Below the pieces are notes generated by a model, which saw only the letters and a program-made list of their open reading frames with translations, had not been told where the DNA came from and searched no databases. DNA of 64,000 bases from the IMG/VR virus record IMGVR_UViG_3300045988_158233; one strand, written 5' to 3'. Positions within the stretch are counted from its first letter, which is position 1; each line of letters opens with the position of its first letter. Of this stretch, positions 1 through 64,000 are shown one piece after another. The DNA is from a virus. Taxonomy: Duplodnaviria; Heunggongvirae; Uroviricota; Caudoviricetes. The position numbers were made by a program, and so were the translations under genes.

Positions 1-1
1 A

Positions 2-2902
2 GCCAGTTCGGCGGCGTCATCGGCATCATCTGCGTCTGCTTCAAAAGATGAGGCGACCAGACAGGCGTCAGCAGCGAAGGGCAGCGCCACGACGGCATCC
101 ACGAAAGCAACAGAGGCGGCAGGCAGTGCGACGGCAGCATCTCAGAGCAAAACTGCTGCTGAATCCGCTGCGACCCGTGCGGAAGCTGCTGCTGATCGTG
201 CTGAAGAGATTGCCGGTGCAGTTGCGATGGAAGACGCAAGCCTTACAACTAAAGGTGTTGTGAAACTTAGCAGTGCTGTCGATAGCACCAGTGAATCGCT
301 GGCCGCAACGCCAAAAGCAGTTAAGGCCGCATATGATAATGCTGAAAAAAGACTACAGAAGGATCAGAATGGTGCTGATATCCCAGACAAGGGCCGCTTC
401 CTGAGTAACATTAATGTTTACAGCAAAGGTGAAGTGGATAAGAAAAAGGGGATGCGAAAATACACTTTCTCTGCTCCTGCAAATGCAGTAAGCGGTAAGT
501 GGTATCCTGTAGTCTTTCGCCGAACTGGTGGTGGCACAGATGAATTAGCCTCACGAGTGGTTATCACCACTTATTCCTCAGCTGGCGGATACGCTATGAA
601 TAATTGTGAGTTTAATGGTTTTGTTATGCCGGGCGGTTGGTCTGATCGCGGTTCATATGCTGTTGGTTTTTTCTCAATATATTCAACCGTTGAACGATCT
701 ATACACTCGATTATCGCAAGCGTGAAAGATGATGATTTGTGTAGTGTATTTTACGTTGAGACAAGAGCATTCCCTATCCAGATTTTTGCTGAGGAAGGAT
801 TAAATGTGATTGTTCCAACGGCTGATTATGCAGTTGGTCAAACCACTTATAAGTGGGGGGCCACTGATCCTTTATCAGAAAGTACGAATGCACAGATAAT
901 TTTGGACTTTAAAAATGGACGAGGTTATTACTGTTCACATCCATTTATTTCAAGTCTTTCAGGAAATGCTGCTACAGCAACGAAATTACAGACGGCAAGA
1001 TCTATCGGTGGAGTTGGTTTCGACGGTTCTGCCAATATTAATCTTCCAGGTGTAAACACTACGGGTAATCAGAACACCACTGGTAATGCCGCAACTGCTA
1101 CAAAACTACAGACGGCAAGAACTATCGGCGGCGTGAGCTTTGATGGTACTGCAAATATTAATTTGCCAGGTGTTAATACGACTGGTAATCAGAATACAAC
1201 AGGTAATGCGGCTACTGCTACGAAGTTGCAGACTGCGCGTACTATTAATGGGGTGTCGTTTGACGGTTCGGCAAATATTTCCTTGTCACCAGCAAATATA
1301 GGTTGCCCAGCATCTCCTACTGGTTGGTTAACTACAGGAAGTAATGGCGGAGCAATAACAACAGCCCAGTTAGTGACGTTATTGCAAAATAATGGAGCCT
1401 TTAACACAAAGGCATGGATTGCTCGATGTGCGTGGGCCTATGCCAATAGCGCAACCATACCAAATAGTGAAACTGGTTGTGGCGTTATTCCATTGGCAGG
1501 AGCTGTTATAGAAGTATTTAATAACGGTAGTAGTTCAAATAATTATACGATCCGCATAACAACGGCCACAACGACAAGTGTTTCCGGTGCTCTCACTAAT
1601 GCGGAGTTTATCTATGTATTTAATGGCACAGATTATTCTCCAGGATGGCGAAGAGTATATAACACGAAAAACAAACCAACAGCCTCTGATGTCGGTGCAT
1701 TACCTCTTACCGGTGGTACATTATCTGGAGGTTTGACATCTTCTGGCGAGATCATTTCAAAATATGCAAATGGTTTCCGCATTGCTTACGGTAGCTTTGG
1801 GTTCTTTATCCGTAATGATGGATCGAACACATATTTCATGCTAACAGCATCAGGAGACACATTAGGTTCATGGAACGGTTTGCGACCTATTACAATTAAT
1901 AATACCAGCGGTGCTGTATCAATTGGTAATGGACTAAATGTGACTGGTGGCGTAAATGGTAGTTTGAACGGTAATGCTTCAACAGCTACGAAGTTGCAAA
2001 CAGCGAGAAACATCAATGGTGTTAAGTTTGATGGCTCAGGCGATATCAACATTAATACATTGGTATCTCGTGGCCGAGTTACGGCGTTAAGCGGTTCTAC
2101 TCAAGGTACTGCTGGCATTCAAATGTACGAGGCGTACAACAATAGCTACCCGACCACGTATGGCAACGTATTGCACATGAAAGGTGCGAGTGCTGCTGGT
2201 GAGGGCGAGTTGCTTATTGGCTGGAGTGGTACGAGCGGTGCACATGCGCCGGTTTTCATTCGCTCCAGAAGAGATACCACTGATGCGGCATGGTCAGCGT
2301 GGGCGCAGGTATATACCGCTAAGGATTCAATCCCTGGTGTGAATACAACCGGTAATCAGAATACTACTGGTAATGCCGCAACAGCCACAAAATTGCAGAC
2401 AGCAAGGAAAATTGCTGGTGTGGCGTTTGATGGCTCTGCCGATATAACTTTGACTGCGGCTAACCTTAATGCTTACACGAAAACAGAGGTAACAAACCTT
2501 CTAAGTTCCTATGTGAAGAGCAGTGCTCTTCCAAGCATGACTGTGCGAACTTCCTCTGTTTCAGGTGGGGATATGGGCATGAGCTTGTCCGCATTCATTA
2601 GCCACCTAAAATCAAATGGGGCGTTTAGCAAAAGTTATTGGATTGGCTTTGGCGATGCTATGGGATTCAATGCTGGCAGTATCAACAATATAACGGGATT
2701 TGGTGCTGTAGAATTAGCAGAATCTATAATCGAAGTTTTTAATCTACCTAACGGTGATTATACAATTCGTTTAACAACGTCACATAAAGCTGACTACGGT
2801 GGAGTTACAAACGCAATCCTCGTTTATCACTACCGTAGTAATAGAAGTCCGTCAGGTCAATGGCTGAAATTTGCAGGTACTGTTGGGGCAACAAGTAACT
2901 GA
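2..2902 (+). CDS. Tail fibre protein, 5'-partial (frame open from the window edge)
   Basis: Track ORF 227..2902 stays open in the same frame back to position 2 with an Ala/Ser/Thr-rich region; at least five copies of a ~30-aa repeat GNAATATKLQTAR-I-GV-FDG-ANINLPGVNTTGNQNTT typical of phage tail-fibre repeats; Gly/Ser/Thr/Asn-rich composition. Confidence 0.8.
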   Translation, partial: ASSAASSASSASASKDEATRQASAAKGSATTASTKATEAAGSATAASQSKTAAESAATRAEAAADRAEEIAGAVAMEDASLTTKGVVKLSSAVDSTSESLAATPKAVKAAYDNAEKRLQKDQNGADIPDKGRFLSNINVYSKGEVDKKKGMRKYTFSAPANAVSGKWYPVVFRRTGGGTDELASRVVITTYSSAGGYAMNNCEFNGFVMPGGWSDRGSYAVGFFSIYSTVERSIHSIIASVKDDDLCSVFYVETRAFPIQIFAEEGLNVIVPTADYAVGQTTYKWGATDPLSESTNAQIILDFKNGRGYYCSHPFISSLSGNAATATKLQTARSIGGVGFDGSANINLPGVNTTGNQNTTGNAATATKLQTARTIGGVSFDGTANINLPGVNTTGNQNTTGNAATATKLQTARTINGVSFDGSANISLSPANIGCPASPTGWLTTGSNGGAITTAQLVTLLQNNGAFNTKAWIARCAWAYANSATIPNSETGCGVIPLAGAVIEVFNNGSSSNNYTIRITTATTTSVSGALTNAEFIYVFNGTDYSPGWRRVYNTKNKPTASDVGALPLTGGTLSGGLTSSGEIISKYANGFRIAYGSFGFFIRNDGSNTYFMLTASGDTLGSWNGLRPITINNTSGAVSIGNGLNVTGGVNGSLNGNASTATKLQTARNINGVKFDGSGDININTLVSRGRVTALSGSTQGTAGIQMYEAYNNSYPTTYGNVLHMKGASAAGEGELLIGWSGTSGAHAPVFIRSRRDTTDAAWSAWAQVYTAKDSIPGVNTTGNQNTTGNAATATKLQTARKIAGVAFDGSADITLTAANLNAYTKTEVTNLLSSYVKSSALPSMTVRTSSVSGGDMGMSLSAFISHLKSNGAFSKSYWIGFGDAMGFNAGSINNITGFGAVELAESIIEVFNLPNGDYTIRLTTSHKADYGGVTNAILVYHYRSNRSPSGQWLKFAGTVGATSN

Positions 2903-3092
2903 TTTAGACATTATTTATATGGCTGTGAGGTTTAAAATGCGATCTCACAGCCGCAATCATAGGGATATATTAGTGAGTTACTAGATACGAATTTGAACAG
3001 CCGTTAAACGGCATATGCATAGATAGGTAAGTATATACCTATAATTGAAAGGAGAAGTGTGATATAAATCCGCCATCCCGATTTGACTTTTC

Positions 3093-3428
3093 ATGGAGGA
3101 AAATATGTCGAACGAGATGGCGGGCGTTACAACAGAGCAAGTTGAGCGTATTGCCGCGATCGTTGCTCGGGAGGTTGTTGGTAAATTAGGTAAAGAGCTA
3201 CGTGAAGAAATTGGCCAGGAGGTCAATGATCAGCTGAAAACCTACTTTGGTGATATGACCCCGGCGCAACATAGTATTCAACACTCCAATCTGGACAAAC
3301 TCCTTAACCGGTTAGATTCCATCTCCAGTGGGTTCTTTGGCGGCATTGTTTCTAAAATAACGTCGTTCATTATTACTGCACTGCTTTTGGGGTTAGCCGC
3401 GTATGGCGTAAAAAATGGACTGCAATAA
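3093..3428 (+). CDS. Small membrane protein with one C-terminal TM helix; possible holin (by position only)
   Basis: 111-aa ORF; C-terminal hydrophobic segment ITSFIITALLLGLAAYGV; directly precedes and overlaps the next gene ahead of the spanin pair. Confidence 0.3.
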   Translation: MEENMSNEMAGVTTEQVERIAAIVAREVVGKLGKELREEIGQEVNDQLKTYFGDMTPAQHSIQHSNLDKLLNRLDSISSGFFGGIVSKITSFIITALLLGLAAYGVKNGLQ

Positions 3429-4134
3429 CAGGAGATCAAGGATGAAGACTCCGAGAGGCATTCGTAATAATAACCCCGGTAATCTTGATAAAGGATCACC
3501 GTGGCAAGGTCTGGTTGCGAATCCAGACGAACCGCGCTTTTGCACGTTTAAAGACCCTGTTTGGGGGATTCGTGCGCTGGCGGTGACTCTAATTACCTAC
3601 CACGACAAACGTCGCGCAAAAGACGGCTCAAGTATCGATACCATTCGTGAAGTTATTGAACGTTGGGCACCGCCGAATGAAAACAATACTGACGCCTACA
3701 TTAATGAGGTGTCTAAAGCCGTTGGTGTAACCGCAGACATGATCATCGATCTGCATGATTACGACATCCTTCGACCTTTGGTTGAGGCAATCATTCGCCA
3801 TGAGAATGGGCGAGGTCCGCTAAAAACGCTGAACACCTGGTATGCGGCAGAAGTTATTGAGGAAGGTCTGCGTCGAGCTGGCGTCGTTAAGCCGGTGAAA
3901 ACCGTGAAGGCTGTTCCTGTAACTAAAGAAACCGCAGGCGCAACTGTCACAGCAGGTATTGGTCTGGCGCAGCTGGCCGATGTTATGCAGCAGGTTTCCG
4001 CTGCTATGGATAAAGCACAAGGTCATATCTCTAGCGGGGATACAGTACGCATCATCTTCGGTATTGCCACTATTGTTGTGGCAGGATTCATTGCCTGGTC
4101 GCAGGTAAGAAAACACCAGAAAGGGATGGTCTAA
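3415..4134 (+). CDS. Conserved phage protein in endolysin position (fold not recognised), C-terminal TM anchor
   Basis: 239-aa ORF with GIRNNNPGNL motif near the N-terminus and hydrophobic C-terminus IIFGIATIVVAGFIAWSQV; lies between the putative holin and the spanins. Confidence 0.35.
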   Translation: MDCNNRRSRMKTPRGIRNNNPGNLDKGSPWQGLVANPDEPRFCTFKDPVWGIRALAVTLITYHDKRRAKDGSSIDTIREVIERWAPPNENNTDAYINEVSKAVGVTADMIIDLHDYDILRPLVEAIIRHENGRGPLKTLNTWYAAEVIEEGLRRAGVVKPVKTVKAVPVTKETAGATVTAGIGLAQLADVMQQVSAAMDKAQGHISSGDTVRIIFGIATIVVAGFIAWSQVRKHQKGMV

Positions 4135-4135
4135 T

Positions 4136-4387
4136 ATGCTAGGCAGCCTGATGACAAAGCTAAAAGTTGCTTTGATTACGCTGGCTGCCGTTCTTTTCGT
4201 TCTTGTCGGCGCTTACACGATGGGCGGAAATGCGGCGCGACGAGCAATGGAAGAGAAGGCAAAACAGGAAGACAGAAAACGACTTCAAAGCACAGTGGAT
4301 GTCAAAAATGAAACGGTTAATGAAGTGCGGCAAAAAGATGCCTCTGGTGTTCATCGCGAGCTGTTTGATAAATGGGTGCGTGATTAA
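4136..4387 (+). CDS. Putative i-spanin (Rz-like)
   Basis: 83-aa ORF; N-terminal TM helix VALITLAAVLFVLVGAY followed by a charged, helical periplasmic region; the o-spanin candidate overlaps it in another frame. Confidence 0.5.
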   Translation: MLGSLMTKLKVALITLAAVLFVLVGAYTMGGNAARRAMEEKAKQEDRKRLQSTVDVKNETVNEVRQKDASGVHRELFDKWVRD

Positions 4388-4535
4388 GACGCAGGCTCCA
4401 GGCGTGCTATTCTGCGATGCTGCAAATCCTATCTATGTGAGTAGAGAGGATTTTATGACTGAGGAAACGGAGCGACAGTTGCTTATCCACAATACGATAG
4501 GTGAAAGGCTGTGTGAGTGGGGGCACCTGAACTGA
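4308..4535 (+). CDS. Putative o-spanin (Rz1-like outer-membrane lipoprotein), overlapping the i-spanin in a different frame
   Basis: Internal Met of track ORF 4203..4535 gives MKRLMKCGKKMPLVFIASC-LINGC: lipoprotein signal with lipobox-like IASC; starts inside the i-spanin ORF and extends past its stop. The exact start (4308, 4320 or 4338) is uncertain. Confidence 0.5.
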   Translation: MKRLMKCGKKMPLVFIASCLINGCVIKTQAPGVLFCDAANPIYVSREDFMTEETERQLLIHNTIGERLCEWGHLN

Positions 4536-4759
4536 GTCGATGATTGATGAGTGGTCTCAGTTTACCTTTTATCCTAAAGATGGCATCTTCACTCATATAC
4601 ACGCCTGTTCACTCAAGCTCATGTTGAATCATTTAGTAATTTGATGTAGATTTATTAGGCATCCACGTAAGTGGACACATACAGGCTACGCATCCTCGTA
4701 GCCTTCAACCCCGAGAGGGGTGCCGCAATGACACTTGTGTTAACGGCTAAGGTGGACAC

Positions 4760-5143
4760 ATGCTGAACGAGAAACGTTCTATACAAACTATTCGCGATTG
4801 CACGAGTATTATCGAGACTCATGTGCTGAATCAGCACAAGCTTGAAGTACGTAAGCTCAATAATGACGCTATTGAACCGGAAGACTCACGCTTCATCGTT
4901 ACCTTCAAAGACGATGTTGAGCGCGCTGGTGCAAGCGTGAAGCCATTAGCTGAAGCAATTTACCTGAATGGTCGTGTTCGTTTTGTAGTCAAGCCAGCTA
5001 AACAGTACCCTGAGCTGTCTCGTTTTATCGAGGCTTTTTCGGAGGTTATTGAACATTCTATTCGCCGCTTCTTACGCAATCATGGTAGCATTGTCAGCAC
5101 GGTTAAGGCTGATGATTCTGCTACAAAATGGCTCCTACACTAG
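4760..5143 (+). CDS. Hypothetical protein
   Basis: 127-aa ORF in the track, co-oriented with the backbone. Confidence 0.4.
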   Translation: MLNEKRSIQTIRDCTSIIETHVLNQHKLEVRKLNNDAIEPEDSRFIVTFKDDVERAGASVKPLAEAIYLNGRVRFVVKPAKQYPELSRFIEAFSEVIEHSIRRFLRNHGSIVSTVKADDSATKWLLH

Positions 5144-5880
5144 ATAGCGCATATTCAAAAGATCTAAGCGAGTTTCCTCATAAAGGGGAGACTCGTGTTG
5201 TTCGTTTTGGCTTTCTTATCAATGAAGCCTCCCTCTATAAAATCTCAGAAATTGAAATCATTGAACCAGAAGATGACATTTGCCTGTATGTCTCTATGGA
5301 ACGTGTAGGTGCGCGCGACCAAGGCGACCTGAGCGAATTCATCTTAGATCGAGCGGATGAAGATGCCCCTGAAGAAGAGATTATCAAAGAGGTGCTCCAG
5401 TCCGGGCTTCTGGACGAAAACAAAAATACGATCGCTGGTAGGATAGCTCTGCGTGAATATAGTTTTGTTGAAGACGGTAATGAGATCGAATGTTACCAGG
5501 TAGCCGGTGTCGAAACTGTCAGAGAGCGTCGTCAGCGAGGATTGTGTCACCGTACCTATCTCTTTCTTCTTCATTGGTATGAGCATTTAGTCTGCGACGA
5601 TACACAAACCATTCCTGGTGCTAAGATCTGGGCAGGGCCTCTCATGCGAACCGGCGATGTGCGTATATACAATGCCAAAACAGAAACGTTCGAGGATGTG
5701 TTAGGTGAGTACGGGATGGGGAAAGAAACCGGATTTTTGCCGTGGAACAGAGGATTGTTGCTTGATGCAGAGTTAAGCTCTTGGCTCCCAAACAAAGTGC
5801 AAGTTAACGTTCAGAAATTTATCGTACTTATCATCTCCCGCAAAACAAGAACTCCAGTAGGTTTATACCTAAAAGATTAA
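5128..5880 (+). CDS. Hypothetical protein
   Basis: 250-aa ORF, acidic; followed by a hairpin terminator. Confidence 0.4.
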   Translation: MAPTLDSAYSKDLSEFPHKGETRVVRFGFLINEASLYKISEIEIIEPEDDICLYVSMERVGARDQGDLSEFILDRADEDAPEEEIIKEVLQSGLLDENKNTIAGRIALREYSFVEDGNEIECYQVAGVETVRERRQRGLCHRTYLFLLHWYEHLVCDDTQTIPGAKIWAGPLMRTGDVRIYNAKTETFEDVLGEYGMGKETGFLPWNRGLLLDAELSSWLPNKVQVNVQKFIVLIISRKTRTPVGLYLKD

Positions 5881-5885
5881 AAATC

Positions 5886-5908
5886 AGGCGACTTTGGTCG
5901 CCTTTTTG
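5886..5908 (+). terminator. Rho-independent terminator
   Basis: aggcgac-tttg-gtcgcct hairpin followed by a T-run. Confidence 0.6.
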
Positions 5909-6055
5909 TTAACAGCCATTGATTCTCGCCTAAAAATTCTAAGGCAGCACCTACCATTTAACCTTTACACCACAGCCGTAGGCATTTAGGCTATATCACA
6001 TATAAGAAAACAAGTTGTTTCAGACGATAATTATATACGCAAAGGGAACTCTCCA

Positions 6056-6724
6056 ATGACCAAGATCTTTGTGGTTGGCGGCACAAAGGGCGGGCCTGGC
6101 AAATCCACCGTTGCCCAGCAAATTGCCGTTTGCCTGAAAGTCAAAAAGAAGAAGAAGGTTTATATCACCGATATAGATATTCAGCGCACGACAACGAGCT
6201 GGTGTGAAGACCGTCGACAGAACGAAGATCTTGAGCTGATTCCTTTTGCATACGTTCAAGATGACATCATTAAGCACCTAAAATCGCTTCAGGGTAGAGC
6301 TGAGTATGTAGTGGTAGATGCTGGTGGCTTTGACTCCGAAATTCAGCGACAAGCGATGCTGATGGCCGACGTTATCATTATCCCGCTGCGTCCTAAGCGT
6401 CGTGATTTGAAATCTTTACGTGACATCGATCCTATTATCGACAATGTTCGCAATGTAAACGACAAAGTGAAAGTCCGCGCGGTCATGAACCAATGCCCGG
6501 CTTTGCCATCACAAGTGTCTCGCATTCTAGCGGCTAAAGAGATTGTCGAGACGTTTGGCATCGAGTCTGCGCCAGTCAATCTATATAACCGCAACGTCTA
6601 TGATGATGCGGAAGAGTCTGGTCGTTCTATCTTTGAAATGACCGGTAGCGAGCGCGACAAAAAGGCGGAAGCCGAGTTTGAAGAATTTGTAGATTATCTG
6701 TTGAGTCTGGAGGAAGAAGAATAA
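6056..6724 (+). CDS. parA: ParA-family partition ATPase
   Basis: Deviant Walker A VVGGTKGGPGKST at the N-terminus; ~220 aa, the size of small ParA proteins; followed immediately by a small DNA-binding partner. Confidence 0.8.
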   Translation: MTKIFVVGGTKGGPGKSTVAQQIAVCLKVKKKKKVYITDIDIQRTTTSWCEDRRQNEDLELIPFAYVQDDIIKHLKSLQGRAEYVVVDAGGFDSEIQRQAMLMADVIIIPLRPKRRDLKSLRDIDPIIDNVRNVNDKVKVRAVMNQCPALPSQVSRILAAKEIVETFGIESAPVNLYNRNVYDDAEESGRSIFEMTGSERDKKAEAEFEEFVDYLLSLEEEE

Positions 6725-7083
6725 TGTCCATGAAAATGGGTGACCTAGCAAAGCGCAAAGAGCCTGATGCACCGGCTAAGAACACAACTCCTTTGCGCCA
6801 ACCAATCAGACCACAGGGACGCCCGACTCGTGGCAAAGAGAAAATTAAAAGCCGCACGATGTCACTGGAAGACGAATACTTCGAACTGCTGGAGATGATG
6901 AAGTTCATCCCTCGCTTCGAGAAGTTCACCCGTTCTGACGTGATTCGCGCAGCCATTTTCCATCTGGCAGAGAAGTCACCGCAGGAAATCGAGGACATCG
7001 TGAAACTTAACGAGGCGATCACTGCTGCCGATGTCACGATGCGTACCGATGAAATTAAACGCGAGTTAATGAAGAAAGGTTGA
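6724..7083 (+). CDS. Small partition partner protein (ParG/ParB-like, probable ribbon-helix-helix)
   Basis: 119-aa ORF start-overlapping the parA stop (ATGA); basic N-terminal tail then SLEDEYFELLEMM...RSDVIRAAIFHLAE, resembling RHH/CopG-type folds. Confidence 0.5.
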   Translation: MSMKMGDLAKRKEPDAPAKNTTPLRQPIRPQGRPTRGKEKIKSRTMSLEDEYFELLEMMKFIPRFEKFTRSDVIRAAIFHLAEKSPQEIEDIVKLNEAITAADVTMRTDEIKRELMKKG

Positions 7084-7093
7084 TATAAATCTC

Positions 7094-7122
7094 TAAGGCT
7101 GGTCTGCATTGGACAGCCTTAG
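7094..7122. terminator. Hairpin between convergent genes (probable bidirectional terminator)
   Basis: aaggctg...cagcctt inverted repeat between the + gene ending 7083 and the - gene ending 7144. Confidence 0.45.
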
Positions 7123-7143
7123 AAATATTTCGTTCTATGAAAG

Positions 7144-8217
7144 CTATTCGTAGTTAAGCTCACCGAACAGACTGAACATCAAGTCACCATCCAAAATTTC
7201 AAAGGGCAACTCGACATACTCATCCTTATGTCTCGGAATTGCGTTGCCGTCGTTAGGGGCATTCTTGGTATAACCTTTTACATGTTTACCGTTTTCTTTT
7301 GTATACGGCAGCACGACAATTCGACCGTGATTTTTTGAAATGATAGTTCCTTCTTTCCAGAGCGTATTGCCTCTTGAGGTGGTTTCGCTTTCGCTAGCAA
7401 CTTTAACACTCCAACCTACCTGATTTTTGTCCTCAAACCAGAAAACAAAGTTGCCAACAACCAGTACCTTTTGCCCATTCCTGAGAGCTTCATCCAGCAT
7501 TCTTTTTACGCTGGCGAGTTGCAGTAACCGGTTAGCACGCGGCAGAAGCATTGAGCGAATAGTCGCTTTTGTTTTTCCCCAATGTGCAGCGCCTGATAAA
7601 CCAAAACCTCTGGCTATGCGTTCTTGGTAGCAGATCTTCGCTGTCTTAGCTTTGTTGTTATATGAACATTCCCAAGTGTTAGGAGCAACGAGTTGAAGTG
7701 AAACTTGGAATTTGGGAAGAAAAACAAAATGTAAGTAAGGCATCTCGCTTAGCACGTCAAAAAGGGGTTGACGCAAAGTTTCGTAATCTGGGTTAATTAT
7801 TAACTCATTTAATGTCACTCGCGGATCGTTGGCGTGTGCCTTAATTGCTTCGTTGAGCATTATATGCTCTTCATCCATGAGACGTGATTTGGCTTTGAGT
7901 GCTTTGTCAACTTTCAAACGCAATGACTTCTTTTGAAACATAGATAGAGGAAGTTTTTCAATGTCAAAGCTCACGTTTTTATTCAGCTCTAATGCCGCTT
8001 TTCTTGCTTCAGGATAGTTATCGTAGTCGTCATCAAAAGCGTGGTTTGGCATACCACGATCAACATATCGCCGATACCAAGCAAGGGTTCCATCATTACG
8101 GAGTTTCAGACAGAACATCGACCATTTATTCCGTTCATATTTAGGCTGAGGCCAAAAAGCCAGTTCGGGAAGGCCATATCCTGGAAGTCTATTCATGCGC
8201 ATGGTGACAATATCCAC
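7144..8217 (-). CDS. Hypothetical protein (oppositely oriented moron-like gene)
   Basis: 357-aa ORF on the minus strand, convergent with the partition operon; no motif recognised. Confidence 0.5.
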   Translation of the reverse strand: MDIVTMRMNRLPGYGLPELAFWPQPKYERNKWSMFCLKLRNDGTLAWYRRYVDRGMPNHAFDDDYDNYPEARKAALELNKNVSFDIEKLPLSMFQKKSLRLKVDKALKAKSRLMDEEHIMLNEAIKAHANDPRVTLNELIINPDYETLRQPLFDVLSEMPYLHFVFLPKFQVSLQLVAPNTWECSYNNKAKTAKICYQERIARGFGLSGAAHWGKTKATIRSMLLPRANRLLQLASVKRMLDEALRNGQKVLVVGNFVFWFEDKNQVGWSVKVASESETTSRGNTLWKEGTIISKNHGRIVVLPYTKENGKHVKGYTKNAPNDGNAIPRHKDEYVELPFEILDGDLMFSLFGELNYE

Positions 8218-8320
8218 GAGGCTAAAACACTGATTCTAACATGATCTCCCTTGATAAATCTGTCAATGACATAGCATCTGGGGTTGGAGTCAAATTATGT
8301 TGTTCTTGGTATCCATTAGG

Positions 8321-8376
8321 AGCCTGTTTCTGTATATAAATAATAAGTAACTTATTAAATATATACGGAAGCAGGT
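8321..8376 (+). other. Long conserved hairpin (copy 1 of a family with 53698..53731 and 55461..55519)
   Basis: agcctgtttctgtatata ... tatacggaagcaggt: ~14-16-bp stem with two G-U pairs and an AT-rich loop, followed by T-run. Confidence 0.5.
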
Positions 8377-8482
8377 CTTTTAAAAGACACCACCAGACCA
8401 ACTCCCTTCCGTTTTCACTTCCAAAAACTGACACCAGTCGCTATCATCCGCTCATTGTGATAAGTAAGTAACTACCTACCAG

Positions 8483-9232
8483 GTGAGCCACATGAGCCAA
8501 ATCTTTTTCGATACCATCGACAACGACCAGTACGACTTCATGACAGAGTGGAATACCGCTGTTATGGACAAGTGGGTCGCTGAAAACATTGGTTTGTCGC
8601 GCTGTAAAGACGAGGCTGAACTCTTCGAGACGAAGTGGTTTGATTACCGCGACATGCATCCTCTGATGGCCACCTGTCTATTTACGGAGGCATACAAACG
8701 TCAGTACTCAAATATCATGCTGACGCACGGTCGCGAACACTTTGAAACAGCTCCGTTCACCACCGGGTTAAAACGCCTGCCTTATCAGGAGTTGTCGACT
8801 GCCAATAAAACGTCGCTATGGAAAGCACGCCAGTTTGCTGACCGCTATTGCTGCTCATACGACTACTTTATCTCCACCGTTCTTTCCGCAGCTGCACGAC
8901 GACTGTGGGACAAGCTGCCGCGTCCGCAGCATTTGTGGCAGCCAGAACTGATTGAGATATTTGAAGATAAATTAGCCAGACGCGCAACAACCCGTCTGGA
9001 TGACTCTCTGGTTAGCTTTAAGCATATGGGAGACATGCAGTTCAACCCGATTCAGGAAAGCTATTTTGAGTGGATTCTGGAGCGTTTACGCGCCATCCCC
9101 CGCAGCAAGCGCATACGCGCAATTTTCTCCGCTATCTGGCTAATGGAAATCGTTCCAGAGCGCCTTATTTCCGCCCACTTTCCAGAAGAACTGGAAGAAG
9201 CACGGCGGTTTATTGATCCCCTATCTAATTAA
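8483..9232 (+). CDS. Hypothetical protein (first gene of the replication block)
   Basis: 249-aa ORF immediately upstream of the helicase; no motif recognised. Confidence 0.4.
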   Translation: MSHMSQIFFDTIDNDQYDFMTEWNTAVMDKWVAENIGLSRCKDEAELFETKWFDYRDMHPLMATCLFTEAYKRQYSNIMLTHGREHFETAPFTTGLKRLPYQELSTANKTSLWKARQFADRYCCSYDYFISTVLSAAARRLWDKLPRPQHLWQPELIEIFEDKLARRATTRLDDSLVSFKHMGDMQFNPIQESYFEWILERLRAIPRSKRIRAIFSAIWLMEIVPERLISAHFPEELEEARRFIDPLSN

Positions 9233-9243
9233 CTAATACTAGA

Positions 9244-9256
9244 AAACAATTTGTTT
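9244..9256. promoter_or_regulatory. AAACAA-T-TTGTTT palindromic site (family member)
   Basis: Perfect 6-1-6 palindrome ~26 nt upstream of the helicase start; the same motif recurs upstream of at least five other genes. Confidence 0.5.
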
Positions 9257-9275
9257 AAAAAACAAAGGAAAGCAC

Positions 9276-10616
9276 ATGACCGAACTTTGCCATACAGGAC
9301 GCGGGCTGTCCGAAGAGTTTGATGAAGATTTCCAGAACAGACTGACGGCATATTTTTGTCGTGATCACGAGTTTCTTACTCGTGCGGGAGATCTGGTTGT
9401 GCCTAGCCAATTTGCCAATGCGGCCAATGCCATATTGGTTAATATGGTTTCGGGCTATTACCGTATGTACAAGAGCGCGCCCTCTTCATCTGCAATTCTG
9501 GATATGCTTAAGCGTGCGAAACGCGATAAGACTATCCGTGAGGAACTATTCGCCGATGTTGTTGCTGCGTTTAAGCGCATCCTTGCAGAAAAATTGTCCG
9601 ATACCTCGTACATGGTTGACCAGGTATCAACCTTCGCAAAAAGCGTAGCGTTTGATGATGCTCTGATTAAGGCTGCTGAACTGAAAGAGAAAGGCGACTT
9701 TCAGGGGGCGATGGCAATCATGGCCAAGGTTCAGCAGATTGGATCGAACGAAGCGACCGGAATCTATGACTACTACACCTCCGCAAGTGAGCGATTGAAA
9801 GCGCGTGAATATGAGGCTTCAGAGGAGTATGTGCCAAACAGCATTACAACTGGACTCCCTCTGCTCGATAGGTTGTTGTACCAAAAAGGCTGGGCGAAGC
9901 GTGAAATGGTGCTCTTCATGGGGTTCGCTAAATCCGGTAAATCGACCGCAATGGGTGAGTTTTCCATAAACGCAACGCTTGCTGGCTACAATGTTCTGTA
10001 TCTCTCGCTGGAGGTTCACACCACCATTTTATCCGACCGTTTTGATGCAAGATTGTCGGAGACAGAAATGTCCAAGCTAGTGGAACGGCGCGATGAGGTT
10101 CATCGTAAGTTGGCAGAGTTGGGAGCCACGAAGGGGATTGGTAGTTTGTGGGTGGTTGAGCGTCCGTCAGGAAGTATGTCACCGGCAGATCTGGACCGTA
10201 TGCTTAACAGCATGAAAGCCAACGGCATGGTGCCTGACATGGTTGTTGTCGACTACGCAGATTTGATGCGTGCCAGTTATGACCTTCGTGATGATCGCGC
10301 CAACATTCGTAGTATCTACACCGATTTACGTGCTCTTTATGACAAACATAACGTTGCTGGAATCACGGCATCGCAGACAAACCGTGAAGGTGGCGCGTCA
10401 GAAGTTGCCACAATGATGCACGCCGCCGACAACATCGAAAAAGTACGTATTGCTGACCTGGTAATAACGATCAACAAAACCGAAGAAGAAGAAGCGAAAG
10501 GAGAGGCTCGTCTCTACTTTGCTGGTTCACGTAACCAGCAGGGAGGGATCAGCATTCGCGTTAAACAAAACCTCGAACAAATGCGCTTCATTGAGCGAAT
10601 CTTAGACGTTACCTAA
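9276..10616 (+). CDS. DnaB-like replicative helicase (RecA-fold ATPase domain)
   Basis: 446 aa; Walker A GFAKSGKSTAMGEF in the C-terminal half, Walker B-like VVVDYADLM; conserved AAAGGAA-N-CACATG start context. Confidence 0.7.
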   Translation: MTELCHTGRGLSEEFDEDFQNRLTAYFCRDHEFLTRAGDLVVPSQFANAANAILVNMVSGYYRMYKSAPSSSAILDMLKRAKRDKTIREELFADVVAAFKRILAEKLSDTSYMVDQVSTFAKSVAFDDALIKAAELKEKGDFQGAMAIMAKVQQIGSNEATGIYDYYTSASERLKAREYEASEEYVPNSITTGLPLLDRLLYQKGWAKREMVLFMGFAKSGKSTAMGEFSINATLAGYNVLYLSLEVHTTILSDRFDARLSETEMSKLVERRDEVHRKLAELGATKGIGSLWVVERPSGSMSPADLDRMLNSMKANGMVPDMVVVDYADLMRASYDLRDDRANIRSIYTDLRALYDKHNVAGITASQTNREGGASEVATMMHAADNIEKVRIADLVITINKTEEEEAKGEARLYFAGSRNQQGGISIRVKQNLEQMRFIERILDVT

Positions 10617-10698
10617 AAAATAAGCGTGGAGAACACCTCCACGCTTGATTCATTGGTGAAACAACTTTTCTTTTGCCAAACCACAAAAGAAAAACACA

Positions 10699-11879
10699 TG
10701 AGCCTTTATGTTATATCAACATTTAGGTTGGTCACAATATTGCCTGTTAAAAGTGGAATTATCGTGAGCGAGCTGAAAGAGCTAATTACCGAATTAGATT
10801 TTGAACAATGGTTGGACACTGAAGGTATCGTTTATCGACGTGGAGGCGTGAGTGCTCGCGGTCGTGAAGTGAATATCAAGGAGTGTCCGGTATGCGGCAG
10901 CTCCAACTGGAAGGTATATTTCAATCTGACCAGTGGCGTCGGCAAATGCTTCGCTGGTGATCATCCCGAAGAGATTCAGTTCAATAAGCTGGTCTTCCTC
11001 AAGCACTACAGCGGTAAATCACGACGACAGTTCGAGGAATATGTGCAGAACGCTCTTCTTTCCCAGGGGTGGGCACCAAAGAAAGAAGAGATAGTGCTTA
11101 CAAGCACAGTCGAGTTAGAGGGACCACTTGCACTCCCTCGTCATTACGAACTTCCTATAGATGGCCGTCTTCCAGACTATCTGGTTGAACGAAACATATC
11201 GCCTGAAATGGCAAAGTATTTTGACCTACGATACTGCGTCGAAGGCAAGCACGCTTATGTAGATCCGTATACAGATCAGGTAAAAGGACAGATATTCGAT
11301 ATGCGAGTACTGATACCGGTTTACGATCTGGATGGGGTAATGAAGACATTTCAGGGACGAGACATTACCGGTACAGCAGACCGCCGCTACCTCTTTCCTA
11401 TGCAGCTTCCAGCTTCAGGTAAGTTTCTCTACAACGGCCATAATGCAGTTGGCAAACAGACTGTAGTTGTCTGTGAGGGGGCGTTCGATGTTATGGGAGT
11501 TAAACGAGCTATTTTTGACGAAGAAACATTACGTGATTACGTGGAACCAATAGGAACGTTCGGGATGCATCTATCTGGCAACACCACTCAGGATGCAGAA
11601 GATCAGCTGGGCGCGTTCCTGACGCTCAAGGCGCGTGGATTACGTAATGTGATCATGATGTGGGATAGTGAAAAGCAAGCTATACGCAACACTATGGCCG
11701 CAGCCAGGCGACTCACAAGTATTGGTCTTAATGTCAAAGTTGCGTGTTTGGGCGAGGAAGGACTCGACCCCGGCGATGCGACACCGGGGCAGATTATCAA
11801 AGCCTACTATTGCGCAAAACCTTATTCACGACAGCTTGAACTCTTAAGCAAGGTGAAAGGCATTGCAGCACTAGTTTGA
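10699..11879 (+). CDS. DNA primase (zinc-ribbon + TOPRIM)
   Basis: Zinc-finger CPVCGSSNWKVYFNLTSGVGKCFAG and TOPRIM-like VVCEGAFDVMGV. Start placed at the ATG preceded by AAAAGAAAAACACATG rather than the longer track ORF start 10626. Confidence 0.65.
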
Positions 11880-13016
11880 ACCAGTATTAGTCACATACAC
11901 ATTGACCGAAAATGATTTAACTTCTGTATTGAAGTTGTCAGTCATTACCGCGAGGTAGGCATTCTTGGTATCTCTGAATTGCTTCAGGATGATTTGAACG
12001 TTATCGGTGCAAACAAACGAGGTAGCCAGATTGCCTCCTTTCTCTGAAAAATCCTTCAGGAAGGTGCAGTCAACTTTGCCATCATTAGCGGTGAAGGTAG
12101 CATCATCACCCTGCCAGGTAAATGTAGCGTTAACGCCCTTATCAATGGATTTAGCAATAAGTCGCTGGGTGGCGGATTTTGTTTTGGCTTTGGAAGCCGG
12201 CGCTCGATATTTGCCGCTTTCTTTCAGTTCTGCAATGTAATCGCAGCCTCTTTTTTCTCCTTTATCGCAAGCAGTCTGATAAAGGTCGGCTGCTTTTTTA
12301 TAGTCCTTTTTTACACCTTCCCCATTCTCATACATAATGCCAAGATTGGTTATGGCGTCGGCGTTTCCAAGTTCCGCTGCCTTTTTATACCACTTAACTG
12401 CTTCTGCATCATTGCGTTTAACGCCTAACCCATCATCGTATAGTATTCCTAATCCTATCATAGCTTCTGAACTGCCTTGGTCTGCCGCCTTTTTGTAATA
12501 AGTAAAAGCCTTTTTATAATTCTTTTTAACGCCTTTACCATATTGGTAATACGCCCCAAGAACTGAAGTTGCTTTAACATACCCGGCATCAGAGGCTAGT
12601 TTGAAGTATTTAATGGCGAGTGCATGATCTACTTTACCAAGCATCCCCTTTTGATAAATAGCACCAAGATTGTTGTAGGCTCTACCTTCACGAGCATCCC
12701 CCGCAAGTTTGTAGTACTCAACAGCTTTATTTAGGTCTTTATCTACACCCTCGCCAAATGTGTACATAACTCCAAGTGCATAATATGCTACTTTATCTCC
12801 CTTTTCTGCAGCTAGATCAATCCACTTCTTGGCCTCAACTACATCCTTATCAAAACCATTGACACCATCAAAATAATTTGTACCTAACTCACTTTGTGCT
12901 GCGGTATCCCCTGCGGTAGCGGCTTCTATCAGCGTTTGTTTATTGTCTGCGTTAACGAATCCAGAGTTAAAAAGCAAAGTTAATGCCAGCAACGATGAAG
13001 ATTTTATGTATTTCAT
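11871..13016 (-). CDS. Secreted Sel1-repeat (TPR-like) protein
   Basis: Signal peptide MKYIKSSSLLALTLLFNSGFVNA, then about eight ~36-aa repeats of the form A-x-YY-LG-MY-x-GEGV-KD-x-KA-x-x-WYKKAA; C-terminal ~100 aa non-repetitive. Start trimmed to the Met at the signal peptide. Confidence 0.75.
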   Translation of the reverse strand: MKYIKSSSLLALTLLFNSGFVNADNKQTLIEAATAGDTAAQSELGTNYFDGVNGFDKDVVEAKKWIDLAAEKGDKVAYYALGVMYTFGEGVDKDLNKAVEYYKLAGDAREGRAYNNLGAIYQKGMLGKVDHALAIKYFKLASDAGYVKATSVLGAYYQYGKGVKKNYKKAFTYYKKAADQGSSEAMIGLGILYDDGLGVKRNDAEAVKWYKKAAELGNADAITNLGIMYENGEGVKKDYKKAADLYQTACDKGEKRGCDYIAELKESGKYRAPASKAKTKSATQRLIAKSIDKGVNATFTWQGDDATFTANDGKVDCTFLKDFSEKGGNLATSFVCTDNVQIILKQFRDTKNAYLAVMTDNFNTEVKSFSVNVYVTNTGSN

Positions 13017-13249
13017 GTTTTTTTTTCTGTTGATATAGGATGAACAGTTTAGACGCGGCAAGCGTCAAGTGTGCGAAAAAGGGTACTTAAATTTAGTTAA
13101 TATGTCAGCTTTGTTGATTTAGTTTATGGTCGGTAAAGTTACTGGGAAACTAATAACCATAAGAAATAGTACGCCATTTAATTATTGTGGCACTGCTCGT
13201 GTTTTGATTAACTAATACCTGCGATAAATATAAATAAAGGGAAGCCAAC

Positions 13250-13663
13250 ATGAGCAAAAATAAGCTGATTTTAACAGGAGCTTTATTGTCTTTGTTTGCT
13301 TTAGTGGGGTGTAAGCCTACAGACGAGAAGGCTATTGCTCTGGGCCAACAAGCAATTGCGGATGATATGAAAGATCCCACGTCGGTGATGTTTAGGAAAG
13401 ATAAGTTTGTCAGGACTGATCATGACGATGGGAGTGTGACAGGCTTTGTGTGCGGAGAATTGAACGCCAAAAATGGCTTTGGTGCATACGTGGGCTATCA
13501 CTCATATGTTGTTGAACTCGAAATGAAACCAAAGGGCATGTTTTCGAAAGGGGTGGTATACAAAATCCTATCGAAGTCGTTGGCACCTAATGATCCTCAT
13601 GACTTACAGCGTTATAAGCAGGTCTACAGAAAGATGTGCAACAGTGAGGCTGTAGCTCATTAA
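13250..13663 (+). CDS. Lipoprotein, function unknown
   Basis: MSKNKLILTGALLSLFALVGC: signal peptide with lipobox LVGC; 137 aa; divergent from the Sel1 gene. Confidence 0.6.
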   Translation: MSKNKLILTGALLSLFALVGCKPTDEKAIALGQQAIADDMKDPTSVMFRKDKFVRTDHDDGSVTGFVCGELNAKNGFGAYVGYHSYVVELEMKPKGMFSKGVVYKILSKSLAPNDPHDLQRYKQVYRKMCNSEAVAH

Positions 13664-13670
13664 TGGTGAA

Positions 13671-13696
13671 TGCCGGGCAGACTATAAGCCCGGCAT
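13671..13696 (+). terminator. Hairpin after the lipoprotein gene
   Basis: tgccgggc-agactataa-gcccggca inverted repeat. Confidence 0.45.
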
Positions 13697-13788
13697 CTTC
13701 GTATAGGGAACTATTGCGCCTAAAATGATAAGTAGATACATACTTAGTTTTTTGTAAGAATACTTTCATCTGTTAGCTAGGAGTTGGT

Positions 13789-14565
13789 ATGAAAGACGAA
13801 ATTCAGAAATTGGCCTGTGACATCATTGATAAAACAGGTTTAGAAATCAGCGAGGGCAGTCGACTAGACATCATTGGAAAGGCCGTCAATACAGCAATGA
13901 ATCATATCGCTGCTCGTATGGACGAGATCCCGCTACCAGGGTTGCCTTATCTGAAAGTTGAGTTACACGTATGGGGCGAACCTTCTTGTGCACGGCGTTC
14001 TGCATTAGTTGTTTTTATTAGCAAAGAAAACCCGCTCAGTCTTAAAGTGCAGGTTGGAGCATGGCTTGATGGCAGAGTGATCTACACAAATACCGTTTTT
14101 TGTCTTTCAAACGACGAAACTATTGAAGCGGCCATTCAAGAAGCAGTTCTAGCAATGCGCAGCAGCGGTTTGATGAAGAATAACTACGAAGAGTACTTGC
14201 GTTCGATAAGTGGTGAAAAGACATTATCTCTGAAAGCAGATTTCGTTACCCCGAAAAATCTGTTGGAAGTTTTGATTAATAAAGGGGCTAATAGTGCCGT
14301 AAATGTAATCAGAGAGAGTGAATACGCGTCTCTTTGGGATATGTGCAAAAGCCAGTTGGATCTTGTGCATATCGTTGTTGATGCGGGGAAGGCTTGTGAT
14401 GGCGTAATGGCGGAATTTGCTGGGAAGATGGTCAGGATTGCTAACGAATTACCGATGATTAAGCAAGAGGCTAAATCATACGCCACCAATCATGTCACAG
14501 AGCTTCTTGCCCCTTATCGCTTAGAAAGCGATCAGCGCAAGATGATTAGCTGGGGAAGTTGGTAA
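13789..14565 (+). CDS. Hypothetical protein
   Basis: 258-aa ORF. Confidence 0.45.
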   Translation: MKDEIQKLACDIIDKTGLEISEGSRLDIIGKAVNTAMNHIAARMDEIPLPGLPYLKVELHVWGEPSCARRSALVVFISKENPLSLKVQVGAWLDGRVIYTNTVFCLSNDETIEAAIQEAVLAMRSSGLMKNNYEEYLRSISGEKTLSLKADFVTPKNLLEVLINKGANSAVNVIRESEYASLWDMCKSQLDLVHIVVDAGKACDGVMAEFAGKMVRIANELPMIKQEAKSYATNHVTELLAPYRLESDQRKMISWGSW

Positions 14566-14632
14566 GCTCTCTGTGTGTCGTTTTTTACGCAAATAATGAT
14601 AGGTAAGCACAAGATTATTTCTGGCGGTAATT

Positions 14633-15103
14633 GTGAAAGCTGATTTGTCAAAAATCCCTTCTATTTCAGGAAATAACGGTTATTCACTTCGTTGTGAGGA
14701 AGTAAAGATAAACGGTGAGTCGGCATATTGCAGCTATTCCGTTTGCCAGCACACCATTCTTGCCTTCAAAGAAAACCGTCTTCCTCGAACTTCTTTCCAG
14801 TCGTGCGCAACCGCTATTAAAGCAGGCAAATGCAAGGCGTTAAAAATGATGGTTGAAGAGATTCGTAAAGGAGAATCTCTGTATTTCGAAGATATGACCG
14901 CACTCATTAAGGAGGTTGAAGAACGGAATAAACAAGCCAGAACTATAAAACGAAAACGTGACAGTGTAACGATTAGTAGCATGGTTAAGAAGAGCGCCAC
15001 ATCACAAACAGCGATCACTGACGTGTATGCGGCGTTGCTTGAAGAAACAACAAAAGAAACACATGAGCAAATCGATCAACATATGGAGGCAAAACAACAA
15101 TGA
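14633..15103 (+). CDS. Hypothetical protein
   Basis: 156-aa ORF; stop overlaps the ligase start. Confidence 0.4.
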   Translation: MKADLSKIPSISGNNGYSLRCEEVKINGESAYCSYSVCQHTILAFKENRLPRTSFQSCATAIKAGKCKALKMMVEEIRKGESLYFEDMTALIKEVEERNKQARTIKRKRDSVTISSMVKKSATSQTAITDVYAALLEETTKETHEQIDQHMEAKQQ

Positions 15104-16422
15104 AAAAGTTGATCGCACTTAAGCATAAGCTGGACGAAATGAAAGCTATGGGAACCAATGCAAAAAAAGAGGCATTGGCCAACATGGATGACTTTGAACA
15201 AAGCATGGTTTCATTGATGCTCAACCCTTTCATCCGTTTTGGGGTAAAGAAATACAAAGTGGCAGAGCCGCTTAGTGAGTCCGTCCCAAGTGACGAAAAA
15301 GCCATTGATGTACTGAATAAGCTGGCCTCTCGCGAGCTGACGGGGAACGCAGCAATAGCAGCTGTTGAGTCTATCGTGGCGTCAATGTGCGCCGATGGGC
15401 AGGACGTGTTCCGTCGTTTCCTCTTAAAAGACCCGAAAGCAGGTGTTGGGATTAGCCTATGCAACAAGGTTTTTGAAAATCCCATTCCGAAATTCGAGGT
15501 GCAGCTGGCGTCACCGTATAAAGAAAAAGGCGACAAATACCCCTTCAAGCCAAATCCTAAAGCAAAATGGCCGATGATTGGCAGTCTTAAGCTCGATGGT
15601 TTGCGAGTAATTTGCGAGGTTATTGTTGACGAGGAAGAGGTTAACTTCCTTTCTCGTACTGGTAATCCAATCACGTCTCTCGATCACCTAAAGCCAGCAA
15701 TGCTCGAATTAGGCAAACTTTCAGGCCACAAACACATCTTCTTCGATGGTGAAGGAACAGCCGGTTCATTTAACCAGTCTGTATCTGCATTGCGCAAAAA
15801 GAACGTGCAGGCAATTGGCGCTATTTATCATGTTTTCGACTTCTTCCTACCGGAATGGCGGGCACAGGCTAAATCCAAAGAGTATGCAAAGACAGGTATG
15901 AAGCTGAAAGAGCGCCTGGCTATGCTGGTGGCGTTGTTTAAAAACGATCGCAGTGAAGGCTACGCACAAGACATTCACCTGCATCCGTTCTATATCATCC
16001 ATAGCCACGAAGATTTCATCGAACGCTTCATGAAACGCCTAGACGATAACGAAGAAGGGGAGATGGGCAAAGATCCGAACTCTGTTTACGAGTTTAAACG
16101 TACCCGCAGCTGGTGGAAGTTAAAAGACGAAGATTCAGAAGATGGTGAAATTATCGACTTTGAGCCGGGCGACCCGGACTCTGGTTTTGCCAACACGCTT
16201 GGAAAAATTGTTATTCGCCTTGAAAACGGTGTGATTGTTCGTGCGAGCGGCATTAAGCATAAATATCTGGACGAGATCTGGAACAACAAAGAGAAGTACC
16301 GTGGTCGTATTGTCGAGGTTCATTGTCACGAGAAAACGCCGGATGGCAGCTTACGCCACCCACGACTGAAATGGCCGCGTTGCTTACGCGATACAGAAGA
16401 TCGAATCGGAGATAAAGAATGA
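15100..16422 (+). CDS. ATP-dependent DNA ligase
   Basis: 440 aa; adenylation motif I KxDG in IGSLKLDGLRV. Confidence 0.75.
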   Translation: MKKLIALKHKLDEMKAMGTNAKKEALANMDDFEQSMVSLMLNPFIRFGVKKYKVAEPLSESVPSDEKAIDVLNKLASRELTGNAAIAAVESIVASMCADGQDVFRRFLLKDPKAGVGISLCNKVFENPIPKFEVQLASPYKEKGDKYPFKPNPKAKWPMIGSLKLDGLRVICEVIVDEEEVNFLSRTGNPITSLDHLKPAMLELGKLSGHKHIFFDGEGTAGSFNQSVSALRKKNVQAIGAIYHVFDFFLPEWRAQAKSKEYAKTGMKLKERLAMLVALFKNDRSEGYAQDIHLHPFYIIHSHEDFIERFMKRLDDNEEGEMGKDPNSVYEFKRTRSWWKLKDEDSEDGEIIDFEPGDPDSGFANTLGKIVIRLENGVIVRASGIKHKYLDEIWNNKEKYRGRIVEVHCHEKTPDGSLRHPRLKWPRCLRDTEDRIGDKE

Positions 16423-16581
16423 TGCTCGGCTGGATGATTGCATTTTTAGCAGTTGGTTTTTTCATAGGTATTGTGGTGATGTCCAGTTGCATCAATGACT
16501 ACATTAAAAGCGGTGTTATAGAAAGACGCGGTCGTATTTATCGCATTGTAGAAATAACCAACACCCAGAAGGAGATTAAGG

Positions 16582-16797
16582 ATGATCGTATTAAGTAAAC
16601 GGGAGAAGGAAACGCTTCATGAAATCAGTAAGTGGCCGGAGTTCCCTGAGTACTGGAAGCCTAAAACGCGAGCTAAGTTAGAGCGTTTAGGGTTGGTTGC
16701 AAACGTTTCTGAAACGTGGTGTTCGGCCAACTACCAGTTAACTGATAAAGGGAAAGTATTGCTACAGCAATTAGTAGAATCAGGAGTGTTAAAATGA
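16582..16797 (+). CDS. Hypothetical small protein
   Basis: 71-aa ORF. Confidence 0.3.
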   Translation: MIVLSKREKETLHEISKWPEFPEYWKPKTRAKLERLGLVANVSETWCSANYQLTDKGKVLLQQLVESGVLK

Positions 16798-16942
16798 TTC
16801 CATACATCTCATTAGCTTTTATGGGTGGCTTCCTTATCGGCTTCGGCATCTGTCGTGATTTAATTAAGCAGGAACTTAAAACCAAAACACTGTGCATCGG
16901 AAAGCGTGTGTATCGGGTAGTTCATGAAACAAAGGTGAAAAA

Positions 16943-17233
16943 ATGAGCAATTTAACTTCTTGGGAATGGTGGTTGGCCACCTATTTCTTAGCGGCCGGAG
17001 TCGCATTCGCCTTTTACGTAGGTCAGTTAGTCGTAAAACTGTTGCTGATTAAATTTGCTAGTCATAAACGTATCGATGATGGTCTGTGGCGTCTTGGCAC
17101 CCTGGTGGAAACTCGCTACGGGCAACTTAAGGAGAACGAAACCATTACTATCCAGGCGAAACGATTCACTGCCACCATCACAAGAACACCTAGTCGTAGA
17201 GTGGCCTTGATCAAAAAAGTCACAACCGAATAA
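16943..17233 (+). CDS. Hypothetical small membrane protein
   Basis: 96-aa ORF with N-terminal hydrophobic segment WWLATYFLAAGVAFAFYVGQLVV. Confidence 0.3.
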   Translation: MSNLTSWEWWLATYFLAAGVAFAFYVGQLVVKLLLIKFASHKRIDDGLWRLGTLVETRYGQLKENETITIQAKRFTATITRTPSRRVALIKKVTTE

Positions 17234-18008
17234 AAACATCACGATAAGTATTTACTTACTTATCTTTTATGTATAAGATGACTTTGTTTTCGTTGAGACG
17301 CGACTGTTTGAACTTAAATACAAGTGCAAACGAAGAAGTCTATCTGGCAGTAGCCTAATAAGCCAAACACCAGCGAGGTCAGTTTCCAGCCTCGTTACCG
17401 AAATGGGACACACTGAGCGAGTGTGATTGCAGAACGCAGGAGGGAACATTCATGTTCCCTCCGATGAAGTAACAGAATGGGCGGTTGGTATATTTTCAAC
17501 TCCATATGACTCCCGGATTCTTAGCCACTGACCGCCCATCCTGTTACGTCATTTTGTTCAATTATGTCGTTTATACTGGGTTAAAAAGCGGCGACGTAGC
17601 CCGGCTGGTATGGTTAGCCAGCACACAACGTTGAGGCCATTACATTTTTATCAATTCTAAGGTTCTATTCACAGAGATACCGGCGAGCGTTGATATGTAA
17701 CATGTTGGGCAAACATTCAATCGGAGTAGTGGCCTCAACGTTGTGAAGACAGGATTGTTGTGTAGGTTTAACCACTGTTGCCATTGGTGCCTGTTTTCAC
17801 AACAAATGATTCCATACATCACATTGTATAAATTACAAAGTAGGTGCTGTCCTCAAAAACATCATCTACTTAAAGATTTTGCCTACTATTGAGCGAAGTC
17901 GAAAGCGTCTGGCACTAACGAAAAGTGCAAGTAGCGGTGCGTTTCCTGGCAGAAACTAAACCGTCGCGATTGGCACTGTTGAGTAATAAATACTGGCAGT
18001 GTCGAATT

Positions 18009-18083
18009 GATGGTGTAGCTCAGCGGTAGAGCAGTTGGCTGTTAACCAACTGGTCGGTGGTTCGAATCCACCCACCATCGCCA
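18009..18083 (+). tRNA. tRNA-Asn (anticodon GTT)
   Basis: Manual fold: acceptor gatggtg/caccatc, T-arm ggtgg-ttcgaat-ccacc, anticodon loop ctGTTaa, 3' CCA encoded. Confidence 0.75.
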
Positions 18084-18088
18084 ATTTA

Positions 18089-18175
18089 GGAGAGTTAGTC
18101 CGTAGAGGTAGCGGGGTAGACTGTAAATCTACTGTCATTGCGACTCGGGTGGTTCGACTCCATCACTCCCCACCA
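18089..18175 (+). tRNA. tRNA-Tyr (anticodon GTA), class II with long variable arm
   Basis: Manual fold: anticodon stem gtaga/tctac with loop ctGTAaa, long variable arm, T-loop ttcgact, 3' CCA; one A-C mismatch in the acceptor stem. Confidence 0.65.
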
Positions 18176-18179
18176 AATT

Positions 18180-18255
18180 GCCGGTTTAGCTCAGTTGGTA
18201 GAGCGCCTGCCTTGTAAGCAGGATGTCAGCGGTTCGAGTCCGTTAACCGGCACCA
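18180..18255 (+). tRNA. tRNA-Thr (anticodon TGT)
   Basis: Manual fold: acceptor gccggtt/aaccggc, anticodon stem cctgc/gcagg with loop ctTGTaa, T-loop ttcgagt, 3' CCA. Confidence 0.75.
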
Positions 18256-18479
18256 ATACAACGATAAGATCATTACGGTTAATCGTCGTTCATGTGCACA
18301 ATGACTGGTCGAAAGGTAGTGATCTTACCGTTGTGGTGGATTCGCAGACTGATGCGATAGCTTTCTTGGATGTTAGGGAAATGCGGCCGCAAATCTTCCC
18401 TTTCGCGAGCGGTGATCGTCCGTAGTCCTAATTGGCTGCACCGTATGCCGGAGATTCAGTACCGGCTATCACAACGGCC

Positions 18480-18566
18480 GGAGAGTAGGGAGCATGGTGC
18501 TCAAGCGGTCTTGAAAACCGTCCCATTGCGCAAGCGATGATGGTTCGATTCCATTACTCTCCGCCA
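18480..18566 (+). tRNA. tRNA-Ser (anticodon TGA), class II with long variable arm
   Basis: Manual fold: acceptor ggagagt/actctcc perfect, anticodon loop ctTGAaa, long variable arm, T-loop ttcgatt, 3' CCA. Confidence 0.7.
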
Positions 18567-18722
18567 GACACAGCGTTGAGCGGTTTGGCCTTTTAATCAA
18601 CTCGATTAAGACTCCGCTAACATAAACCAGACCGCTCAACGCTGTGATAGACAATTACGGCAGACGTTCTTAACCATAGCTTGCTAACATCCTAGCAACA
18701 CTTTTTTTTCAGCGCAAAATTC

Positions 18723-18744
18723 AAAGGGGCTTCGGCCCCTTTTT
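18723..18744. terminator. Bidirectional rho-independent terminator
   Basis: aaaggggc-ttcg-gcccctttt, flanked by A-run on one side and T-run on the other; separates the tRNA cluster from the convergent minus-strand gene. Confidence 0.7.
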
Positions 18745-18751
18745 GGCTGGG

Positions 18752-19972
18752 TTAATTAAAACCGAATGAATTAAGTTCTGCTTTGAATTTATCGACCATT
18801 TTTTCAACTTCGTTTACAATTGCGTGAATCTCTTCGTCTTTTCTCGGATTAGAATTGAGGTCAAAATATGCCTTATATAAGGCATATTTTGACAAGCTTC
18901 CTTCAATATTTTCAGAGAAAATATTGGTACGACCATCAGTTAATAAGATATCAGCAGATCGGGAATTTAAATTATATTTATAGTAAATCTTTATTAGTCT
19001 GCTTATCTCTTTTTCATTCTTGATTACCCTCTGTCTTTTACCAGCAATATTAAGACTCCAGCCTACATAACTAGTCAGATCGGAATTAAACTTACACACT
19101 TCCGCATCAGCTTTTTCCATATTTAGATTAATATTATTTCTCATGTGTAGCGGTAATTCGTTGAATTTTTGCTGTAAATGCTGTTTGCAGGGATTGTTGT
19201 AAGACCACAGAATTGCGAACGTAGCTCTTTGCATCCGGGTATTCAGATCGATGTTAAAGTTCTCACGATCACGAATCATTTCATCTACATAAAACTCTAC
19301 AGCTTTTCGGTATTCTTTGTTAAAGATCTCGGTAACATACATTTCTAAATAATGGACTTTCGAGATTGCCTCATCAAAAAAAAGCTCACTCTCAAAGAAG
19401 TTGTATTTATTTAAGAGATTAGAAAGTCTACTTAAGTCATAGGTTTTATTATTTTCAATATTAAGACCAAAAATGGCAATTAACAGACTTACTTTATGAT
19501 TAATACTGCTACGTAATTGAGCTATATAAATTCTCTTTTCATCTTCTGCTGATGACAGTAGATAAAACTCTTTATCTAAATAATTTAAAATTAGAATTAT
19601 GTGATTTACATATTTAATGTAAATAGGTTGTTTTGTTACATAATAATAAATGCTTTTGATGGAATTAATGCTCAATTTCGTATTAAACTCTTTGTCATTC
19701 AACAAAGTGTTATTTACGTCCTCAAGTAATTTATCATGTTGCTCTAGTAATATTCCGTACCATTCCTTAAAAGAGGCTTTTTTCATTTCAAGAAGTGAAT
19801 CTGCCGTTAATTGTGTTGCCTTCATTGCAGCTTTTGCACTATTTCTTGCCTCATAAGCAGCCCAAGCAGTAACAAAAGTAGCAAGTGAACCTATAGCCTC
19901 TTTGTATTCTTTAGCCACATCCCAAAAAATAATAGTTATTACACACAATATGAGAATTAATATTAAAGGCAT
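18752..19972 (-). CDS. Hypothetical membrane-anchored protein (AT-rich moron; candidate exclusion/abortive-infection-type function)
   Basis: 406-aa minus-strand ORF; N-terminal TM helix PLILILILCVITIIFW then a K/E/N/I/Y-rich helical domain; very AT-rich codon usage compared with neighbours (by eye). Confidence 0.6.
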   Translation of the reverse strand: MPLILILILCVITIIFWDVAKEYKEAIGSLATFVTAWAAYEARNSAKAAMKATQLTADSLLEMKKASFKEWYGILLEQHDKLLEDVNNTLLNDKEFNTKLSINSIKSIYYYVTKQPIYIKYVNHIILILNYLDKEFYLLSSAEDEKRIYIAQLRSSINHKVSLLIAIFGLNIENNKTYDLSRLSNLLNKYNFFESELFFDEAISKVHYLEMYVTEIFNKEYRKAVEFYVDEMIRDRENFNIDLNTRMQRATFAILWSYNNPCKQHLQQKFNELPLHMRNNINLNMEKADAEVCKFNSDLTSYVGWSLNIAGKRQRVIKNEKEISRLIKIYYKYNLNSRSADILLTDGRTNIFSENIEGSLSKYALYKAYFDLNSNPRKDEEIHAIVNEVEKMVDKFKAELNSFGFN

Positions 19973-20178
19973 GTTATCTATATCGTTAGTTAATTTTGAA
20001 CATAAATGATACTTAGTCCACCGCTAAATTTCATCAAATTTGATAATTTTCTTGACGATCATGTCTCAAAATTATTTATACTTGGCATATTTGAGATATA
20101 TAATAATAGGTAATAACACACCTATCACATTTAAGCATCAACAAGATAAATTACGGACCCAGACCAGAAAGGAAACTA

Positions 20179-20427
20179 ATGAGAAATATACTTATCTACG
20201 GACGAGATAACTGCTCATACTGCAAACGTGCGGTCGAGCTGGCGAAGAAACTAAAGGGACATGGCTACGGTGATTATGAGTACATCGACATCACCACTGC
20301 CGGTATCGATAAGGAAAAACTTAGCGAAATTGTTGGTAAACCGGTAGAGACTATCCCCCAGGTGCTGATCGATGGCCAGCCGATTGGCGGATACACAGAA
20401 CTGGCTGCATACGTCAGCACCCTCTGA
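20179..20427 (+). CDS. Glutaredoxin / NrdH-like thioredoxin-fold protein
   Basis: 82 aa; CxxC active site in RDNCSYCKRAVEL near the N-terminus. Confidence 0.7.
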   Translation: MRNILIYGRDNCSYCKRAVELAKKLKGHGYGDYEYIDITTAGIDKEKLSEIVGKPVETIPQVLIDGQPIGGYTELAAYVSTL

Positions 20428-20432
20428 TTTTA

Positions 20433-20455
20433 ACGGCTCACAGGAGCCGTTTTTT
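20433..20455 (+). terminator. Rho-independent terminator
   Basis: acggctc-acag-gagccgt hairpin followed by tttttt. Confidence 0.65.
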
Positions 20456-20638
20456 ATTCCCACCAAACTCACACCTGTTTCCATTAAAATTCAAAAAACA
20501 ACGCCTGAATGATTCCATACCTACTATGTATGGAATCATTGCTGAAAATGAGTTACTTTTACTCTTGATCCTATAAGAATCTATGCCTAATATACTGTTT
20601 ACTTATACAGTGCATCGGCGTAACTCGGTGATTGTCAT

Positions 20639-21742
20639 ATGAAAAATAGCTTTGACAGAGCACGCGCTGCGGAGAACACCTCAAAAGAGGCGATAGAGTA
20701 TCTCGAAAGAGCATCTCAAATGCAGGCCGTTATGATCTCCCAGGTCAGCAATGACATGAGATTCTCGGACGCATTCATGTTATTCACTCGCTTATCTCTG
20801 CTGATAACCAGACGTCGGCCAGAGATCGCTGTTCATTGTATTTTGATACATGTTTTGCCGCACATTGCCGATGTAAAAGTAAGTGACATTAATAGGTTCA
20901 TGGTGAACCAACTGGTCAACCCACTAATACTGGATGGCAAAATTGTTATGGGCCGCCGCGTTTTCTCTCTGATGAAGCAGTTCCTTAGCTGGTGCGCCTT
21001 CCAGGGGATGATAGACGTGTCACCGTTAAACGATATGTCACTTAACAAAGTTGCCGGTGGCGCAAAGCCCACACCTCGCGAGCGGAAGCTGACCGACGCA
21101 GAGGTATGGGTGTTCTGGAATATATGGGACTACTTCAATGTGTGTGCTGGTACAAAATGGGCGGCCAGGCTGTGTCTTGTATCAGCAAGACGACCTGACG
21201 AAGTACTGCGGGCTAAAAAAAGTGAGTTCAATCTTAAGCGTGGGGTTTGGAATCAAGGCAAGAGGAACAAATCTGCCCGTGAGCATTCTCTGCCTTTAAG
21301 CTCATTAATGCGCACTTGTATTGAAGAGTTGTTCGAATATGGTAAAGACAGCCAGTGGCTCGTGCCTTCGAATAAAAAAATCGGGAAAGACCTTCCTATG
21401 TCTAAAGTGGCAATAGCCCAGGCATTACGTCGTATTCTGGAACGACCAGAACTGATGGAGCTTGAGCCATTTACACCCCGAGATTTGCGCCGTACTGCGC
21501 GTAGTTACTTCCCAGCATTAGGCATAAGCCAGGAGGTATCACGTAAAATCATGAACCACAGTCTTGAGGGGATAGATCGGGTCTACGACCGGCACGATTA
21601 TATGGACGAGATGCGAGACGCCTTAGAAAGTTTCTCGACGTACATCGCATCAATCGTAGAGCAACCGGATTTAGACGAAATTGACCACAAATTTAAGGGA
21701 GATCGTCTATCAACAGAGCTTATTCGTGTAAATTTTTCATAG
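20639..21742 (+). CDS. int: Tyrosine recombinase / phage integrase
   Basis: 367 aa; catalytic-domain residues in order: R in ARRPDEVLR, H-x-x-R in HSL...RRTARSY, and Y in RVYDRH. Confidence 0.75.
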   Translation: MKNSFDRARAAENTSKEAIEYLERASQMQAVMISQVSNDMRFSDAFMLFTRLSLLITRRRPEIAVHCILIHVLPHIADVKVSDINRFMVNQLVNPLILDGKIVMGRRVFSLMKQFLSWCAFQGMIDVSPLNDMSLNKVAGGAKPTPRERKLTDAEVWVFWNIWDYFNVCAGTKWAARLCLVSARRPDEVLRAKKSEFNLKRGVWNQGKRNKSAREHSLPLSSLMRTCIEELFEYGKDSQWLVPSNKKIGKDLPMSKVAIAQALRRILERPELMELEPFTPRDLRRTARSYFPALGISQEVSRKIMNHSLEGIDRVYDRHDYMDEMRDALESFSTYIASIVEQPDLDEIDHKFKGDRLSTELIRVNFS

Positions 21743-22123
21743 AGACTTTATGGCCTCAACAACCTTTTGTGATGCGCCTTTCTCTTTACCGAATCGCTCG
21801 TTATATGCAGCAAGAACCTGTTTTTCGTCCTCGTTAAGAGGAGCAGTGCCTTCTTTGTATAAAAATGCTGCGAGTTCGGGTTGGCGTTCTTCCAGCACCA
21901 TCATCATAAGACGACTTGGCTCAATACCCAGTGCCAGCGCCAGCGGACGAACCTTATCGATAGGCAAAGGAATTTTGCCGCTTTTAATTAAAGAAAGGTT
22001 GTTGGCGTTTTTATACCCAATTGTTTTGGCTATCTGGGCCTGGCTCATAGGTGAGGATTCAATCAACCCTGCGATAAAAGCAGCGTAGCGACTTTCTATA
22101 AATTCAATCTTGTTATCAGACAT
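21737..22123 (-). CDS. HTH (XRE-family) transcriptional regulator, repressor-like
   Basis: 128-aa minus-strand ORF with helix-turn-helix signature MSQAQIAKTIGYKNANNLSLIKSGK; divergent from a small + strand ORF across an AT-rich intergenic region. Confidence 0.6.
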   Translation of the reverse strand: MSDNKIEFIESRYAAFIAGLIESSPMSQAQIAKTIGYKNANNLSLIKSGKIPLPIDKVRPLALALGIEPSRLMMMVLEERQPELAAFLYKEGTAPLNEDEKQVLAAYNERFGKEKGASQKVVEAIKSL

Positions 22124-22374
22124 GGTTACAACCTTTGCGCGTTCAATTCTCTCTGGTAAGTGCTTACCGATATTACATCAAAGGTTAGGGTTGTAAAGCT
22201 ATTATCATTTTTTTCGATAGGCACTTAAAAGACCGGTTAAAGGCCATTGCACGGAGAAAAATTAGCCCAAAACAGGTAAGAAAATCAACTTGCATATGAT
22301 ATGTATGTATTCAGTATTGATACAAATTTTAGTAGTATTCCTTACCATAGTATAAGTTAGAATGGATTGATTGA

Positions 22375-22587
22375 ATGAACACCACTATTTCCAGCCTAAT
22401 CGCTCTTGAGATCGGACACGTACAGAAATTAGCTGATGAGTGTGTAGCTGACATCCTCACCGATCTACCGAATGAGCAGATTCAGGTTGGTGTGAATGAC
22501 ACAACTGGATTTATATTCGAACTTAACAACAAACGCTTCACGCTTCTCAATACCGGCTCCGGGTCTTTAGCCGTCAGAATCTGTTAA
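22375..22587 (+). CDS. Hypothetical small protein, divergent from the repressor (Cro-like position)
   Basis: 70-aa ORF. Confidence 0.3.
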   Translation: MNTTISSLIALEIGHVQKLADECVADILTDLPNEQIQVGVNDTTGFIFELNNKRFTLLNTGSGSLAVRIC

Positions 22588-22685
22588 CCCCTCTTCTCCC
22601 TGCGCGAATGGCTTAGTTCCCTGTTCGCGCAGTGCTACATTAAACACACTAGTAAATAATTTGTTTTCATAACAAAGGATTAGCC

Positions 22686-24794
22686 ATGTCTAAAAAACGT
22701 TCCATCAAAGAGGTTCAGGACTTCCGTGACAGTGTAAAACGAGTAGTCGCTCTCCTTTCAGGTAAAAACATCCCTGTTGCAGAACGAGGGGACGACGCTT
22801 ATGTACGCTATAACGATGATGGAGAGCCAATTCTCGTAAACATCCCATCAATCCCGGATAACGCAACACCGGCATTGATGAATGCTGTGCGCGGATTTCT
22901 CGATCATGAGGTTGCTCACATTTTGTTTACCGATATTCGTGTGTCCAACAAAATGAGAGAAAAAGGACGCGTTCCTTCCTGGTCGCTATGGAATGCCTTA
23001 GAAGACGTGTTCATCGAGCGAAAAATGGGTCAGGTCTTTAACGGAACAAGACGTAATCTGATGGCAACTCAGCGCCTTATAATCGAAAAAGTCTTTAAAC
23101 CAAAGGCTTCAGAGGCTATTGCTTATTGTGGCAAAGATCAGCGCGCGCTTTTTCTAAACTTCTTTCTCTGTCCGGTTGTAAGAGCCTGGGATGGCCAAGC
23201 ACCGTTCGTAGATTTCATGGATGAATATTGGCCTGTCATTGAGAAACCAATTTCATTATTAAAAGAACATGGTATCGATGTGGCCGTGCGTAACATGTCT
23301 TGCACCGAGGATTGTGTAAAGGTGGCTGCGACCATAGCTAAGATCCTCAAAGACACTGAAAGTGAAAGCAAAGGTAAGGAGTCAGCTCCGGGAAAAACTT
23401 CCGATCCTTCAGACGCTGACCAGACGGATGCCTCTGGAGAAAACAATGAAGACAACGAAGATCATGAGACACCCTCAGCGTTAGATAACCACAAATCTAT
23501 CAAATCAGAATCACAGAGTAAGCACAAACATGATAATAACGACAGTGATGATTCAGATAATTCTGAATCATCAGAAACAATATTCGATGATACAGAAAAT
23601 GATAAAGAGGTATCAGATTCTGATGCTTCTGATAACGCGGTGTCAGAATCATTTACCGCTGACCACGAAAAAAGAAAAACGACAGAAGACGGCTCTTCAG
23701 ATATTCCAACTCCGTCAAAAATGAGTCTGGAAGAGGCTTTAGAGGAGCTGGATAGCATAGAAGATGAAGTCGGAGGCATGACAGAAGATGCTCTATCCGA
23801 AACGATTAAAAGCGAGTTAACAGAAAGCTCGAAAAGCGAATACAGGCCATACAATCGCTCATACGACTTCATCGGCTCGATTGATCAGGCAGAAGCCCAT
23901 ATCAAACGGCTTATTAAAACATTCTCCGATATTGATTTAGGAGGATATCCAATCAGCCGCTATCGCATCGTTCCTGAAGGCAACCAGCTCTTCGACAAAT
24001 ATATTGAAAAGCATCTTTCGTCAGGTGTTTCGTCGACGCTGGCAAAAGACCTGGAGCGAGCAATAGCAAGCAGAAACAGAGTTCAGTTTATACCGGGCCA
24101 GCGTCGGGGGCGCATTCATGGTTCTAGTATCTACAGATTAGCAATGAATGATGATCGCGTGTTTCGTAAAAAAGAAGAATCTAAAGCCGTTAACGCCTGT
24201 GTTCAACAAGTGATTGATTTATCAGGTTCAATGAGTGGTATAACGATACAATTGGCTCTTGCAAGTGCATATACCATCGCCGATGCCCTTGATCGAATAA
24301 ATGTTCCCAACATTATCACCGGCTTCACTACATTTGGTAGTCATATGGCGGCAGGAGAACTTAAGGCTGTCAAGTATGAGTTCTCTCGCTTTGAATCTTT
24401 AATGCTACCTATCATCAAAAATTGGAATGAAAAGGTAAATTCTCGCGAAGTTCGCTCACGTATGGGGTGCGTAGGCTACACATTCCCACTTCTTAATAAC
24501 GTGGATGGTGAAAGCATAGCCAGCCTTGCATCGTTATTTTCCGGTCGCATGGAGGACAGGAAGATCATGCTTGTTCTGAGTGATGGCGCGCCGTGGGCTG
24601 TTGGGAGAGGTTTTGACGCTCATTTGCGTTCGGTTGCGAAGCAAATTGAAACGCAGACTGACATTGATTTGATGGCAATTGGCATCATGACTGACGCACC
24701 GGAGAGATTTTACTCAAATCATGCCCTGGTAACGAGCGTTGATAGTCTTGGTTCATCTGTAGTTACTGAACTATCTCGTATCATTTTAAAGTGA
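22686..24794 (+). CDS. CobT-like protein with C-terminal vWA domain and long acidic Ser/Asp/Glu-rich linker
   Basis: 702 aa; MIDAS motif VIDLSGSMSG in the C-terminal domain; ~120-aa low-complexity acidic region mid-protein. Confidence 0.65.
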   Translation: MSKKRSIKEVQDFRDSVKRVVALLSGKNIPVAERGDDAYVRYNDDGEPILVNIPSIPDNATPALMNAVRGFLDHEVAHILFTDIRVSNKMREKGRVPSWSLWNALEDVFIERKMGQVFNGTRRNLMATQRLIIEKVFKPKASEAIAYCGKDQRALFLNFFLCPVVRAWDGQAPFVDFMDEYWPVIEKPISLLKEHGIDVAVRNMSCTEDCVKVAATIAKILKDTESESKGKESAPGKTSDPSDADQTDASGENNEDNEDHETPSALDNHKSIKSESQSKHKHDNNDSDDSDNSESSETIFDDTENDKEVSDSDASDNAVSESFTADHEKRKTTEDGSSDIPTPSKMSLEEALEELDSIEDEVGGMTEDALSETIKSELTESSKSEYRPYNRSYDFIGSIDQAEAHIKRLIKTFSDIDLGGYPISRYRIVPEGNQLFDKYIEKHLSSGVSSTLAKDLERAIASRNRVQFIPGQRRGRIHGSSIYRLAMNDDRVFRKKEESKAVNACVQQVIDLSGSMSGITIQLALASAYTIADALDRINVPNIITGFTTFGSHMAAGELKAVKYEFSRFESLMLPIIKNWNEKVNSREVRSRMGCVGYTFPLLNNVDGESIASLASLFSGRMEDRKIMLVLSDGAPWAVGRGFDAHLRSVAKQIETQTDIDLMAIGIMTDAPERFYSNHALVTSVDSLGSSVVTELSRIILK

Positions 24795-24889
24795 ACAAAA
24801 CAGCCTTAACGATAAGTAACCACTTACGATAGATAATGATATATTTATATAAGAAGTTGAACGCTCATTAGAAAACAAAGGAAAAACGC

Positions 24890-26125
24890 ATGACTACTAC
24901 TGCACTGCAAAATGAAAAAAATCCTTCTGATTACCTTGTTTGCAAGTGGTGCGGAAAATCATTTCACTATTTTAAGTCCCATGTAGCCAATGGTAATTGC
25001 GAGGGCATTCCTGAGTCAGTAAAAGATGCCGATCCTGACACCGTACTGAAAATGTACACAACACAGTTTCCAGATGAGCCAACGCTATCGAAAAAGGCAC
25101 TTGATGCAATTCAAGCTAAACGTGCCGAGCAAAAAAGCGAAATGGCCAAATCATCTGGCGTGACCAGTAGCCCAGGCTACACAGGCACAGTTGAGTACAA
25201 GACAGATCTGGTCGCAGCTCACGAACTGCTAAATGTAACGGTGAAAGAACTCGGAACAAAACGTGGGACGCCGCTCATGGTTAGCGTCAACGTCAATACG
25301 CCGTTTCCAGAGTTCGTTCCAGAAGTGAAGAAGGGATACGTATATGGCGACTTCGAACTGATCAAAGACATTTTCATGATGCTTGAACTTGGCATACCTG
25401 GCTATTTGTGGGGTCATGCAGGAACAGGCAAATCTTCATTGCCTACACAACTATGTGCTTTGCTCAATCGTCCGTTAATCCGTGCCCAACATACAGCATC
25501 AATGGAAGAGGCTCATGTTACGGGACAAATTCTGGCGCGTGATGGCTCTACGTATTTCGAGCCTGGCTTGCTTGCGCTCGCAATGAAGCATGGCTGGGTT
25601 TACCTCGCGGATGAATACGACTTTGCGTTTCCACAGATTCTTGGCGTGTATCAGCCAGTGCTGGAAGGTGAAGCGTTGGTCATCAAAGAGGCGACTCCAG
25701 AATGGCGTCGCATTACTCCGCATGAACGGTTTGCTTTCATTGGCACTGGCAACACGAACGGATCTGGTGATGAAACCGGCTTGTACCAGGGTACAAACAT
25801 CCAGAACGCCGCGAACTTTTCGCGTTTTGGCATCGTTTCGAATGTGAAATACATGAGCAAAGAGGCAGAGATCAACATGTTGATAAATGCCGGTATCGTG
25901 GATGAATACGCAGAAAAGATGGTTAAGTTTGCCGGTATCGTTCGCGATGGATACGAAGAACACCTTATCAGTCAGCCAATTGGCCCTCGTGAACTTTTGT
26001 TGTCGGCCAAGATTGGAATGATGCGAGGCGACTTTGTGACAGGTATTGAGCGTTCTTTCATTAACAAACTCCCTTCAGCTTCTGCACAAGCGGCTCGTGA
26101 AGTTGTTCAAAAAATATTTGGTTGA
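24890..26125 (+). CDS. CobS/MoxR-like AAA+ ATPase
   Basis: 411 aa; Walker A GHAGTGKSSLPTQL, Walker B-like VYLADEYDF; paired with the vWA protein as in MoxR-vWA couples. Confidence 0.65.
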   Translation: MTTTALQNEKNPSDYLVCKWCGKSFHYFKSHVANGNCEGIPESVKDADPDTVLKMYTTQFPDEPTLSKKALDAIQAKRAEQKSEMAKSSGVTSSPGYTGTVEYKTDLVAAHELLNVTVKELGTKRGTPLMVSVNVNTPFPEFVPEVKKGYVYGDFELIKDIFMMLELGIPGYLWGHAGTGKSSLPTQLCALLNRPLIRAQHTASMEEAHVTGQILARDGSTYFEPGLLALAMKHGWVYLADEYDFAFPQILGVYQPVLEGEALVIKEATPEWRRITPHERFAFIGTGNTNGSGDETGLYQGTNIQNAANFSRFGIVSNVKYMSKEAEINMLINAGIVDEYAEKMVKFAGIVRDGYEEHLISQPIGPRELLLSAKIGMMRGDFVTGIERSFINKLPSASAQAAREVVQKIFG

Positions 26126-26331
26126 TCGTGCGTAAAGGATGTTTCGGCTCTCTTATCGCTGCTTCTGAAACTGGTAAGGCTTGTCTGGTGTGTCCAGACA
26201 AGCCCGATTGTCACCAATCAGCAAAAGAAGTTGCGATTTCGATGCATGGGAAGTTCGTAGGCTTCCCCAATGACAAAATCAAAAAAACCAGAAAGGTAAA
26301 AACACATGAAGGCACTGATGGTTCGAACTGA
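26122..26331 (+). CDS. Hypothetical small Cys-rich protein
   Basis: 69-aa ORF with CLVCPDKPDCH; overlaps both neighbours, so it may not be real. Confidence 0.2.
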   Translation: MIVRKGCFGSLIAASETGKACLVCPDKPDCHQSAKEVAISMHGKFVGFPNDKIKKTRKVKTHEGTDGSN

Positions 26332-29300
26332 CTTCTCACTTGGGGAGTCGGCTCTAAAAGCAGAAAACGCGGTGAAGATTGCCAGAGAAGCTGGCTACAC
26401 CGCTGTAATTTCAGCAGATAGCATGAATATTGCGAGCGTTATTCCACTACAACGTGCCGCTGGTGACGACATGGCGGTTATTTGTGGTGTGAAACTAAAC
26501 ATTGTTGATGATCCCACATACGAGCACCGGGCTAAACTTGCTAAAGAATCTATGAGATGTATGGAATCATTAGAGCGGGGACGTAACTACTCGTTTACCG
26601 CTCTAATTAAAAATGAGCAAGGATATCGCGACATCTGCGAACTAATGACGGTGGCCAACACACGAGAACAGTTCTACTTTGTACCGCGTCTCTCGCTCGA
26701 ACAGTTGGTTTCTACATATGCCAAAGGCAACATCATCCTGCTCACTTCCGACATCGGTAGCGTGTTCCAACGCAACGATTTTGCAAAAATCATAAGCTCA
26801 CTGATTACAGCGGGCGGGAAAGACAACTTCTATAGCGTGGTTTATCCGCACCCTACCCCATTCTACGACCAGATTAACGTCCGAGCGATGAAAGTAGCCA
26901 GCGCACTGAAAATAGAGCCAGTAGCGTTCTATCCCGCTTATTACGAATCGATCGACGATGCAGACATTAAAGACATTGCGCACATGGTTACGAACAACAT
27001 AAAAATCGACCAGCCGCATCGTCTGCGTATCCCCCACCAGCGAGATAACGCCGTCAATGGTCGCCGCCATCTCCTTGAGGCGCTTAAAGCCTTCTCCGTT
27101 CGCATGGATGTGCCGGTAACAGCTGCAATGGCCTCAACAACGCAGGACTCCATTATCGAAGCCTGTACATGGCGCTGGCATGAATTGCCACCAGCACTGC
27201 CCAAGATGGCAGACGACGAGCCTGCAACGCTGATGAAACTGGCTGTTGCAGGGCTGCGCAAACGTCTTACCACAAAAGAGTTTGGCTACACACCACCGGC
27301 TTCTGAGAACAGGGTTTATGTTGAGCGACTTAAGTACGAAATGGACACGCTTACTCGCCTGGGATTTTGTGGTTACTTCCTGATGGTACGCGATCTGATG
27401 AATCACAGCCGTGAAACTGGCATTCCTGTCGGGCCTGGTCGTGGTTCCTCCGCTGGCTCTTTGGTGGCATGGTGCATAGGCATAACCAACGTCGACCCTA
27501 TCCGTCACGGTCTTCTGTTTGAACGTTTCATCAACCCTGAGCGTCTCGACTTGCCAGATGCGGATTTGGACTTCAGCCAGGCACGTCGCCATGAGGTGAT
27601 CGAGTATCTGAATGAACGATACGGCGAAGATTACGTTGCGGGTATTCCGAACTTCACATATCTGGGCGCAGCCTCTGCACTACGTGACACCGCTCGTATT
27701 TATGGTGTGGAGTCCGCAGATATGGCGGTATCAAAAGAACTGAAGAACGTCGAGGATGATAGCCTTCCATTGGAAGAGCTGCGCGAACAACTGGCAAGTC
27801 TCGACAAATACGCGACAAAATATCCTGATGCATTCAATGCAGCCTGCAAGTTACAAAGCCTTATGCGTGGCTTTGGTAGACATGCGGCAGGGATGATCGT
27901 AGCAGGTGTTCCTCTGACAGAACGTACACCGGTTGAGCGCCGTGGTGACGCGCGTTGTATCGCATTTGACAAGCGTTACTGCGAGGCTATGGGCCTAATT
28001 AAGCTGGACGTACTTGGCCTAGCAACTCTCGATTTGCTTGATAGTGCAAAACGCTACATTAAAGAGAACACAGGTGAAGATATCAATCTTGATGCCATTT
28101 CTCTTGAAGATCGCAAGGTGCTGGATGGTTTTGCTGCTGGGTACACTCAAGGTGTTTTCCAGCTTGAATCAGGCCCAATGCGCAAGCTGCTTAAAGATTT
28201 AGGTGGTGGAATTGAGCCAATGAGCTTTAAAACGGTCGTCGCTACGACTGCGCTCTTCCGGCCGGGGCCAATTCAGTCAGGCATGTTGGATGACTATGTT
28301 TCTGTCGCCAAAGGCTTTATGACGCCGGAATCATTACACCCCGTTCTTGATGAACTTACCGCGGAAACAAATGGCGTGATTCTCTATCAGGAACAGACGA
28401 TGAACGCGACTCGATTGCTTGCCGGCTTCACAATGGCTGAAGCTGACGCTGTGCGTTCCGCAATCGGTAAGAAGAACATGGAAAAAATGAAGAGCATGGG
28501 CGAGAAGTTCATCGTTCAGGCTCAAGCTGGCTGGATAGACGTTGAGCTGGAAGATGGCACTACACAGCGCATTCACCGTGCGGAACATTTTAAATGCGAA
28601 GACGGAACTCTGAAAACTGTCGAAGAGGCACTTGAGCACGGCGCAAAACTACCTATAAACGCAGTACGCGTTACAGCGTCACATCCAGGGCTATCAGAGA
28701 TGAAAGCGAAGGAGATCTGGACCGCATTCGAAAAAAATGGTGCCTACCAGTTCAACAAATCACACTCTGTTGCTTACTCCTTGATCAGTTATCAATCTAT
28801 GTGGTTGAAAACTCATTATCCCGCAGAGTTTTTCGCTGCTGCTCTCACTATTCTTGGCGAAGATAAACACCAGGGGCTGGTTAAAGATGCGCTGACCTAT
28901 GGTATTCGCGTATTGCCACCAGACGTTAACGTGTCATCCAACCGAATCGAGATCCGCACGCTTGAAGATGGCAGCCAGGTGCTGTATGCGCCCTTCTCTG
29001 CTGTGAAGGGGTGTTCTGAGAATGGCTGCCAAGCCATCATGAGAGCGCGAGAAAAAGTTGGCGGCAAATTCGAGTCACTGGCGCAATTCGAAGAAGCTGT
29101 CGAGAAACGTGCCTGTAATAGTCGAGTGCGCGAATCGCTGCAAAAAGTAGGGGCGTTTGCATCCATCGAGCCAGGTAGTCTGCCAGCAACTGATCCAGAG
29201 CGCCTACGCGACCAGGCTGAATTGATGGGAAACCTTGTCATAGACGCAGTTAAAGCCTCACGTCCGTTTGAGATGAACTCCAAACGTTCGGCTGAGATTA

Positions 29301-29824
29301 ACGTGCTCATGACACGGATGGCGGCTGAAATGGGCTTAGGTGATGAACTAATCCGCCCCAGCATTGGTATTAAGCCGAAAATCATGATCATTCTGGACAA
29401 TGCGAACGGCAATGATGCTCGAACCGGTTACTTTATGGAGAACGGATACGACGATTTTAAGGCCAAGCTATTGACGGCTGGAGATTTACGCATGGGCGAT
29501 CTGTATGTCACAGGCGTTTGCAAAAAGGTGAAAGACAAAGAAAAGGACTACACCAAAGACGAGATCGGCCAGTTCACCGACTTTATGCGTGAAGAGATCA
29601 ATCTGGTACGTCCGACCTATGTGCTGACGTGTGGCAGCCGGGCGACGTCGCTCTTCAACAACAAGATCAAACCATCCGACCTGGTTGGACGCAAAGAGTA
29701 TCTGCCGGAGCTAGATGTGACTGTTTTCTACGGATTTAACCCGAATATTTTGTACTTTCGCCCAGAGGAAGGCGAAAAGCTGGAAGCAATTCTTGCAGAG
29801 GTAGCGGAGACTATTAGCAAATGA
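26306..29824 (+). CDS. dnaE: DNA polymerase III alpha-subunit-like (DnaE family) replicative polymerase
   Basis: 1172 aa; PHP-like N-terminus; conserved Pol III alpha core [52 protein letters not shown]; C-terminal ~150 aa of different character. Confidence 0.85.
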   Translation: [1172 protein letters not shown]

Positions 29825-29972
29825 ACAAAGAGAACACCATGAAGGTGGCCAGAGAGAAAAGAGTTTATGGAAGTAAACAAGATTGGCGATGTAAGACAGT
29901 ACAGGCTGAAGTGCCAAACCAGAGTCTCGCTATCCAACATTCTTGGTAAGAAGGTCGCTTAATATAATAAAC

Positions 29973-29997
29973 AGGCCCGTTATATAACGGGCCTTTT
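29973..29997. terminator. Bidirectional terminator between convergent genes
   Basis: aggcccgtta-tata-acgggcct hairpin with T-run. Confidence 0.65.
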
Positions 29998-29999
29998 AG

Positions 30000-30980
30000 T
30001 TAACAAATTCTATTATTAACTAGTATAGTATGGAGTTTATTATTTATAGGGGAATACGGATCGAAATCACTCATCATGACACTATTTGATTCGCACGCCT
30101 GTTCAAAGGCATACATAATTATAGGCATATAGCGCTCATGACATTTTTTAAGTGATTTAACTTCCTCTGATAGATACTCTAGTCGATTGTTACCTCTAAT
30201 AGCCAATTCCACCTCATCATATGAGTACAACAAATCGTTTAAATCACAGAAAAAATTAAAATTTGGTAGTCCATGTTTTAAATCCCCGTCCACAATTGTT
30301 TCTTCAAAGAATTCCCCTAATGCAGTAATGTTTCTCTCAATACCTTCGCATCGTTCAATGATCTTCAGATCTTCACTAGATAGCCATAATCTAAGCCATT
30401 TCTCTCTATCCCTTGGAGATTTCAGATATTGGTCTTCGTTAAATGTTACTGATGTACTTCCTGAGTTATTGTAATCCGCTGTACTTGATAACGATGCGAT
30501 GGTTTGTTTGTCTAAATGCCGCCAGTAAATATCTGGCTCTTCATGCTTATTATCTTCGTTTAGACAAATTAAAACGATCACTATAGGGAAATCGCATTCC
30601 CCCCAATACTTTAAATTTTTATAGGGGATCTGTACTCCTAGACTACTACTCATTGTGCGTGAGGTGGTTTTTACCTGAACGCCAATAAACATACCGGTAG
30701 AAAGTTCATTTTCATAGATTTCAACCTGTGCATCCAACCCCATATCAATATCCAGCAGTCGACAAGGCCATTTGAAATAACGGGAAATCCAATAAGCAAA
30801 TAAGTACTCACCAGCGTGTCCTTCTGCACTGGTCTTCGGATATGTCATGCCTTCAGTTTTATTTTTTTCTGCTGCTGACCTCGCAGACTTAACTTTTGGG
30901 GGTGGGGACAGTTCTTTAGTCGGCACAGGCTTTTCTGCTTTTGCTTGATTGTTAGCTTTATTCATTGATTTTATTCTCAC
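30000..30980 (-). CDS. Hypothetical protein with N-terminal PD-(D/E)xK-like nuclease motif (AT-rich moron)
   Basis: 326-aa minus-strand ORF; GEYLFAYWISRYFKWPCRLLDIDMGLDAQVEIYEN...GMFIGVQVKTT has acidic residues followed by a strand ending QVK, as in restriction-endonuclease-fold nucleases; Lys-rich N-terminal tail; AT-rich by eye. Confidence 0.55.
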   Translation of the reverse strand: MRIKSMNKANNQAKAEKPVPTKELSPPPKVKSARSAAEKNKTEGMTYPKTSAEGHAGEYLFAYWISRYFKWPCRLLDIDMGLDAQVEIYENELSTGMFIGVQVKTTSRTMSSSLGVQIPYKNLKYWGECDFPIVIVLICLNEDNKHEEPDIYWRHLDKQTIASLSSTADYNNSGSTSVTFNEDQYLKSPRDREKWLRLWLSSEDLKIIERCEGIERNITALGEFFEETIVDGDLKHGLPNFNFFCDLNDLLYSYDEVELAIRGNNRLEYLSEEVKSLKKCHERYMPIIMYAFEQACESNSVMMSDFDPYSPINNKLHTILVNNRIC

Positions 30981-31093
30981 TTTGTTCTGTTCGCTTTATG
31001 CCCTGATTCTGCCCTTTAGCTCCCATACTGTCTACCGCTAATCATAGCAGTAAAGCTCTTTTTATTTGATATAATCAAATACACAAAATTAAG

Positions 31094-31540
31094 TTGGAAC
31101 CTATCAAAATGAGTGCAGATATCTACGAAAAAATAATGTCCGATCTTGAATTCGACCGCGACAATCTGGAGGAAGTCTGGCGTCAGCAACCGCGCTTGTT
31201 GATGGAGTATGGCTCAAAACTCGCTCATGCAGAAAGAAGTGTCGCAGAGGCAAAACTTAACCTTGAAGCTGTTGAAGCAAAGCTATACGACACAGAGCGT
31301 AAGAACTTGAGTATGAACGGCATTAAGTTCAACGAGTCTGTACTGGACGCTAAGGTTAAAACAAACCCACAGTATCTATCTAAACGTCAGAAGTTGGATG
31401 ACGCACGGCACATAGCAGACATATACAAACATGCTGTCGCCGCCTTTTCGCATCGCCGAGACATGATCGTTCAGGCGTCAAAGATGGCCATCGTTGAATT
31501 AGAGCGATTAGGCTCTGAACGCTTTATTACTCCCCGTTAA
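31094..31540 (+). CDS. Hypothetical protein
   Basis: 148-aa ORF, helical/charged. Confidence 0.4.
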   Translation: MEPIKMSADIYEKIMSDLEFDRDNLEEVWRQQPRLLMEYGSKLAHAERSVAEAKLNLEAVEAKLYDTERKNLSMNGIKFNESVLDAKVKTNPQYLSKRQKLDDARHIADIYKHAVAAFSHRRDMIVQASKMAIVELERLGSERFITPR

Positions 31541-31657
31541 TTTTTGATAGATAATAAGTAAGTACTGATCTATCATTTAACAGCTCGAAAGAGCCACGAA
31601 TGAACGAAAGCCCAACGCGCATAGCGCCATCGGCCAAATCACAACAAGGAGAAACAC

Positions 31658-32686
31658 ATGTCTAAGACATTACTTGATTTGCTTAACAAAACTCGTGAAG
31701 ACATTGCCGCCAAACGTGGTAACAACGTTGATCTGACTCGCTTAAAAGACGGCGTTAACTATATCCGCATCTTCCCGAATAAAGACGACCCAAACGGTAA
31801 GTTCTTCCAGACTTTCGGTATGCACTACGTTAAGTATCAGAACGAGGAAGGTAAAGAAGCAACCAACGCTTATATTTGTGAGCAACATACTCACGGTCGC
31901 GCTTGTCAGCTATGCGAAATGGTGATGGAAGGTCGCGCTCGTCACAAGGGTAACAAAGCAATGGAAGAACGCATCGGTCAAATGCGTGCCACTCCTCGCT
32001 ACCTGGTCAACGGCATTCTTTCTGCTCGTGAGGATTTCGCAGATGCTGAGAAATGCCAGTTAATCGAGCTGCCGTCTACTGTATTCGATGATATCTGCAA
32101 AGCAATCACCGAAGACATCGCTGATGATATCGGCAATCCACTGAGCAAAGAGGAAGGCTACGCATTCCTGATTAAACGTACTGGCTCTGGTCGCGATACC
32201 AAATATGACGTCTCGCCTAAGCGTAAAGTCTACAAAGGCGATATCGAAGATAAATTCTGGAACACCCAGCATGATCTGATCGCATACGCAAATCAGGCTG
32301 ATGAAACTCGTCTTCTGTCGACAGTTCGCACTATGGGTCGTCTGATTGGCATCGCTGCACCAACTGCCGCAGCATCTGCACCAGCAATTTCCTCAACCGC
32401 GAAAACATCGGCTGCGGCACTACCTGGATTTGGCTCTGTCACTGGTCATACAGAAGGAGCGACGGCTGTAGCAACCGCGCACACACCGGCTTCTGAACCA
32501 ACCAGTCTGGTTGATGAAGAAATCCTCCGTGCCGTTGAAACTGAATTTAAACCAGAGGCAAGTTCCGCTGCCGTTGCCGTATCAGTCAAAGAGTCTGAAG
32601 CAGTCGCAGCGACATCTGTAGCAACCGCATCTGCGACGGAAGATGAAGGTCTGGATGACCTACTGAGAGAGCTGGACTCTCTGTAA
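31658..32686 (+). CDS. Putative single-stranded DNA-binding protein (T4 gp32-like architecture)
   Basis: 342 aa; His/Cys cluster CEQHTHGRACQLC, Ala/Ser/Thr-rich flexible linker, acidic C-terminal tail EDEGLDDLLRELDSL; sits in the replication/recombination block. Confidence 0.4.
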   Translation: MSKTLLDLLNKTREDIAAKRGNNVDLTRLKDGVNYIRIFPNKDDPNGKFFQTFGMHYVKYQNEEGKEATNAYICEQHTHGRACQLCEMVMEGRARHKGNKAMEERIGQMRATPRYLVNGILSAREDFADAEKCQLIELPSTVFDDICKAITEDIADDIGNPLSKEEGYAFLIKRTGSGRDTKYDVSPKRKVYKGDIEDKFWNTQHDLIAYANQADETRLLSTVRTMGRLIGIAAPTAAASAPAISSTAKTSAAALPGFGSVTGHTEGATAVATAHTPASEPTSLVDEEILRAVETEFKPEASSAAVAVSVKESEAVAATSVATASATEDEGLDDLLRELDSL

Positions 32687-32702
32687 TCCCATTACGTGAC
32701 CA

Positions 32703-32731
32703 GTAAGGCGTCTACGGACGCCTTACTTTTT
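32703..32731 (+). terminator. Rho-independent terminator
   Basis: gtaaggcgtc-tacg-gacgccttac hairpin then ttttt. Confidence 0.65.
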
Positions 32732-32746
32732 GGAAGGAATGTACCG

Positions 32747-33691
32747 GTGAATTATCTCTTCGTAGATGGCAATAGCCTGGGTTATTACCACCAACAATCT
32801 GACAAATTGCACAACGGCGAAATGGAAGTACAGGCTGCTTTCGGCTTTGTTAAGAACGTCCGTCGTTATGCCTCCATCCTCCATGCCCGACCTATGATTC
32901 TTTGGGATGGATTTAGTGACAAGCGTCGCGACTTTTACCCGGACTACAAAGCAAATCGCGACGACGATCCTGATATGAAAAAGATGAAGGAAGGCTTTGC
33001 TATCCAGAAGCCATACATCCTCAAAATGATGACCGCGCTTGGAGTTACCCAACTCATTGCAAAAGATGCAGAAGCGGATGATCTGGCCGGGCTGCTGGTA
33101 TCCCGCATGGCACCGCAGCCAACCGTTGAACACATCTATCTGTTAACAGGCGATAGCGACTGGCTTCAGTTAGTTCGTGAAAACGTAAGCTGGGTAAGCC
33201 TGCGTGAAGACGCCAAAAACAAGCAGGTTAATTTTGAGCAATTTGCGGAGCTGACAGGATTCGCCACGCCTCGCGCATTTTTGGAAGCAAAAGCATTACA
33301 AGGCGATAACTCGGACAACATTAGCGGTGTTGGTGGCATTGGTGCTGGCGGTGCGAAAGAGCTGCTGCATGAATGGGGAAGTGTCGCAACGATGGTACGC
33401 GGCATCAACGACGGCTCAATCGTGGTTAATAAAGGGCGTCATAAGACCGCCTTCAACAAACTAGCGAAGAATGCCTTCAACGAGAAAACAGGCTGTCGAA
33501 TGCTCGAAGCGTTCAAGAGAAACATCACGCTAATGAACCTGATTGAGACGAAGTTTCCGCCTACCGAAATCGAAACAATCAAAGGCAATCGTGACGTGAA
33601 AGCATTCGAGCAACTGTGCTACGAGCTGAATTTCCGTTCGTTCCTTGAAGACCTTGAAGTGTTTGTTCTTCCATTCGAAAGGTATTGCTAA
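32747..33691 (+). CDS. 5'-3' exonuclease / flap endonuclease
   Basis: N-terminal VNYLFVDGNSLGYY and acidic metal-binding cluster LIAKDAEADDLAG, typical of FEN/5'-exonuclease family; start placed at GTG after the terminator (track ORF starts 32696). Confidence 0.65.
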   Translation: MNYLFVDGNSLGYYHQQSDKLHNGEMEVQAAFGFVKNVRRYASILHARPMILWDGFSDKRRDFYPDYKANRDDDPDMKKMKEGFAIQKPYILKMMTALGVTQLIAKDAEADDLAGLLVSRMAPQPTVEHIYLLTGDSDWLQLVRENVSWVSLREDAKNKQVNFEQFAELTGFATPRAFLEAKALQGDNSDNISGVGGIGAGGAKELLHEWGSVATMVRGINDGSIVVNKGRHKTAFNKLAKNAFNEKTGCRMLEAFKRNITLMNLIETKFPPTEIETIKGNRDVKAFEQLCYELNFRSFLEDLEVFVLPFERYC

Positions 33692-33957
33692 TGCTTAAAT
33701 CGATTATCAATGGCGCTACAACCACCCCTGCCCAACTGGCAAAAGAGATTGTCTTTTATCACGGTGAGTACGCTGTCATCGCACTGCCGTCAATTCTAGG
33801 CGCTGCCGGAATGAAAGCGACAGATCGCGAGTTTGGATTAGTCAGCGAGCAGGTCGTAAAAATCCTCGCTCGTGTATCCAGACTCCTTAACCACGATGCG
33901 ATTGTATTCGATGAATCCGCCGCTTTAAAACGAATCAACGAAACAAAAGGAGCCTGA
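33685..33957 (+). CDS. Hypothetical small protein
   Basis: 90-aa ORF. Confidence 0.35.
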   Translation: MLMLKSIINGATTTPAQLAKEIVFYHGEYAVIALPSILGAAGMKATDREFGLVSEQVVKILARVSRLLNHDAIVFDESAALKRINETKGA

Positions 33958-33959
33958 TC

Positions 33960-35033
33960 ATGGCAAAAGGAAAATCCGCACTGGCACTTGCTCTGAAAAA
34001 GAAAATCGGTAGCAACGACGAAATTCAGAAAGTAACTCATTGGATTGATACAGGCTTTCCACCGTTAAACAAAGCTATTTCTGGTCGTTACGATGGCGGC
34101 TTCCCATGTGGTCGTATCGTCGAAGTATTCGGTCCTCCAAGTGCAGGGAAAACGTTCCTTGCAACAGCAGCGATGATCTCCGCTCAAAAACAAGATGGTC
34201 TGGCGGTATTCCTCGATCATGAAAACAGTTTTGACGTTGGCCTGGCTGTAGCCAATGGCCTGAACGCAGATGAGGATGACGGTCAGTGGGTATACAAGCA
34301 GCCAGATACCTTCGAAGACTCTGTAGAGTTGATCGGCACAATACTTAAATTGGTTCGTGATGAAGAGCTTATCCCCGAATCAGCACCTATCTGTATCGTG
34401 GCTGACTCTCTTGCGTCTATGGTTCCGAACTCCAAAGCTGAGAAGTTCGAAAAGATGGCTGAAGGCACTGCCAAAGACAAAGATCAGCTAAACATGAACG
34501 ACAATACGGCACTGGCTCGTGCGACGAGTGCGAACTTCCCTACTCTGGCTTTGTGGGCACGCAAATACAACGCCTGCATCATCTTCTTGAATCAGGTTCG
34601 CACAAAAATCGGTGTAATGTTTGGCGACCCTACTACGTCGCCAGGTGGAGATTCACCGAAGTTCTACGCTTCTGTACGTATCCGTCTTGGTGCATCGGTG
34701 ATGAAGGATGGTAAAGAGAAGATCGGCCAGGACGTAGGCGCAGAATGCATCAAAAACAAAGTTGCACCACCGTATGGCAAATGCACCTGGAAATTCTACT
34801 TCGATCCTACTCGTGGCCTCGACGTTATCGAATCGCTCGTCGAGTACATGCTGGAAGAAGGATACCTGCCAAAGAACGCCAGCGGGCGAGTTGAAATTGG
34901 TGACAAGAAATACACCAAATCGCAGATCGTCGAGATGTATCGGGAGAAGCCACTGGCTGAAATCATTGCGGCTTTGCAGGCAATCGACGACCGAAGAGCA
35001 AAAGACAACCCCACCGAGTCAGTAGAAGAGTAA
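33960..35033 (+). CDS. RecA-family recombinase (UvsX/Sak4-like)
   Basis: 357 aa; GRIVEVFGPPSAGKTFLATA matches the RecA Walker A context. Confidence 0.7.
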   Translation: MAKGKSALALALKKKIGSNDEIQKVTHWIDTGFPPLNKAISGRYDGGFPCGRIVEVFGPPSAGKTFLATAAMISAQKQDGLAVFLDHENSFDVGLAVANGLNADEDDGQWVYKQPDTFEDSVELIGTILKLVRDEELIPESAPICIVADSLASMVPNSKAEKFEKMAEGTAKDKDQLNMNDNTALARATSANFPTLALWARKYNACIIFLNQVRTKIGVMFGDPTTSPGGDSPKFYASVRIRLGASVMKDGKEKIGQDVGAECIKNKVAPPYGKCTWKFYFDPTRGLDVIESLVEYMLEEGYLPKNASGRVEIGDKKYTKSQIVEMYREKPLAEIIAALQAIDDRRAKDNPTESVEE

Positions 35034-35037
35034 ACAC

Positions 35038-35063
35038 AAGGCGTCCACAGGACGCCTTTTTTA
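35038..35063 (+). terminator. Rho-independent terminator
   Basis: aaggcgtcc-acag-gacgcctt hairpin then tttttt. Confidence 0.65.
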
Positions 35064-35125
35064 TCTCTTGAAAATATATAAGTACTTACTTATTATTTTC
35101 GCATAACAACCACATAGGAAAACAC

Positions 35126-35326
35126 ATGATCAAAATCTATCTATTGGCAGTAGCCACAGGCCTTTCAGTGGCTCTCATCTACGGTTTACTGGTTCCGTCG
35201 CTGATTTCTACCAAGAGTGATTTAGCCGTCATGTTTGGAGTTATCGTTGGTTTTGGTGCTCCTGTAATCGGTCTTATTGCTGGTCGTAAGTTTATCAACT
35301 CATTAATCAAAGCAAAGGGGAAATAA
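35126..35326 (+). CDS. Small two-TM membrane protein (NfeD-like partner position)
   Basis: 66 aa, two hydrophobic segments; immediately upstream of the SPFH gene. Confidence 0.4.
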   Translation: MIKIYLLAVATGLSVALIYGLLVPSLISTKSDLAVMFGVIVGFGAPVIGLIAGRKFINSLIKAKGK

Positions 35327-35329
35327 GTA

Positions 35330-36160
35330 ATGAAGAAAGGTTTACTTGCAGTTGCTCTGGCGGCTATTTGCACAATGGGTCTTACTGGCTGCGATCGCGT
35401 GGAGCCTGGATACGTTGGCATCAAAGTAAACAAATTAGGTGAAGACAAAGGGATTGGTGAAGTGGTTGGCGTTGGTCGCCAATGGACAGGTCTTAACACC
35501 GAACTTTACGTATTCCCGACCTTCAAACAAATGAAGACCTACGACGAGCCGTTCACATTCCAGATGAGTGACGGTACTGCTATTGGTCACAAAATTGGCG
35601 TTGCGTATCTGGTTAATCGTGACAAGGTAACGACGGTGTTCCAGACCTATCGCAAAGGCGTAGACGATATCACCGAATCAGATCTGCGTCAGAAAATTGC
35701 CGACTCTCTAAACCGTTTGGCCAGCCGTATGACCACTGACTCATTTATCGACGGTGGTAAGGCACAATTGCTGGACAACGCACTGAAAGATATTCAGAAA
35801 GAGATGTCTCCGGTTGGTATTGAGGTACTGAGCCTGTCATGGGTTGGAAAGCCTGATTACCCAAAAACTGTCATTGAATCTATTAACGCCAAAGTAACGG
35901 CTAACCAGCGTACTCTGCAACGTCAGCAGGAAGTTGAACAACGTAAAGCTGAGGCGAATATGCTACGTGAACAGGCTAATGGTGAAGCTGATGCTATCCG
36001 TGCTCGTGCGCAAGCAGAAGCAGACGCCATTCGTCTGCGCGGTGAAGCTCTGCGTCAAAACCCGAACGTTATGGAACTGGAAGCCATCAATAAATGGAAT
36101 GGCCAGTTACCGCAGTACATGACTCAAGGGGCTAACACTCCTTTCATTACAGTGAAATAA
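35330..36160 (+). CDS. SPFH/band-7 (stomatin/prohibitin-like) lipoprotein
   Basis: Lipoprotein signal MKKGLLAVALAAICTMGLTGC; SPFH-like core starting VEPGYVGIKV; C-terminal charged coiled-coil with repeated EADAIR. Confidence 0.55.
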   Translation: MKKGLLAVALAAICTMGLTGCDRVEPGYVGIKVNKLGEDKGIGEVVGVGRQWTGLNTELYVFPTFKQMKTYDEPFTFQMSDGTAIGHKIGVAYLVNRDKVTTVFQTYRKGVDDITESDLRQKIADSLNRLASRMTTDSFIDGGKAQLLDNALKDIQKEMSPVGIEVLSLSWVGKPDYPKTVIESINAKVTANQRTLQRQQEVEQRKAEANMLREQANGEADAIRARAQAEADAIRLRGEALRQNPNVMELEAINKWNGQLPQYMTQGANTPFITVK

Positions 36161-36176
36161 CTCCCCTAAAAAGTTC

Positions 36177-36203
36177 AGGCGTCCAGTTGGACGCCTTTTT
36201 TAT
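36177..36203 (+). terminator. Rho-independent terminator
   Basis: aggcgtcc-agttg-gacgcct hairpin then tttttt. Confidence 0.65.
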
Positions 36204-36222
36204 CGCAATTATCTTATTAAGA

Positions 36223-36235
36223 AAACAATTTGTTT
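36223..36235. promoter_or_regulatory. AAACAA-T-TTGTTT palindromic site (family member)
   Basis: Perfect 6-1-6 palindrome 23 nt upstream of the ATG at 36252. Confidence 0.5.
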
Positions 36236-36251
36236 AAAAGGATAAGAAAAC

Positions 36252-36677
36252 ATGGCAGCTATTAAGAAACTCTACGATGCCGCAAACGTGGCTCTGGATG
36301 TTATTGATGATGAAGTAGCAAAAGGCTTTCCTGAACCTGATTGGGCGCATCAGCTACGAAACGCTATCGCAGAAATGACCCCACCAGATCCAACCCCCGA
36401 CGAGACAGACTGGCAGCGATTCATCCGTATGTACGCTCAGGAAATAGGTCCAACGCCAACGGCAGAGCAGGCAATGCTGCTGAAATACTTCAAAGAGGCG
36501 GGAGAGGATTTACCAATTGATGACTCAGCATATTGGTTCCACTGCGCATGGCGTAAGTATGACGTGATATTCACACAAGGCATGGGAAGCAAAGATATGG
36601 TTGTGTGGCATCTACTCCATATAGACACAGCCGTTGACAGAGTTATTGAACAGTTTTTCCCTAAACAAGAAGATTGA
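36252..36677 (+). CDS. Hypothetical protein
   Basis: 141-aa ORF. Confidence 0.4.
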   Translation: MAAIKKLYDAANVALDVIDDEVAKGFPEPDWAHQLRNAIAEMTPPDPTPDETDWQRFIRMYAQEIGPTPTAEQAMLLKYFKEAGEDLPIDDSAYWFHCAWRKYDVIFTQGMGSKDMVVWHLLHIDTAVDRVIEQFFPKQED

Positions 36678-36732
36678 TCGCCTATTCATAACTAACAAAA
36701 TAAGTAAACACTAACCACAAAAGGAAAAACAC

Positions 36733-37008
36733 ATGAGAGTTTTAGTTCGAATCGTTACCAGCACTGTCTATGACGTGTTTCCGCTTTTTATGGTCAAAGC
36801 CGATGGCCTTAACGACGAAGAAACTGACGCGCTGATCCAGCGTATTCTCGTTGAATATACAGGTCATGACGCTGATTCAGTGATGGTTGATGATGATGGT
36901 GTTTGTTGGCATAACGGCAACTGTTGGTACGTAGAAGAGACTCAACAAATCAGTGATGAAGATGCCGCACATCTTGAGCGTATTTTAAGCATCAGCACTT
37001 TTGAGTGA
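36733..37008 (+). CDS. Hypothetical protein
   Basis: 91-aa acidic ORF with the conserved AAAAGGAAAAACACATG start context. Confidence 0.4.
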   Translation: MRVLVRIVTSTVYDVFPLFMVKADGLNDEETDALIQRILVEYTGHDADSVMVDDDGVCWHNGNCWYVEETQQISDEDAAHLERILSISTFE

Positions 37009-37223
37009 GTTTACAGTAAAATTTATATAAGTTAGTATCTACCTATCATGAAGATTTTTATTGAATACTTGTTACTCATCGTTTCAATAGCTTTTGCCAT
37101 CGACTGCATTTTCACCGGTGTCATTCGTAAAGTCTTTTCCCCGGTGAACGACGTAGTCATAAACGCTTTGGCTATCGTGCTCGTATTTAATTCAGCATTT
37201 GATGTAATCAAAGAGGTGGCAGC

Positions 37224-37559
37224 ATGAAGGCCATCCCATTCGCGCTGTTGTTCCTTTCTTCGATCGTTGTGGCCGACACCACTGTTTATCAGTGTGAAAT
37301 GTCTGTAGCCGACGTTAAGAATGGCGCTCTTACCGACGTCATAAAAGCACCATATGGCGCGATGGTCGTAGACAGCGGCGACCAGTTCTATGTTGTGCGA
37401 GACGATCGAGTATTGTCATCCCCATATCTCACAAACCGTAATGGCAAATTAACCGGCGTCGGAGAAGACCACTTCGTATACAACAAATACAAGGGCTTCT
37501 ATGGCGTTCACGCTTCTCAGCAAAGCTACCTTTTCGATGACTGCAAGGAGGTTGGATAA
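37224..37559 (+). CDS. Secreted protein, function unknown
   Basis: Signal peptide MKAIPFALLFLSSIVVA; 111 aa. Confidence 0.45.
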   Translation: MKAIPFALLFLSSIVVADTTVYQCEMSVADVKNGALTDVIKAPYGAMVVDSGDQFYVVRDDRVLSSPYLTNRNGKLTGVGEDHFVYNKYKGFYGVHASQQSYLFDDCKEVG

Positions 37560-37771
37560 TGGCATTAACACTGGCAGGTCTGGAAATCGAGAAAACAAGC
37601 GGATACTGGCGTGCTAAGGGTTTCAAGCAGCCTGGCATTCTTGAGCGTCTGGAACGTGAAGATGGGTATATCGTCCACCAGCGGCGTGAATGGCGTATGT
37701 ACGATCCAGAAACAGGAAAACTGACTACAAAAGCCGGAACACTTTGGGGTCTGTTGAAGAAAATACACTAA
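37559..37771 (+). CDS. Hypothetical small protein
   Basis: 70-aa ORF, start-overlapping the previous stop. Confidence 0.35.
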   Translation: MALTLAGLEIEKTSGYWRAKGFKQPGILERLEREDGYIVHQRREWRMYDPETGKLTTKAGTLWGLLKKIH

Positions 37772-37817
37772 ATGCAAACTGACTGCGGCACGTTCCGCAG
37801 TCATATTTCATAGTCGT

Positions 37818-38351
37818 CACCGCTGACAGCATACACAATCAACTGCCGCTGATAGCATATCGAGAGTCTATCTCACCGCTCACAGCATACTTTACTCGAT
37901 TTTTTACCGCTGACAGCATACTTAAGACATTGCATGAATAATGTGTACCGGTATGGGTATAACCAGAACAAAATTACCGCTGGCAGCATACGAAGGTCTG
38001 ATATATGCCATTAATTACCGCTGATAGCATATCCAAACAAAAATTCCTCAATAAAACACCGCTGACAGCATACGTTCTATCAGGGAGCAGCAGGCAATAA
38101 ATACCTTTCACTACAAGTAATCAGCGCAATGGGAATAGAATGTTAGTGAGCGCAAACCTATATGGAATGCACTCTTCGAGGTTAGTAACCACTGGGGAGG
38201 TATAAAAGAGCATTGAGTGGTGATAGATGATTTACCGCTCACAGCATACGTTTATCTCACTATACCGCTGGTAGCATATCTTTAACCGTTCACAGCATAC
38301 TTTTCAGAAAAATAGCCGCTGATAGCATACATTTCACCGCTGACAGCATAT
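37818..38351. repeat. Iteron array downstream of repA (about 12 copies of a 17-bp repeat, consensus yACCGCTGAyAGCATAy)
   Basis: Copies at about 37818, 37844, 37874, 37905, 37975, 38026, 38057, 38233, 38263, 38284, 38314, 38335; irregular spacing; all in the same orientation. Confidence 0.8.
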
Positions 38352-39445
38352 CAAAGCAGTTTGAGACTATTGGAAAGGATCTCAATCATCTTGATATTTT
38401 CAGGCGTCAAATTCTGCGAAAGTTCAGTTATCTTGTTGATAATGTTCTGTTTAGCATCAATTTCCCCGGCTTTCTCATCTGGTTTTTTGGGTTCGATGTC
38501 TTCAGGTTTTGGCGGTGCGACTTTAAGTTTTGGATTGCGGCTGTGAATCTGGATATAGATCGACCGCCCTCGCTTAATCTCGCTGTATTCGAGATAGCCC
38601 AAATCTTGGAGAGCTTTTAAGCCGTTACGTATAGTCTGATTCTGCGAGCTTACATTCCTGCTACTCAAATTGAGTCGCGCACGCAATCGAGCAAGCGATA
38701 CCGGCGCAGGCTTGGTTGGAAGACTTTCGATGAAGGTGTACAGAGCCTGTGCTGTTTCTTTGCGTGGTAGCTTATTGATAACCTTTAACTGCAAAAGAAC
38801 CTTATGGTCAAAGCGATATAGTTCGGCCAGCTTCGGTTCTGCATAGAACACCACCGTATCTTTCTGCTCGTTGTAGTCCACGCTATTGATGAGGTGCACC
38901 ATCAGAAGCGAGATCTTGTTAGAGCCGTCGACGTTCTTTTCTTCATACGTTCTCTGGAAAGACAGAGTTGTACGCATGATCTTCAAAAGACTGTTTGTAA
39001 GCCGGTCGCGGAGTGTTTTGCGGATCTGTGACGATGGATAGCCACAAAACTTCGCAAATTTCGTGATGCTTAACTCGACACGACCGTTAGGTTCGCCGTA
39101 TTCTGCCAGCGAACGCACAACGCCCACCCACGTTTTGAAATCATGATCCATGTCGAGACGAGGACCGGTTATCTTGATATCGGAATAGCCTTCAGAACGG
39201 GCTACTTCGAGCTGAACAAGCTCCTTTGAAGCATCGATCTCATTTGGCTTGTTACGCTTGCTGTATTTTGTCCCCTTGAGCGTGGGCACGAACAATCCCA
39301 GCCGCATCAACGCAATTGGTTGGACTGTATTGTTGCTATTAGGGACAAGTTCCCCTGTGTACAATTCAAGGGAACCTTCTTCAAAGTTGTCGAGATTATC
39401 TTCTACTTCTTTGTTATTTTTACCTTTTTTATTTTTTGTGGACAT
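38351..39445 (-). CDS. repA: Iteron-type plasmid replication initiator (RepA-like)
   Basis: Minus-strand ORF flanked on both sides by iteron arrays; start trimmed to the Met (MSTKNKKGK...) that does not overlap the upstream iterons; basic N-terminus, ~365 aa. Confidence 0.65.
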   Translation of the reverse strand: MSTKNKKGKNNKEVEDNLDNFEEGSLELYTGELVPNSNNTVQPIALMRLGLFVPTLKGTKYSKRNKPNEIDASKELVQLEVARSEGYSDIKITGPRLDMDHDFKTWVGVVRSLAEYGEPNGRVELSITKFAKFCGYPSSQIRKTLRDRLTNSLLKIMRTTLSFQRTYEEKNVDGSNKISLLMVHLINSVDYNEQKDTVVFYAEPKLAELYRFDHKVLLQLKVINKLPRKETAQALYTFIESLPTKPAPVSLARLRARLNLSSRNVSSQNQTIRNGLKALQDLGYLEYSEIKRGRSIYIQIHSRNPKLKVAPPKPEDIEPKKPDEKAGEIDAKQNIINKITELSQNLTPENIKMIEILSNSLKLL

Positions 39446-39464
39446 GTGGACACCTTTGTCATTC

Positions 39465-39567
39465 AACCGCTGACAGCATACTTGATTTGCCGCTGACAGA
39501 ATACCAAAAACAGTTGGCAGCATACGGTGAACCGCTGACAGACTATCAATTACCGCTGACAGCATAC
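39465..39567. repeat. Iteron array upstream of repA (about 5 copies; probable origin/autoregulatory region)
   Basis: Copies of the same repeat at about 39465, 39488, 39515 (partial), 39529, 39551. Confidence 0.75.
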
Positions 39568-39766
39568 ATGAACATGGCTTCAGACCAGTCGTGGCGCGGC
39601 TTACAGCGATCGGGGATCTTATTTGATCTATACAAGGATCTATCTATGGATCTCTTTATTGGGATCTATCCTGTGGATATGTGAATAATTAAAACAGGCA
39701 TTTACTACCTTCGGCGCACCTGGTGGGTTATCGTTGCCTCGGCTAACAATCACAGAAAAATGACAT

Positions 39767-40411
39767 ATGGATCTAAAACGCACGCGCTGGGTTCGTCGTC
39801 TTGAAGACGGCTCCTACACTATCGAATCAAATTCCAACCTGAATAAGCAGAAGTTGCTTTGTGACATCTGCGGTATAGCGGCGAAGTGCCCGATCTACGA
39901 AACCAGAATTAAACTTGATAAGGCTGGTGTGAATTTTCATTTAAACAGTTGCATCAGGTACGTTCCATTACTCGCATTTCGTAAACCGATCATCGGATTG
40001 GATGCTCCCTACTTCAACACACTCCGTTCAGGTGTGACGTGGCGAGATCGTTTATCACCAGACAAGCTGATTTGCCTCGTATCCGCAGACACAGGGAAAA
40101 TCATCCGTTTTGGGAAAGTAGACAAGGTTTACTCAGGCCCAGTAGACGAAATGTTGCGGAAACACAGCCGGTTTAATCATCTCTGTATGGGTGGTGAGAA
40201 AATCGAGAAGGTAGAAGAAGTGATCCGCAAATCCTACGGACACTTTCTGACCAAAGATAGCCTGCTCACCGCAATCTACATCAGACATGTAAAACGTGAG
40301 TTCGACCTCGAATACCACAGCGAAGAAGAGCTTAACCTTGTTGACCCACGTCCAAAAGCTGGCGTCATAAGCATAAACGCAGCGCGTAAAAAGCCCACTG
40401 ACGCGCTGTAA
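39767..40411 (+). CDS. Hypothetical protein
   Basis: 214-aa ORF. Confidence 0.45.
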   Translation: MDLKRTRWVRRLEDGSYTIESNSNLNKQKLLCDICGIAAKCPIYETRIKLDKAGVNFHLNSCIRYVPLLAFRKPIIGLDAPYFNTLRSGVTWRDRLSPDKLICLVSADTGKIIRFGKVDKVYSGPVDEMLRKHSRFNHLCMGGEKIEKVEEVIRKSYGHFLTKDSLLTAIYIRHVKREFDLEYHSEEELNLVDPRPKAGVISINAARKKPTDAL

Positions 40412-40665
40412 CCCTCCAGATCGTATATTGGCGTAGATAGAATCTACGCCCCCTCAAAATAGCTCTCATAGCGTTCTACAGTGATCCTGTCTTATTTTTA
40501 GTCATACAGACAAGCAAAGTTGCGCCACGATAAATAGGTATATACTTACTTATAAATTTTGTATATTAAGGCGCTCGTTTCATTCCTAACATACCGTTAT
40601 GCATAGTTGTTTACCTCCTCATTGCTCTTAGAATTTGTATCAAAATAACCACAAAGGAAAAATAC

Positions 40666-41751
40666 ATGACTTTGCCATACGGCGTCATTTCTGACTGCCA
40701 CTACCACAAATGGGATGCGTTCTCCACGACGAACGCTGAGGGGCTTAACTCCAGACTTGAAATACAGTTGGAAGCAACGAAAGAAGCAGCCATCGCCATG
40801 AAGAAGGCCGGTTGTAAGTACATGTTGGTTGCCGGTGATACATTTCACGTCCGAGGAACTGTGTCCCCTTCTGTTTTGCATTACGTAACTGAAACGTACA
40901 AGTGGATTATCAACGAGCTTGATCTGACAGTAGTAATGCTGGCCGGTAATCACGATCTTGAAACCAACGATTCAGTATATAGCGCCAACGCAGCAGCATC
41001 GCTGAGTTCTATCGGCGTGGTAATCGTATGTGGCAAGCGCCCACACTCAATAAAAATTGGTGATGTGACTGTCCACCTGATTAGCTGGCGTAACAATCAT
41101 GCGGAACTTATCAGCGATCTGAAAGCATTACGTAAGAGCGTAGAAGGTGATAATCATGACGTTGTTATCCATACATCCATTAACAAAGCCATTCCAACAA
41201 TGCCTGACGTCGGTATCGATGCGCAGGAGTTAAAGGATATCGGCTTTCGTCTCGTGCTTAGTGGGCATTACCACAACCACAAAGAGGTCATTCCTGGAGT
41301 TATCAGTGTCGGTGCACTGACTCATCAAAATTGGGGAGATGTTGGATCTCTGGCTGGCTACATGATCGTAAACCCGGACGGCAGTTTCAGTCACTACGAA
41401 ACCAGTGCGCCTAAATTCATTAACCTGGAAGATGATGTTGCTGATGACCAAATTCGCGGCAACTACGTGCGTTTCCGCGCCGTAATTGAGAACGATGAAG
41501 AAGGCATTAAGTACCAGAACATCCTCAAAACAATGGGTGCAAAAGGTGTCGTGTGCAACTTCATCCGTAAGTCATCAATGATGGAAGGGACAGCCAGCAC
41601 AACTGAAACCAGCAAAATCGATAGCCTAGGAGAGTCGGTATCTGCTTATTGCAAGATTGTCCACGATACTGACGGCGGATTTGATCTGAGCAAATTGGAT
41701 ATTTTGTGTCAGGAAATCCTCACCGAAGCGGAGAGTTCGGAGGCTGTGTGA
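40666..41751 (+). CDS. sbcD: SbcD/Mre11-family nuclease
   Basis: Calcineurin-like phosphoesterase motifs: GVISDCHYH, LVAGDTFH, AGNHD, GHYH; directly upstream of a Rad50/SbcC-like ATPase. Confidence 0.75.
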   Translation: MTLPYGVISDCHYHKWDAFSTTNAEGLNSRLEIQLEATKEAAIAMKKAGCKYMLVAGDTFHVRGTVSPSVLHYVTETYKWIINELDLTVVMLAGNHDLETNDSVYSANAAASLSSIGVVIVCGKRPHSIKIGDVTVHLISWRNNHAELISDLKALRKSVEGDNHDVVIHTSINKAIPTMPDVGIDAQELKDIGFRLVLSGHYHNHKEVIPGVISVGALTHQNWGDVGSLAGYMIVNPDGSFSHYETSAPKFINLEDDVADDQIRGNYVRFRAVIENDEEGIKYQNILKTMGAKGVVCNFIRKSSMMEGTASTTETSKIDSLGESVSAYCKIVHDTDGGFDLSKLDILCQEILTEAESSEAV

Positions 41752-41980
41752 AGCAAAGTCGTTATGGGAGCTTTCGAGACTTTGCCATCACGATGAAAAG
41801 ACTTGAACGAGGCCAGACGGTGATGTTTCACAAGCCCTACCCGCCACAAGGAAATCCCGTAGCGTTTTATCTTGGAAGGTTAACAAGAAAAGGCGTATTG
41901 AGGCGCAGATCCTTCCCGGCGCATACGGAGTTCAGATTGAAAGAAGGCCAAAAGCTAACACACGGTATCAGAGGTGTTAT

Positions 41981-43897
41981 ATGAAGTTTTTAAAGCTCCA
42001 GGTTGAGAATTTTATGGCTATCGCCAGCGCGGAGGTCGAGTTAGATCAGCGTGGTTTAGTGCTCATTCAGGGTGTTAATAGTGATGATAGTTCCGCATCA
42101 AGTAATGGCTCTGGAAAGTCAACTCTAATGAATAGCCTGATGTGGTGTCTTTATGGCGAAACAGCTCATGGTGTGAAGGGTGACGATGTGTTGTCTACCG
42201 ACCATGAAAAGAACTGTCGTGTTGCAGTAACCATCGAGGATGAAGGCAAGAGATACGCAATCATTCGTCACCGTAAACACAAAGAGTTCAAAAATCGTCT
42301 TATCGTTCGTGGTGAAGATGGCGATATGACGAAAGGCAAAGATGCGCTGACGCAGGAGTTCGTCGAGCGTCTGATCGGTGCATCTAAAGAGGTTTTCATG
42401 GCTTCCATCTATGCGAGCCAAGAAGCTATGCCAGATTTACCTGGAATGTCCGACAAAAACCTCAAAACCATCGTAGAAGAAGCCGCTGGCGTTGACAGAC
42501 TGACACGCGCCTACGCTATTGCTCGTGAGCGAGCTAATGCAGCTGCCGCACGTATGGATGTGGTTAAAACCAAATTGGAGTCGACAATCTCGACCATTGA
42601 GGCAACACAGTCAGAAATTGAGTCAGCGAAAGCCTCCTCTGAATCATGGGAGCAAGAGCGTTCTAAACGTTATGACGATGCCCTGGCTGGGCTGGCCAGT
42701 GCCGAAGTTGAGTTAACGGAAGTTGAACTTGAGATCCGCACTCTTCCCGAACAGATACGTGATACCGAGAAGGCAATCGAAAGTGAGCGCAAAAAGTTAG
42801 CCTCAAAAGAAGAACATGACGCCAAGTTGCTCAAAGTTCGTGGTGCGATAACTGATATTCGGGCAAGCATCAAAGCTACAGAAAATAGTCAGGCTGATGC
42901 AATGAACCGCGCGCGTAATTTTAAGACCAAAGCAGAAGAGGTTGGTACTAAAGTGGGATCACCATGCCCTACTTGTGGCAAAGCCTACTGCGAAGAAGAT
43001 CTATCAACGGTGAAGGAGAATTTCATTGAACAAGCACGTCAGGAAATTGGTCAGGCGAAGACACTTGCAGAGGCAATGGCTAAACACAAAACGAATCTTG
43101 AGAAAGCGTTAAGCATTGAGTCTGCCCTTGTTAAAACGACACCTGATGTAACGGCTATCATTGCCCGGATTGAAGAGCTTACGAAACAACTCTCATCTTT
43201 GCGTCATCGTGAGAAGGAGGTTGTTGCTATTGAGTCTCTTGTGACTCGTGCTCGTACTGAGGTCGATCGTATATCAAAAGAGATTAATCCGTTTATTGCT
43301 CTTATCGCCAGACACGAAGATAACTTGGTATCCAGTAAGTCTACCTTCAAGTCCTTAAAAGATGAGTTGAAGGCTATTCAGGAACAAACGTTGCTATTGG
43401 AAAAAGCTCGTCAGGTCTACTCTCCTGCCGGGGTGCGTTCTCATATTTTGACGTCTGTTACGCCTTTCCTGAATACACGCACTGCCGAGTATCTCAATAC
43501 GTTGTCTGACGGGAATATTACTGCTGAGTGGTCGACGATGGATGTCACTAAAAAAGGTGAGTATCGCGACAAATTCAACATTAGTGTGCAGAAGAAAGGT
43601 TCAAGTAAGTCGTTCCAGACCCTCTCTGGTGGTGAGAAGCGGAAGGTTCGCATTGCGTGTTCTTTGGCATTGCAGGATCTGGTTAGTAACCGGGCGAGTA
43701 AAAACATCGATTTGTTTATCGGCGACGAAATTGACGATGCACTCGATACAGCCGGTCTTGAACGCCTCATGGGTATTCTGGAGTCCAAAGCTCGCGAGCG
43801 AGGTACTGTGCTGATTATCTCCCATAAAGAGATGAAGTCATGGTTCCGGGAAACTATTACGCTGGAAGTTAAAGAGGGGCGCAGCTATGTCGTTTAA
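41981..43897 (+). CDS. sbcC: SbcC/Rad50-family ATPase
   Basis: Walker A GSGKSTLMNSL at the N-terminus, long central coiled coil with CPTCGK zinc-hook-like motif, ABC signature LSGGEKRK and Walker B FIGDEIDDALD at the C-terminus. Confidence 0.8.
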   Translation: MKFLKLQVENFMAIASAEVELDQRGLVLIQGVNSDDSSASSNGSGKSTLMNSLMWCLYGETAHGVKGDDVLSTDHEKNCRVAVTIEDEGKRYAIIRHRKHKEFKNRLIVRGEDGDMTKGKDALTQEFVERLIGASKEVFMASIYASQEAMPDLPGMSDKNLKTIVEEAAGVDRLTRAYAIARERANAAAARMDVVKTKLESTISTIEATQSEIESAKASSESWEQERSKRYDDALAGLASAEVELTEVELEIRTLPEQIRDTEKAIESERKKLASKEEHDAKLLKVRGAITDIRASIKATENSQADAMNRARNFKTKAEEVGTKVGSPCPTCGKAYCEEDLSTVKENFIEQARQEIGQAKTLAEAMAKHKTNLEKALSIESALVKTTPDVTAIIARIEELTKQLSSLRHREKEVVAIESLVTRARTEVDRISKEINPFIALIARHEDNLVSSKSTFKSLKDELKAIQEQTLLLEKARQVYSPAGVRSHILTSVTPFLNTRTAEYLNTLSDGNITAEWSTMDVTKKGEYRDKFNISVQKKGSSKSFQTLSGGEKRKVRIACSLALQDLVSNRASKNIDLFIGDEIDDALDTAGLERLMGILESKARERGTVLIISHKEMKSWFRETITLEVKEGRSYVV

Positions 43898-44630
43898 ATT
43901 AAGCCGCTCGCAGTTTTTGCAGGTATTTGCAGTGATGCAGTCGATAAAACTGATCAATGGGCATACTTCCAATGGTGCGGCTCCACGTATTCTGTGGGGC
44001 AGCAACAATATTGACGGAGTACAATTCGCCGCGTTGCTTGGTCTAATATCCGAGACGCCATTGATGCAAAGTTTGAAATCACTACCACCTGGATGTATTG
44101 CGCCGATCCTGATTAATCCTTTTGTTGAGGGGGGATATCTTCCCAACGTCGGGCCTGGGTTTATTGCATCCCATGAAACTGAAGATCTTAACATTAATAG
44201 CGAAGGGTTCTTTGGGGGAATGGGTGCGCATCACTGTATGGCTTTCACGAACCTTATTCGACTTGCCAATAAGCGGGTGGATAGTTTGGCATCGCCAGGT
44301 GATGCTTTTACTGGTTTCCTTATCCAAAGGAGGGATAAAAAGTACAGTGCGGACAAACTACAGTTTGTTGGTAAGTATGGAGAAATGGTAGAAATCGAAC
44401 TTCAGCTCCCTCATGTTTTAGCAAACGATAGTGCAGACAGTCGGAGGCTGTTGGGCATCATGCGTCATTTCATAGCAAGTGGTGTTAAACATGCCGCAGA
44501 TAAACGTGTCACGCAGGAAAATGAGTATTCAGACTTTGCAAACTATCCCCAACCAACGTTGCAAACGGCAATAGTAGCCAATTCGTTGGAGGCGAGATTA
44601 TTGGAAAACCCTATATGGGGAACATGGTAA
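43887..44630 (+). CDS. Hypothetical protein
   Basis: 247-aa ORF. Confidence 0.45.
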   Translation: MSFKLSRSQFLQVFAVMQSIKLINGHTSNGAAPRILWGSNNIDGVQFAALLGLISETPLMQSLKSLPPGCIAPILINPFVEGGYLPNVGPGFIASHETEDLNINSEGFFGGMGAHHCMAFTNLIRLANKRVDSLASPGDAFTGFLIQRRDKKYSADKLQFVGKYGEMVEIELQLPHVLANDSADSRRLLGIMRHFIASGVKHAADKRVTQENEYSDFANYPQPTLQTAIVANSLEARLLENPIWGTW

Positions 44631-44639
44631 GGAGACTAT

Positions 44640-45209
44640 ATGAGTAAAAAAATCAGCGTAGTTGGTGTTGATCCCTCAATGAGCAACTTTGGGCTTGCTG
44701 TGGGCACTTTAGACCTTGAGACGGACGAACTTGAGATTCACGGCCTTACTCTTGTTGAGACTAAAGCGGGGAGTAACAAAAAGACCGTTCGTGTGAACAG
44801 TGACGATCTGCGCCGAGCCAGTGAAATATGGCGTGTTGCGAAGCCAATCATTGATAAGGCAAATATGGTTTTTTGTGAGCTACCGGTTGGGAGCCAAAAC
44901 TCTCGTTCGCAGACGTCTTACGGTATTTGTATCGGTGTACTTGCGTGTGTGGATAAGCCATTGATCCAGGTTACTCCAAACGAAATCAAGCATTTTGTCG
45001 GCAATAAACTTACTACATCGAAAGAAGAGATTATCCAGTGGGCTACGAAAAAACACCCTAAAGCACCGTGGCTGCGTCGTAAGCAATCTGGACAGGATGT
45101 TCTCGTGAACAAAAACGAACATTTGGCTGATGCGGTGGCTGCCATCCATACCGGTATGCAAACAGATCAGTTCCGCCAGGTGCGCGATGTTCTTAAGTCT
45201 CTCATTTGA
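44640..45209 (+). CDS. Putative RuvC-like Holliday-junction resolvase
   Basis: 189 aa; N-terminal VVGVDPSMSNFGLAV resembles the first catalytic-Asp strand of RuvC/RNase H-fold resolvases; lies after SbcCD. Confidence 0.4.
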   Translation: MSKKISVVGVDPSMSNFGLAVGTLDLETDELEIHGLTLVETKAGSNKKTVRVNSDDLRRASEIWRVAKPIIDKANMVFCELPVGSQNSRSQTSYGICIGVLACVDKPLIQVTPNEIKHFVGNKLTTSKEEIIQWATKKHPKAPWLRRKQSGQDVLVNKNEHLADAVAAIHTGMQTDQFRQVRDVLKSLI

Positions 45210-45282
45210 TTTCATTGATAGGTAAGTGCTTATCTATTAACATGAGCCACTATATTTAGTGGCCCTCTTTATTTGGTGATAC

Positions 45283-47642
45283 ATGATAAGCATCGTAAAA
45301 CGTAACGGCCAAACAGAGCCGTTATCCGAAGAAAAATACAACCGCGTCGTAATGTATGGCGTAGAAGGCATTCGTGGTGTAAGCGCATCCGCTGTAGCAA
45401 TGGGAGCTGCGGCCAGCATTTTTGATGGGATTACCACCAGCCAGTTGCATGAGGCTTTGGTTAAATCTGCCGCTGATTTGATCTCACCAGAAGCACCAAA
45501 TTACTCACAGGTGGCTGCCCGCCTGAACATTTTTAAAATCCGCAAAGATGCCTTCGGTCGTTACGACTATCCGAACTTCTACCAACACATTGTCAAGAAC
45601 GTTAACAAGGGCGTTTATGACAAGGATTTGCTGACACATTATTCGTTTGAAGAGATCGAAGAACTCGGCAATTACATTAAGCCGAAACGTGACGATCTTT
45701 TTGGCTATGCAGCTACGGTGCAGTTGCAAAGCAAATACCTCGTTCAAAACCGTGTTACTGGTGAGATTCATGAGGGGCCGCAACATATCTATATGCTGGT
45801 AGGCATGTGTCTGTTCCAGAATTGGGAAGACGACTGCGCTGGCAAAACACGTATGGAGATGGTCAAAGGTTTCTATGACGTTACAAGTACGTTCAAACTG
45901 TCTCTGCCCACACCAATCATGGCCGGCGTCCGTACTCCAACCCGTCAGTTCTCCAGTTGTGTGCTGATTGAGTCTGGCGATAGTCTGAAAGGGATTAGTG
46001 CAGCTTCAGCCGCAATTATCGACTACGTTTCACGTCGTGCTGGAATTGGTATTGGTTTTGGCCGTATCCGTGCGCTGGGCAGCGAGATCCGCAATGGTGA
46101 AGCCACCCATACTGGAGTTATTCCATTCCTGAAGCATTTCCAGACGGCTGTTAAATCTTGTTCGCAAGGTGGTGTTCGTGGTGGCGCAGCAACAGCGTTT
46201 TACCCGATCTGGCATCTTGAAGTTGAAAGTCTGCTGGTGGTGAAAAATAACCGTGGTATTGATGAAAACCGCGTTCGCCATCTTGATTACGGCGTCATGA
46301 GTAACCGTCTAATGTACCGTCGACTCGTCAGAAGCGAGAACATCACTCTGTTCAGCCCGCATGATGTGCCTGATATGTACGAAGCCTTCTTCACAGACCA
46401 GGAGCTGTTTGAAAAGCTGTACCATAAATACGAAGCCGATGATTCAATTCGCAAGAAGTCAGTACCTGCCATTGAGCTGTTCTCATCTCTGATGCAGGAA
46501 CGAGCGTCCACGGGCCGAATTTATATTGCGAACGTCGATCATATTAATGAGCATGGCGCTTTCATTCCTGCTCTTGCACCTGTTCGCCAGTCAAACCTGT
46601 GTATGGAGATCACCCTACCCACCCGTCCACTGGCATTTACCGACGACCCGAACGGTGAGATCGCGCTATGCACTTTATCCGCTTTTAACCTCGGAGCCAT
46701 CCGTTCACTGGAGTCTCTTAAAGAGGTGGCGTTCTATGCCGTTGCTGCACTGGATTCGTTACTGGATTATCAAGACTATCCGATGGAGGCAGGCCGAGTT
46801 GCCCGCCACTCAAAGTTGCTTATCCGATGGAGGCAGCCGAAGTGCCTGCCAAAGCTCGTCGTAGCTTGGGAATTGGTGTAACCAACTTTGCTTATTACCT
46901 GGCAAAGAATGGCGTTCGTTATTCTGATACCGCTGGCAATAAACTGGTGCATGAAACGTTCGAAGCTATCCAGTATTACCTTCTTGATGCCAGCTGCCGA
47001 CTTGCTGAAGCAAAAGGTGAGTGTGACTGGTTTGAGCAGACCAAATACGCAATTGGTCAGTTGCCGATCGACCATTACCGTTCTTCATTAGACGAAAGTG
47101 GCGAAACCAACTTTGAGTTAAAGATGCCGTGGGAAGAACTGCGTGAACGTATTGCAAAATACGGCCTTCGCAACTCCACTCTGACGGCACAAATGCCATG
47201 CGAGACTTCCAGCCAGATCACTAATTCCACCAACGGCATCGAACCGCCTCGTGGCCCGGTGTCAGTGAAATCTTCTAAGGACGGCATCGTCAAGATGGTC
47301 GTGCCTGAGTTTGAAAAACTGAAGGAACAGTATGAATACCTGTGGGATATGCCGGACAACCGCGGCTATCTGACAAAGGTGGCGATCATCCAGAAGTTCT
47401 TTGACCAGGCTATTTCGGCCAATACCAACTATGACCCTTCTCGCTTTGAAGGCGATAAAGTCCCAATGATGACGCTACTGTCAGATTTGCTTCTCGCCTA
47501 CAAGATGGGAGTTAAAACGCTTTACTACCACAACACCAGAGATGGTGCAGGAAAGCGTGATGACGACGAACCGCAGAATCCACTGGCGCAAGCTGTAGCC
47601 GTCGAGCCAGAAGATGAGTGCGACGGAGCCTGCAAAATCTGA
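45283..47642 (+). pseudogene. nrdA: Ribonucleotide reductase class Ia large subunit (nrdA), interrupted by a 44-bp imperfect tandem duplication causing a frameshift
   Basis: Track ORFs 45283..46881 and 46827..47642 together match NrdA end to end (ATP-cone N-terminus, PTRQFSSCVLIE, C-terminal CDGACKI). The frame break falls exactly at a duplicated 44-bp unit (copy A 46777..46820, copy B 46821..46864); reading only copy B gives the expected DYQDYPMEAAEVPAKARRSLGIGV. Confidence 0.8.
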
Positions 47643-47704
47643 CATATGGTGGGGGATATCCCCACCTTCTCTTTGATTTGTAAGCCTTGTTTAAACACAT
47701 AAGA

Positions 47705-47717
47705 TAACAACTTGTTT
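47705..47717. promoter_or_regulatory. AACAA-C-TTGTTT palindromic site (family member, left arm imperfect)
   Basis: Upstream of nrdB. Confidence 0.4.
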
Positions 47718-47748
47718 AAACGCACCAAAAAAGAAAAAGGAAAAACAC

Positions 47749-48891
47749 ATGTCATATTCAACGTTCCGTTTGGGTGCTAATGATGCAACCAAAGAGCCTA
47801 TGTTCCTCGGACAATCTGTCAACGTGGCACGTTACGATCAGCAAAAATACCGTGATTTTGAAAAGTTGATTGAACGTCAATTGTCTTTCTTCTGGCGGCC
47901 GGAAGAAGTTGATATTTCGAGCGATCGTATCGACTTCAACACGAAGCTGCGGGACCACGAACGTCACATTTTTCTGAGCAATCTCCGTTATCAAACGTTA
48001 CTCGATTCAGTTCAGGGACGTAGTCCAAATGCAACGCTGCTGCCGCTTATCTCTATTCCTGAACTGGAAACGTGGGTTGAAACGTGGTCTTTCTCTGAGA
48101 CTATCCATAGCCGCAGCTACACCCACATTATTCGTGGCATGGTGGACGATCCGAGCATTGTTTTTGACGGTATTGTTACGGATGAAGAAATCATCAACCG
48201 AGCGATCAGTATCTCTGCTGAATATGACAGGCTTTATGGGATGACCTGCGAGCGCCAGTCGTTAGGTGAGAAGGAGTTTGAACGTCTGTACGTAAATGAA
48301 TATGGCTGGGAGCCATACCCTTTGCACCGTCAGCTTTTCCGCACGTTGGTGTCCATTAATGCGCTTGAGGCGATCCGTTTCTATGTAAGTTTTGCATGTA
48401 CGTTTGCCTTTGGCGAACGGAAGTTGCTTGAGGGTAACACCAAAATTATGCGCTTTATTGCCCGTGATGAAGCTCTGCATTGCGAAGGAACTGAACGCAT
48501 GATCCGCTTCATGCGTACCGGTCGCGAAGGTTTATTGTGGAAAGAGATTGCTGCTGATGAAGAAAACGTCATTTACGACACCATGAAATCAGTCGCCGAA
48601 CAAGAAATGAACTGGGCAGACTATCTCTTCAAAGACGGTTCGATGATTGGTTTAAACGCGGATATTCTCAAAACCTATGTAAAATACCGCACCAATCTGG
48701 CTATGAATCGTCTTGGCCTGAAGGCTTTATTTCCAGAGGTTACCACCGATCCGCTGGTCTGGATGAACAAGTGGTTGTTAACCGACACACTGCAAATTGC
48801 ACCACAAGAGGCAGAGCAAAGCACATATCTGGTAGGTCAGATCGATTCTACCGTGGATAAGGCTTCTCTAAGCCAGTTTGCTGACCTGTAA
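47749..48891 (+). CDS. nrdB: Ribonucleotide reductase class Ia small subunit
   Basis: 380 aa, alignable by eye to enterobacterial NrdB along its length ([18 protein letters not shown]..., [35 protein letters not shown]). Confidence 0.9.
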
Positions 48892-48968
48892 ACCGATACA
48901 AAGCATTATGTGGCCTGGCAACGCTGGGCCACAATGGATCACAAGAATTAAGAAGGAACAAAACTAGC

Positions 48969-49838
48969 ATGAACTTTACCAAACTGACTGACCACCTGAA
49001 ACTTGCCACCGATCGACTCATTGGATTTAAGCCAGAACCATATGAGTTGCATGAAGGTCATGGTGTAGCTACTGAAAGTATTTACAAGATGGTCGATCAG
49101 TTTCATGAACTCTTCCAGCATCCGAGACGCGTTATGCCGACACCAGAGCTGCTTCGTCTCCGTGCAAGCCTGATTCATGAAGAAGCTGTAGTGGAAGGTA
49201 TTCCAGCCGCAATGAATGGGGATATTGAGCAACTGCTGGATGCAATGGCCGACTTTTTATACGTTGGTGTTGGTACGATGGTCGCCATCAAAGGTGGTAT
49301 TTCTACCGGCATGACCTATTACACGCAGGAACAGAGCATTGATCGCTTTATGCAGACAATTTTTGTGCCCGGTAACACTGTTTTCGATGATATGGCAATG
49401 CCATTTCAGGAAGCTCGTGAGGCGTCATGTATGCTCGAAGAGCTGGCAGATAAACTTGAGAACAAGACTGTTAAGGATTCTGAGCTGATTCAGGAACTGC
49501 GCCGTGTCATGAACAAAATCTATGTGGCGTGCATGATGACCTATCGACTGGCTGATTTCCTCGGTATCAATGTAGTCGAGCTGGTTGGCGAAATTCATCG
49601 GTCTAACATGACAAAATTATGGCCTGCTGATGTCGAGGAACGTCGCCAGGCTGTGGCCAACTGCAAATACGACTCTTCAGACCTGGGATTTCGCCATGCT
49701 GATGGTACCGATAAGATGATCGGTTTTCGAATTTCCGATGGAAAGATTCTGAAGTCTCCAACCTATAGTGATGTCGATTTATCCTCCTTTGTTGAGCAAG
49801 CTAAAGCCTCAGCAATGTACGGAATGATCAAAAAATAA
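48969..49838 (+). CDS. Hypothetical protein within the nucleotide-metabolism block
   Basis: 289-aa ORF; followed by hairpin terminator 49907..49931. Confidence 0.45.
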   Translation: MNFTKLTDHLKLATDRLIGFKPEPYELHEGHGVATESIYKMVDQFHELFQHPRRVMPTPELLRLRASLIHEEAVVEGIPAAMNGDIEQLLDAMADFLYVGVGTMVAIKGGISTGMTYYTQEQSIDRFMQTIFVPGNTVFDDMAMPFQEAREASCMLEELADKLENKTVKDSELIQELRRVMNKIYVACMMTYRLADFLGINVVELVGEIHRSNMTKLWPADVEERRQAVANCKYDSSDLGFRHADGTDKMIGFRISDGKILKSPTYSDVDLSSFVEQAKASAMYGMIKK

Positions 49839-49906
49839 TTGTAGGTAGTTATCTATCTATGTATATTGTGTTAGCGCGTTAAATTCCTGAAACAACTATT
49901 CGTTTT

Positions 49907-49931
49907 GGTGGCCTATGGCCACCATTTTTTT
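49907..49931 (+). terminator. Rho-independent terminator
   Basis: ggtggcc-tat-ggccacc hairpin followed by a T-run. Confidence 0.6.
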
Positions 49932-49981
49932 ATCTATCTGGCCTTGTTCCCTCAATAAATGTAAACTCACGTAATGAATAA

Positions 49982-51112
49982 GTGGTTACTTATCTTTGTG
50001 AGGTTTTTGTGTCACTCCTTTTGAATCGTGAGCATACGAACGGTCAGGTAACAAACGCATCGTATGCAAAAGTTATTGAGACGGTGCTTAAAAGCGGCGT
50101 GCAGGCTGATGATCGCACAGGCACTGGTACTTTAAGCACCTGCTACGTTCCCTCTTACTACATGCTTACTGGTGGGACTGTGCCGCTTATTTCTGGAAAG
50201 GCGGTAAATCTTAAGCCACTGCTTGTCGAACTTGAGTGGTATCTGAAAGGCACGGGCAACATCCAATTTCTCAAGGATAACGGCGTTAAGATTTGGGATG
50301 CATGGGCCGATGAGAATGGCGATTTGGGGCCAGTTTACGGTAAGCAGTGGCGTCGATGGGAAGATACCCGCATCGTGAGCCATAGTGAATATCTGAGCAA
50401 GATCGCTACTTTCCGTGAACGCGGGTACAAAGTCGAGGGATACCTAGGTATCAGTGAAGATCGCGTAGTGCTGTCCCGTGAAATCGATCAGCTACAGCGT
50501 ATTGTCGATACACTGCGCACGAACCCTACCGATCGTCGCATCATGCTTAACGCATGGAACGTAGGCGAGCTTGAGGATATGAAACTGCCACCTTGCCACT
50601 TTGTCTTCTCTTTGTGGAGTCGTGAGCTTGATTTTGAAACCCGTTTAACGATGGCAACTGACATTGGTCTTCAACACAGTCGCCTCGGTTACGAGTCTAT
50701 CTACACCAAGATGCTATACGATCTGGAGATGGACGGCAGTGTTACTGAAGCTGAACTGGATGAACTTGGAATCCCCAAACGCATCCTCAACTCCTGCCTC
50801 GTACAGCGTAGCGTAGACACTTTTGTTGGTATGCCATTCAATATTGCTGGCTATGGCATTCTCACTCATTTTCTCGCGAAGATTACGGGTCACATGGCCG
50901 GTGCATTTGTGCATTTTGGCTTTGACGTGCATTTGTACAATAACCACATGGAAAGTGTGCGTGAGCTAATGCAACGACAGGCTCCAGAGCATTCAGATCC
51001 GGTCGTTATATTCCCTAATGAATGGTCTGAGCTGGATGATTTCAAATGGGACGAGATTCTTATTCTTGGCTATGCCCCTCTACCGTGGATCAAGGTTCCA
51101 GTGGCGGTGTGA
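49982..51112 (+). CDS. thyA: Thymidylate synthase (ThyA family) with an internal ~50-aa insertion
   Basis: DRTGTGTLS, WADENGDLGPVYGKQWR, active-site LPPCH, and C-terminal HLYNNH; GTG/alternative start, exact start uncertain. Confidence 0.85.
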   Translation: MVTYLCEVFVSLLLNREHTNGQVTNASYAKVIETVLKSGVQADDRTGTGTLSTCYVPSYYMLTGGTVPLISGKAVNLKPLLVELEWYLKGTGNIQFLKDNGVKIWDAWADENGDLGPVYGKQWRRWEDTRIVSHSEYLSKIATFRERGYKVEGYLGISEDRVVLSREIDQLQRIVDTLRTNPTDRRIMLNAWNVGELEDMKLPPCHFVFSLWSRELDFETRLTMATDIGLQHSRLGYESIYTKMLYDLEMDGSVTEAELDELGIPKRILNSCLVQRSVDTFVGMPFNIAGYGILTHFLAKITGHMAGAFVHFGFDVHLYNNHMESVRELMQRQAPEHSDPVVIFPNEWSELDDFKWDEILILGYAPLPWIKVPVAV

Positions 51113-51114
51113 TA

Positions 51115-51527
51115 TGGCAAGAGGTATGTATGTCTTATGCGAAATTGAAGGTGTGCTGGCAAATACCAGCCATCGTAAATCTGTATCTGACTCGGATGCA
51201 GGCCAATTCATTGCCGGTGATGAACTCATTTTCCCCACCAGCCGTATGTTGCGTGGTTTTGCTCGCTCAGGGGCTGAAGTGGTGCTTATCAGTAGCCGCT
51301 CTGAAACTCTTGAAGCGCCCACTAAACGATGGCTGAAAGATTTTGGTGTTGATTACGACTGGCTTCATCTCGTACCGAATAGCACTAGTTATGAGAAGCA
51401 TATTAAGCGCACATTAGCGGAGCATAAAGGCGATCTGCTTATCGCTGCGCTGGTGCACGATCCTCGACTCCGTGCCGCTTTAGCTGACTCTCATCATAGA
51501 CCGGTCATCTATGAGGTGAGCAAATGA
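51115..51527 (+). CDS. Hypothetical protein
   Basis: Internal ATG of track ORF 51018..51527, chosen because it begins just after the thyA stop; no motif recognised. Confidence 0.3.
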
Positions 51528-52000
51528 AGATGATAGCTGCTGTTGGCCGTAACTATGAGATCGGCATAGCGAACGAACTGCCCTGGCGTTGTTCTACCGA
51601 TCTGAAGCTATTTAAGAGACTCACCAAAAACGCCACTGTCGTTATGGGGCGTAAAACGATGGAAAGTCTCAAACGCCCTCTTCCAGAGCGTCATAACCTC
51701 GTTTTGACGCGCTCTCATGGCTTTGTACCAAATGGATTCTACCCTGCTGGTGTGGATGATGTGTTGCGATTACCAGAGCCTGTGTGGGTGATTGGCGGGA
51801 AACAAATTTACTCGCTATTCATGCCGCATGTTGAAGAGATTTGGCTCTCCCACATCGACGTTGATGTGCCAAACGCCGATGCATTCTTCCCGGCAAGCAT
51901 GATGCGTAATTTAGGCTTTGTGCCTGTTGAAACAGCTTATACCCAACGAGCCAGCGAGGAAGAGCCTGGCTTTTCGCAGATCGTATACAGAAGGTCGTAA
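51524..52000 (+). CDS. folA: Dihydrofolate reductase
   Basis: 158 aa; N-terminal MIAAVGRNYEIGIANELPW and VVMGRKTMESLKRPLPERHNLVLTRS match the DHFR fold signature. Confidence 0.8.
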   Translation: MKMIAAVGRNYEIGIANELPWRCSTDLKLFKRLTKNATVVMGRKTMESLKRPLPERHNLVLTRSHGFVPNGFYPAGVDDVLRLPEPVWVIGGKQIYSLFMPHVEEIWLSHIDVDVPNADAFFPASMMRNLGFVPVETAYTQRASEEEPGFSQIVYRRS

Positions 52001-52644
52001 TGGATTACCGGATTGGGATCACTGGTGCTCAGGGCAGTGGGAAAACAACCCTGGCTAAATATATCGACAAACATTACGGAATCCCTTACGTGGATGCTGG
52101 TGTCGGAAGTTTGATGAGCCGCCTCGGTGTTCGAGTAGGTGAGTCTATGCCTCTATATGAGCGGCTTCAGATTCAAATGGAAATAGCAAAGCATATAGAG
52201 CTACTTACACGTGGTGTTGAAGGCTTTGTTATCGATCGCACACCTGCTGATGTTATGGCCTACACGTTGGATTTGGTCGGCCATACAAATGAAGATCGGT
52301 GTATTGAGTTAGCCCTCGATATCGAAAAGTTTTGCCACAAAACTGCTATTTCAAACTTTAACGCCATTGCTGGCCTACGCCCGGGGGTCTCTCTCTCAGA
52401 GCGAGATTACTTGCGGTCACAACGAGCATCATTAGACCGTCTGTATGTCGCTCGTATTGATGCGTTGATGTGCGGGGAACTGACAAAAATTCACCTGCAT
52501 CCGCAAAGGGGAGATCTGCAAACCTTCGTCGTTTCCAACCGGTATCGCACAGTTGAAGCAAGAGCCAGATCAGTAATGAGAATGCTCGATAACGCGGTAG
52601 AAAAGATAGAAAACCGCTTCTGTGGCCGAGTTACCGTTCATTAG
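52000..52644 (+). CDS. P-loop nucleotide/nucleoside kinase-like protein
   Basis: Walker A IGITGAQGSGKTTLAKY at the N-terminus; 214 aa; location in the nucleotide-metabolism block. Confidence 0.5.
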   Translation: MDYRIGITGAQGSGKTTLAKYIDKHYGIPYVDAGVGSLMSRLGVRVGESMPLYERLQIQMEIAKHIELLTRGVEGFVIDRTPADVMAYTLDLVGHTNEDRCIELALDIEKFCHKTAISNFNAIAGLRPGVSLSERDYLRSQRASLDRLYVARIDALMCGELTKIHLHPQRGDLQTFVVSNRYRTVEARARSVMRMLDNAVEKIENRFCGRVTVH

Positions 52645-52705
52645 AAATTGTTCGCCTCTTCGACATTGCGACAATAAAACTCTCAAAATGGGTTAAGGAT
52701 AAAAA

Positions 52706-53125
52706 ATGTTTAGTGAACTGTTGCTTGAAGATGAACTGGATCGGAAAACAACAGAGGCTTTGATTCGTGTAGCGGACGAACATTCCCGGTCGCTTATGAG
52801 CGATCGAGAGGCTCGTCTGGCTATTCGTGCCATATTCGAAACTGTGCAGGGGCTTGTTGGCGCACAAGTAGGTGAAGCCATTAACATCGCCATGTCTCAG
52901 TTCAGTGAAGGCAGTATAAAGCCTCTGTTTCCTATGCATTTGATGCTGGCTGGTGGCACGGTGCTTTACGTCTCTGTTTGTCTGGATAGCAACCAAATCA
53001 ACATTCTCAACACGGCGTCAGGTAAGTGGAAAGATCCGGTTGTCTGTGAAACCAGTGAAGAAACTTTGAAAAAAGCGGCTCAATTTGTACGTAGCGCACT
53101 ACTTAAGGGCGCTAAGAAGTTGTAA
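52706..53125 (+). CDS. Hypothetical protein
   Basis: 139-aa ORF. Confidence 0.4.
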   Translation: MFSELLLEDELDRKTTEALIRVADEHSRSLMSDREARLAIRAIFETVQGLVGAQVGEAINIAMSQFSEGSIKPLFPMHLMLAGGTVLYVSVCLDSNQINILNTASGKWKDPVVCETSEETLKKAAQFVRSALLKGAKKL

Positions 53126-53131
53126 GGAGTT

Positions 53132-53692
53132 TTGATGACAACGATTGTTGCAGGCATCGATATCGAGTCTACGGGGCTGGATTTCCTTTCTGGTCATAAA
53201 ATTATTGAAATCGCAATTACCCGCTATGAACTGGAGACACAGAGACATATTGATAGTCTGGAGATGCGTTTTAACCCTCGCAGGAACATAGATCCGAAAG
53301 CTCAAGCCGTTCATGGCATTTCATTAGAACAGCTGGCAGCTGAACCTTTGTTGTCAAATCATGCCAGCGAAATTGGCGCTTATATGGAGGCATGTAGTGC
53401 GTGGGTTGCTCATAACGGCGAAGCGTTTGATATACCATTTATTAGACACGAGTTTTCAGGGTATGGAGTAAGACTGCCAGACGTTCCCGTTATAGATACT
53501 ATGTTATCGGGATTGTGGGCCACAGAAGACGGCAAACGTCCTCGCCTTGAAGAATTGGCCTTCTCTCTTGGCTTTATATACGATCATACCAAAGCACATA
53601 GTGCCTTATATGACACAAACTTAATGATGCAATGCTTCTTTAAGGCACGTAATAAATACGGATTTTTTAAATTACCCTCTGAAATTGTGTAA
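53132..53692 (+). CDS. DnaQ-like 3'-5' exonuclease (DEDDh)
   Basis: Exo I AGIDIESTGLD, Exo II HNGEAFDIPFI, Exo III HSALYDTN. Confidence 0.7.
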   Translation: MMTTIVAGIDIESTGLDFLSGHKIIEIAITRYELETQRHIDSLEMRFNPRRNIDPKAQAVHGISLEQLAAEPLLSNHASEIGAYMEACSAWVAHNGEAFDIPFIRHEFSGYGVRLPDVPVIDTMLSGLWATEDGKRPRLEELAFSLGFIYDHTKAHSALYDTNLMMQCFFKARNKYGFFKLPSEIV

Positions 53693-53697
53693 AACAA

Positions 53698-53736
53698 AAG
53701 CCTGCTTTAAAGATAGTTTGAAGCAGGCTTTCTTTT
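53698..53736 (+). terminator. Rho-independent terminator (member of the agcctgctt...aagcaggct hairpin family)
   Basis: aaagcctgcttt-aaagatagttt-gaagcaggcttt followed by T-rich run. Confidence 0.6.
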
Positions 53737-53852
53737 AAAGAACAGTCGCCTTTCAATCATTTCCTGCCTGTATTTAATACTTTTCCGCCTGATAGGTTTA
53801 GTCAAAATGTAGCCATCGAAACGCAAATGCAACTAAACAGAAGGAGACTTAC

Positions 53853-54662
53853 ATGAGTTCGGTTGAAAATGTAATGACAAATGATGATCTGGATGAGCTG
53901 ACAGCCATGTTGCAATCACTTGATGAACCAGTAAAAAAAGCTGCACAGGTTGAAAATACTGATGATATTGACGATCTGCTTCTCGGCCTCGATGCTGGCG
54001 TAGCCATGAGTTCTGATGATGTTGCCGAAGAACTGTTCAATGAAGAAAAAGTAGGTGATTTCAGCTCCGCTTTAAATGAGTTGGAATTAGCTCATGAGCC
54101 TATAAACGTAATTAACGCTGAAAGTGTTGAAGCTGCCGTAAACGAGCCAGAACAATTGGGATTTATTGAGGTTGAAGAGTGTGTTGAGGTTAATGAAGAA
54201 TTAAAAGTTCAACAGTCAAATGATAGCAATACAAATAAAAAAGCTCGTACTGCAAGAGGTCCTCGTTTTACTTTAAGTGATAAAGATGATTCGTTTTTCA
54301 ATAAAGCAGGCTTAGAAAAAGATATTTTCTTAGACGCTTACGATAACGCGCCTGTCAAAGCAAAGGATAAGATATTAAACCTTCTTAATTGGTTTAGCGG
54401 AGGTCCAGATATTAGTGTTTACACGGTAATTTCCATGAGACACCTTCTCACAGAAAAGAAGGCTACAAGTAATAGTATTAAGATTGCTTTAATGAGCAAT
54501 CCAGAAAAACCGTATCCGCTTAACACTGCGTCAACTCAGGCTGGGCAAATGATGGCTGTATTTCCAGCTACAGGAATTGCCGTTAGAGACGGTGGAAATC
54601 TAACATTGAACGAAGAATCACCGATCGTTAAGAAGTTTGTCGCGGAGTACACTATTGGATGA
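53853..54662 (+). CDS. Hypothetical acidic protein
   Basis: 269-aa ORF, strongly acidic N-terminal half. Confidence 0.4.
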   Translation: MSSVENVMTNDDLDELTAMLQSLDEPVKKAAQVENTDDIDDLLLGLDAGVAMSSDDVAEELFNEEKVGDFSSALNELELAHEPINVINAESVEAAVNEPEQLGFIEVEECVEVNEELKVQQSNDSNTNKKARTARGPRFTLSDKDDSFFNKAGLEKDIFLDAYDNAPVKAKDKILNLLNWFSGGPDISVYTVISMRHLLTEKKATSNSIKIALMSNPEKPYPLNTASTQAGQMMAVFPATGIAVRDGGNLTLNEESPIVKKFVAEYTIG

Positions 54663-54833
54663 CGTTCCCCTACTGAAAATAAAGCCCATAGAGAGCTTTA
54701 TAGTGCTGGGTAAGCCAATCACATACCCAGCACCACAAAAACGCGCCAGAGAGCTTCTCGTTTGCATTTCTGGCGCGTTTTATTTGATTGCCATACATAA
54801 AATCAAATGCAAAAATAGGTAATCACTTACCTA

Positions 54834-55439
54834 TTGAGAAAGAAGATGATTGCAGCCGAAAAAATCAAAAAGCGAAAGCGCGACAACTCTCTTCGTGACC
54901 TCTGGAGAACACCTGACTGGCTGTTTAATGCCATTCAACGTTATCTGGGAGTGACATTTGATGTTGACGTTGCCTGCAATAAGGACAATGCAAAGCTGCC
55001 TATTTTCATAGGCGTTGAGCGCGATGCTTTGAAATCTGAATGGGGGCAGCCAGGTACAATTGCCTTCCTCAATCCACCCTACTCCAAAATCTCCCCCTGG
55101 ATTGATGCGGCTATACGTGAGCAGGCTCGCGGAGTTACAACAGTGATGCTAATTCCTCAATCCCTCGATACAAAGTGGTATGAGCGTGCAACAGAGTGTG
55201 CGAATGAGACGATTATTCTGTCTGGTGGCCGCGTAGCGTTTGTCGAGCCTGACGTCAATCTGGGTCAGGTAGAAGTAAACATCAACCCCGGTGGCAGTAT
55301 GCTCGTTGTTTTTCGCGGATTCTGTCAGGACGCTGGGCACTCTATAAGCAAGATCCCTTTGGACGTCATGAAAAGTCTGGGAGGGTATGATCCTGCGAAT
55401 GTGATCAGGAAAAAAAGACCATCAAAGAAGGCTGCTTAG
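54834..55439 (+). CDS. Phage-type DNA N6-adenine methyltransferase (Dam-like)
   Basis: 201 aa; catalytic NPPY in IAFLNPPYSKISPW; overall size and layout of small phage Dam enzymes. Confidence 0.6.
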   Translation: MRKKMIAAEKIKKRKRDNSLRDLWRTPDWLFNAIQRYLGVTFDVDVACNKDNAKLPIFIGVERDALKSEWGQPGTIAFLNPPYSKISPWIDAAIREQARGVTTVMLIPQSLDTKWYERATECANETIILSGGRVAFVEPDVNLGQVEVNINPGGSMLVVFRGFCQDAGHSISKIPLDVMKSLGGYDPANVIRKKRPSKKAA

Positions 55440-55460
55440 TTTGCTCTGGCGTCTGTAATT

Positions 55461-55519
55461 AGCCTGCTTCTGTATATATAAATAACTACATATTAATTAT
55501 TAATATACGGAAGCAGGCT
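55461..55519 (+). other. Long conserved hairpin (copy 2 of the family seen at 8321..8376)
   Basis: agcctgcttctgtatata ... atatacggaagcaggct: 16-bp stem with one G-U pair, ~27-nt AT-rich loop, followed by gtttt. Confidence 0.55.
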
Positions 55520-55601
55520 GTTTTGTATCAGAGACTCCCAGACCTGAACATCACTACAGAATCCACTAGAACCCCTTCCCAGACGCTTTAAAATCGATTT
55601 T

Positions 55602-55856
55602 ATGAACCACTTTAAGGAAACCAACATGTCATACCCGACTAATGTCGTTGCGCTCGTAGAGAGCGATTTTCTGGCCCAGGCTCGTGAAATGATGAAAGAT
55701 CGTGAGCAGGCCTTCAACTTGTACGAATGGGCAATTAAGTGCTTGCATCTTGGCGAGCATCGCGAACTTGTTGAACAGCTTTTAGGTGAGTTGATCAATG
55801 AGGTGTTTGCCTTGAATGTTCAACTACATGGTAGAGAAAATAATCAATCACAATGA
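55602..55856 (+). CDS. Hypothetical small protein
   Basis: 84-aa ORF. Confidence 0.35.
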   Translation: MNHFKETNMSYPTNVVALVESDFLAQAREMMKDREQAFNLYEWAIKCLHLGEHRELVEQLLGELINEVFALNVQLHGRENNQSQ

Positions 55857-56438
55857 TAGATAAGTACAAACTATTCATAAAGTGAATTGTAAGTGCTAAG
55901 ATCTGATAGTTTCCAGTCGTAGACTGGAGGCTCGATCTGATGGGTGGGGGTAAGCGTCACTGGCGTCAGGTTTAAAAAAGCTCACTACCAGCGTAGAACC
56001 GGTGCCGTTTAGGTGTCGGGGAAGGGGGAACCAAAGTGAGCAGAGACAAGGGTCACTTTATGATTGTCGAGTCTGGGGTGTTTCGAGAGGTTGAATCCAG
56101 TACTCCCCTTCATAAAGTGTGGGAAGATCTCGGTTCTGGGGTGCTGTCATCCATAACTTCCCAAGTCTAAGCTGGCAGTAGACTTAGACCATAGCTTTTC
56201 AGGTTATGAAACGACCAGGTTGGTGAGGAATTTTATACTCACCTCCCTGGGAGAGTATTACCTGAAAAGACAACCTCTCACTTCGTTCGAGGTGAACTTC
56301 ACTCACTTCGTTCGTTCAGTTCAGGTTTATAAAAACCTGTTCTGGGAAGTAATTTGTTTATTTTAATAATTATTAACACGCACGCGTGTGCGCACGCGCG
56401 AGGAAAAAATCGGCGCGGCGCTTGATTCAGGAGTTTAT

Positions 56439-57032
56439 ATGACGACGAAGACACCAGCCCGATCGCAAGCAAAAACTCGCAAAAAAGACAAAAACAAAAA
56501 TTCTCCCCGCACCAATCCCACAACGCCTGTCGTAGAGTTCAACCCCCAGCTTAAAACCGTGAAAATCTTTAGTGATGGCTCTTGCCTCAAAAATCCGGGT
56601 GGCCCGGGCGGTTACGGTATCGTTCTCCAGTATCGTGGTGAGGAACGCGAGTTCTCAGATGGTTTTCATAGCACCACCAATAACCGCATGGAGATGATGG
56701 GGGCACTTATCGGGCTGGAGCGTTTGAAATATCCATGCAACGTTATTTTGTACTCTGATAGCCAGTATCTGAAAAACGGCATGACACAGTGGATGAAATG
56801 GTGGAAACGTAATGGATGGATGACTTCTGATAAAAAACCGGTAAAGAATGTTGATCTGTGGAAACGTCTGGATGAGGCCGCAAGTCGACATAATGTTCGC
56901 TGGAAGTGGGTTAAAGGTCACGCCGGGCATCGTGAAAATGAAATATGTGATCGACTCGCGAAGATCGCAGCTTTTTCCGCAGCCGATACGCCTCACAAGA
57001 AAGACATTGGTTTTATTTACAACAAGTGGTAA
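56439..57032 (+). CDS. Ribonuclease H (RNase HI family)
   Basis: [65 protein letters not shown]; start placed at ATG with RBS caggag (track ORF begins 56388). Confidence 0.8.
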
Positions 57033-57177
57033 GTAAGTGTTTACCTATCATATTAAATCATGTATCTTATCGGCGTCAGGATGACAATGTGTCGGTAAGA
57101 CACAGTTCCAGGATGGAACGAGAAAGGCGGCTGGCGATCGCCAGCCGCAACTCTTTCTGACACTGGATGGAGTCCAC

Positions 57178-57672
57178 ATGGCACGTCAAACCTATTTCAC
57201 TTCTGCAACTAAACGTCCTCGTTCACTACGTCAAATTTTGGCCGAATTATTTAGCGGTCGTGTTCTGTCACGTCTTGATGAACTGGAGACTACCGTTCGG
57301 TTGCTGAATGAACGTTTAGATAAGCAAGCGTCAGTTGTTGCGAACGTGGGGGCGATTGTTACCTCTGGTTCTTCACACCAAGCGAAAAATGCACGGCCTT
57401 TAGTGAAGGAGAAAAACAACAAGGACAGTTCGAATGGAAAATTTTCAAAGAAAGAGGCTGAAACCAATGGCCTACGTTCTCATTATAGTTTCACTGGCGA
57501 CGGTAGCCGTTCCAGCCGGTCAGAGCCTTTTGATGCCGGATTCATCCATCACCACACCTCCGTCGACGACAATTACCACCACTCCAGTAGAGCGTCCTGT
57601 CACTCTGGATGGGATGACGGTGGATGCGATACCTCAAGTTCATCCAGTTACTCAGGATCATGTTGTGACTAA
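57178..57672 (+). CDS. Hypothetical Ser-rich protein
   Basis: 164-aa ORF, low-complexity C-terminal half. Confidence 0.3.
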   Translation: MARQTYFTSATKRPRSLRQILAELFSGRVLSRLDELETTVRLLNERLDKQASVVANVGAIVTSGSSHQAKNARPLVKEKNNKDSSNGKFSKKEAETNGLRSHYSFTGDGSRSSRSEPFDAGFIHHHTSVDDNYHHSSRASCHSGWDDGGCDTSSSSSYSGSCCD

Positions 57673-57681
57673 GGTGGTTGT

Positions 57682-57870
57682 ATGAACTGGCTTTCAAATC
57701 ACTTTGGGAAAATTTGGCTGGCAATTCTGGCTCTCATGGCCGCCGGTTGGGTATCCAACATTATAAAACTCGTTTGCTCAGGTGATCTCCAGTTTCAGGC
57801 TGGCATGACCTTGGCTCGTGTAGTTGGGATTTTTATTTTTCCAGTCGGTTCGGTACTTGGTTATTTCTGA
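57682..57870 (+). CDS. Hypothetical small membrane protein
   Basis: 62 aa with two hydrophobic segments. Confidence 0.3.
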   Translation: MNWLSNHFGKIWLAILALMAAGWVSNIIKLVCSGDLQFQAGMTLARVVGIFIFPVGSVLGYF

Positions 57871-57926
57871 CGGTTGTTAGTGCATATGCATTGACCGTCT
57901 TTGCGTAAGCAATTTATGTAACCAGA

Positions 57927-57939
57927 AAACAATTTGTTT
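57927..57939. promoter_or_regulatory. AAACAA-T-TTGTTT palindromic site (family member)
   Basis: Perfect 6-1-6 palindrome upstream of the ATG at 57964. Confidence 0.5.
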
Positions 57940-57963
57940 TGACAAATAGCAAAAGGAAAACAC

Positions 57964-58389
57964 ATGTTAGGTTTCTTCAAAAAGAAAACTCGTAAAGCTG
58001 TTATCGAAGTCAAAAAAATGGAGAACCGTGATGCGGTTGAAGCCACCGTGTGGGGCGGGTACATGATCTCCTATGCCAACGGTACATGCGATGCAAAAGA
58101 AATTTCCATTCTTGAGAAAACAATTGCAGCTCTGCCTGCATTTTCTCCTTTTGCTGGTGAGATTGCCCAGATGAGCGCCAATATCCGCGCTCAATACGAA
58201 GCCTCACCGCGCCGTGCTAATGCCCAGGCTTTACGTGAGCTGGCGGATGTGGCCGGGACTGATGATGCAGTAGATGTACTGTGTCTGTGCCTTGATATTG
58301 CCGACCAGGACGGCATTGATGAACCAGAAGAGCAGGCGCTGAAAAAGATCGCCCAGGCGCTTCAGTTGTCACTGGATGCTTATCTCTAA
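57964..58389 (+). CDS. Hypothetical protein, possibly TerB-like
   Basis: 141 aa; helical, with acidic motif LCLCLDIADQDGIDEPEEQALKKIAQAL reminiscent of TerB-type domains (weak, from memory). Confidence 0.35.
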   Translation: MLGFFKKKTRKAVIEVKKMENRDAVEATVWGGYMISYANGTCDAKEISILEKTIAALPAFSPFAGEIAQMSANIRAQYEASPRRANAQALRELADVAGTDDAVDVLCLCLDIADQDGIDEPEEQALKKIAQALQLSLDAYL

Positions 58390-58655
58390 TGCTTGAGAGA
58401 TTCCGGCTTGTGACCGTCATTGCTCTTCTGGTGATGGCGGTGTTGGTGGATTTTACGGGAAAGATGATGTCTGTCATTTCTGATGGCGTCCTCATTGGTC
58501 TGGCGATCTACTTCGCTTATCCGCTAGTCCGTAAAGCAACGTGTTAATGACAAGGGCCAAATGGCCCTTGTGTTTCGTTGACCGAAATAGAGAGTTTGCA
58601 CCTTTACGTTTAGCTTGCTCCCCTTTTATGCCACATCACAATAAAGCCAATAAGA

Positions 58656-58668
58656 AAACAACTTGTTT
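58656..58668. promoter_or_regulatory. AAACAA-C-TTGTTT palindromic site (family member)
   Basis: Upstream of the ATG at 58687. Confidence 0.45.
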
Positions 58669-58686
58669 AAGCATTAGGAAAAACAC

Positions 58687-59256
58687 ATGTGCAAGAAATG
58701 CAAAGCGATAGCTGATGAACAAAACGCCTTATTCGAAGAAATGGATGCTAATGAACTGGTCAAAATGTTAGCCATTCTTCGAGGAATAGAAGACGTTTCC
58801 ATATTTGAGAGAGTGGTTACAGCACTTAATTTTGAGTCCACCTTTGAAGAGCCAACTCAGGTTGTAGCTTTAGCACATCATTTCGGTGTTCATTATCTTG
58901 CTGAAAAAGAGCGCGCTGATAAGTTGCAGGCGACTTTGGATATGGTGAGCGAGACTCAACGAACTGATGACACTAACAAGAGTGAGGCGATTATTGCCAG
59001 CAAAGATCGTGAAATTGCTGGGCTTAAATCCTCTCTAACGATGTTGATGTCTGCGTTCAATCTTATGTCTTCTCAGGCGGGTTATAAAATGCCATCACTA
59101 AACAGCGATGATCCGATGGCCGTTCGTCAGCTTTTGGGAGCAATGGCCGACCAACTCGACGACACAAAGAGTCGCCTTGAAGACATGATGCGTGAGTTAA
59201 GCCATCGACATAACCTCGCAACACAACCACACAAAGTCTTTCAAAGCTCTAATTGA
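58687..59256 (+). CDS. Hypothetical protein
   Basis: 189-aa ORF, helical. Confidence 0.4.
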   Translation: MCKKCKAIADEQNALFEEMDANELVKMLAILRGIEDVSIFERVVTALNFESTFEEPTQVVALAHHFGVHYLAEKERADKLQATLDMVSETQRTDDTNKSEAIIASKDREIAGLKSSLTMLMSAFNLMSSQAGYKMPSLNSDDPMAVRQLLGAMADQLDDTKSRLEDMMRELSHRHNLATQPHKVFQSSN

Positions 59257-59310
59257 TCTGATATGGCCGCATGATCGGCCATATTGTGTTGATAAAAACA
59301 AGGGTGAAAA

Positions 59311-59592
59311 ATGGCATACGGTACAGGGATTTACAACAATAAAGGAATTAACGTTACTGGCTTCCTTACACCTATTTTTTTTCTTGATCGATTTACGGCG
59401 TCATCAGGCTCTAAGACGTACTCTAATCCGCCACCGGGTAAATCACTACATGCCGTGTGGTCATTAATGCCTCTTAACAACGACAACTACATCAATTTAC
59501 CTGTTCCAAATGTTACTATTAATGGAAATACGGTTAGTTGGTCAAATTTATATACGGGGCTTGGTTCTTACATATACACATACTGGGGATAA
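59311..59592 (+). CDS. Hypothetical protein (AT-rich pair, gene 1)
   Basis: 93-aa ORF; Asn/Gly/Thr/Tyr-rich. Confidence 0.35.
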   Translation: MAYGTGIYNNKGINVTGFLTPIFFLDRFTASSGSKTYSNPPPGKSLHAVWSLMPLNNDNYINLPVPNVTINGNTVSWSNLYTGLGSYIYTYWG

Positions 59593-59594
59593 TT

Positions 59595-60209
59595 ATGTTC
59601 GGGATGTCAATTACTCAATCAGATGGAAGTTTGTGGATGAGTCCAGAATTTACTCCGCAAAATCTGATTAATAAAGGGACAATGTCTACATCTAAAGGTT
59701 CTGTTTTTCAAACATCAATCCCATCAAACAAATCATGTTTTTTTTTCATAAAAAGCAGTAATAAGGCGAACATGATGTTTATTCATGAGCATAGTAACGG
59801 ATACAATGCTCTCAGATTGCATCAGGTAAATGGTAGCCCCGGAACAATAACAGTTTATGCTTTTTCTGATATGGTGTTACCACATTCTGGCTATGGCATT
59901 GCCATGTATAACAGCGCAGGCGCAATGGTGTATCACGGTGAGATGATGCCCCTTGATGCGAAACTTATCACTATTTCTGACCCTCAATTTACAATAGATA
60001 TGGGGTATCCATGTGCGGTAATGCCTGCTATGGTTGGAGTATATAACTATAGACGAACCGATTACGACAGACCTGTCTATGTAACAATGACAGGTGCAAC
60101 TGGAAACCAAGTATATAACGGTCAATGGTATTCCGGTAATGTCACATGGGATATTAAGAAGATTTATACAAACAAAATTCTGGTGATAAATACCTCCAAG
60201 TATGATTAG
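59595..60209 (+). CDS. Hypothetical protein (AT-rich pair, gene 2)
   Basis: Internal ATG of track ORF 59538..60209, 2 nt after the previous stop; Tyr/Asn/Gly-rich beta-type composition. Confidence 0.35.
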   Translation: MFGMSITQSDGSLWMSPEFTPQNLINKGTMSTSKGSVFQTSIPSNKSCFFFIKSSNKANMMFIHEHSNGYNALRLHQVNGSPGTITVYAFSDMVLPHSGYGIAMYNSAGAMVYHGEMMPLDAKLITISDPQFTIDMGYPCAVMPAMVGVYNYRRTDYDRPVYVTMTGATGNQVYNGQWYSGNVTWDIKKIYTNKILVINTSKYD

Positions 60210-60312
60210 CCAATGCCTTTATTTGAAGGATTGCCTGTTTATTTCTATTTAGTACCTTTTCATTTTTGAAATAATTGCACCATTAAACAAATCACTTCTT
60301 AATGGTGCAATT

Positions 60313-61998
60313 ATGAATACAGCCCTTTCCATCATCGACGATGCCAACTCAAACACTGCTATCGACTATCGGCAGGAAATGAACGTCATCCACGAAATTG
60401 TGGCCGAGTGCGAGAAAGAGATCGCCTTCATGTATCAGGTTCACGACTTCGTTTATGGCGACGAACGCCACAACATGATTAATCGCCTGCTGAGACTAAA
60501 CCATCGACCAGATGAAGATCGCTCGCGTTTAAATCGAGGTTGGTTGGATAAAGTCGATCTGGAATGGGTGAAACAGAATATTTGGGCCGAGTACTGGAGG
60601 AAGGTCACGGACATGACTAACGTTTTGCTGATCATGCCAGCTTCCCGTCGAGATGAGTGGCGCGAGCAGTTTATAGAGGGCAAACAGGAAGTCATCAAAA
60701 CTGACAGAACCGGCTACCAGATGAAGGTTAAAGAGTTCGTTGGTGTACCGGAGTTCAAAGCAGAAACGGTCATACCCACGATGCTTAATTTGCTGAATGA
60801 CAGGCACAAATATCTCTCTGAGCGCGTGTATGGCTTGTTTAAGGCGCTGAGTCCTGCGCACAAGACAAATAAGACAAACGGTTTCAGCGAGCGTCTGATA
60901 ATCGCTGACTGCATTTCTGATTTCTGGCGGGACAGCGTTAGCGTGAACTATCGCAAAGAGGACTACATCGACGATCTGCGTGTCTTGCTTCATTTCTTCG
61001 CGCACAAAGAATTTATTACCATCAACCGCACTGCTGAGGTGCTATCAGCTGCGTATCGGGCAAACGACTGCCAGACCGGTGACTGGATGAACGTCGATGG
61101 AAATCTGATGCGCGTGAAGATGTTCAAGAACGGCAACGTTCACTTTGAAATACATCCTGACGTGGCCTGGAAGTTGAATGAGGTGCTGGCTTACAGTATG
61201 CCTGCTGCAATTCCCGCGCCATGCCGAACTGCGCCAAAAACACGGGCACCAAAGCAGTTCGGGTTAATCCAGAAGACGATCTCCGTGCCGGTTCGCACTG
61301 CGCTTCGTGACGGGCGATTTAGCAAAGACAAAGGCGTATGGTACTTCTCTGATTCAGCTCTCCAGAAGTCGCAGGTGGAAGAGCTTGAGCGCACACTGAG
61401 CTTCATTGGCGGCGTGCAGGAGAAAAAGCACTGGCAGTTCCCGTATGAGATCGGCCATACGCTAAATACGATTGTGGCTACCGGTTTAATACCGGATACA
61501 AAATCACACCAGTTCTACCCTACCCCACGCTTGATTGCTGAGTACGTTGCCAGAGCCACTGAATTGAAGCCTGGTGAGAAGTTGTTGGAGCCTCAAGCCG
61601 GACGTGGGGATCTTCTGGCCTATATTAACGCCGATCTGGAAGATGTTACCTGCATAGAAATCGCACCTCTCTTCGCTGATATCCTGCGTGGAAAAGGGTA
61701 TACGAACACGATTTGCTGCGACTTCATAAAGTGGTCTGAGGACAACGCAGGTTATCAGTTCGACAAAATCGTTATGAACCCGCCGTACTCGCTTGGTCGT
61801 CATAGAGAGCACACGCTGGCTGCGCTGGGGCATCTGAAAGTCGGCGGGCGTCTTGTAGCAGTATTGCCGGGCACTGCGCCAATACTGGACTGGATGACGA
61901 TGGATAATTACGTTTATGCCAGAGGGAAGTCGTTTACCAACGAGTTTGAAGACACAGGGATCACAGTCAGCGTATACGTTTTCAAACGCGTTAAATGA
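60313..61998 (+). CDS. Two-domain protein: unknown N-terminal domain (~370 aa) fused to a C-terminal N6-adenine DNA methyltransferase domain
   Basis: C-terminal AdoMet-binding motif LLEPQAGRGDL followed ~70 aa later by catalytic NPPY (VMNPPYSLG); N-terminal two-thirds unrecognised. Confidence 0.55.
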   Translation: MNTALSIIDDANSNTAIDYRQEMNVIHEIVAECEKEIAFMYQVHDFVYGDERHNMINRLLRLNHRPDEDRSRLNRGWLDKVDLEWVKQNIWAEYWRKVTDMTNVLLIMPASRRDEWREQFIEGKQEVIKTDRTGYQMKVKEFVGVPEFKAETVIPTMLNLLNDRHKYLSERVYGLFKALSPAHKTNKTNGFSERLIIADCISDFWRDSVSVNYRKEDYIDDLRVLLHFFAHKEFITINRTAEVLSAAYRANDCQTGDWMNVDGNLMRVKMFKNGNVHFEIHPDVAWKLNEVLAYSMPAAIPAPCRTAPKTRAPKQFGLIQKTISVPVRTALRDGRFSKDKGVWYFSDSALQKSQVEELERTLSFIGGVQEKKHWQFPYEIGHTLNTIVATGLIPDTKSHQFYPTPRLIAEYVARATELKPGEKLLEPQAGRGDLLAYINADLEDVTCIEIAPLFADILRGKGYTNTICCDFIKWSEDNAGYQFDKIVMNPPYSLGRHREHTLAALGHLKVGGRLVAVLPGTAPILDWMTMDNYVYARGKSFTNEFEDTGITVSVYVFKRVK

Positions 61999-62059
61999 TA
62001 GGTAAATACTTACTTAATTTGTGTAAGAATGTAATAACTAAACGATAAGAGAAAAACAC

Positions 62060-62764
62060 ATGAACAACCTCCAGTTAGAGCATTTTAACGTCACAGGCCA
62101 TTCTGATTTTCCTTTCAAGTTTACATTGAAAGGTTATGCAGAGGATGCGGTAGGCCAGATCATTATTGATAAAGGCATCGTTAAGTTTGAGGGGGATTTT
62201 GATGAATCCGCGAAAACATTCATAGACTTCGTTGCCAAACGTTGGAGCGAGCAATGGAAAGACCTGGAAAAGCGCGCTAATGAGTTTGATCGGTTCATGG
62301 ATGCAATGGATACAGCAAAAGAGGCTCTTGCTGCCGGGACTCCGTTAGATCTGGAGTCACTTTTCAACGGCGAAGTGGCCTCTGCGATGTTCGCCACCAT
62401 GTTCGCGGGTGAGTTCGTCCGCAGCGGTGCCAAAAACTACCTTGAGCTGGATTACAACGTCCCTGCAATTGGCGATTTCGTCGTTACCATCCAACGCAAA
62501 GAAGGTAAGACGCCAGGTGAACGCGTCGCAGAGCTTGAGGCCGTTGTGGATCAGCGTAACGGAGAGTGTGACCGTTTGATCAACGAGCTTCATGCACTTC
62601 GGGAAGAAAGAATATGCGCGGGTAGTAATACACGTAATGCAGCGGATATCTACTTCCAGTTAGTTGAGGAATGCCAGATTCCACCAGGTGGCTCTCTTGT
62701 CGATTACGTCAGACATTTAATGGCGGAAGTTAACTCCAGCCATAAAGATGGTGAGGTGCGCTGA
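62060..62764 (+). CDS. Hypothetical protein
   Basis: 234-aa ORF with conserved AGAAAAACACATG start context. Confidence 0.4.
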   Translation: MNNLQLEHFNVTGHSDFPFKFTLKGYAEDAVGQIIIDKGIVKFEGDFDESAKTFIDFVAKRWSEQWKDLEKRANEFDRFMDAMDTAKEALAAGTPLDLESLFNGEVASAMFATMFAGEFVRSGAKNYLELDYNVPAIGDFVVTIQRKEGKTPGERVAELEAVVDQRNGECDRLINELHALREERICAGSNTRNAADIYFQLVEECQIPPGGSLVDYVRHLMAEVNSSHKDGEVR

Positions 62765-63144
62765 TGTTTGGCATTGATGCACAGCGTATAGCCGCTTTTG
62801 CAAAAAGTCCTCTTGATAATCCCTTGTCTCGTAGTGAGCAAATGGCGCTGGCAAGGCTTTTTCTTCACATTCAAAAACAGGCAGACGTTTTCAATAACAT
62901 GCCTGATCAACCTATTCTGGATGGTCACATCCAGATGGTCATTAACAGTCATGAGAAAGGCTGGGCTGCAATCGTCCCCTGCACAATTACATACAAGTTG
63001 GCGAAAGAGGTTCAAGAGTTTCGAAAAGCCAGTGTCGAATCGGAGTCTACCAAAGCCGCAATAAACACTCTTATTCGCATGGGGTTCACATGGACCGGTG
63101 GAGCCTACTGGCAAGCACCTCAACCCATTTTATCCGGCAATTAG
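62764..63144 (+). CDS. Hypothetical protein
   Basis: 126-aa ORF, start overlapping previous stop. Confidence 0.35.
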   Translation: MFGIDAQRIAAFAKSPLDNPLSRSEQMALARLFLHIQKQADVFNNMPDQPILDGHIQMVINSHEKGWAAIVPCTITYKLAKEVQEFRKASVESESTKAAINTLIRMGFTWTGGAYWQAPQPILSGN

Positions 63145-63282
63145 GCGCTACAAATCCTTCTGCATGAATAAATAAAGGCCATAACTTATGTCCTTAAATA
63201 AATTGTTTTCTACCTTTTCTTATTTGTGAAAATAAACCAGCACTTGGTAGTGCTTATGTAACAGCAAAGAAGAGAAAAACAC

Positions 63283-63738
63283 ATGAGTAACAAAATCGAA
63301 AATCCCGTAGTTCTCATTCACAAGCGCGAGAACCACGACTCCTATGCGGTGGCGATCACCAATGGGAGTCACGATTTTTACGATGGCCTGCTAATGGCCT
63401 CAGTGTCGCCTGATGAGGCAGACAACTCTTTTGCCGTCTTCGCTATGGTTGGTTACTACATGGCTGCCGAAATTGAGAAGTTGCGGGCGCAGAGAGACGC
63501 ATTAGCGGCGGAGAATGCAGCCCTGAAAGAATCTGAGCGAGCATTCGATGCGATGTGTGCCGAGGAACACGGAGATAATTGGGTTAGCGAATTAACGGAG
63601 ACTCCAGCAACCGATGCTTTTCTGGCTGAAGTACGTGCGCAGGGCGTGGAGATGTTTGCTGAGTGCGCATACACACTTGAACATCATGATCACGCAGTAG
63701 CTTTTGCCGCTGAGCTTCGTACAGGAGCTAAACAGTGA
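63283..63738 (+). CDS. Hypothetical protein
   Basis: 151-aa ORF with conserved AGAAAAACACATG start context. Confidence 0.4.
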   Translation: MSNKIENPVVLIHKRENHDSYAVAITNGSHDFYDGLLMASVSPDEADNSFAVFAMVGYYMAAEIEKLRAQRDALAAENAALKESERAFDAMCAEEHGDNWVSELTETPATDAFLAEVRAQGVEMFAECAYTLEHHDHAVAFAAELRTGAKQ

Positions 63739-64000
63739 ATGAGATTTACTACCTGACGTTACGTGAACGTTATTCACCAAAACCAGCGCCTAAATGCTCT
63801 GTTTGTGGCGAGGAAATGTCAATACAGCGCATATCTGGAGCACATGTTGTTTATGCCTGTTCCGGTGAGGGTGATGACGGATATTTTAAGATAGGGCGTA
63901 CTTTTGCAGACGAACATTATGAAAAATCACGCGTAACAGTAGTTGATGATAGTGATCCCGATGTGATTGCACTGCTGGACGAACTGGATAAAAGACAGCA

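Follow-up and report, generated by a model that had tools for sequence, protein, structure and literature searches.

An unannotated tmRNA-like RNA and a recurrent family of long-stem hairpins in a putative stable-RNA operon of an SSU5-type phage-plasmid

Stems cleaved by RNase III are known in polycistronic stable-RNA and phage transcripts, such as the rRNA operons and T7 early RNA, and the tRNA cluster of phage T4 carries extra stable RNAs (species 1 and 2). The locus described here resembles the former in placing ~20 bp of double-stranded RNA between stable units of one transcript, as predicted here from sequence, and the latter in being a phage tRNA cluster that also contains extra stable RNAs. 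Atypically for RNase III sites as known, its stems keep their sequence from one unrelated phage to another and enclose hypervariable loops.

The first RNA of the locus is most similar to tmRNA (ssrA), especially the coding piece of the two-piece or permuted tmRNAs of Alpha- and Betaproteobacteria. The two share a 10-codon tag with a GCA resume codon, an A-rich upstream context with A at -4, and an H-type pseudoknot after the stop; the phage tag resembles ANDENYALAA, and the section of the phage RNA with the tag and pseudoknot can be aligned with Rfam tmRNA models (beta, alpha, permuted and standard). Unlike tmRNA, the phage RNA is not accompanied by an acceptor stem, a T-arm or a CCA end of its own anywhere in the 64-kb window (the whole 64,000-nt stretch of DNA that was analysed), its tag ends in LAVA instead of LAA, and its 5' end appears antisense to host tmRNA. 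In the genome announcements of the Felix O1-like phages Moogle and Mijalis, the gene called ‘ssrA’ by ARAGORN contains the same tag module, there with the sequence ANDNVFLAVA; the call joins this tag to pieces of unrelated tRNAs over an intervening 750 nt in which three tRNA genes and a promoter lie. In the literature searched, we found nothing on phage tmRNA-like RNAs beyond such one-line ARAGORN mentions.

Mycobacteriophage DS6A is reported, as cited in PMC11915505, to encode a tmRNA that lacks a CDS and inhibits host tmRNA. Both DS6A and the phage-plasmid encode partial tmRNAs, and that of DS6A reportedly interferes with host trans-translation; the DS6A RNA keeps the tRNA-like domain and has no tag, whereas the RNA in our window keeps the tag and has no tRNA-like domain. 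Bacterial Y RNAs (YrlA) are characterized by a tRNA-like domain of the T-AS-D type, the motif GNCGAAN0-1G close to the 5' end, and a gene adjoining rsr (PMC4201824). The hairpins described below are like them in having a long terminal stem and a variable or tRNA-like inner module, with T-arms in the loops of some relatives. We rejected Y RNA membership for the hairpins in the window, as their stems do not contain the GNCGAAN0-1G Ro-binding motif, their loops contain no T-arm, and Rfam returned no match.

The source of the window is an SSU5-type phage-plasmid of E. coli; phage Cyrano and CMS-2020a align to the window with 98% identity, and plasmid pGMI17-003_2 is 100% identical across the tested stretch (17270-17560). 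The element is present, without annotation, in 258 of 5426 complete E. coli genomes (~5%), and it occurs in at least seven phage groups. The same architecture is found in the HK620 late leader, in Felix O1-like tRNA clusters, in Carvaje-like phages, in the P(ban) leader of P7, and in Ackermannviridae. Four kinds of component, none of them a protein gene, make up the locus in the window: a tmRNA-like RNA of ~340 nt, long-stem hairpin modules, four tRNAs, and a tRNA-like scaffold RNA. Its neighbours are DNA ligase, small ORFs and glutaredoxin, based on Pfam. The main features are as follows.

17251..17279, + strand: sigma-70-type promoter, read from the sequence, with -35 TTTACT (17251-17256), a 17-nt spacer and -10 TAAGAT (17274-17279)
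17286..17623, + strand: core tmRNA-like RNA (~340 nt), with mRNA-like domain, pseudoknot and hairpins and no tRNA-like domain
17624-17643/17726-17745, + strand: hairpin module directly after the core RNA, with 20-bp stem and 82-nt loop
17740-17753/17790-17803, + strand: 14-bp hairpin with a 5' arm that overlaps the preceding module's 3' arm
18009-18083, + strand: tRNA-Asn(GTT), from ARAGORN and Rfam
18089-18175, + strand: tRNA-Tyr(GTA), from ARAGORN and Rfam
18180-18255, + strand: tRNA-Thr(TGT), from ARAGORN and Rfam
18253-18276/18316-18339, + strand: hairpin module between tRNA-Thr and tRNA-Ser
18328..18477, + strand: tRNA-like scaffold RNA with closing helix 18328-18339/18466-18477, abutting tRNA-Ser
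18342-18357, + strand: D-like hairpin of the scaffold, followed by a variable middle
18447-18451/18462-18466, + strand: T-like hairpin of the scaffold
18480-18566, + strand: tRNA-Ser(TGA), from ARAGORN
18569-18588/18627-18646, + strand: hairpin module with 20-bp stem and 38-nt loop
18681..18744, + strand: two tandem intrinsic terminators, read directly from the sequence

The promoter predicts a transcription start at G17286 and is kept in 51 SSU5-like relatives, among which the -10 element varies (TAAGAT, TATGAT, TATAGT) at a constant spacing to GTTTTCG; in a consensus scan it scores 8/12, which is below the threshold of that scan. The first terminator (18681-18709) consists of TTGCTA/TAGCAA followed by T8, and the second (18726-18744) of GGGGC-TTCG-GCCCC followed by T5. 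Neither is in the list from the consensus scan, whose sole terminator match within the operon is the D-like hairpin of the scaffold at 18342-18357. We infer that the interval 17251-18744 is transcribed, and we consider it probable that it forms a single operon of stable RNAs, from promoter to terminator, in which the hairpins serve to punctuate, process or stabilize the units.

The tRNA content of this operon differs among relatives, which carry Asn only, Asn and Ser, Asn, Thr and Ser, or Asn, Tyr, Thr and Ser. Relatives and the window together provide 19 unique versions of the tRNA-like scaffold, in which the ends are invariant and the middle measures 30-172 nt; its D-like stem shows compensatory changes (GCGCA/TGCGC, GCACA/TGTGC, TCGCA/TGCGA), and its minimum free energy fold is cloverleaf-like, yet with a z-score of just -0.8.

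The first-pass annotation had treated the region before the tRNAs as a ~775-bp non-coding leader; instead, a conserved gene for a structured RNA, with a tag frame and a pseudoknot, occupies its first ~340 nt. The ends of this block were set by comparison with L246, L254 and L258, distant relatives without nearby tRNAs. Within it lie the following features.

17286..17309, + strand: 5' block complementary to host E. coli tmRNA, comprising the first 24 nt of the core RNA matched to ssrA nt 82-104
17326..17361, + strand: tag reading frame, GCA AAC GAA GAA GTC TAT CTG GCA GTA GCC TAA TAA
17373..17408, + strand: H-type pseudoknot 3' of the tag, with stem 1 at 17373-17378/17390-17395 and stem 2 at 17384-17387/17405-17408
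17439-17449/17452-17462, + strand: 11-bp perfect hairpin, GGAGGGAACAT/ATGTTCCCTCC
17464-17485/17531-17552, + strand: 22-bp hairpin with a variable 45-nt loop
17604..17622, + strand: 3'-terminal hairpin with a 6-bp stem and a 7-nt loop containing an invariant GGU

The tag frame encodes ANEEVYLAVA followed by two stops, and it is a short frame that opens with a GCA resume codon, has no start codon and ends in a stop, as in tmRNA; the sequence upstream is A-rich, with A at -4. Among 137 loci there are 25 distinct versions of the frame, each of 10 codons and without a single indel. All match AN[DE]xx[YF]LAVA except for one LAAA variant. The position of the stop is kept as its identity varies (TAA, TAG, TGA), and one version has lost the stop (TTA). 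Synonymous codon differences amount to 33% in the tag frame versus 5-7% in either other frame, including the alternative xUG CAA ACG...UAG frame, which we rejected on this basis. We also rejected a small-ORF reading, in which a 27-aa ORF would run from ATG 17278 and end in the tag, because relatives do not share this ATG, which is part of the -10 element and precedes the predicted transcription start; other types have no in-frame start codon at all, and in the Felix-type sequence an in-frame TAG lies nine codons upstream of the tag with no start codon between. Nor does 17234-18008 contain any conserved ORF, in line with the earlier statement that it has no convincing one.

In the pseudoknot, stem 1 occurs in four covarying versions and is complementary in all 60 unique sequences. 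Stem 2 occurs as CCGA/TCGG, CCAA/TTGG, CCAG/CTGG, TTCC/GGGA, CTCC/GGAG and TTCC/GGAA, all complementary. The pseudoknot lies on the 3' side of the tag, and no equivalent of PK1 was found upstream of it. Farther downstream, the small hairpin that had been noted near 17438..17461 is real; in relatives both of its arms change and its loop ranges from 2 to 22 nt. In the 22-bp hairpin, which the first-pass annotation had missed, six pairs are altered on both sides (alignment A2). The stem of the 3'-terminal hairpin is invariant except for a U.G to C-G switch in 35 sequences. RNAalifold also predicted a 5'-3' closing helix (GCGAC/GUCGU), which we discarded because it is either invariant or broken in the relatives that differ.

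Covariance-model scans, which had been proposed as a check, returned from Rfam the tRNAs and sub-threshold tmRNA matches and nothing else, both at gathering scores and at E up to 10. In the window, beta_tmRNA scored 17.3 bits against a gathering score of 84 (E=0.012-0.015), and tmRNA_permuted scored 15.3 bits against 47 (E=0.38). The best relative was the Mijalis homologue, with tmRNA_permuted at 29.8 bits against 47, alpha_tmRNA at E=6e-4, and positions 51-311 of the tmRNA model at E=2e-4. None of the matches to tmRNA models reached the gathering score, and ARAGORN, also when its threshold was relaxed, identified no tmRNA. Neither the window nor the rest of the plasmid yielded a tRNA-like domain, whether canonical, permuted or at a relaxed threshold; sites combining a T-arm with NCCA in the 64 kb are those of the four tRNAs only, and ARAGORN and Rfam detected no tRNA or tmRNA in the remainder of the plasmid. 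Judging from the tag, the pseudoknot and these alignments, the RNA at 17286-17623 is probably a homologue of the section of tmRNA that comprises the mRNA-like domain and pseudoknot, with the tRNA half absent. A tblastn search of the plasmid with an E. coli SmpB sequence detected no SmpB homologue. The combination of no tRNA-like domain and no plasmid SmpB makes it harder to account for translation of the tag, for which host SmpB would be needed.

The 5' block at 17286..17309 suggests one way in which the host system could be involved. Its segment GUUUUCGUUG is complementary to ssrA nt 95-104, and GCGACUGUUU is complementary to nt 82-91, which contain the resume codon G90-C91. Together the block and host nt 82-104 form 20 pairs in two helices, a value equalled by 4 of 1000 mononucleotide shuffles and 0 of 300 dinucleotide shuffles. 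All 49 unique 5' regions have a docking site on host nt ~54-105; 46 of the 49 pair better with host tmRNA than with the tag region of the RNA itself, and collinear minus-strand blocks against host tmRNA were found in 10 of 10 sequences chosen to represent seven phage groups. In the L246, Moogle, P7, Ackermann and Carvaje types the two-helix statistic does not reach significance, and the antisense duplex energy has a z-score of only -0.8 for the type in the window. These weak z-scores, in the duplex-energy and Smith-Waterman tests, arise because shuffled sequences rich in U likewise dock on this host region, which is rich in A. As for adaptation to the host, the Salmonella phages SSU5 and Sl26 share the GUUUUCGUU block with E. 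coli phages, and therefore there is no informative covariation with the host. Overall, the putative antisense match of the 5' block to host tmRNA is statistically modest.

If the match is functional, the 340-nt RNA could be a trans-acting, tag-swapping RNA that pairs with host tmRNA and swaps in a phage tag, a proposal we regard as tentative and rather unlikely. The single-stranded 5' end would pair with the single-stranded start of the host tmRNA frame (nt 82-104, about -8 to +15 around the resume codon), masking the host resume codon and holding the phage's own resume codon and frame tethered to the tRNA-like domain of the host. Stalled ribosomes would still be rescued by host Ala-tmRNA and SmpB, and the appended tag would be the phage-specified one (ending in LAVA) in place of the ClpXP degron (ending in LAA). 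The hairpins and tRNA-like scaffolds of these operons would then offer a natural means of expressing RNA cargos that can be exchanged. Such a hijack of host trans-translation, including use of the tag there, is an inference.

The hairpins downstream of the core RNA were originally reported as two related 16-bp inverted repeats, one upstream of the tRNAs and one after tRNA-Ser. Their coordinates and sequences were exact, and both extend to 20-nt arms. Their description as a pair flanking the tRNA cluster does not hold, as each hairpin is self-contained, there are at least five in the interval (those at 18253-18339 and 17740-17803 had also been overlooked), and in relatives a module stands alone behind an individual tRNA or behind the tmRNA-like RNA. 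The relatedness of the stems is supported by alignment of the family; the shared 12-nt core that had been cited for it is by itself not enriched in the window (12 matches with ≤2 mismatches versus 9.75 expected). The arms of the 17624 and 18569 modules are 95% complementary, and the lone non-Watson-Crick position in each is a U.G on the + strand. An arm of the 18253 module is 80% identical to the 17726 arm. The family stems of the 18253 and 18569 modules begin 2 nt past the CCA of tRNA-Thr and 3 nt past the CCA of tRNA-Ser, respectively; in relatives, the 18569 module also follows tRNA-Asn or tRNA-Ser, with a compensatory G-C to A-U change.

Folding z-scores against shuffles were -6.8 for 17622-17747, -9.8 for 18567-18648, -4.6 for 18251-18341, -5.4 for 17462-17554 and -6.3 for 17436-17464, and none of 200 shuffles folded as well as any of these five segments. 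The 14-bp hairpin at 17740-17803 has a z-score of -3.2 and is conserved in the SSU5-like alignment. Stems of 20-24 bp at 17624, 18253, 18569 and 17464 are near-perfect duplexes of the length (~20 bp or more) expected of RNase III substrates.

Across relatives we identified 153 modules in 94 of 124 loci; 69 are unique, and they fall into 29 unrelated loop classes. For 20 of the unique modules the distance from the end of a tRNA to the module is -1 to +3 nt, and 21 lie at a fixed distance after the tag module. In the stem alignment, 93.9% of cells are paired versus 35-59% in slid controls, a percentage inflated by the selection of modules partly on inner-stem complementarity (≥6 of 8). Compensatory changes, which the first-pass annotation had named as a further check, are present: both sides change in 10 of the 20 pairs (128 cells), and the observed values were reached by 0 of 500 shuffles. 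U.G is the commonest pair at columns 18/33 (34 of 55 sequences), and over the family 97 G.U pairs on the transcribed strand compare with 34 A.C mismatches. A scan of 596 Gb of contigs with the pattern GCAAACGA-N20-40-AAACACCAG was too loose and returned mostly chance matches. Based on the alignment, we conclude that the stems are RNA helices of the transcribed strand and belong to a recurrent family present in many enterobacterial phages. The RNA-level role first proposed for them, as processing sites or structured RNAs, fits the covariation, the U.G pairs on the transcribed strand, and the position 3' of tRNAs.

In the proposed operon, the hairpins would act as punctuation, each immediately 3' of a stable RNA. 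A 20-bp double-stranded stem may keep adjacent units apart while they fold and may serve as an RNase III-type cleavage site, a barrier to 3' exonucleases, or both, such that the polycistronic precursor would be cut into stable pieces; the loops would be exchangeable cargo. The conserved stem sequence together with 29 unrelated loop classes suggests more than a generic double-stranded punctuation mark.

Compatible with the punctuation role, and not exclusive of it, is the idea that the hairpins are themselves small RNAs, with the stem as a stability or processing scaffold that displays a variable loop and the function residing in the loops; we consider it doubtful. Candidate cargos would be an antisense seed, a decoy or a tRNA-fragment mimic, and likewise for the middle of the tRNA-like scaffold, which is held between invariant ends. 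Loops of 26-93 nt from unrelated classes sit within near-identical stems, identical cargo is found at different positions and in different phage families, some relatives' cargos contain T-arm-like hairpins (e.g., GGGTTCGAATCCC), and two related cargos apparently differ by compensatory changes (ACACG/CGTGT versus GTGCG/CGCAC). However, no target was identified for any loop, the loops in the window itself contain no T-arm, and the loop diversity is equally explicable by a lack of constraint together with recombination at the stems.

That the hairpins are instead DNA-level elements, either recombination sites or the ends of tRNA-carrying mobile cassettes, is improbable. The tRNA content varies among relatives, relative L088 cleanly lacks the module at 17624-17745, cargos are shuffled between phages, and the arms, which start with ...AAC and finish with GTT..., are loosely attC-like. 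Against this, U.G outnumbers A.C on the transcribed strand only, the 17622-17747 segment folds better on the + strand (-47.8 kcal/mol) than on the - strand (-39.3 kcal/mol; z = -4.8), and the modules run in the same direction as the tag and tRNAs in every locus examined. Pfam identified no recombinase among the seven ORFs from 15.1 to 20.4 kb, and homologous recombination at 20-nt identical stems can account for the shuffling. The suggestion that the two hairpins are ends of a cassette carrying the tRNAs is borne out in an evolutionary sense only: the two are separate modules and not the ends of one cassette, and modules and tRNAs have been reshuffled between phages.

A decaying, captured tmRNA gene fragment accompanied by neutral palindromes, with no present function, would explain the absent tRNA-like domain and the sub-threshold covariance scores; this account is very improbable, and the conservation pattern has largely refuted it already, given a frame intact in 137 loci with its stop in place, the excess of synonymous changes, the covarying pseudoknot and stems, and the occurrence in ~5% of complete E. 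coli genomes and in seven or more phage groups. Transcription terminators or attenuators, as stable stem-loops inside a non-coding transcript might be taken to be, are barely credible, as the first-pass annotation had already judged from the missing T-run after its two stems: there is no U-run after any of the hairpins (17745, 18339, 18646), tRNA genes in need of transcription lie downstream of them, and genuine terminators are found at 18681-18744.

At the least, these loci need annotation, as genome records are either empty here or contain mis-called small ORFs or a chimeric ssrA. If our reading is correct, an RNA gene without annotation is present in many well-known enterobacterial phages, among them P7 and the HK620-like, Felix O1-like, Vi1-like, SSU5-like and Carvaje-like phages, one that retains the translated half of tmRNA and drops the tRNA half, for which we found no description in the literature searched. 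It would raise the question of whether a phage can reprogramme the tag that is added during host ribosome rescue. Hairpin and tRNA-like scaffolds with interchangeable inserts would parallel engineered RNA scaffolds, and they may be a reservoir of phage regulatory or anti-defence RNAs.

The core RNA, a tmRNA-like RNA of ~340 nt, is preceded by a conserved promoter (TTTACT-17-TAAGAT) with -10 variants TATGAT and TATAGT at unchanged spacing, and this constant spacing predicts a transcription start at G17286. Other phage types have strong promoters at the matching place (TTGACA-17-TATAGT or TAGATT). Two intrinsic terminators were read from the sequence at 18681-18744; based on the promoter and terminators, the unit is a predicted RNA-only operon of ~1.45 kb, and ARAGORN and Rfam identified four tRNAs and nothing more at threshold. 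The first-pass annotation had described a 16-bp perfect inverted repeat on each side of the tRNAs; both are correct, and a repeat search lengthens each to 20-nt arms with 95% complementarity (hairpins 1 and 2). Apart from those of the tRNA-like scaffold, the hairpins listed next come from that search, and for each one with a folding z-score, 0 of 200 shuffles folded as well.

17439-17462, + strand: 11-bp hairpin (z = -6.3)
17464-17485/17531-17552, + strand: further long hairpin (z = -5.4)
17624-17643/17726-17745, + strand: hairpin 1 (z = -6.8)
17740-17753/17790-17803, + strand: further long hairpin
18253-18276/18316-18339, + strand: further long hairpin (z = -4.6)
18328-18477, + strand: tRNA-like scaffold between tRNA-Thr and tRNA-Ser, with closing helix, D-like hairpin and T-like hairpin
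18569-18588/18627-18646, + strand: hairpin 2 (z = -9.8)

The middle of the scaffold is hypervariable (30-172 nt across 19 versions), and its D-like stem carries compensatory changes across versions. Between close relatives, tRNA content (18009-18566 in the window) shifts by one tRNA plus hairpin unit per step.

The region upstream of the tRNAs had been called a non-coding leader, a description that does not hold for 17286-17623, a conserved gene with a tag frame and a covarying pseudoknot. Distant BLASTN searches aligned 17234-18008 with ~76% identity to unannotated DNA of unrelated phages (Felix O1-like myoviruses, HK620/HK633 and Klebsiella siphoviruses), and the piece common to these phages contains GCAAACGAAGAAGTCTATCTGGCAGTAGCCTAATAA, which encodes ANEEVYLAVA followed by two stops. 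This tag is similar to ANDENYALAA, the tmRNA tag of E. coli, and the Rfam beta_tmRNA model matches weakly there (E=0.012). Two IMG/VR pattern scans returned at least 120 stretches each. Among the 137 loci in the matches listed, at least 25 distinct tags occur, all of 10 codons with zero indels; AN[DE]xx[YF]LAVA fits every tag except one LAAA variant, and the stop (TAA, TAG or TGA) keeps its position and is lost in one sequence. The synonymous share of codon differences in these listed loci is 33% in the tag frame versus 5-7% in the other two frames. Because no conserved in-frame start codon was found among the loci compared, the behavior of the tag frame is that of a tmRNA resume frame and not of an ORF.

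An H-type pseudoknot lies immediately 3' of the tag stop, and both stems covary with no exceptions (stem 1: GTGAGG/CCTCAT, GCGAGG/CCTCGT, GCAAGG/CCTTGT, GCAGGG/CCCTGT; stem 2: CCGA/TCGG, CCAA/TTGG, CCAG/CTGG, TTCC/GGGA, CTCC/GGAG). Three distant SSU5-like contigs (L246, L254 and L258) carry the core RNA without a nearby tRNA, and their conservation, from GTTTTCG to ...GCCAGCAC, sets its limits at window 17286-17623. Its 3'-terminal hairpin (17604-17622) is shaped like an anticodon stem-loop, with a 7-nt loop and an invariant central GGU (AUGGUUA, UUGGUUA, GUGGUAA, UAGGUGA).

The middle part of the core RNA is tmRNA-like. In Citrobacter phage Mijalis (Mooglevirus), ARAGORN calls a permuted tmRNA, and alignments of the Rfam permuted, alpha and standard models are confined to the tag and pseudoknot region, all below gathering score (tmRNA_permuted, 29.8 bits; alpha, E=6e-4; standard model positions 51-311, E=2e-4). 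A search of the 64-kb window for T-arm plus NCCA sites recovered the four tRNAs and no others, and the other 45 kb of the plasmid contains zero tRNA and zero tmRNA; with no tRNA-like domain found, the core RNA falls outside the definition of a tmRNA. A search of the plasmid for an SmpB homologue found none. Mijalis (L002 1978-2045) and locus L249 (~500-570 nt upstream of its tag) have a tRNA-like element ordered T-arm, closed 7-bp "acceptor" hairpin, D-arm (GAAGGttcgattCCTTC ACCCTTC GCCAAACA GAAGGGT TA GTGTAATGGCAGCAC), an arm order of YrlA-type or permuted RNAs; part of this element serves as the 3' tRNA domain in ARAGORN's chimeric tmRNA call. On such RNAs of Felix O1-like phages, the literature searched offers no more than one-line ARAGORN mentions of "ssrA" in genome announcements.

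We hypothesize that the 5' end of the core RNA pairs with host tmRNA, taking E. coli ssrA as partner. In this region, GUUUUCGUUG is antisense to ssrA nt 95-104, and a second block, GCGACUGUUU, to nt 82-91, including the resume codon; the window's 20 pairs in total were equalled by 4 of 1000 mononucleotide and 0 of 300 dinucleotide shuffles. Distinct 5' regions docked at host nt ~54-105 in 49 of 49 cases (-21 to -47.6 kcal/mol), and 46 of these 49 paired better with host tmRNA than with the tag region of their own RNA. In all 10 representative sequences, which come from seven phage groups, collinear minus-strand blocks match host 97-106, 81-91 and 68-81. The 5' block fits host codons GAC GAA AAC; it does not change along with the variable codons of the phage. 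For the window type, the energy and Smith-Waterman tests give weak z-scores because shuffles rich in U likewise dock on the A-rich part of host tmRNA, and in five other types the two-helix statistic is not significant. A CDS-less phage tmRNA has been reported as an inhibitor of host tmRNA (as cited in PMC11915505); the literature searched contains no description of a tag-only RNA, of its antisense 5' end or of the hairpins as a family.

The window belongs to an SSU5-type phage-plasmid; Escherichia phages Cyrano and CMS-2020a share 98% identity with it, and plasmid pGMI17-003_2 is 100% identical over the tested stretch 17270-17560. Of 5426 complete E. coli genomes, 258 carry the RNA element without annotation, in almost all cases on plasmids of ~110 kb. 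Beside the operon lie genes for an ATP-dependent DNA ligase and a glutaredoxin, four small ORFs and a minus-strand 406-aa ORF (18752-19972; no Pfam match); a perfect 17-nt palindrome (GTCAAAATATGCCTTAT/ATAAGGCATATTTTGAC, 18860-18893) lies within the 406-aa ORF. Elsewhere on pGMI17-003_2 (NZ_CP031136.1 20000-65600), metG (methionine-tRNA ligase) and apbC adjoin phage structural genes, and a tail gene is interrupted by IS1. An additional BLASTN search returned 254 phage records, and the window's set of parts recurs in the following phages.

HK620: late leader, between qut and tQ
Felix O1-like phages: tRNA clusters
Carvaje-like phages
P7: C1-controlled P(ban) leader, tag ANDDLMMAAA
Ackermannviridae: tag ANDDVVLMAA

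A small tRNA set (Asn GTT, Tyr GTA, Ser TGA or GCT, Thr TGT, Arg TCT, Met) accompanies the tag module in unrelated phages, Vi1-like phages among them (PMC3121705). In P7 (AF503408; L264 985-1075 and about 2052-2138), the leader that follows the C1 operator Op(ban) contains the tag module and a pseudoknot; tRNA-Thr and tRNA-Ser are each followed by a hairpin module, and this tRNA-Ser, of the window's type, is absent from the record's annotation. Downstream of its tag, KWBSE43-6 (Ackermannviridae, L265 2240-2540) has two tRNA-like pieces with good T-arms, for which ARAGORN made no call; one ends in ...AACGGCTCCA, resembling the tmRNA 3' end GCUCCACCA, and is directly followed by a perfect 17-bp hairpin, CACATCTGGGAGGTATC.

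A motif search of related loci identified 153 hairpin modules (69 unique) in 94 of 124 loci, with the stem consensus CACAAC(A)GGTAAG-RGCAYTG...CAGTGCY-CTTWCCGTTGTG; in the window, three members carry variants of this consensus (ACAACGTTGAGGCC, ACAACGATAAGATC, ACAGCGTTGAGCGG). In an alignment of 55 stems, 93.9% of cells were paired versus 35-59% with slid partners, a percentage inflated, unlike the diversity of pair types, by choosing modules on inner-stem complementarity. Across 500 shuffles, none matched the real alignment in percentage paired, cell count, pair types or covariation score. Both-sided changes affect 10 of 20 stem pairs (128 cells), and the family alignment bears out the earlier proposal that the two hairpins are related elements. 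At columns 18/33, U.G is the commonest pair (34 of 55 stems); read on the opposite strand, this pair becomes a C.A mismatch, which argues that the helix is selected in + strand RNA. Twenty unique modules start -1 to +3 nt after the CCA of a tRNA (Asn, Thr or Ser), 21 lie at constant distance after the tag module, and the window's upstream module starts right after the final base of the core RNA.

The diversity of the loops (29 unrelated classes of 26-93 nt) leaves room for a rival, less likely reading in which the loops themselves are the functional payload. The strand-specific wobbles, together with the lack of a recombinase nearby (Pfam, seven ORFs from 15.1 to 20.4 kb), make it less likely that the hairpins are ends of a mobile DNA cassette. 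Our conclusion is that, at the RNA level, the hairpins serve as punctuation and scaffold modules in an operon of stable RNAs; most economically, 20-bp stems right after each unit would provide RNase III-type cleavage or exonuclease protection.

Follow-up and report, generated by a model that had tools for sequence, protein, structure and literature searches.

The 406-residue protein described here is, on the reading we favour and consider reasonably probable, a single-gene, membrane-anchored anti-phage protein from a divergent clade of the putAbiC family. Its gene travels in a cassette that SSU5-like phage-plasmids swap among themselves. A divergent relationship to AbiC and AbiP, taken together with a swap slot shared with anti-phage genes, would make it a credible phage-defence gene. 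The window (the whole 64,000-nucleotide stretch of DNA that was analysed) is itself an SSU5-like Escherichia coli phage-plasmid. An earlier note had picked out this gene and, from context, suggested an abortive-infection or superinfection-exclusion role. That suggestion now reaches beyond context, since it can draw on remote homology to PF16872 proteins and on defence genes in the same slot; the function itself is still an inferred one. The argument draws on these features:

18009..18566, plus strand: four tRNA genes (Asn, Tyr, Thr, Ser), left flank of the cassette
18723..18744, no strand: GC-rich hairpin with an A-run and a T-run, a backbone element and the left border of the cassette (folding, conservation)
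18745..20191, no strand: variable cassette of 1447 bp, comprising the cargo gene, its AT-rich upstream region, a cassette-specific RBS and the first 4-5 codons of grxA
18752..19972, minus strand: AT-rich cargo gene for a putAbiC-like (AbiC/AbiP-like) membrane-anchored protein
18755..19372, minus strand: hypervariable C-terminal half (codons 201-406), helices and a small sheet, the proposed specificity or sensor module
18860..18893, no strand: perfect 34-nt palindrome within the cargo gene (codons 360-371), the longest in the window
19379..19660, minus strand: region equivalent to the Pfam putAbiC core (codons ~105-198), where the PF16872 matches of relatives map
19808..19903, minus strand: second hydrophobic, Ala-rich helix (codons 24-55, IGSLATFVTAWAAYEARNSAKAAMKA), the most conserved segment of the protein
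19922..19969, minus strand: N-terminal transmembrane helix (codons 2-17, PLILILILCVITIIFW), Kyte-Doolittle mean 2.7-3.0, in all clade members
19973..20178, no strand: AT-rich divergent control region from the cargo gene to grxA, GC 0.286 (28.6%), within the variable cassette
20006..20034, minus strand: candidate sigma-70-type promoter of the cargo gene, ATGAAA-17-TATCAT, 9/12 in a consensus scan, weak
20075..20104, plus strand: candidate rightward promoter of grxA and the recombinase gene, TTTATA-18-TATAAT, 10/12 in a consensus scan
20106..20125, no strand: ATAGGT-N8-ACCTAT palindromic motif, directly downstream of the candidate promoter at 20075..20104
20179..20427, plus strand: grxA (glutaredoxin), backbone gene at the right border, annotated GrxA in relatives
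20639..21742: tyrosine recombinase gene, a backbone gene in the flank right of grxA

The slot is a hotspot, and its borders are sharp. Against 15 relatives, BLAST breakpoints fall at 18743-18747 on the left and at 20192-20193 on the right, and alignment of the junctions gives the same borders. The first 13 nt of grxA belong to the cassette, homology among relatives resuming at 20192. We compared 53 related loci, 54 with the window included. Alleles of the cargo family fill the slot in 25 of the 54, at 100, 95.6, 64-68, 36, 33, 31-32 and 30% amino acid identity, with flanks that are about 98% identical. At least seven allele classes of the family have been exchanged here, along with several unrelated cassettes. 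The other occupants are AbiGi (PADLOC E 5.5e-47, Pfam E 2e-24), PDC-S67 (E 5.9e-36), a PDC-M68A-like HNH protein (E 8.3e-25) and HEPN-like genes, or there is no leftward cargo gene; relatives carrying AbiGi, PDC-S67 or the HNH protein match the window at 94-99% in their flanks. The gene is therefore anything but invariant in elements that share its neighbours, as one would expect of the horizontally acquired cargo the earlier note took it for. That note had also seen a tRNA- and integrase-adjacent hotspot. The swapped slot stands; the tRNA/integrase logic does not. Integrase-mediated insertion beside a tRNA gene was considered and rejected, the recombinase gene being part of the backbone, and borders at the terminator and at grxA codon 5 point instead to exchange between conserved flanks. 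We found no published description of this terminator/grxA slot in the literature searched.

The left border deserves a closer look. The hairpin reads GGGGCC-UUCG-GGCCCC between an A-run and a U-run, and folds at -20.7 kcal/mol on the plus strand (z -2.9) and -19.2 kcal/mol on the minus strand (z -3.4); it is probably a bidirectional intrinsic terminator. A simple terminator scanner returned zero sites and missed it, probably because pairing of the A and U runs can lengthen the stem until not enough U residues remain behind it, so direct folding was used instead. Whatever the cargo, conservation of the 185 bp that follow tRNA-Ser, hairpin included, is 80-99% in every locus. The hairpin once proposed to insulate the gene is thus real, but it is not part of the insert: it is backbone, kept whatever fills the slot.

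At the right border lies the long AT-rich upstream region that had been noticed by eye, and its computed GC bears the description out. Promoter-like hexamers on both strands of this spacer number 10, against 7.7 (sd 3.5) in shuffled sequence, a count not above chance, so the two promoters listed above are candidates. Inspection of the sequence ahead of the cargo-gene ATG showed no clear Shine-Dalgarno sequence. The palindromic motif is another matter. ATAGGT-N8-ACCTAT occurs at six sites in the window with at most one mismatch, where 0.06 would be expected, and all six are intergenic and upstream of plus-strand genes. Every cargo-holding cassette class has one good copy at the equivalent relative position, each cassette bringing its own copy and its own grxA start; the gp49-only class is without one. 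The motif is a recurrent intergenic regulatory element of the phage-plasmid that marks the head of the rightward unit. The cargo gene is the sole leftward gene of its cassette.

The reading frame at 18752..19972 is there as the earlier note gave it: 406 codons on the minus strand, intact, with an ATG start. Its composition had been called the most AT-rich by eye, and calculation agrees, with both GC and third-position GC the lowest in the window. The gene has a GC content of 0.312 (31.2%) against 0.453 (45.3%) for the whole 64,000 nt. Sliding windows of 1221 bp average 0.452 (sd 0.031) and reach their minimum, 0.305, at a start of 18901, about 4.5 sd below the mean, which makes the cargo-gene stretch the most AT-rich of the window. 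GC3 is 0.288, the bottom value among 64 non-overlapping reading frames (mean 0.464, sd 0.066). Composition therefore does differ from the backbone, and sits at the extreme. Within the gene, the 34-nt palindrome at 18860..18893 compares with 22 nt for the second longest in the window; about 4e-5 such palindromes would be expected per 64 kb, AT-rich composition allowed for. In the allele L001 it has one central mismatch, and an allele of 68% identity has an imperfect inverted repeat in its place. BLAST reported a 'second place' for the gene on a plasmid; a second copy was rejected as the explanation, the hit being the internal palindrome matching itself.

An identical cassette is found in 8 plasmid records of chicken E. 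coli, and a 99.9% version in 1 pig record. Among 5426 complete genomes the cassette is covered to at least 80% in 10, never on a chromosome. The family at large occurs in 141 PLSDB plasmids and is the most frequent slot occupant of our sample (25 of 54 loci). A tblastn search of 50,697 deposited phage genomes returned no homologue. Elsewhere, a P2-like prophage carries a clade member with the baseplate spike gene on one side and the tail-completion gene S on the other. Two lambdoid prophages carry family members, flanked in one by Q and the holin gene and in the other by the replication genes and, downstream, the RusA/Q region; further clade members occupy chromosomal islets outside any phage. 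In five contexts other than phage-plasmids, all with different neighbours, the gene is solitary, and in prophage slots it lies on the opposite strand. Wherever it is found it is AT-rich, at 32-36% GC against 47-57% in the flanks.

What is the protein? The earlier note could place no motif in it, and the 406-aa protein has no usable direct match in Pfam, NCBIfam or PADLOC models, and PF16872 does not match it even at E values up to 10. A family can nevertheless be assigned, by remote homology to PF16872 proteins. A phmmer search of 1.84 billion representative proteins found only 56 homologues. Among 39 aligned family sequences (our protein and 38 full-length hits), PF16872, whose gathering score is 22 bits, matches 28. 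Ten distant full-length homologues scored singly reach 25.7-42.4 bits, and three of ten individually scanned clade relatives reach 19.2, 19.5 and 22.0 bits. The phmmer E values of our protein against PF16872-positive proteins run from 5.8e-12 to 3.5e-4, and hhalign aligns its own clade with the PF16872-positive group at 100% probability (E 6.5e-43, 419 columns). The membrane anchor expected ahead of the putAbiC core is present (residues 1-19, Kyte-Doolittle mean 2.7). In NCBI records the distant relatives go by 'putative phage abortive infection protein'; every naming source calls the clade members 'hypothetical protein'. There is one closer match, to phrog_18168 (E 1.3e-130, residues 14-405 against profile positions 2-405 of 408), so near to full length that the clade must already exist as an uncharacterised viral protein family, a PHROG with neither annotation nor a link to putAbiC. 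By remote full-length homology, then, the reading frame belongs to a very divergent, previously unannotated clade of the putAbiC family.

The divergence matters. Hydrophobic residues of the core are kept (Y121, L129, Y137, I157, I165, A166, L187, F192 and F193), but the polar signature of the PF16872-positive group (GH, SPYMR, SSxxRSxIRND, FFEH) is mostly replaced in the clade: at positions 114, 115, 119, 123, 127, 151, 159, 160, 168 and 195 that group has G, H, S, R, H, S, N, D, N and H, and our protein has K, Q, I, N, L, A, H, K, F and S. Its biochemical activity need not, for that reason, equal that of the PF16872-positive group. PADLOC models for AbiC match 5 of the 39 family sequences (best E 1.3e-6) and those for AbiP match 2 (best E 2e-4), covering the putAbiC core region only in the relatives scanned in detail. 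Because our protein has no direct model match, its link to lactococcal AbiC/AbiP is two steps removed and confined to a core of 80-90 residues. A third homologue search, with a profile of the PF16872-positive group, returned Enterobacterales only and did not reach lactococcal AbiC, so the last link rests on the PADLOC models. The 'Abi_C' domain of AbiJ/SadR (PMC13590631; 10.1101/2024.07.02.601686) was also considered as a relative and rejected, being a distinct, HEPN-type domain that shares only the name.

The architecture is simple. Of the single transmembrane helix seen earlier, the N-terminal helix is confirmed and the 'single' is not, for a second and weaker hydrophobic helix follows at residues ~26-40. 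Its hydropathy is 1.05 here against a transmembrane-like 1.6-2.05 in relatives, the low value being due to a 4-residue deletion. Across codons 24-55 mean pairwise identity is 71.7% among clade members and 37.8% when they are compared with the distant group, and T32, T35, A36, W37, A39, A42, S45, A46, A49 and A52 are invariant. The AlphaFold2 model of the whole protein (pLDDT 83.6, pTM 0.73) is mostly helical in the soluble part of about 380 residues, as had been guessed, though not wholly so: the model places a small three-stranded sheet at residues 306-352. Structural comparison gave little. A sequence-profile search of the PDB yielded chance-level matches only (E >= 0.09); Foldseek against PDB and BFVD gave no match at E <= 0.001, with TM-scores of at most 0.17; and structure searches detected no nucleic-acid-binding fold. 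Homology to a structural or replication protein, which would have spoken against a cargo gene, appeared in neither the profile nor the structure searches.

The two halves of the protein differ in conservation. Residues 23-200 share 52-72% identity within the clade and 34-38% with the distant group; for codons 201-406 the figures are 25-35% and 11-14%. The scheme we infer for expression, topology, target and phenotype builds on that division. Transcription would start in the gene's own AT-rich upstream region during residence of the element as a plasmid. One or both of the hydrophobic helices at the N-terminus would hold the protein in the inner membrane, its bulk lying in the cytoplasm. The conserved N-terminal half, made up of the Ala-rich membrane-proximal helix and the putAbiC core, may act as a common executing module, and the hypervariable C-terminal half may recognise a product of the incoming phage. 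Recognition would then block phage development, by analogy with AbiC and AbiP at the level of phage gene expression, or alternatively the protein may perturb the membrane. Either way the host population, and hence the phage-plasmid, would be protected from competing phages.

Several other explanations have to be weighed against an intracellular anti-phage protein. The protein might instead work at the envelope as a Sie-like superinfection-exclusion factor, blocking DNA entry, the receptor or the injection complex without killing the cell. A membrane-anchored protein in a separate leftward unit of a temperate element would suit such a role, as would conservation that peaks in the membrane-proximal segment, and the many allele classes could be exclusion specificities between competing phage-plasmids. 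By the positive-inside rule, however, the charge distribution (no positive charge at the N-terminus, positive residues after the second helix) speaks for the 380-residue domain lying in the cytoplasm. The homology, moreover, is to an AbiC/AbiP-type family, no Sie, Imm or Cor-type family was matched in Pfam, PHROGs or PADLOC, and AbiC and AbiP act after DNA entry (PMC13064643). We regard envelope exclusion as unlikely. An accessory 'moron' that has nothing to do with phages, a membrane-associated fitness, stress or colonisation factor that happens to share a permissive slot with defence genes, strikes us as distinctly unlikely. The homologues do lack functional annotation beyond a Pfam-derived name, and the cassette comes from gut isolates of chicken, pig and human. 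But the only characterised relatives are anti-phage proteins, where other occupants of the slot can be identified they are defence genes, and a conserved half joined to a hypervariable one, found repeatedly in prophage accessory slots, is typical of such genes.

Might the window allele simply be drifting, a passenger no longer selected in a locus that serves as a neutral dumping ground? Between the two closest alleles, that of the window and L001, 20 non-synonymous and 5 synonymous differences give a dN/dS of 0.97, exactly the neutral expectation and a value that relaxed constraint would also give. One of the changes falls at Y363, otherwise invariant in the clade, and the window allele is without 4 residues of the second hydrophobic helix. 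Against drift, Y363N belongs to L001 and not to the window, both alleles, like every class down to 30% full-length identity, keep an uninterrupted reading frame, the AlphaFold2 model is confident, and dN/dS inside the other allele classes is 0.24-0.44. (Neighbouring genes lie at 0.01-0.26; the contrast with them, which counts for the favoured reading, has a Fisher p of 6.7e-6.) A relaxed passenger therefore seems to us very improbable. Temperate elements also put anti-defence genes in variable slots. Such genes are found in phage-plasmids (10.1101/2025.09.12.675607), and a membrane-anchored product recalls holin/antiholin regulators, so the protein could in principle serve the phage-plasmid itself, by inhibiting host defences or by controlling lysis timing from the membrane. 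But profile searches linked it to no family of lysis or anti-defence proteins, the gene lies well away from every lysis gene of the window and comes with a terminator and control region of its own, and solitary members occur in chromosomal islets outside any phage. We give this last explanation hardly any weight.

Returning to the favoured reading, that of a membrane-anchored, putAbiC-related anti-phage protein, there is a bolder version that we offer tentatively and would ourselves call doubtful. The clade of 398-445-aa proteins could form a separate and so far unrecognised family of membrane defences made of one protein, in which the N-terminal hydrophobic hairpin and Ala-rich helix, perhaps oligomerising, execute the response while phage specificity resides in the C-terminal half. 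The alleles would be shuffled by SSU5-like phage-plasmids through a dedicated slot, and the cassettes, each with its own ATAGGT-N8-ACCTAT promoter/operator and grxA start, would form a modular exchange system peculiar to this group of phage-plasmids. The 34-bp palindrome could itself be a functional site, regulatory or recombinational.

Why should any of this matter? SSU5-like phage-plasmids occur commonly in E. coli, Shigella, Salmonella and Klebsiella, and here a single, precisely bounded slot cycles defence cargo, its top occupant family being one whose 406-aa member is missed by Pfam, NCBIfam and PADLOC. A DefenseFinder survey of SSU5-type elements (10.1101/2025.09.12.675607) reported few defence systems, AbiC and AbiG being absent from its text. 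If the family does protect against phages, the defence content of these elements has been underestimated. The allele series, with its conserved N-terminal and swapped C-terminal half, would also be a tool for mapping specificity in the AbiC/AbiP group.

The nearest known proteins are the enterobacterial putAbiC proteins of 425-480 aa, such as P0036 (Pectobacterium), P0131 (Citrobacter) and P0136 (Enterobacter). Ours resembles them in its N-terminal hydrophobic helices, Ala-rich helix, LLEQH segment, putAbiC core and variable C-terminal half, and in being a solitary gene of prophage accessory slots. It differs in that its clade is shorter (398-445 aa), falls below or at the Pfam threshold and has most of the polar signature replaced. 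No report of a phenotype for an enterobacterial member was found in the literature searched. With AbiC and AbiP (PMC13064643) it shares an N-terminus of one or two transmembrane helices, a helical domain outside the membrane and a single-gene design, and with the lactococcal AbiC/P group as a whole a place on a mobile element and freedom from an obligatory partner gene. It has no direct sequence match to the PADLOC models, and the Lactococcus lactis proteins, AbiC (also called Prf) and AbiP, are shorter (profiles of 306 and 223 positions, respectively) and act in a Gram-positive host. AbiC leads to less major capsid protein, and AbiP binds RNA and the early-to-late switch fails (PMC13064643); these effects belong to the lactococcal proteins only, whose mechanism is unsolved too. 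Only for AbiP has the extramembrane domain been reported to bind nucleic acid (PMC13064643). Nor is kinship a guarantee of activity: one AbiC-like protein from a lactococcus, 38% identical to AbiC, failed to protect against the phages it was challenged with (PMC11381338).

For the slot, the closest parallel is the defence hotspot of P4-like satellites (PMC13586616). Both have a fixed position with conserved neighbours, in which unrelated defence cassettes interchange and many occupants are of unknown function, and a member of our clade occupies an accessory slot of a P2-like prophage. Ours is set apart by its carrier, an SSU5-like phage-plasmid, and by its borders, a terminator hairpin and grxA codon 5. 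The satellite hotspot also supplies a prior in favour of a defence role, for six of its eight randomly chosen loci of unknown function protected against phages (PMC13586616).

The window is part of an E. coli phage-plasmid of the SSU5/pHCM2 type. Its segment 17900..21800 is 95-99% identical to ~110-kb plasmids classed as non-mobilizable (rep_cluster_488 or IncFIB) and to phages such as Cyrano and CMS-2020a, and 108,475-bp plasmids from chicken E. coli carry an identical cassette. A minus-strand gene at 38351-39565 encodes a Rep3-type replication initiator (E 5.2e-9) and is presumably the plasmid replication gene. Also on the minus strand is a 396-aa Sel1-repeat protein (11871-13061, E 1.5e-53), in a region where GC skew is reversed. 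Our concern is with the following stretch:

18009..18566, plus strand: four tRNA genes, Asn, Tyr, Thr and Ser
18723..18744, both strands: hairpin with a 6-bp G+C stem, a UUCG loop, and an A-run and a U-run on its flanks
18752..19972, minus strand: the cargo gene, an ORF of 406 aa, after the tRNA genes
20179..20427: grxA, beyond the cargo gene
20639..21742: tyrosine recombinase gene, beyond grxA

The earlier note had singled out the cargo gene by eye as the most AT-rich in the window, and calculation bears this out. Its GC is 0.312 against 0.453 for the whole window, the minimum of all 1221-bp windows falls at the ORF (mean 0.452, sd 0.031) and its GC3 of 0.288 is the lowest among 64 ORFs (mean 0.464, sd 0.066). 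The upstream spacer, 19973..20178, is AT-rich as described (GC 0.286). The hairpin that was taken for a bidirectional terminator does fold well on both strands (z -2.9 and -3.4); a consensus terminator scanner did not detect it. A second accessory or 'moron' unit seems to lie at 29973-30980, where a 22-nt G+C-rich palindrome resembling a bidirectional terminator (29973-29994) precedes a minus-strand 326-aa ORF with a DUF4365 domain (30000-30980; E 2.3e-16, GC 0.373, GC3 0.325). The phage-plasmid may have a further slot for cargo or defence genes here.

With the recombinase as bait, we retrieved 71 related loci; with the plasmid loci and the window itself counted in, 54 loci have both borders. 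In all 54, the 185 bp past tRNA-Ser, hairpin included, are conserved. Homology to every cassette class ends at 18743-18747 and restarts at 20192-20193, 13 nt into grxA, so that the ribosome-binding site and first codons of grxA come with each cassette. Alleles of the cargo family occupy 25 of these loci, at 100, 95.6, 64-68, 36, 33, 31-32 and 30% amino acid identity, and despite this divergence their flanks are ~98% identical. The other states of the slot are:

AbiGi with a 402-aa partner (PADLOC, E 5.5e-47)
PDC-S67 protein (E 5.9e-36)
PDC-M68A-like HNH protein (E 8.3e-25)
297-301-aa proteins, minus strand, with an R-x4-H motif
529-aa multi-pass membrane protein
no leftward cargo gene, just a 114-aa Gp49-family gene fused to grxA

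In the otherwise-empty slots (e.g. locus L003, 1529-1879), the Gp49-family gene meets the grxA start by an ATGA overlap. The window is without gp49, and its grxA differs in the ribosome-binding site and in the first four codons (20179-20192; MRNIL vs MTIT), which makes GrxA 82 rather than 81 aa. The 297-301-aa proteins, found in L016, L020, L022, L035, L041 and L073 (slot interval GC 0.29-0.32), have no match in Pfam or PADLOC. Their R-x4-H motif, LLRHTIVHN, suggests a HEPN-type RNase, and theirs is a candidate unannotated defence gene.

Homologues of the cargo gene reside in 141 PLSDB plasmids, mostly 105-115-kb non-mobilizable elements from Escherichia, Klebsiella, Enterobacter and Salmonella. 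The window's exact allele is rare: among 5426 complete E. coli genomes, 10 reach at least 80% cassette coverage and 15 have any cassette match, all plasmid-borne. Members also turn up elsewhere. One of 55% identity sits in a P2-like prophage, alone and on the opposite strand, with the baseplate spike gene on one side and the tail-completion gene S on the other; another (43%) separates the replication genes of a lambdoid prophage from the RusA/Q genes downstream; and in another lambdoid prophage antiterminator Q and the holin gene flank a relative positive for PF16872 (putAbiC, 'putative phage abortive infection protein'). Two more stand by themselves in chromosomal islets, in one case beside an IS110 transposase. 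In all contexts the genes are 32-36% GC in surroundings of 47-57%, and no conserved partner gene accompanies them across the prophages and islets.

What, then, is the protein? Scanned directly, it matched no family in Pfam, NCBIfam or PADLOC; its sole strong match was phrog_18168 (E 1.3e-130), of unknown function, and a PDB sequence search found nothing. Exhaustive phmmer against 1.84 billion representatives gave 56 proteins in total: near matches of 33-55% identity (390-432 aa), without annotation, and far matches (E 5.8e-12 to 3.5e-4, 425-475 aa) aligning over much of their length. When the cargo protein was aligned with the 38 full-length matches, 28 of the 39 sequences matched PF16872, in a region corresponding to its residues ~105-198. 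Scored singly, ten distant matches reached 25.7-42.4 bits (gathering score 22); of ten near relatives, three scored 19.2-22.0 and seven had no match. By hhalign, the near clade, that is the cargo protein and its closest relatives (30 sequences), aligned with the PF16872-positive group (29 sequences) at 100% probability (E 6.5e-43, 419 columns). PADLOC's lactococcal AbiC and AbiP models matched five (best E 1.3e-6) and two (best E 2e-4) of the 39 respectively; where relatives were scanned in detail, these matches lay within the putAbiC core. At NCBI the distant group goes by 'putative phage abortive infection protein'; every source that names the near clade has 'hypothetical protein'. The cargo protein therefore belongs to the putAbiC family, in a divergent clade that carries no annotation. 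With AbiC and AbiP, the proteins studied by experiment, it is connected indirectly. Compared with the PF16872-positive group, the near clade retains the hydrophobic core but has most of the invariant polar residues substituted. One distant relative, P0035, matches PADLOC's PD-T4-4_B (E 3.6e-4; residues 67-234, profile positions 34-205 of 206), which hints at a possible putAbiC-type core in a component of the E. coli PD-T4-4 system.

The predicted N-terminal transmembrane helix stood up, residues 1-19 being strongly hydrophobic. A second hydrophobic helix (residues ~26-40) is weak in the cargo protein, at 1.05 against 1.6-2.05 in relatives, which carry four extra residues there. An AlphaFold2 model from the clade alignment is confident (pLDDT 83.6, pTM 0.73) and has an N-terminal helix, a 68-residue helix (24-91) extending from the second hydrophobic segment into the protein body, a helical bundle and a small sheet (306-352). 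Conservation divides the protein in two. Residues 23-200 are 52-72% conserved within the clade and 34-38% against the distant group, the best-conserved segment being a membrane-proximal Ala-rich helix (23-55), whereas residues 201-406 are hypervariable (25-35% and 11-14%). Within the ORF, at codons 360-371, lies a 34-nt perfect palindrome, GTCAAAATATGCCTTATATAAGGCATATTTTGAC (18860-18893), the longest in the window (next, 22 nt; chance expectation ~4e-5). Allele L001 has one central mismatch, L062 (68% identity) an imperfect inverted repeat in the same place and L002 (64%) none. The palindrome could form an mRNA hairpin, serve as a binding site or have arisen by template-switch mutation at a quasi-palindrome.

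Upstream of the cargo ATG there is no obvious Shine-Dalgarno sequence, and promoter-like hexamers in the spacer, on both strands, are not more numerous than in shuffled sequence. The spacer does hold one copy of a palindromic motif:

ATAGGT-N8-ACCTAT: 3023-3042, 20106-20125, 37027-37046, 40534-40553, 45218-45237, 54815-54834

These six sites (at most one mismatch; 0.06 expected) are all intergenic and upstream of plus-strand genes, and one regulator of the phage-plasmid probably recognises the motif as a promoter or operator element. One good copy heads the rightward unit in every cargo-holding cassette class, and the gp49-only class has none, so the motif most likely acts for grxA and the backbone rather than for the cargo gene. 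The cargo gene sits between terminator and motif and reads away from the latter.

The best-supported reading is that the cargo protein would be an anti-phage protein of the AbiC/AbiP type, encoded by a single gene and anchored in the membrane, as homology, architecture, slot company, repeated prophage accessory slots and evolutionary pattern all suggest. There is also the precedent of the P4 hotspot, where most tested loci of unknown function gave phage protection (PMC13586616). The phage-plasmid would express the gene in its plasmid state, the conserved half anchoring and executing, the variable half providing recognition. The weak points are that all curated models miss the protein and that the family's signature residues are lost.

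Superinfection exclusion at the envelope, raised by the earlier note beside abortive infection, we regard as unlikely, and an accessory function other than defence as somewhat less likely again. Sequence evolution bears on whether the gene is merely a drifting passenger. Inside allele classes the cargo gene has a dN/dS of 0.24-0.44, where the recombinase gene of the same pairs has 0.01-0.09; for the window and L001, its closest allele, 20 non-synonymous and five synonymous changes give 0.97, and the values of five neighbouring genes are 0.05-0.26 (Fisher p = 6.7e-6). Diversifying pressure and relaxed constraint on the window's allele are both consistent with this last value. The full-length frame kept over a long range argues that the family is functional, and we consider a passenger improbable. 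A counter-defence or lysis-regulatory role is the least probable, and we would be surprised by it. As a putative anti-phage protein of the AbiC/AbiP type, the cargo protein makes a good experimental candidate, and the description of the hotspot is useful. Single-gene abortive-infection-type proteins are an already known kind and the phage-plasmid hotspot is of a familiar general type; what is new is the unannotated, divergent clade.

Follow-up and report, generated by a model that had tools for sequence, protein, structure and literature searches.

A tyrosine recombinase gene of an Escherichia coli phage-plasmid, int (20639..21742), and a palindrome situated just upstream of it, here called P (20508..20540), probably form a self-contained and simple site-specific recombination module with a logic similar to that of Cre/loxP. 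This reading, which we hold as somewhat better than an even bet, rests on sequence comparison, and according to it the module would be expressed as part of the SOS response and would regulate multimerization of the replicon, most probably by converting dimers into monomers. In the proposed mechanism, an Int protomer would sit on each of the two identical arms of P (12-13 bp); two P sites, on different plasmid copies or within a multimer, would then come together in a synapse, with strand exchange taking place over the 7-bp spacer. The two sites may also sit on different co-resident relatives, which would make P a fixed breakpoint of genome mosaicism.

The element is a phage-plasmid of the SSU5 type

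The DNA analyzed (hereafter the window) is a stretch of 64 kb that shows 98.5% identity to phage Cyrano and, in DNA comparisons, 99-100% identity to many E. coli plasmids of ~110 kb, with 741 matching plasmid records in PLSDB. It belongs to the SSU5/pHCM2 type, as indicated by the circular plasmid form of ~100-115 kb, the siphovirus module, the replication and partition genes and the DNA identity. The plasmid replication and partition genes announced by a previous sequence-only reading were recovered as a Rep3-type initiator (38351..39565) and a ParA-type ATPase (6056..6724). In a close relative of the same plasmid, ParB genes were found, as well as the whole siphovirus structural module. Around 5% of the complete E. 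coli genomes (252/5426) carry a phage-plasmid of the SSU5 type, which is also present in hundreds of plasmids of Klebsiella, Enterobacter, Salmonella and Yersinia, including pMT1-like ones. Only tRNAs were detected in an Rfam scan of the window.

Phage-plasmids are usually described as lacking integrases, and defining a role and a site for the persistent SSU5 "integrase" would fill this gap and explain a fixed mosaic breakpoint. For the SSU5 group, Pfeifer et al. list resolvases and tyrosine recombinases among the persistent genes (PMC7969092).

Int is a tyrosine recombinase without an arm-binding domain

The gene at 20639..21742 (plus strand) had been read as a tyrosine recombinase, and its 367-aa product indeed matched PF00589 (2.9e-10) and phrog_1 'integrase', with core-binding and catalytic domains recognized by Pfam, PHROG, alignment and structure model. 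In a 27-sequence alignment the catalytic residues R185, K211, R284, H307 and Y316 of tyrosine recombinases are kept. The arm-binding domain PF13356 is absent in all the members of the clade (44-100% identity) and present only in the outgroup sequences P0114-P0120, and no Pfam match was found for residues 1-70 of Int. The AlphaFold model (pLDDT 85.9) showed a two-domain fold that Foldseek matched with a probability of 1.0 to lambda Int, Xer, Tn1549 Int, IntI and Cre, the best structural match being residues 75-356 of lambda Int; SroF of phi3T, a phage repressor with recombinase fold, was also among the matches. By sequence, a phmmer search against the PDB gave no match.

The nearest relatives outside the clade are P4-type integrases, with 26-34% identity, and the score against NCBIfam PRK09692 was 33.9 bits, far under the family cut-off of 434; the Int clade descends from the P4-type integrases. 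Hundreds of records label the gene 'site-specific integrase', and in a literature search we found no paper characterizing this recombinase, and none with the arm sequences of P in such a context. The first catalytic His is replaced by Arg (R281) in the whole clade and in one outgroup sequence of the same alignment, a substitution that counts against a lox-like reading of the module.

A conserved palindrome accompanies the recombinase gene

Site P, the proposed core recombination site, is a 13-7-13 palindrome, AATGATTCCATAC-CTACTAT-GTATGGAATCATT, whose 13-nt arms match perfectly around a centre of 7 nt, and it is located 99 nt upstream of the int start codon. It thus has the anatomy of a Cre/loxP-type target, that is, gene-proximal inverted repeats of ~13 bp around an asymmetric spacer of 6-8 bp. 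When its 27-nt core (20511-20537) was searched with up to 3 mismatches, the window gave a single match and 100 shuffles gave none; as single-stranded DNA, P has a folding energy of -11 kcal/mol (z = -6.2).

In IMG/VR, 101 loci have the palindrome upstream of int, and 56 out of 59 additional loci of the clade have it with arms of a variant sequence (TGACTCCAGAC). Across the whole clade (Int identity of 44-100%, >150 loci) it lies ~45-290 nt upstream of int, always with a 7-nt spacer. The distance is ~100 nt where Int is at least 82% identical and shortens to 45 nt in the lineage with 59-61% identity. Relatives sharing 44-53% identity come from Pantoea, Erwinia, Rahnella, Xenorhabdus and Providencia, and they have a palindrome TGACTCCAGAC-N7-GTCTGGAGTCA ~60-260 nt upstream of the start codon. 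The arms are conserved in sequence, and where the enzyme clade changes both of them change in a symmetric way, and the spacer sequence differs by lineage, in such a way that about two dozen natural 7-bp spacers were collected (counting each orientation separately); between near-identical plasmids, the orientation of the spacer was found flipped in place. The module of int and palindrome also exists on non-phage megaplasmids that lack the repressor gene described below. At an Erwinia contig locus with metabolic and transport neighbours, the palindrome is present with neither HTH nor CobT neighbours, which argues that P is not the site of the repressor.

Arms that co-vary with the enzyme and a spacer of fixed length point to a protein-binding core site rather than to an RNA hairpin. 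As the palindrome also follows int across the clade, P, which had been noted as a candidate site, is very probably the site of Int. It is very improbable, by comparison, that P is a mere hairpin terminator, or an operator for another factor, only incidentally adjacent to int. P is able to form a 13-bp hairpin and on the minus strand a T-rich run appears ~9 nt after it, an arrangement with which it could terminate transcription arriving from the HTH gene; nevertheless, conservation affects the sequence of the arms beyond mere pairing, the 7-nt length of the spacer is invariable, the palindrome accompanies int into contexts without an HTH gene, and the stem is AT-rich with the T-run displaced from it. 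To the left of P, at ~9 nt in the flank listings, there is an A-rich motif, AAAATTCAAAAAAC (20486..20499, plus strand), and similar motifs recur in otherwise unrelated left flanks of P, making it a possible accessory element.

In E. coli, the module is found on plasmids and not in chromosomes

The location of the integrase region was analyzed in complete E. coli genomes. All of the 255 places detected (in 252 of 5426 genomes) were on plasmids and none was chromosomal. A search for large contigs with close Int homologues returned ordinary plasmid contigs of ~93-106 kb. This check of integrated versus plasmid copies agrees with the prior suggestion that Int may not act in chromosomal integration, and supports that, at least in E. 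coli, Int is not used for stable integration into the chromosome. Rare chromosomal remnants of phage-plasmids are regarded in the literature as not directed by an integrase (PMC12977533).

A classical prophage integrase, with P as the core of attP and an element that alternates between plasmid and chromosome, would fit the 'site-specific integrase' annotation and the P4-type integrases as the nearest outgroup. Against it stand the 0/255 chromosomal places in E. coli, the lack of an arm-binding domain, the nature of P as a perfect symmetric palindrome with lineage-specific spacers instead of a tRNA-derived core, the presence of the same module on non-phage megaplasmids, and the view of the remnants just cited. 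We consider this explanation extremely improbable and, for E. coli, largely refuted.

As the element lives only as a plasmid, the role of Int would be the control of the multimer state, and from this we infer dimer resolution as its specific task. Resolution by Int may be redundant, considering the persistent resolvases of the SSU5 group (PMC7969092) and the XerCD system of the host. No natural dimer turned up, nor any P-P cointegrate; two cointegrate plasmids of 324 kb and 232 kb were considered as P-P fusions and rejected, their junctions being IS/Tn elements and not P.

Ancestry switches abruptly at P

Among near-identical plasmids, ancestry switches abruptly at P. Out of 926 pairs of loci at least 95% identical in the 100 nt to the right of P, 421 were less than 60% identical in the 40 nt to its left, and the left flanks could be grouped into 23 clusters. 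In the window, the variable cargo region (18085..20507) contains tRNA-Tyr, tRNA-Thr and tRNA-Ser genes, a 406-aa ORF of 31% GC and a glutaredoxin gene (grx), and it ends exactly at P, as determined by comparison. Its left edge lies at tRNA genes and not at a site, and the cargo differences often include a swapped 3' end of grx, which is consistent with ordinary recombination.

The fact that the most variable stretch of the plasmid stops exactly at P could also be read as an integron-like capture of cargo, in which the SOS-induced Int inserts circular DNA at P, generating the variable region to its left. Integron integrases are LexA-regulated, and a putative LexA box is also present in the int promoter (see below). 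Moreover, the Cyrano cargo gene adjoining P is expressed 723-fold above background (PMC9928086), and in the SSU5 and pKpn groups insertions of resistance genes are described beside PhoH, ligase and CobT-type genes (PMC9600943), the same types that neighbour int and the cargo region in the loci that we examined. Some elements of the SSU5 type carry resistance genes in the region that ends at P (PMC9600943). However, the copies of the arm in ~170 loci were limited to P and the fixed half-sites S1-S4, with no cargo flanked by a second or hybrid site, which argues against cassette capture. One-arm, spacer-matched hybrid sites were sought in the cargo and none was found, and the cargo region shows neither attC-bounded cassettes nor attC-like repeats, so it does not qualify as an integron. 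The tRNA genes at the left edge and the replaced 3' ends of grx also speak against capture, which we hold as decidedly unlikely. The half-site S2 was also tried as the left border of a mobile cassette and discarded, because the block around it is conserved and the variable region begins after the tRNA genes.

The sequence-only reading had offered either dimer resolution or cassette recombination for the enzyme. Of these options, the data lean towards recombination between P sites of plasmid copies, with resolution as its presumed outcome, and the cassette option finds no flanking site to sustain it.

The int promoter carries a predicted LexA box

A promoter-like site for int was read by eye from the sequence at 20565..20593 (plus strand; TTGATC, 17 nt, TAATAT), with 8 of 12 matches to the consensus, under the threshold of the promoter scan tool, and it is kept across the lineages with Int at least 82% identical. 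Overlapping its -10/+1 region, motif search and conservation revealed a putative LexA box, TACTGTTTACTTATACAGTG (20593..20612), which is the single occurrence of CTGT-N8-ACAG in the window. The CTGT and ACAG halves are kept and the centre varies in nearly all of these lineages, and in this respect the promoter resembles the LexA-controlled integrase promoter of integrons. In the ~108-kb plasmid there are only two good LexA boxes, at int and at a humD-like gene; the box was not found in the 59-61% Int lineage, nor in the phage-plasmids of Providencia and Xenorhabdus.

From the position of the box, int would be transcribed mainly after DNA damage, which is the inducing condition of this phage family, ciprofloxacin producing a 39-fold induction of Cyrano (PMC9928086). 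The module thus appears to be switched on by DNA damage. LexA would keep Int low during ordinary growth, in such a way that its role may be tied to induction or infection and not to maintenance, and the box does not fit with a purely housekeeping resolvase.

A probable repressor gene converges with int

On the opposite strand, the HTH gene reported at 21737..22123 was confirmed by its match to phrog_8 'transcriptional regulator' (1.3e-11), along with a weak match to HTH_19 (7.8e-4, below the cut-off of Pfam); a sequence search against the PDB gave no match. Its 128-aa product, without a LexA-like cleavage domain, is a probable lysogeny repressor. The gene overlaps int tail-to-tail by 6 nt, an arrangement kept from E. 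coli to Providencia, and its protein is 56-69% identical between lineages with Int 82-90% identical, so it evolves faster than Int. The homologue in Cyrano is CYRAN_45, the syntenic gene of 387 nt in a DNA match of 98.5% identity; in the lysogen its expression exceeds the background 10-fold (PMC9928086).

Upstream of the HTH gene, the AT-rich control region claimed at 22124..22374 has 34.3% G+C, compared with 45.3% for the window. A promoter-like site was detected there by promoter scan (22170..22197, minus strand; TTTACA, 16 nt, TAATAT), with the 45 nt around it conserved across lineages. Just downstream of its -10, palindrome search and comparison revealed a 14-bp palindrome, GGTAAGTGCTTACC (22155..22168), as a candidate operator, kept with TG or TA at the centre in 7 of 8 lineages and with one arm mismatch in the eighth. 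Additional GGTAAG/CTTACC half-sites are particular to this lineage. The expression in the lysogen, the promoter-like site with its palindrome and the faster evolution make a function as lysogeny repressor plausible, acting presumably on its own promoter. Together with the convergent gene, the LexA box would offer a route for SOS induction with a repressor that has no self-cleavage domain.

The small divergent ORF located at 22375..22587 (plus strand) is present as described, and encodes a 70-aa acidic protein (pI 4.5) matching phrog_2627, of unknown function. Its 'Cro-like' label did not hold, since no HTH match was found in Pfam or NCBIfam, the protein is acidic, and a profile of 13 syntenic ORFs gave nothing in the PDB at E <0.1 (one chance-level match, E 0.19). 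A word-based homologue search returned close relatives only, and a single-sequence AlphaFold model, consisting of one helix with pLDDT 46.5, was unusable. A divergent pair of HTH genes, as in a CI/Cro switch, is therefore not supported, HTH being found only in the leftward gene. The ORF, which is not recognizable as a Cro, is the first gene of a divergent early/replication operon, followed by CobT-like, AAA and DnaE genes; its synteny is maintained in Providencia and Xenorhabdus, and the promoter scan identified no rightward promoter for it.

Single-arm half-sites and a possible regulatory role

Three copies of a 15-mer, ATGATTCCATACATC, consisting of one arm of P plus ATC, were found in the window, all oriented towards P. 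S1 (16794..16808, plus strand) overlaps the start codon of a 50-aa ORF, and S2 (17806..17820, plus strand) is intergenic, ~190 nt upstream of tRNA-Asn, as a conserved island between diverged flanks. S3 (26556..26570, minus strand) lies inside dnaE (26306..29824, codons 84-88), where the synonymous sites of the codons TGT ATG GAA TCA are invariant in 24 haplotypes. Half-sites were not found in the phage-plasmids of Providencia and Xenorhabdus. An interpretation as starts of short ORFs (MIPYI...) was rejected, as a Shine-Dalgarno sequence followed by a conserved ORF is present at S1 alone, and the frames downstream of S2 and S3 are not conserved. These three or four conserved half-sites are left unexplained by a pure lox-like model.

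The half-sites bring into consideration a mainly regulatory role, in which derepression of int by SOS would run antisense into the repressor gene, and/or Int bound at P and S1-S3 would control the early/replication genes, as the DNA-damage input of the lysis-lysogeny switch. This is unlikely. In its favour, the phage is inducible by ciprofloxacin, yet a LexA-like cleavage domain is missing from the HTH protein; good LexA boxes exist in the plasmid only at int and the humD-like gene; the tail-to-tail overlap is kept as far as Providencia; the half-sites are conserved at the DNA level even inside dnaE; and repressors with recombinase fold exist in phages, as SroF exemplifies. By contrast, the conserved catalytic residues of Int imply real recombination, and the int-HTH arrangement is still kept where half-sites and LexA box are missing (Providencia and Xenorhabdus) or where the box is (the 59-61% lineage). 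A combined version, quite unlikely in our estimation, would make the module a DNA-damage sensor, with int firing upon LexA cleavage, its transcript being antisense to the repressor, and Int occupying P and the three or four single-arm sites. A catalytically competent lox-type recombinase would then also serve as a regulator, or as an architectural factor, in the region of lysis-lysogeny and replication.

Comparison with known recombination systems

Going back to the preferred reading, a Cre/loxP-like module, the system was compared with characterized recombinases. As in Cre/loxP of P1, Dre/rox, Panto/pox and Nigri/nox, Int is a lone tyrosine recombinase without an arm-binding domain and with its own putative target adjacent. 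The 13-bp perfect inverted repeats and the short, asymmetric and AT-rich spacer are also shared with loxP, as is the maintenance of the prophage as a plasmid (PMC7969092), and the expected roles would be similar: multimer resolution, possibly cyclisation, and a fixed breakpoint (PMC7969092; PMC4957104). Gene-proximal palindromes have been predicted as Cre-like targets before, and experiments confirmed Nigri/nox and Panto/pox (PMC4957104). The latter, although from Pantoea, is not the same system, as it consists of a Cre homologue with a 13-8-13 rox-like site (PMC4957104). Int, on the other hand, has no specific sequence relationship to Cre, with a structure-based identity of 10-12% that leaves it outside the Cre family, and a Foldseek E value of 7e-3 with Cre versus 5e-7 with lambda Int. 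Further differences are the 7-nt spacer, which in loxP has 8 nt, the P4-type descent of the clade, and the presence of the promoter LexA box, the dispersed half-sites and the semi-conserved A-rich flank motif.

With P4/CP4-57-type integrases (PRK09692), Int shares the central and catalytic domains and the 'DLRRT' and 'YDRHDY' motifs, but its clade lacks PF13356 and a tRNA-type attachment site, and in E. coli it was never found integrated. Like IntI/attI, int reads away from its site, with variable genes beyond P and a LexA box in the promoter, but attC sites, cassette arrays and hybrid junctions are missing, and P is a symmetric duplex site. The Rci/sfx shufflon of IncI plasmids has a tyrosine recombinase acting on 7-bp spacer sites of which only one arm is conserved, so that sites with a single arm, like S1-S3, have a precedent there; in contrast to it, no inversions or deletions between S sites and P were detected in ~170 natural loci, and the S sites are kilobases apart, one of them within an essential gene. 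As a possible tool, the clade supplies a candidate recombinase/target pair of the lox-like kind, for which nature provides two specificities of the arms and some two dozen spacers, and which is probably orthogonal to Cre, Dre, Vika and similar systems.

A phage-plasmid found only outside the chromosome in E. coli

The 3 kb around the gene for the tyrosine recombinase Int (int, 20639..21742, plus strand) are 98.5% identical to the same region of Escherichia phage Cyrano (pLF82), and many E. coli plasmids of about 95-115 kb share 99-100% identity with them. In PLSDB, 741 plasmids were matched (Klebsiella, Escherichia, Enterobacter, Yersinia, Citrobacter and Salmonella), 709 of them typed as non-mobilisable. 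The annotations of Cyrano and of a relative with an identical int region contain a siphovirus structural module together with ParA/ParB, a replication initiator, helicase, primase, ligase, DnaE, RecA-like genes and toxin-antitoxin pairs. Plasmid replication and partition genes, already noted in the sequence-only reading, were found in the window as a Rep3-type initiator (38351..39565) and a ParA-type ATPase (6056..6724). The window is an SSU5/pHCM2-type phage-plasmid, a family already known (PMC7969092), and Cyrano, which produces virions, responds to ciprofloxacin with a 39-fold induction (PMC9928086). Two minus-strand genes lie amid the plus-strand gene arrays of the window, coding for a Sel1-repeat protein (11871-13061) and a DUF4365 protein (30000-30980), both possible accessory or defence genes. 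Outside the window, plasmid NZ_JBVDMG010000001.1 (L106), identical to it across the int region, carries host-like metG (methionine-tRNA ligase) and apbC genes at L106:7081-10372.

The ORFs around int all lie where the sequence-only reading had placed them. That reading had proposed a role for the integrase other than chromosomal integration. The int-repressor region was found at 255 places in 252 of 5426 complete E. coli genomes, all 255 on plasmids and none in a chromosome. This plasmid-only location and the comparative evidence for a site of its own, described below, support the non-integrative reading well; Int is not an integrase in the usual sense, and we infer dimer resolution as its role.

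Int resembles a simple tyrosine recombinase

The 367-aa product matches Phage_integrase, Phage_int_M and phrog_1. Its homologues form a tight clade (44-100% identity), most of them carried on contigs some 100-120 kb long or on megaplasmids; among those of 44-53% identity, several lie on Pantoea and Erwinia records with a plasmid annotation. Beyond the clade, identity falls to 34% or less, and these nearest outsiders are P4-type integrases with the arm-binding domain PF13356, which is absent from every member of the clade. By descent, Int is an arm-less offshoot of these integrases. The catalytic residues R185, K211, R284, H307 and Y316 are conserved, and the first catalytic histidine is replaced by arginine (R281) clade-wide. 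The AlphaFold model (pLDDT 85.9) matches best residues 75-356 of lambda Int, that is, the protein minus its arm domain, followed by Xer, Tn1549 Int, IntI and Cre. Because the catalytic residues are kept, the arm domain is missing and the model fits the armless lambda enzyme, Int looks like an active "simple" tyrosine recombinase.

The palindrome upstream of int is the predicted core site

Upstream of int, the palindrome P (20508..20540) consists of two perfect 13-nt arms separated by 7 nt, AATGATTCCATAC-CTACTAT-GTATGGAATCATT, and its 27-nt core occurs once in the window and never in shuffles. A scan of IMG/VR with the pattern ATGATTCCATAC-N7-GTATGGAATCAT, in which the arms are fixed and the spacer is free, returned 101 loci, which were oriented by tblastn. 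In every one of them that also holds int, P lies upstream of it, at a distance of about 100 nt or, in the lineage whose Int is 59-61% identical, of 45 nt. The spacers are lineage-specific (CTACTAT, CTATTAA, TTGGTAG, TTGTAAG, TTATATA, TATGTAA, TCYTTAG and CTATAAA). Relatives of 44-53% identity, picked up by protein and not by site (Providencia, Xenorhabdus, Photorhabdus, Morganella, Hafnia, Rahnella, Ewingella, Erwinia and Pantoea), show the same two substitutions in both arms, giving TGACTCCAGAC-N7-GTCTGGAGTCA, and here too the spacer is always 7 nt long. Of these further in-clade genome loci, 59 in number, 53 have a perfect palindrome of this design upstream of int, and three more an imperfect one. 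In one Erwinia locus with metabolic and transport neighbours the palindrome is present while the HTH, CobT and DnaE neighbours are absent; the palindrome thus travels with int and not with the repressor.

Since the arm sequence is conserved and changes symmetrically with the enzyme clade, and the spacer is fixed in length and free in sequence, there is strong comparative evidence for P as the predicted core site of the adjacent recombinase, as the sequence-only reading had suggested from the palindrome. A terminator hairpin, the other way to read such a palindrome, fits ill with conserved arms, symmetric arm changes and a fixed spacer length. The sites nox and pox were identified by the same reasoning and confirmed experimentally later (PMC4957104). 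The left flanks of the loci (L001-L180), otherwise unrelated, have in common an A-rich, cAGAWTTCAAAAAA-like motif placed some 10 nt away from the P arm, at 20486-20499 in the window; related motifs recur in the distant clade, including Pantoea and Rahnella loci, and this motif may be an accessory element.

P is a breakpoint between relatives

The homology between family members stops at P. The gene abutting it on the left is a glutaredoxin in the window, while Cyrano has an additional 0.6-kb ORF directly left of P (CYRAN_43, L001:20420-20974), the prophage's most strongly expressed moron, 723-fold above prophage background in the lysogen (PMC9928086). PhiR41_1 has unrelated genes there, an AraC-type regulator among them, and other relatives a YafO toxin pair. 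Of the 926 locus pairs with 95% identity or more over the 100 nt right of P, 421 are less than 60% identical in the 40 nt left of it, and the left flanks fall into 23 clusters. The variable stretch begins at the tRNA genes (about 18085) and ends at P; within it, tRNA-Ser and grx form conserved islands. A search for second or hybrid sites at the cargo borders found none at any cargo; for this reason we take P to be a place where co-resident relatives cross over, and not a cassette insertion site.

Within the variable cargo, a 406-aa ORF (18752-19972, minus strand; phrog_18168, no Pfam match) lies in a stretch of 31% GC and is probably a recent acquisition. Four tRNA genes (Asn, Tyr, Thr and Ser; 18009-18566) are clustered between the half-site S2, described below, and the cargo, and this complement varies, with Asn, Thr and Ser in Cyrano and only Asn in Klebsiella pJN2-26.

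The spacer of P can also be found inverted. Over 10.4 kb, PhiR41_1 (L002) and the IMG/VR contig L046 show 99.88% identity, and three of their 12 mismatches correspond to an inverted centre of P, ATAGTAG versus CTACTAT (L002:6002-6032). A second, independent flip sets a Buttiauxella plasmid apart from the CTATTAA group (L048/L121), and in the distant clade both TTAATAG and CTATTAA are present relative to int. Thus, the orientation of P relative to int is not constrained, as expected of a site that needs only to match a copy on another molecule. The flips could come from the recombinase acting on symmetric arms or from template switching at the palindrome.

Single-arm half-sites recur at fixed places

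The window holds five exact copies of the 13-mer arm, namely the two that make up P and those at 16793 (+), 17805 (+) and 26559 (-), and there is no further copy in the remaining 44 kb or so of a near-identical plasmid. The three single copies have a common 15-mer, ATGATTCCATACATC, equal to one P arm plus ATC, and are all directed toward P: S1 (16794-16808, +), S2 (17806-17820, +) and S3 (26556-26570, -), the last inside dnaE. Every lineage with this arm (Int 59-100% identical) has them at homologous positions, S1 and S2 about 1 kb apart at a variable distance left of P and S3 6.0-6.3 kb to its right; none was found in the TGACTCCAGAC lineages. Around S2 the intergenic sequence has diverged, leaving these 15 nt as an island. 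In S3 (codons TGT ATG GAA TCA) the synonymous sites are invariant in 24 distinct haplotypes whereas neighbouring codons vary, and the clade with the other arm has an unrelated DnaE peptide at this position. Some lineages have a fourth copy, inside int, in minus orientation like S3. S1-S3 are functional DNA elements, most simply additional candidate sites for recombinase binding. Among about 170 loci, none showed a natural inversion or deletion between half-sites and P.

A putative LexA box overlaps the int promoter

Between P and the int start codon there is a promoter-like sequence, TTGATC-17-TAATAT, with 8 of 12 matches as read by eye and under the threshold of the promoter scan tool. A LexA box, TACTGTTTACTTATACAGTG (20593-20612), overlaps its -10/+1 region; CTGT-N8-ACAG occurs nowhere else in the 64 kb of the window. 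Almost every lineage whose Int is at least 82% identical retains the two outer halves, CTGT and ACAG, while the eight bases between them vary, as would be expected if the LexA box is functional. The rest of the near-identical plasmid has one other good box, before a humD/umuD-like gene (L106:6618). Given this putative box, Int is probably SOS-inducible. Such LexA control would sit awkwardly with a housekeeping resolvase, and suggests that the importance of the enzyme lies at induction. The probable SOS control and the dispersed half-sites are the unusual features of this module.

In function and architecture, Int and P are closest to Cre/loxP of P1, although there is no specific sequence relationship. 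They resemble the integron platform in layout and LexA box, but attC sites are absent here. According to reviews, phage-plasmids "typically lack integrases"; these reviews count a tyrosine recombinase as one of the persistent SSU5 genes and give it no function. Our literature search found no description of P or of Int activity, and we consider them a new, uncharacterised case of the simple (lox-like) recombinase-plus-site kind.

The HTH gene and its neighbour

The gene on the opposite strand (21737..22123) codes for a 128-aa protein with a weak match to HTH_19, a clear one to phrog_8 and no self-cleavage domain. It has a promoter-like sequence on the minus strand, TTTACA-16-TAATAT, followed at the transcript start by a 14-bp palindrome, GGTAAGTGCTTACC (22155-22168), and this stretch is almost invariant across lineages; the protein itself has diverged to 56-69% identity between lineages in which Int still shows 82-90%. 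Its Cyrano homologue is transcribed in the lysogen (PMC9928086), and a lysogeny repressor is a reasonable assignment.

The region between this gene and the 70-aa ORF (22375..22587) is AT-rich (34% versus 45% G+C), as had been noted. The description of this ORF as Cro-like found no support: the label came from its position, and the product is acidic (pI 4.5), with no HTH signal, no meaningful PDB profile match and no confident structure model. Its only match is phrog_2627 (function unassigned), and its position is conserved as far as Providencia.

The int and HTH genes overlap tail-to-tail by 6 nt (21737-21742) with no terminator in between, an arrangement kept in Klebsiella, Citrobacter, Xenorhabdus and Providencia. 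The sole terminator-like hairpin downstream of int (21963-21979) lies within the HTH gene, on its antisense strand.
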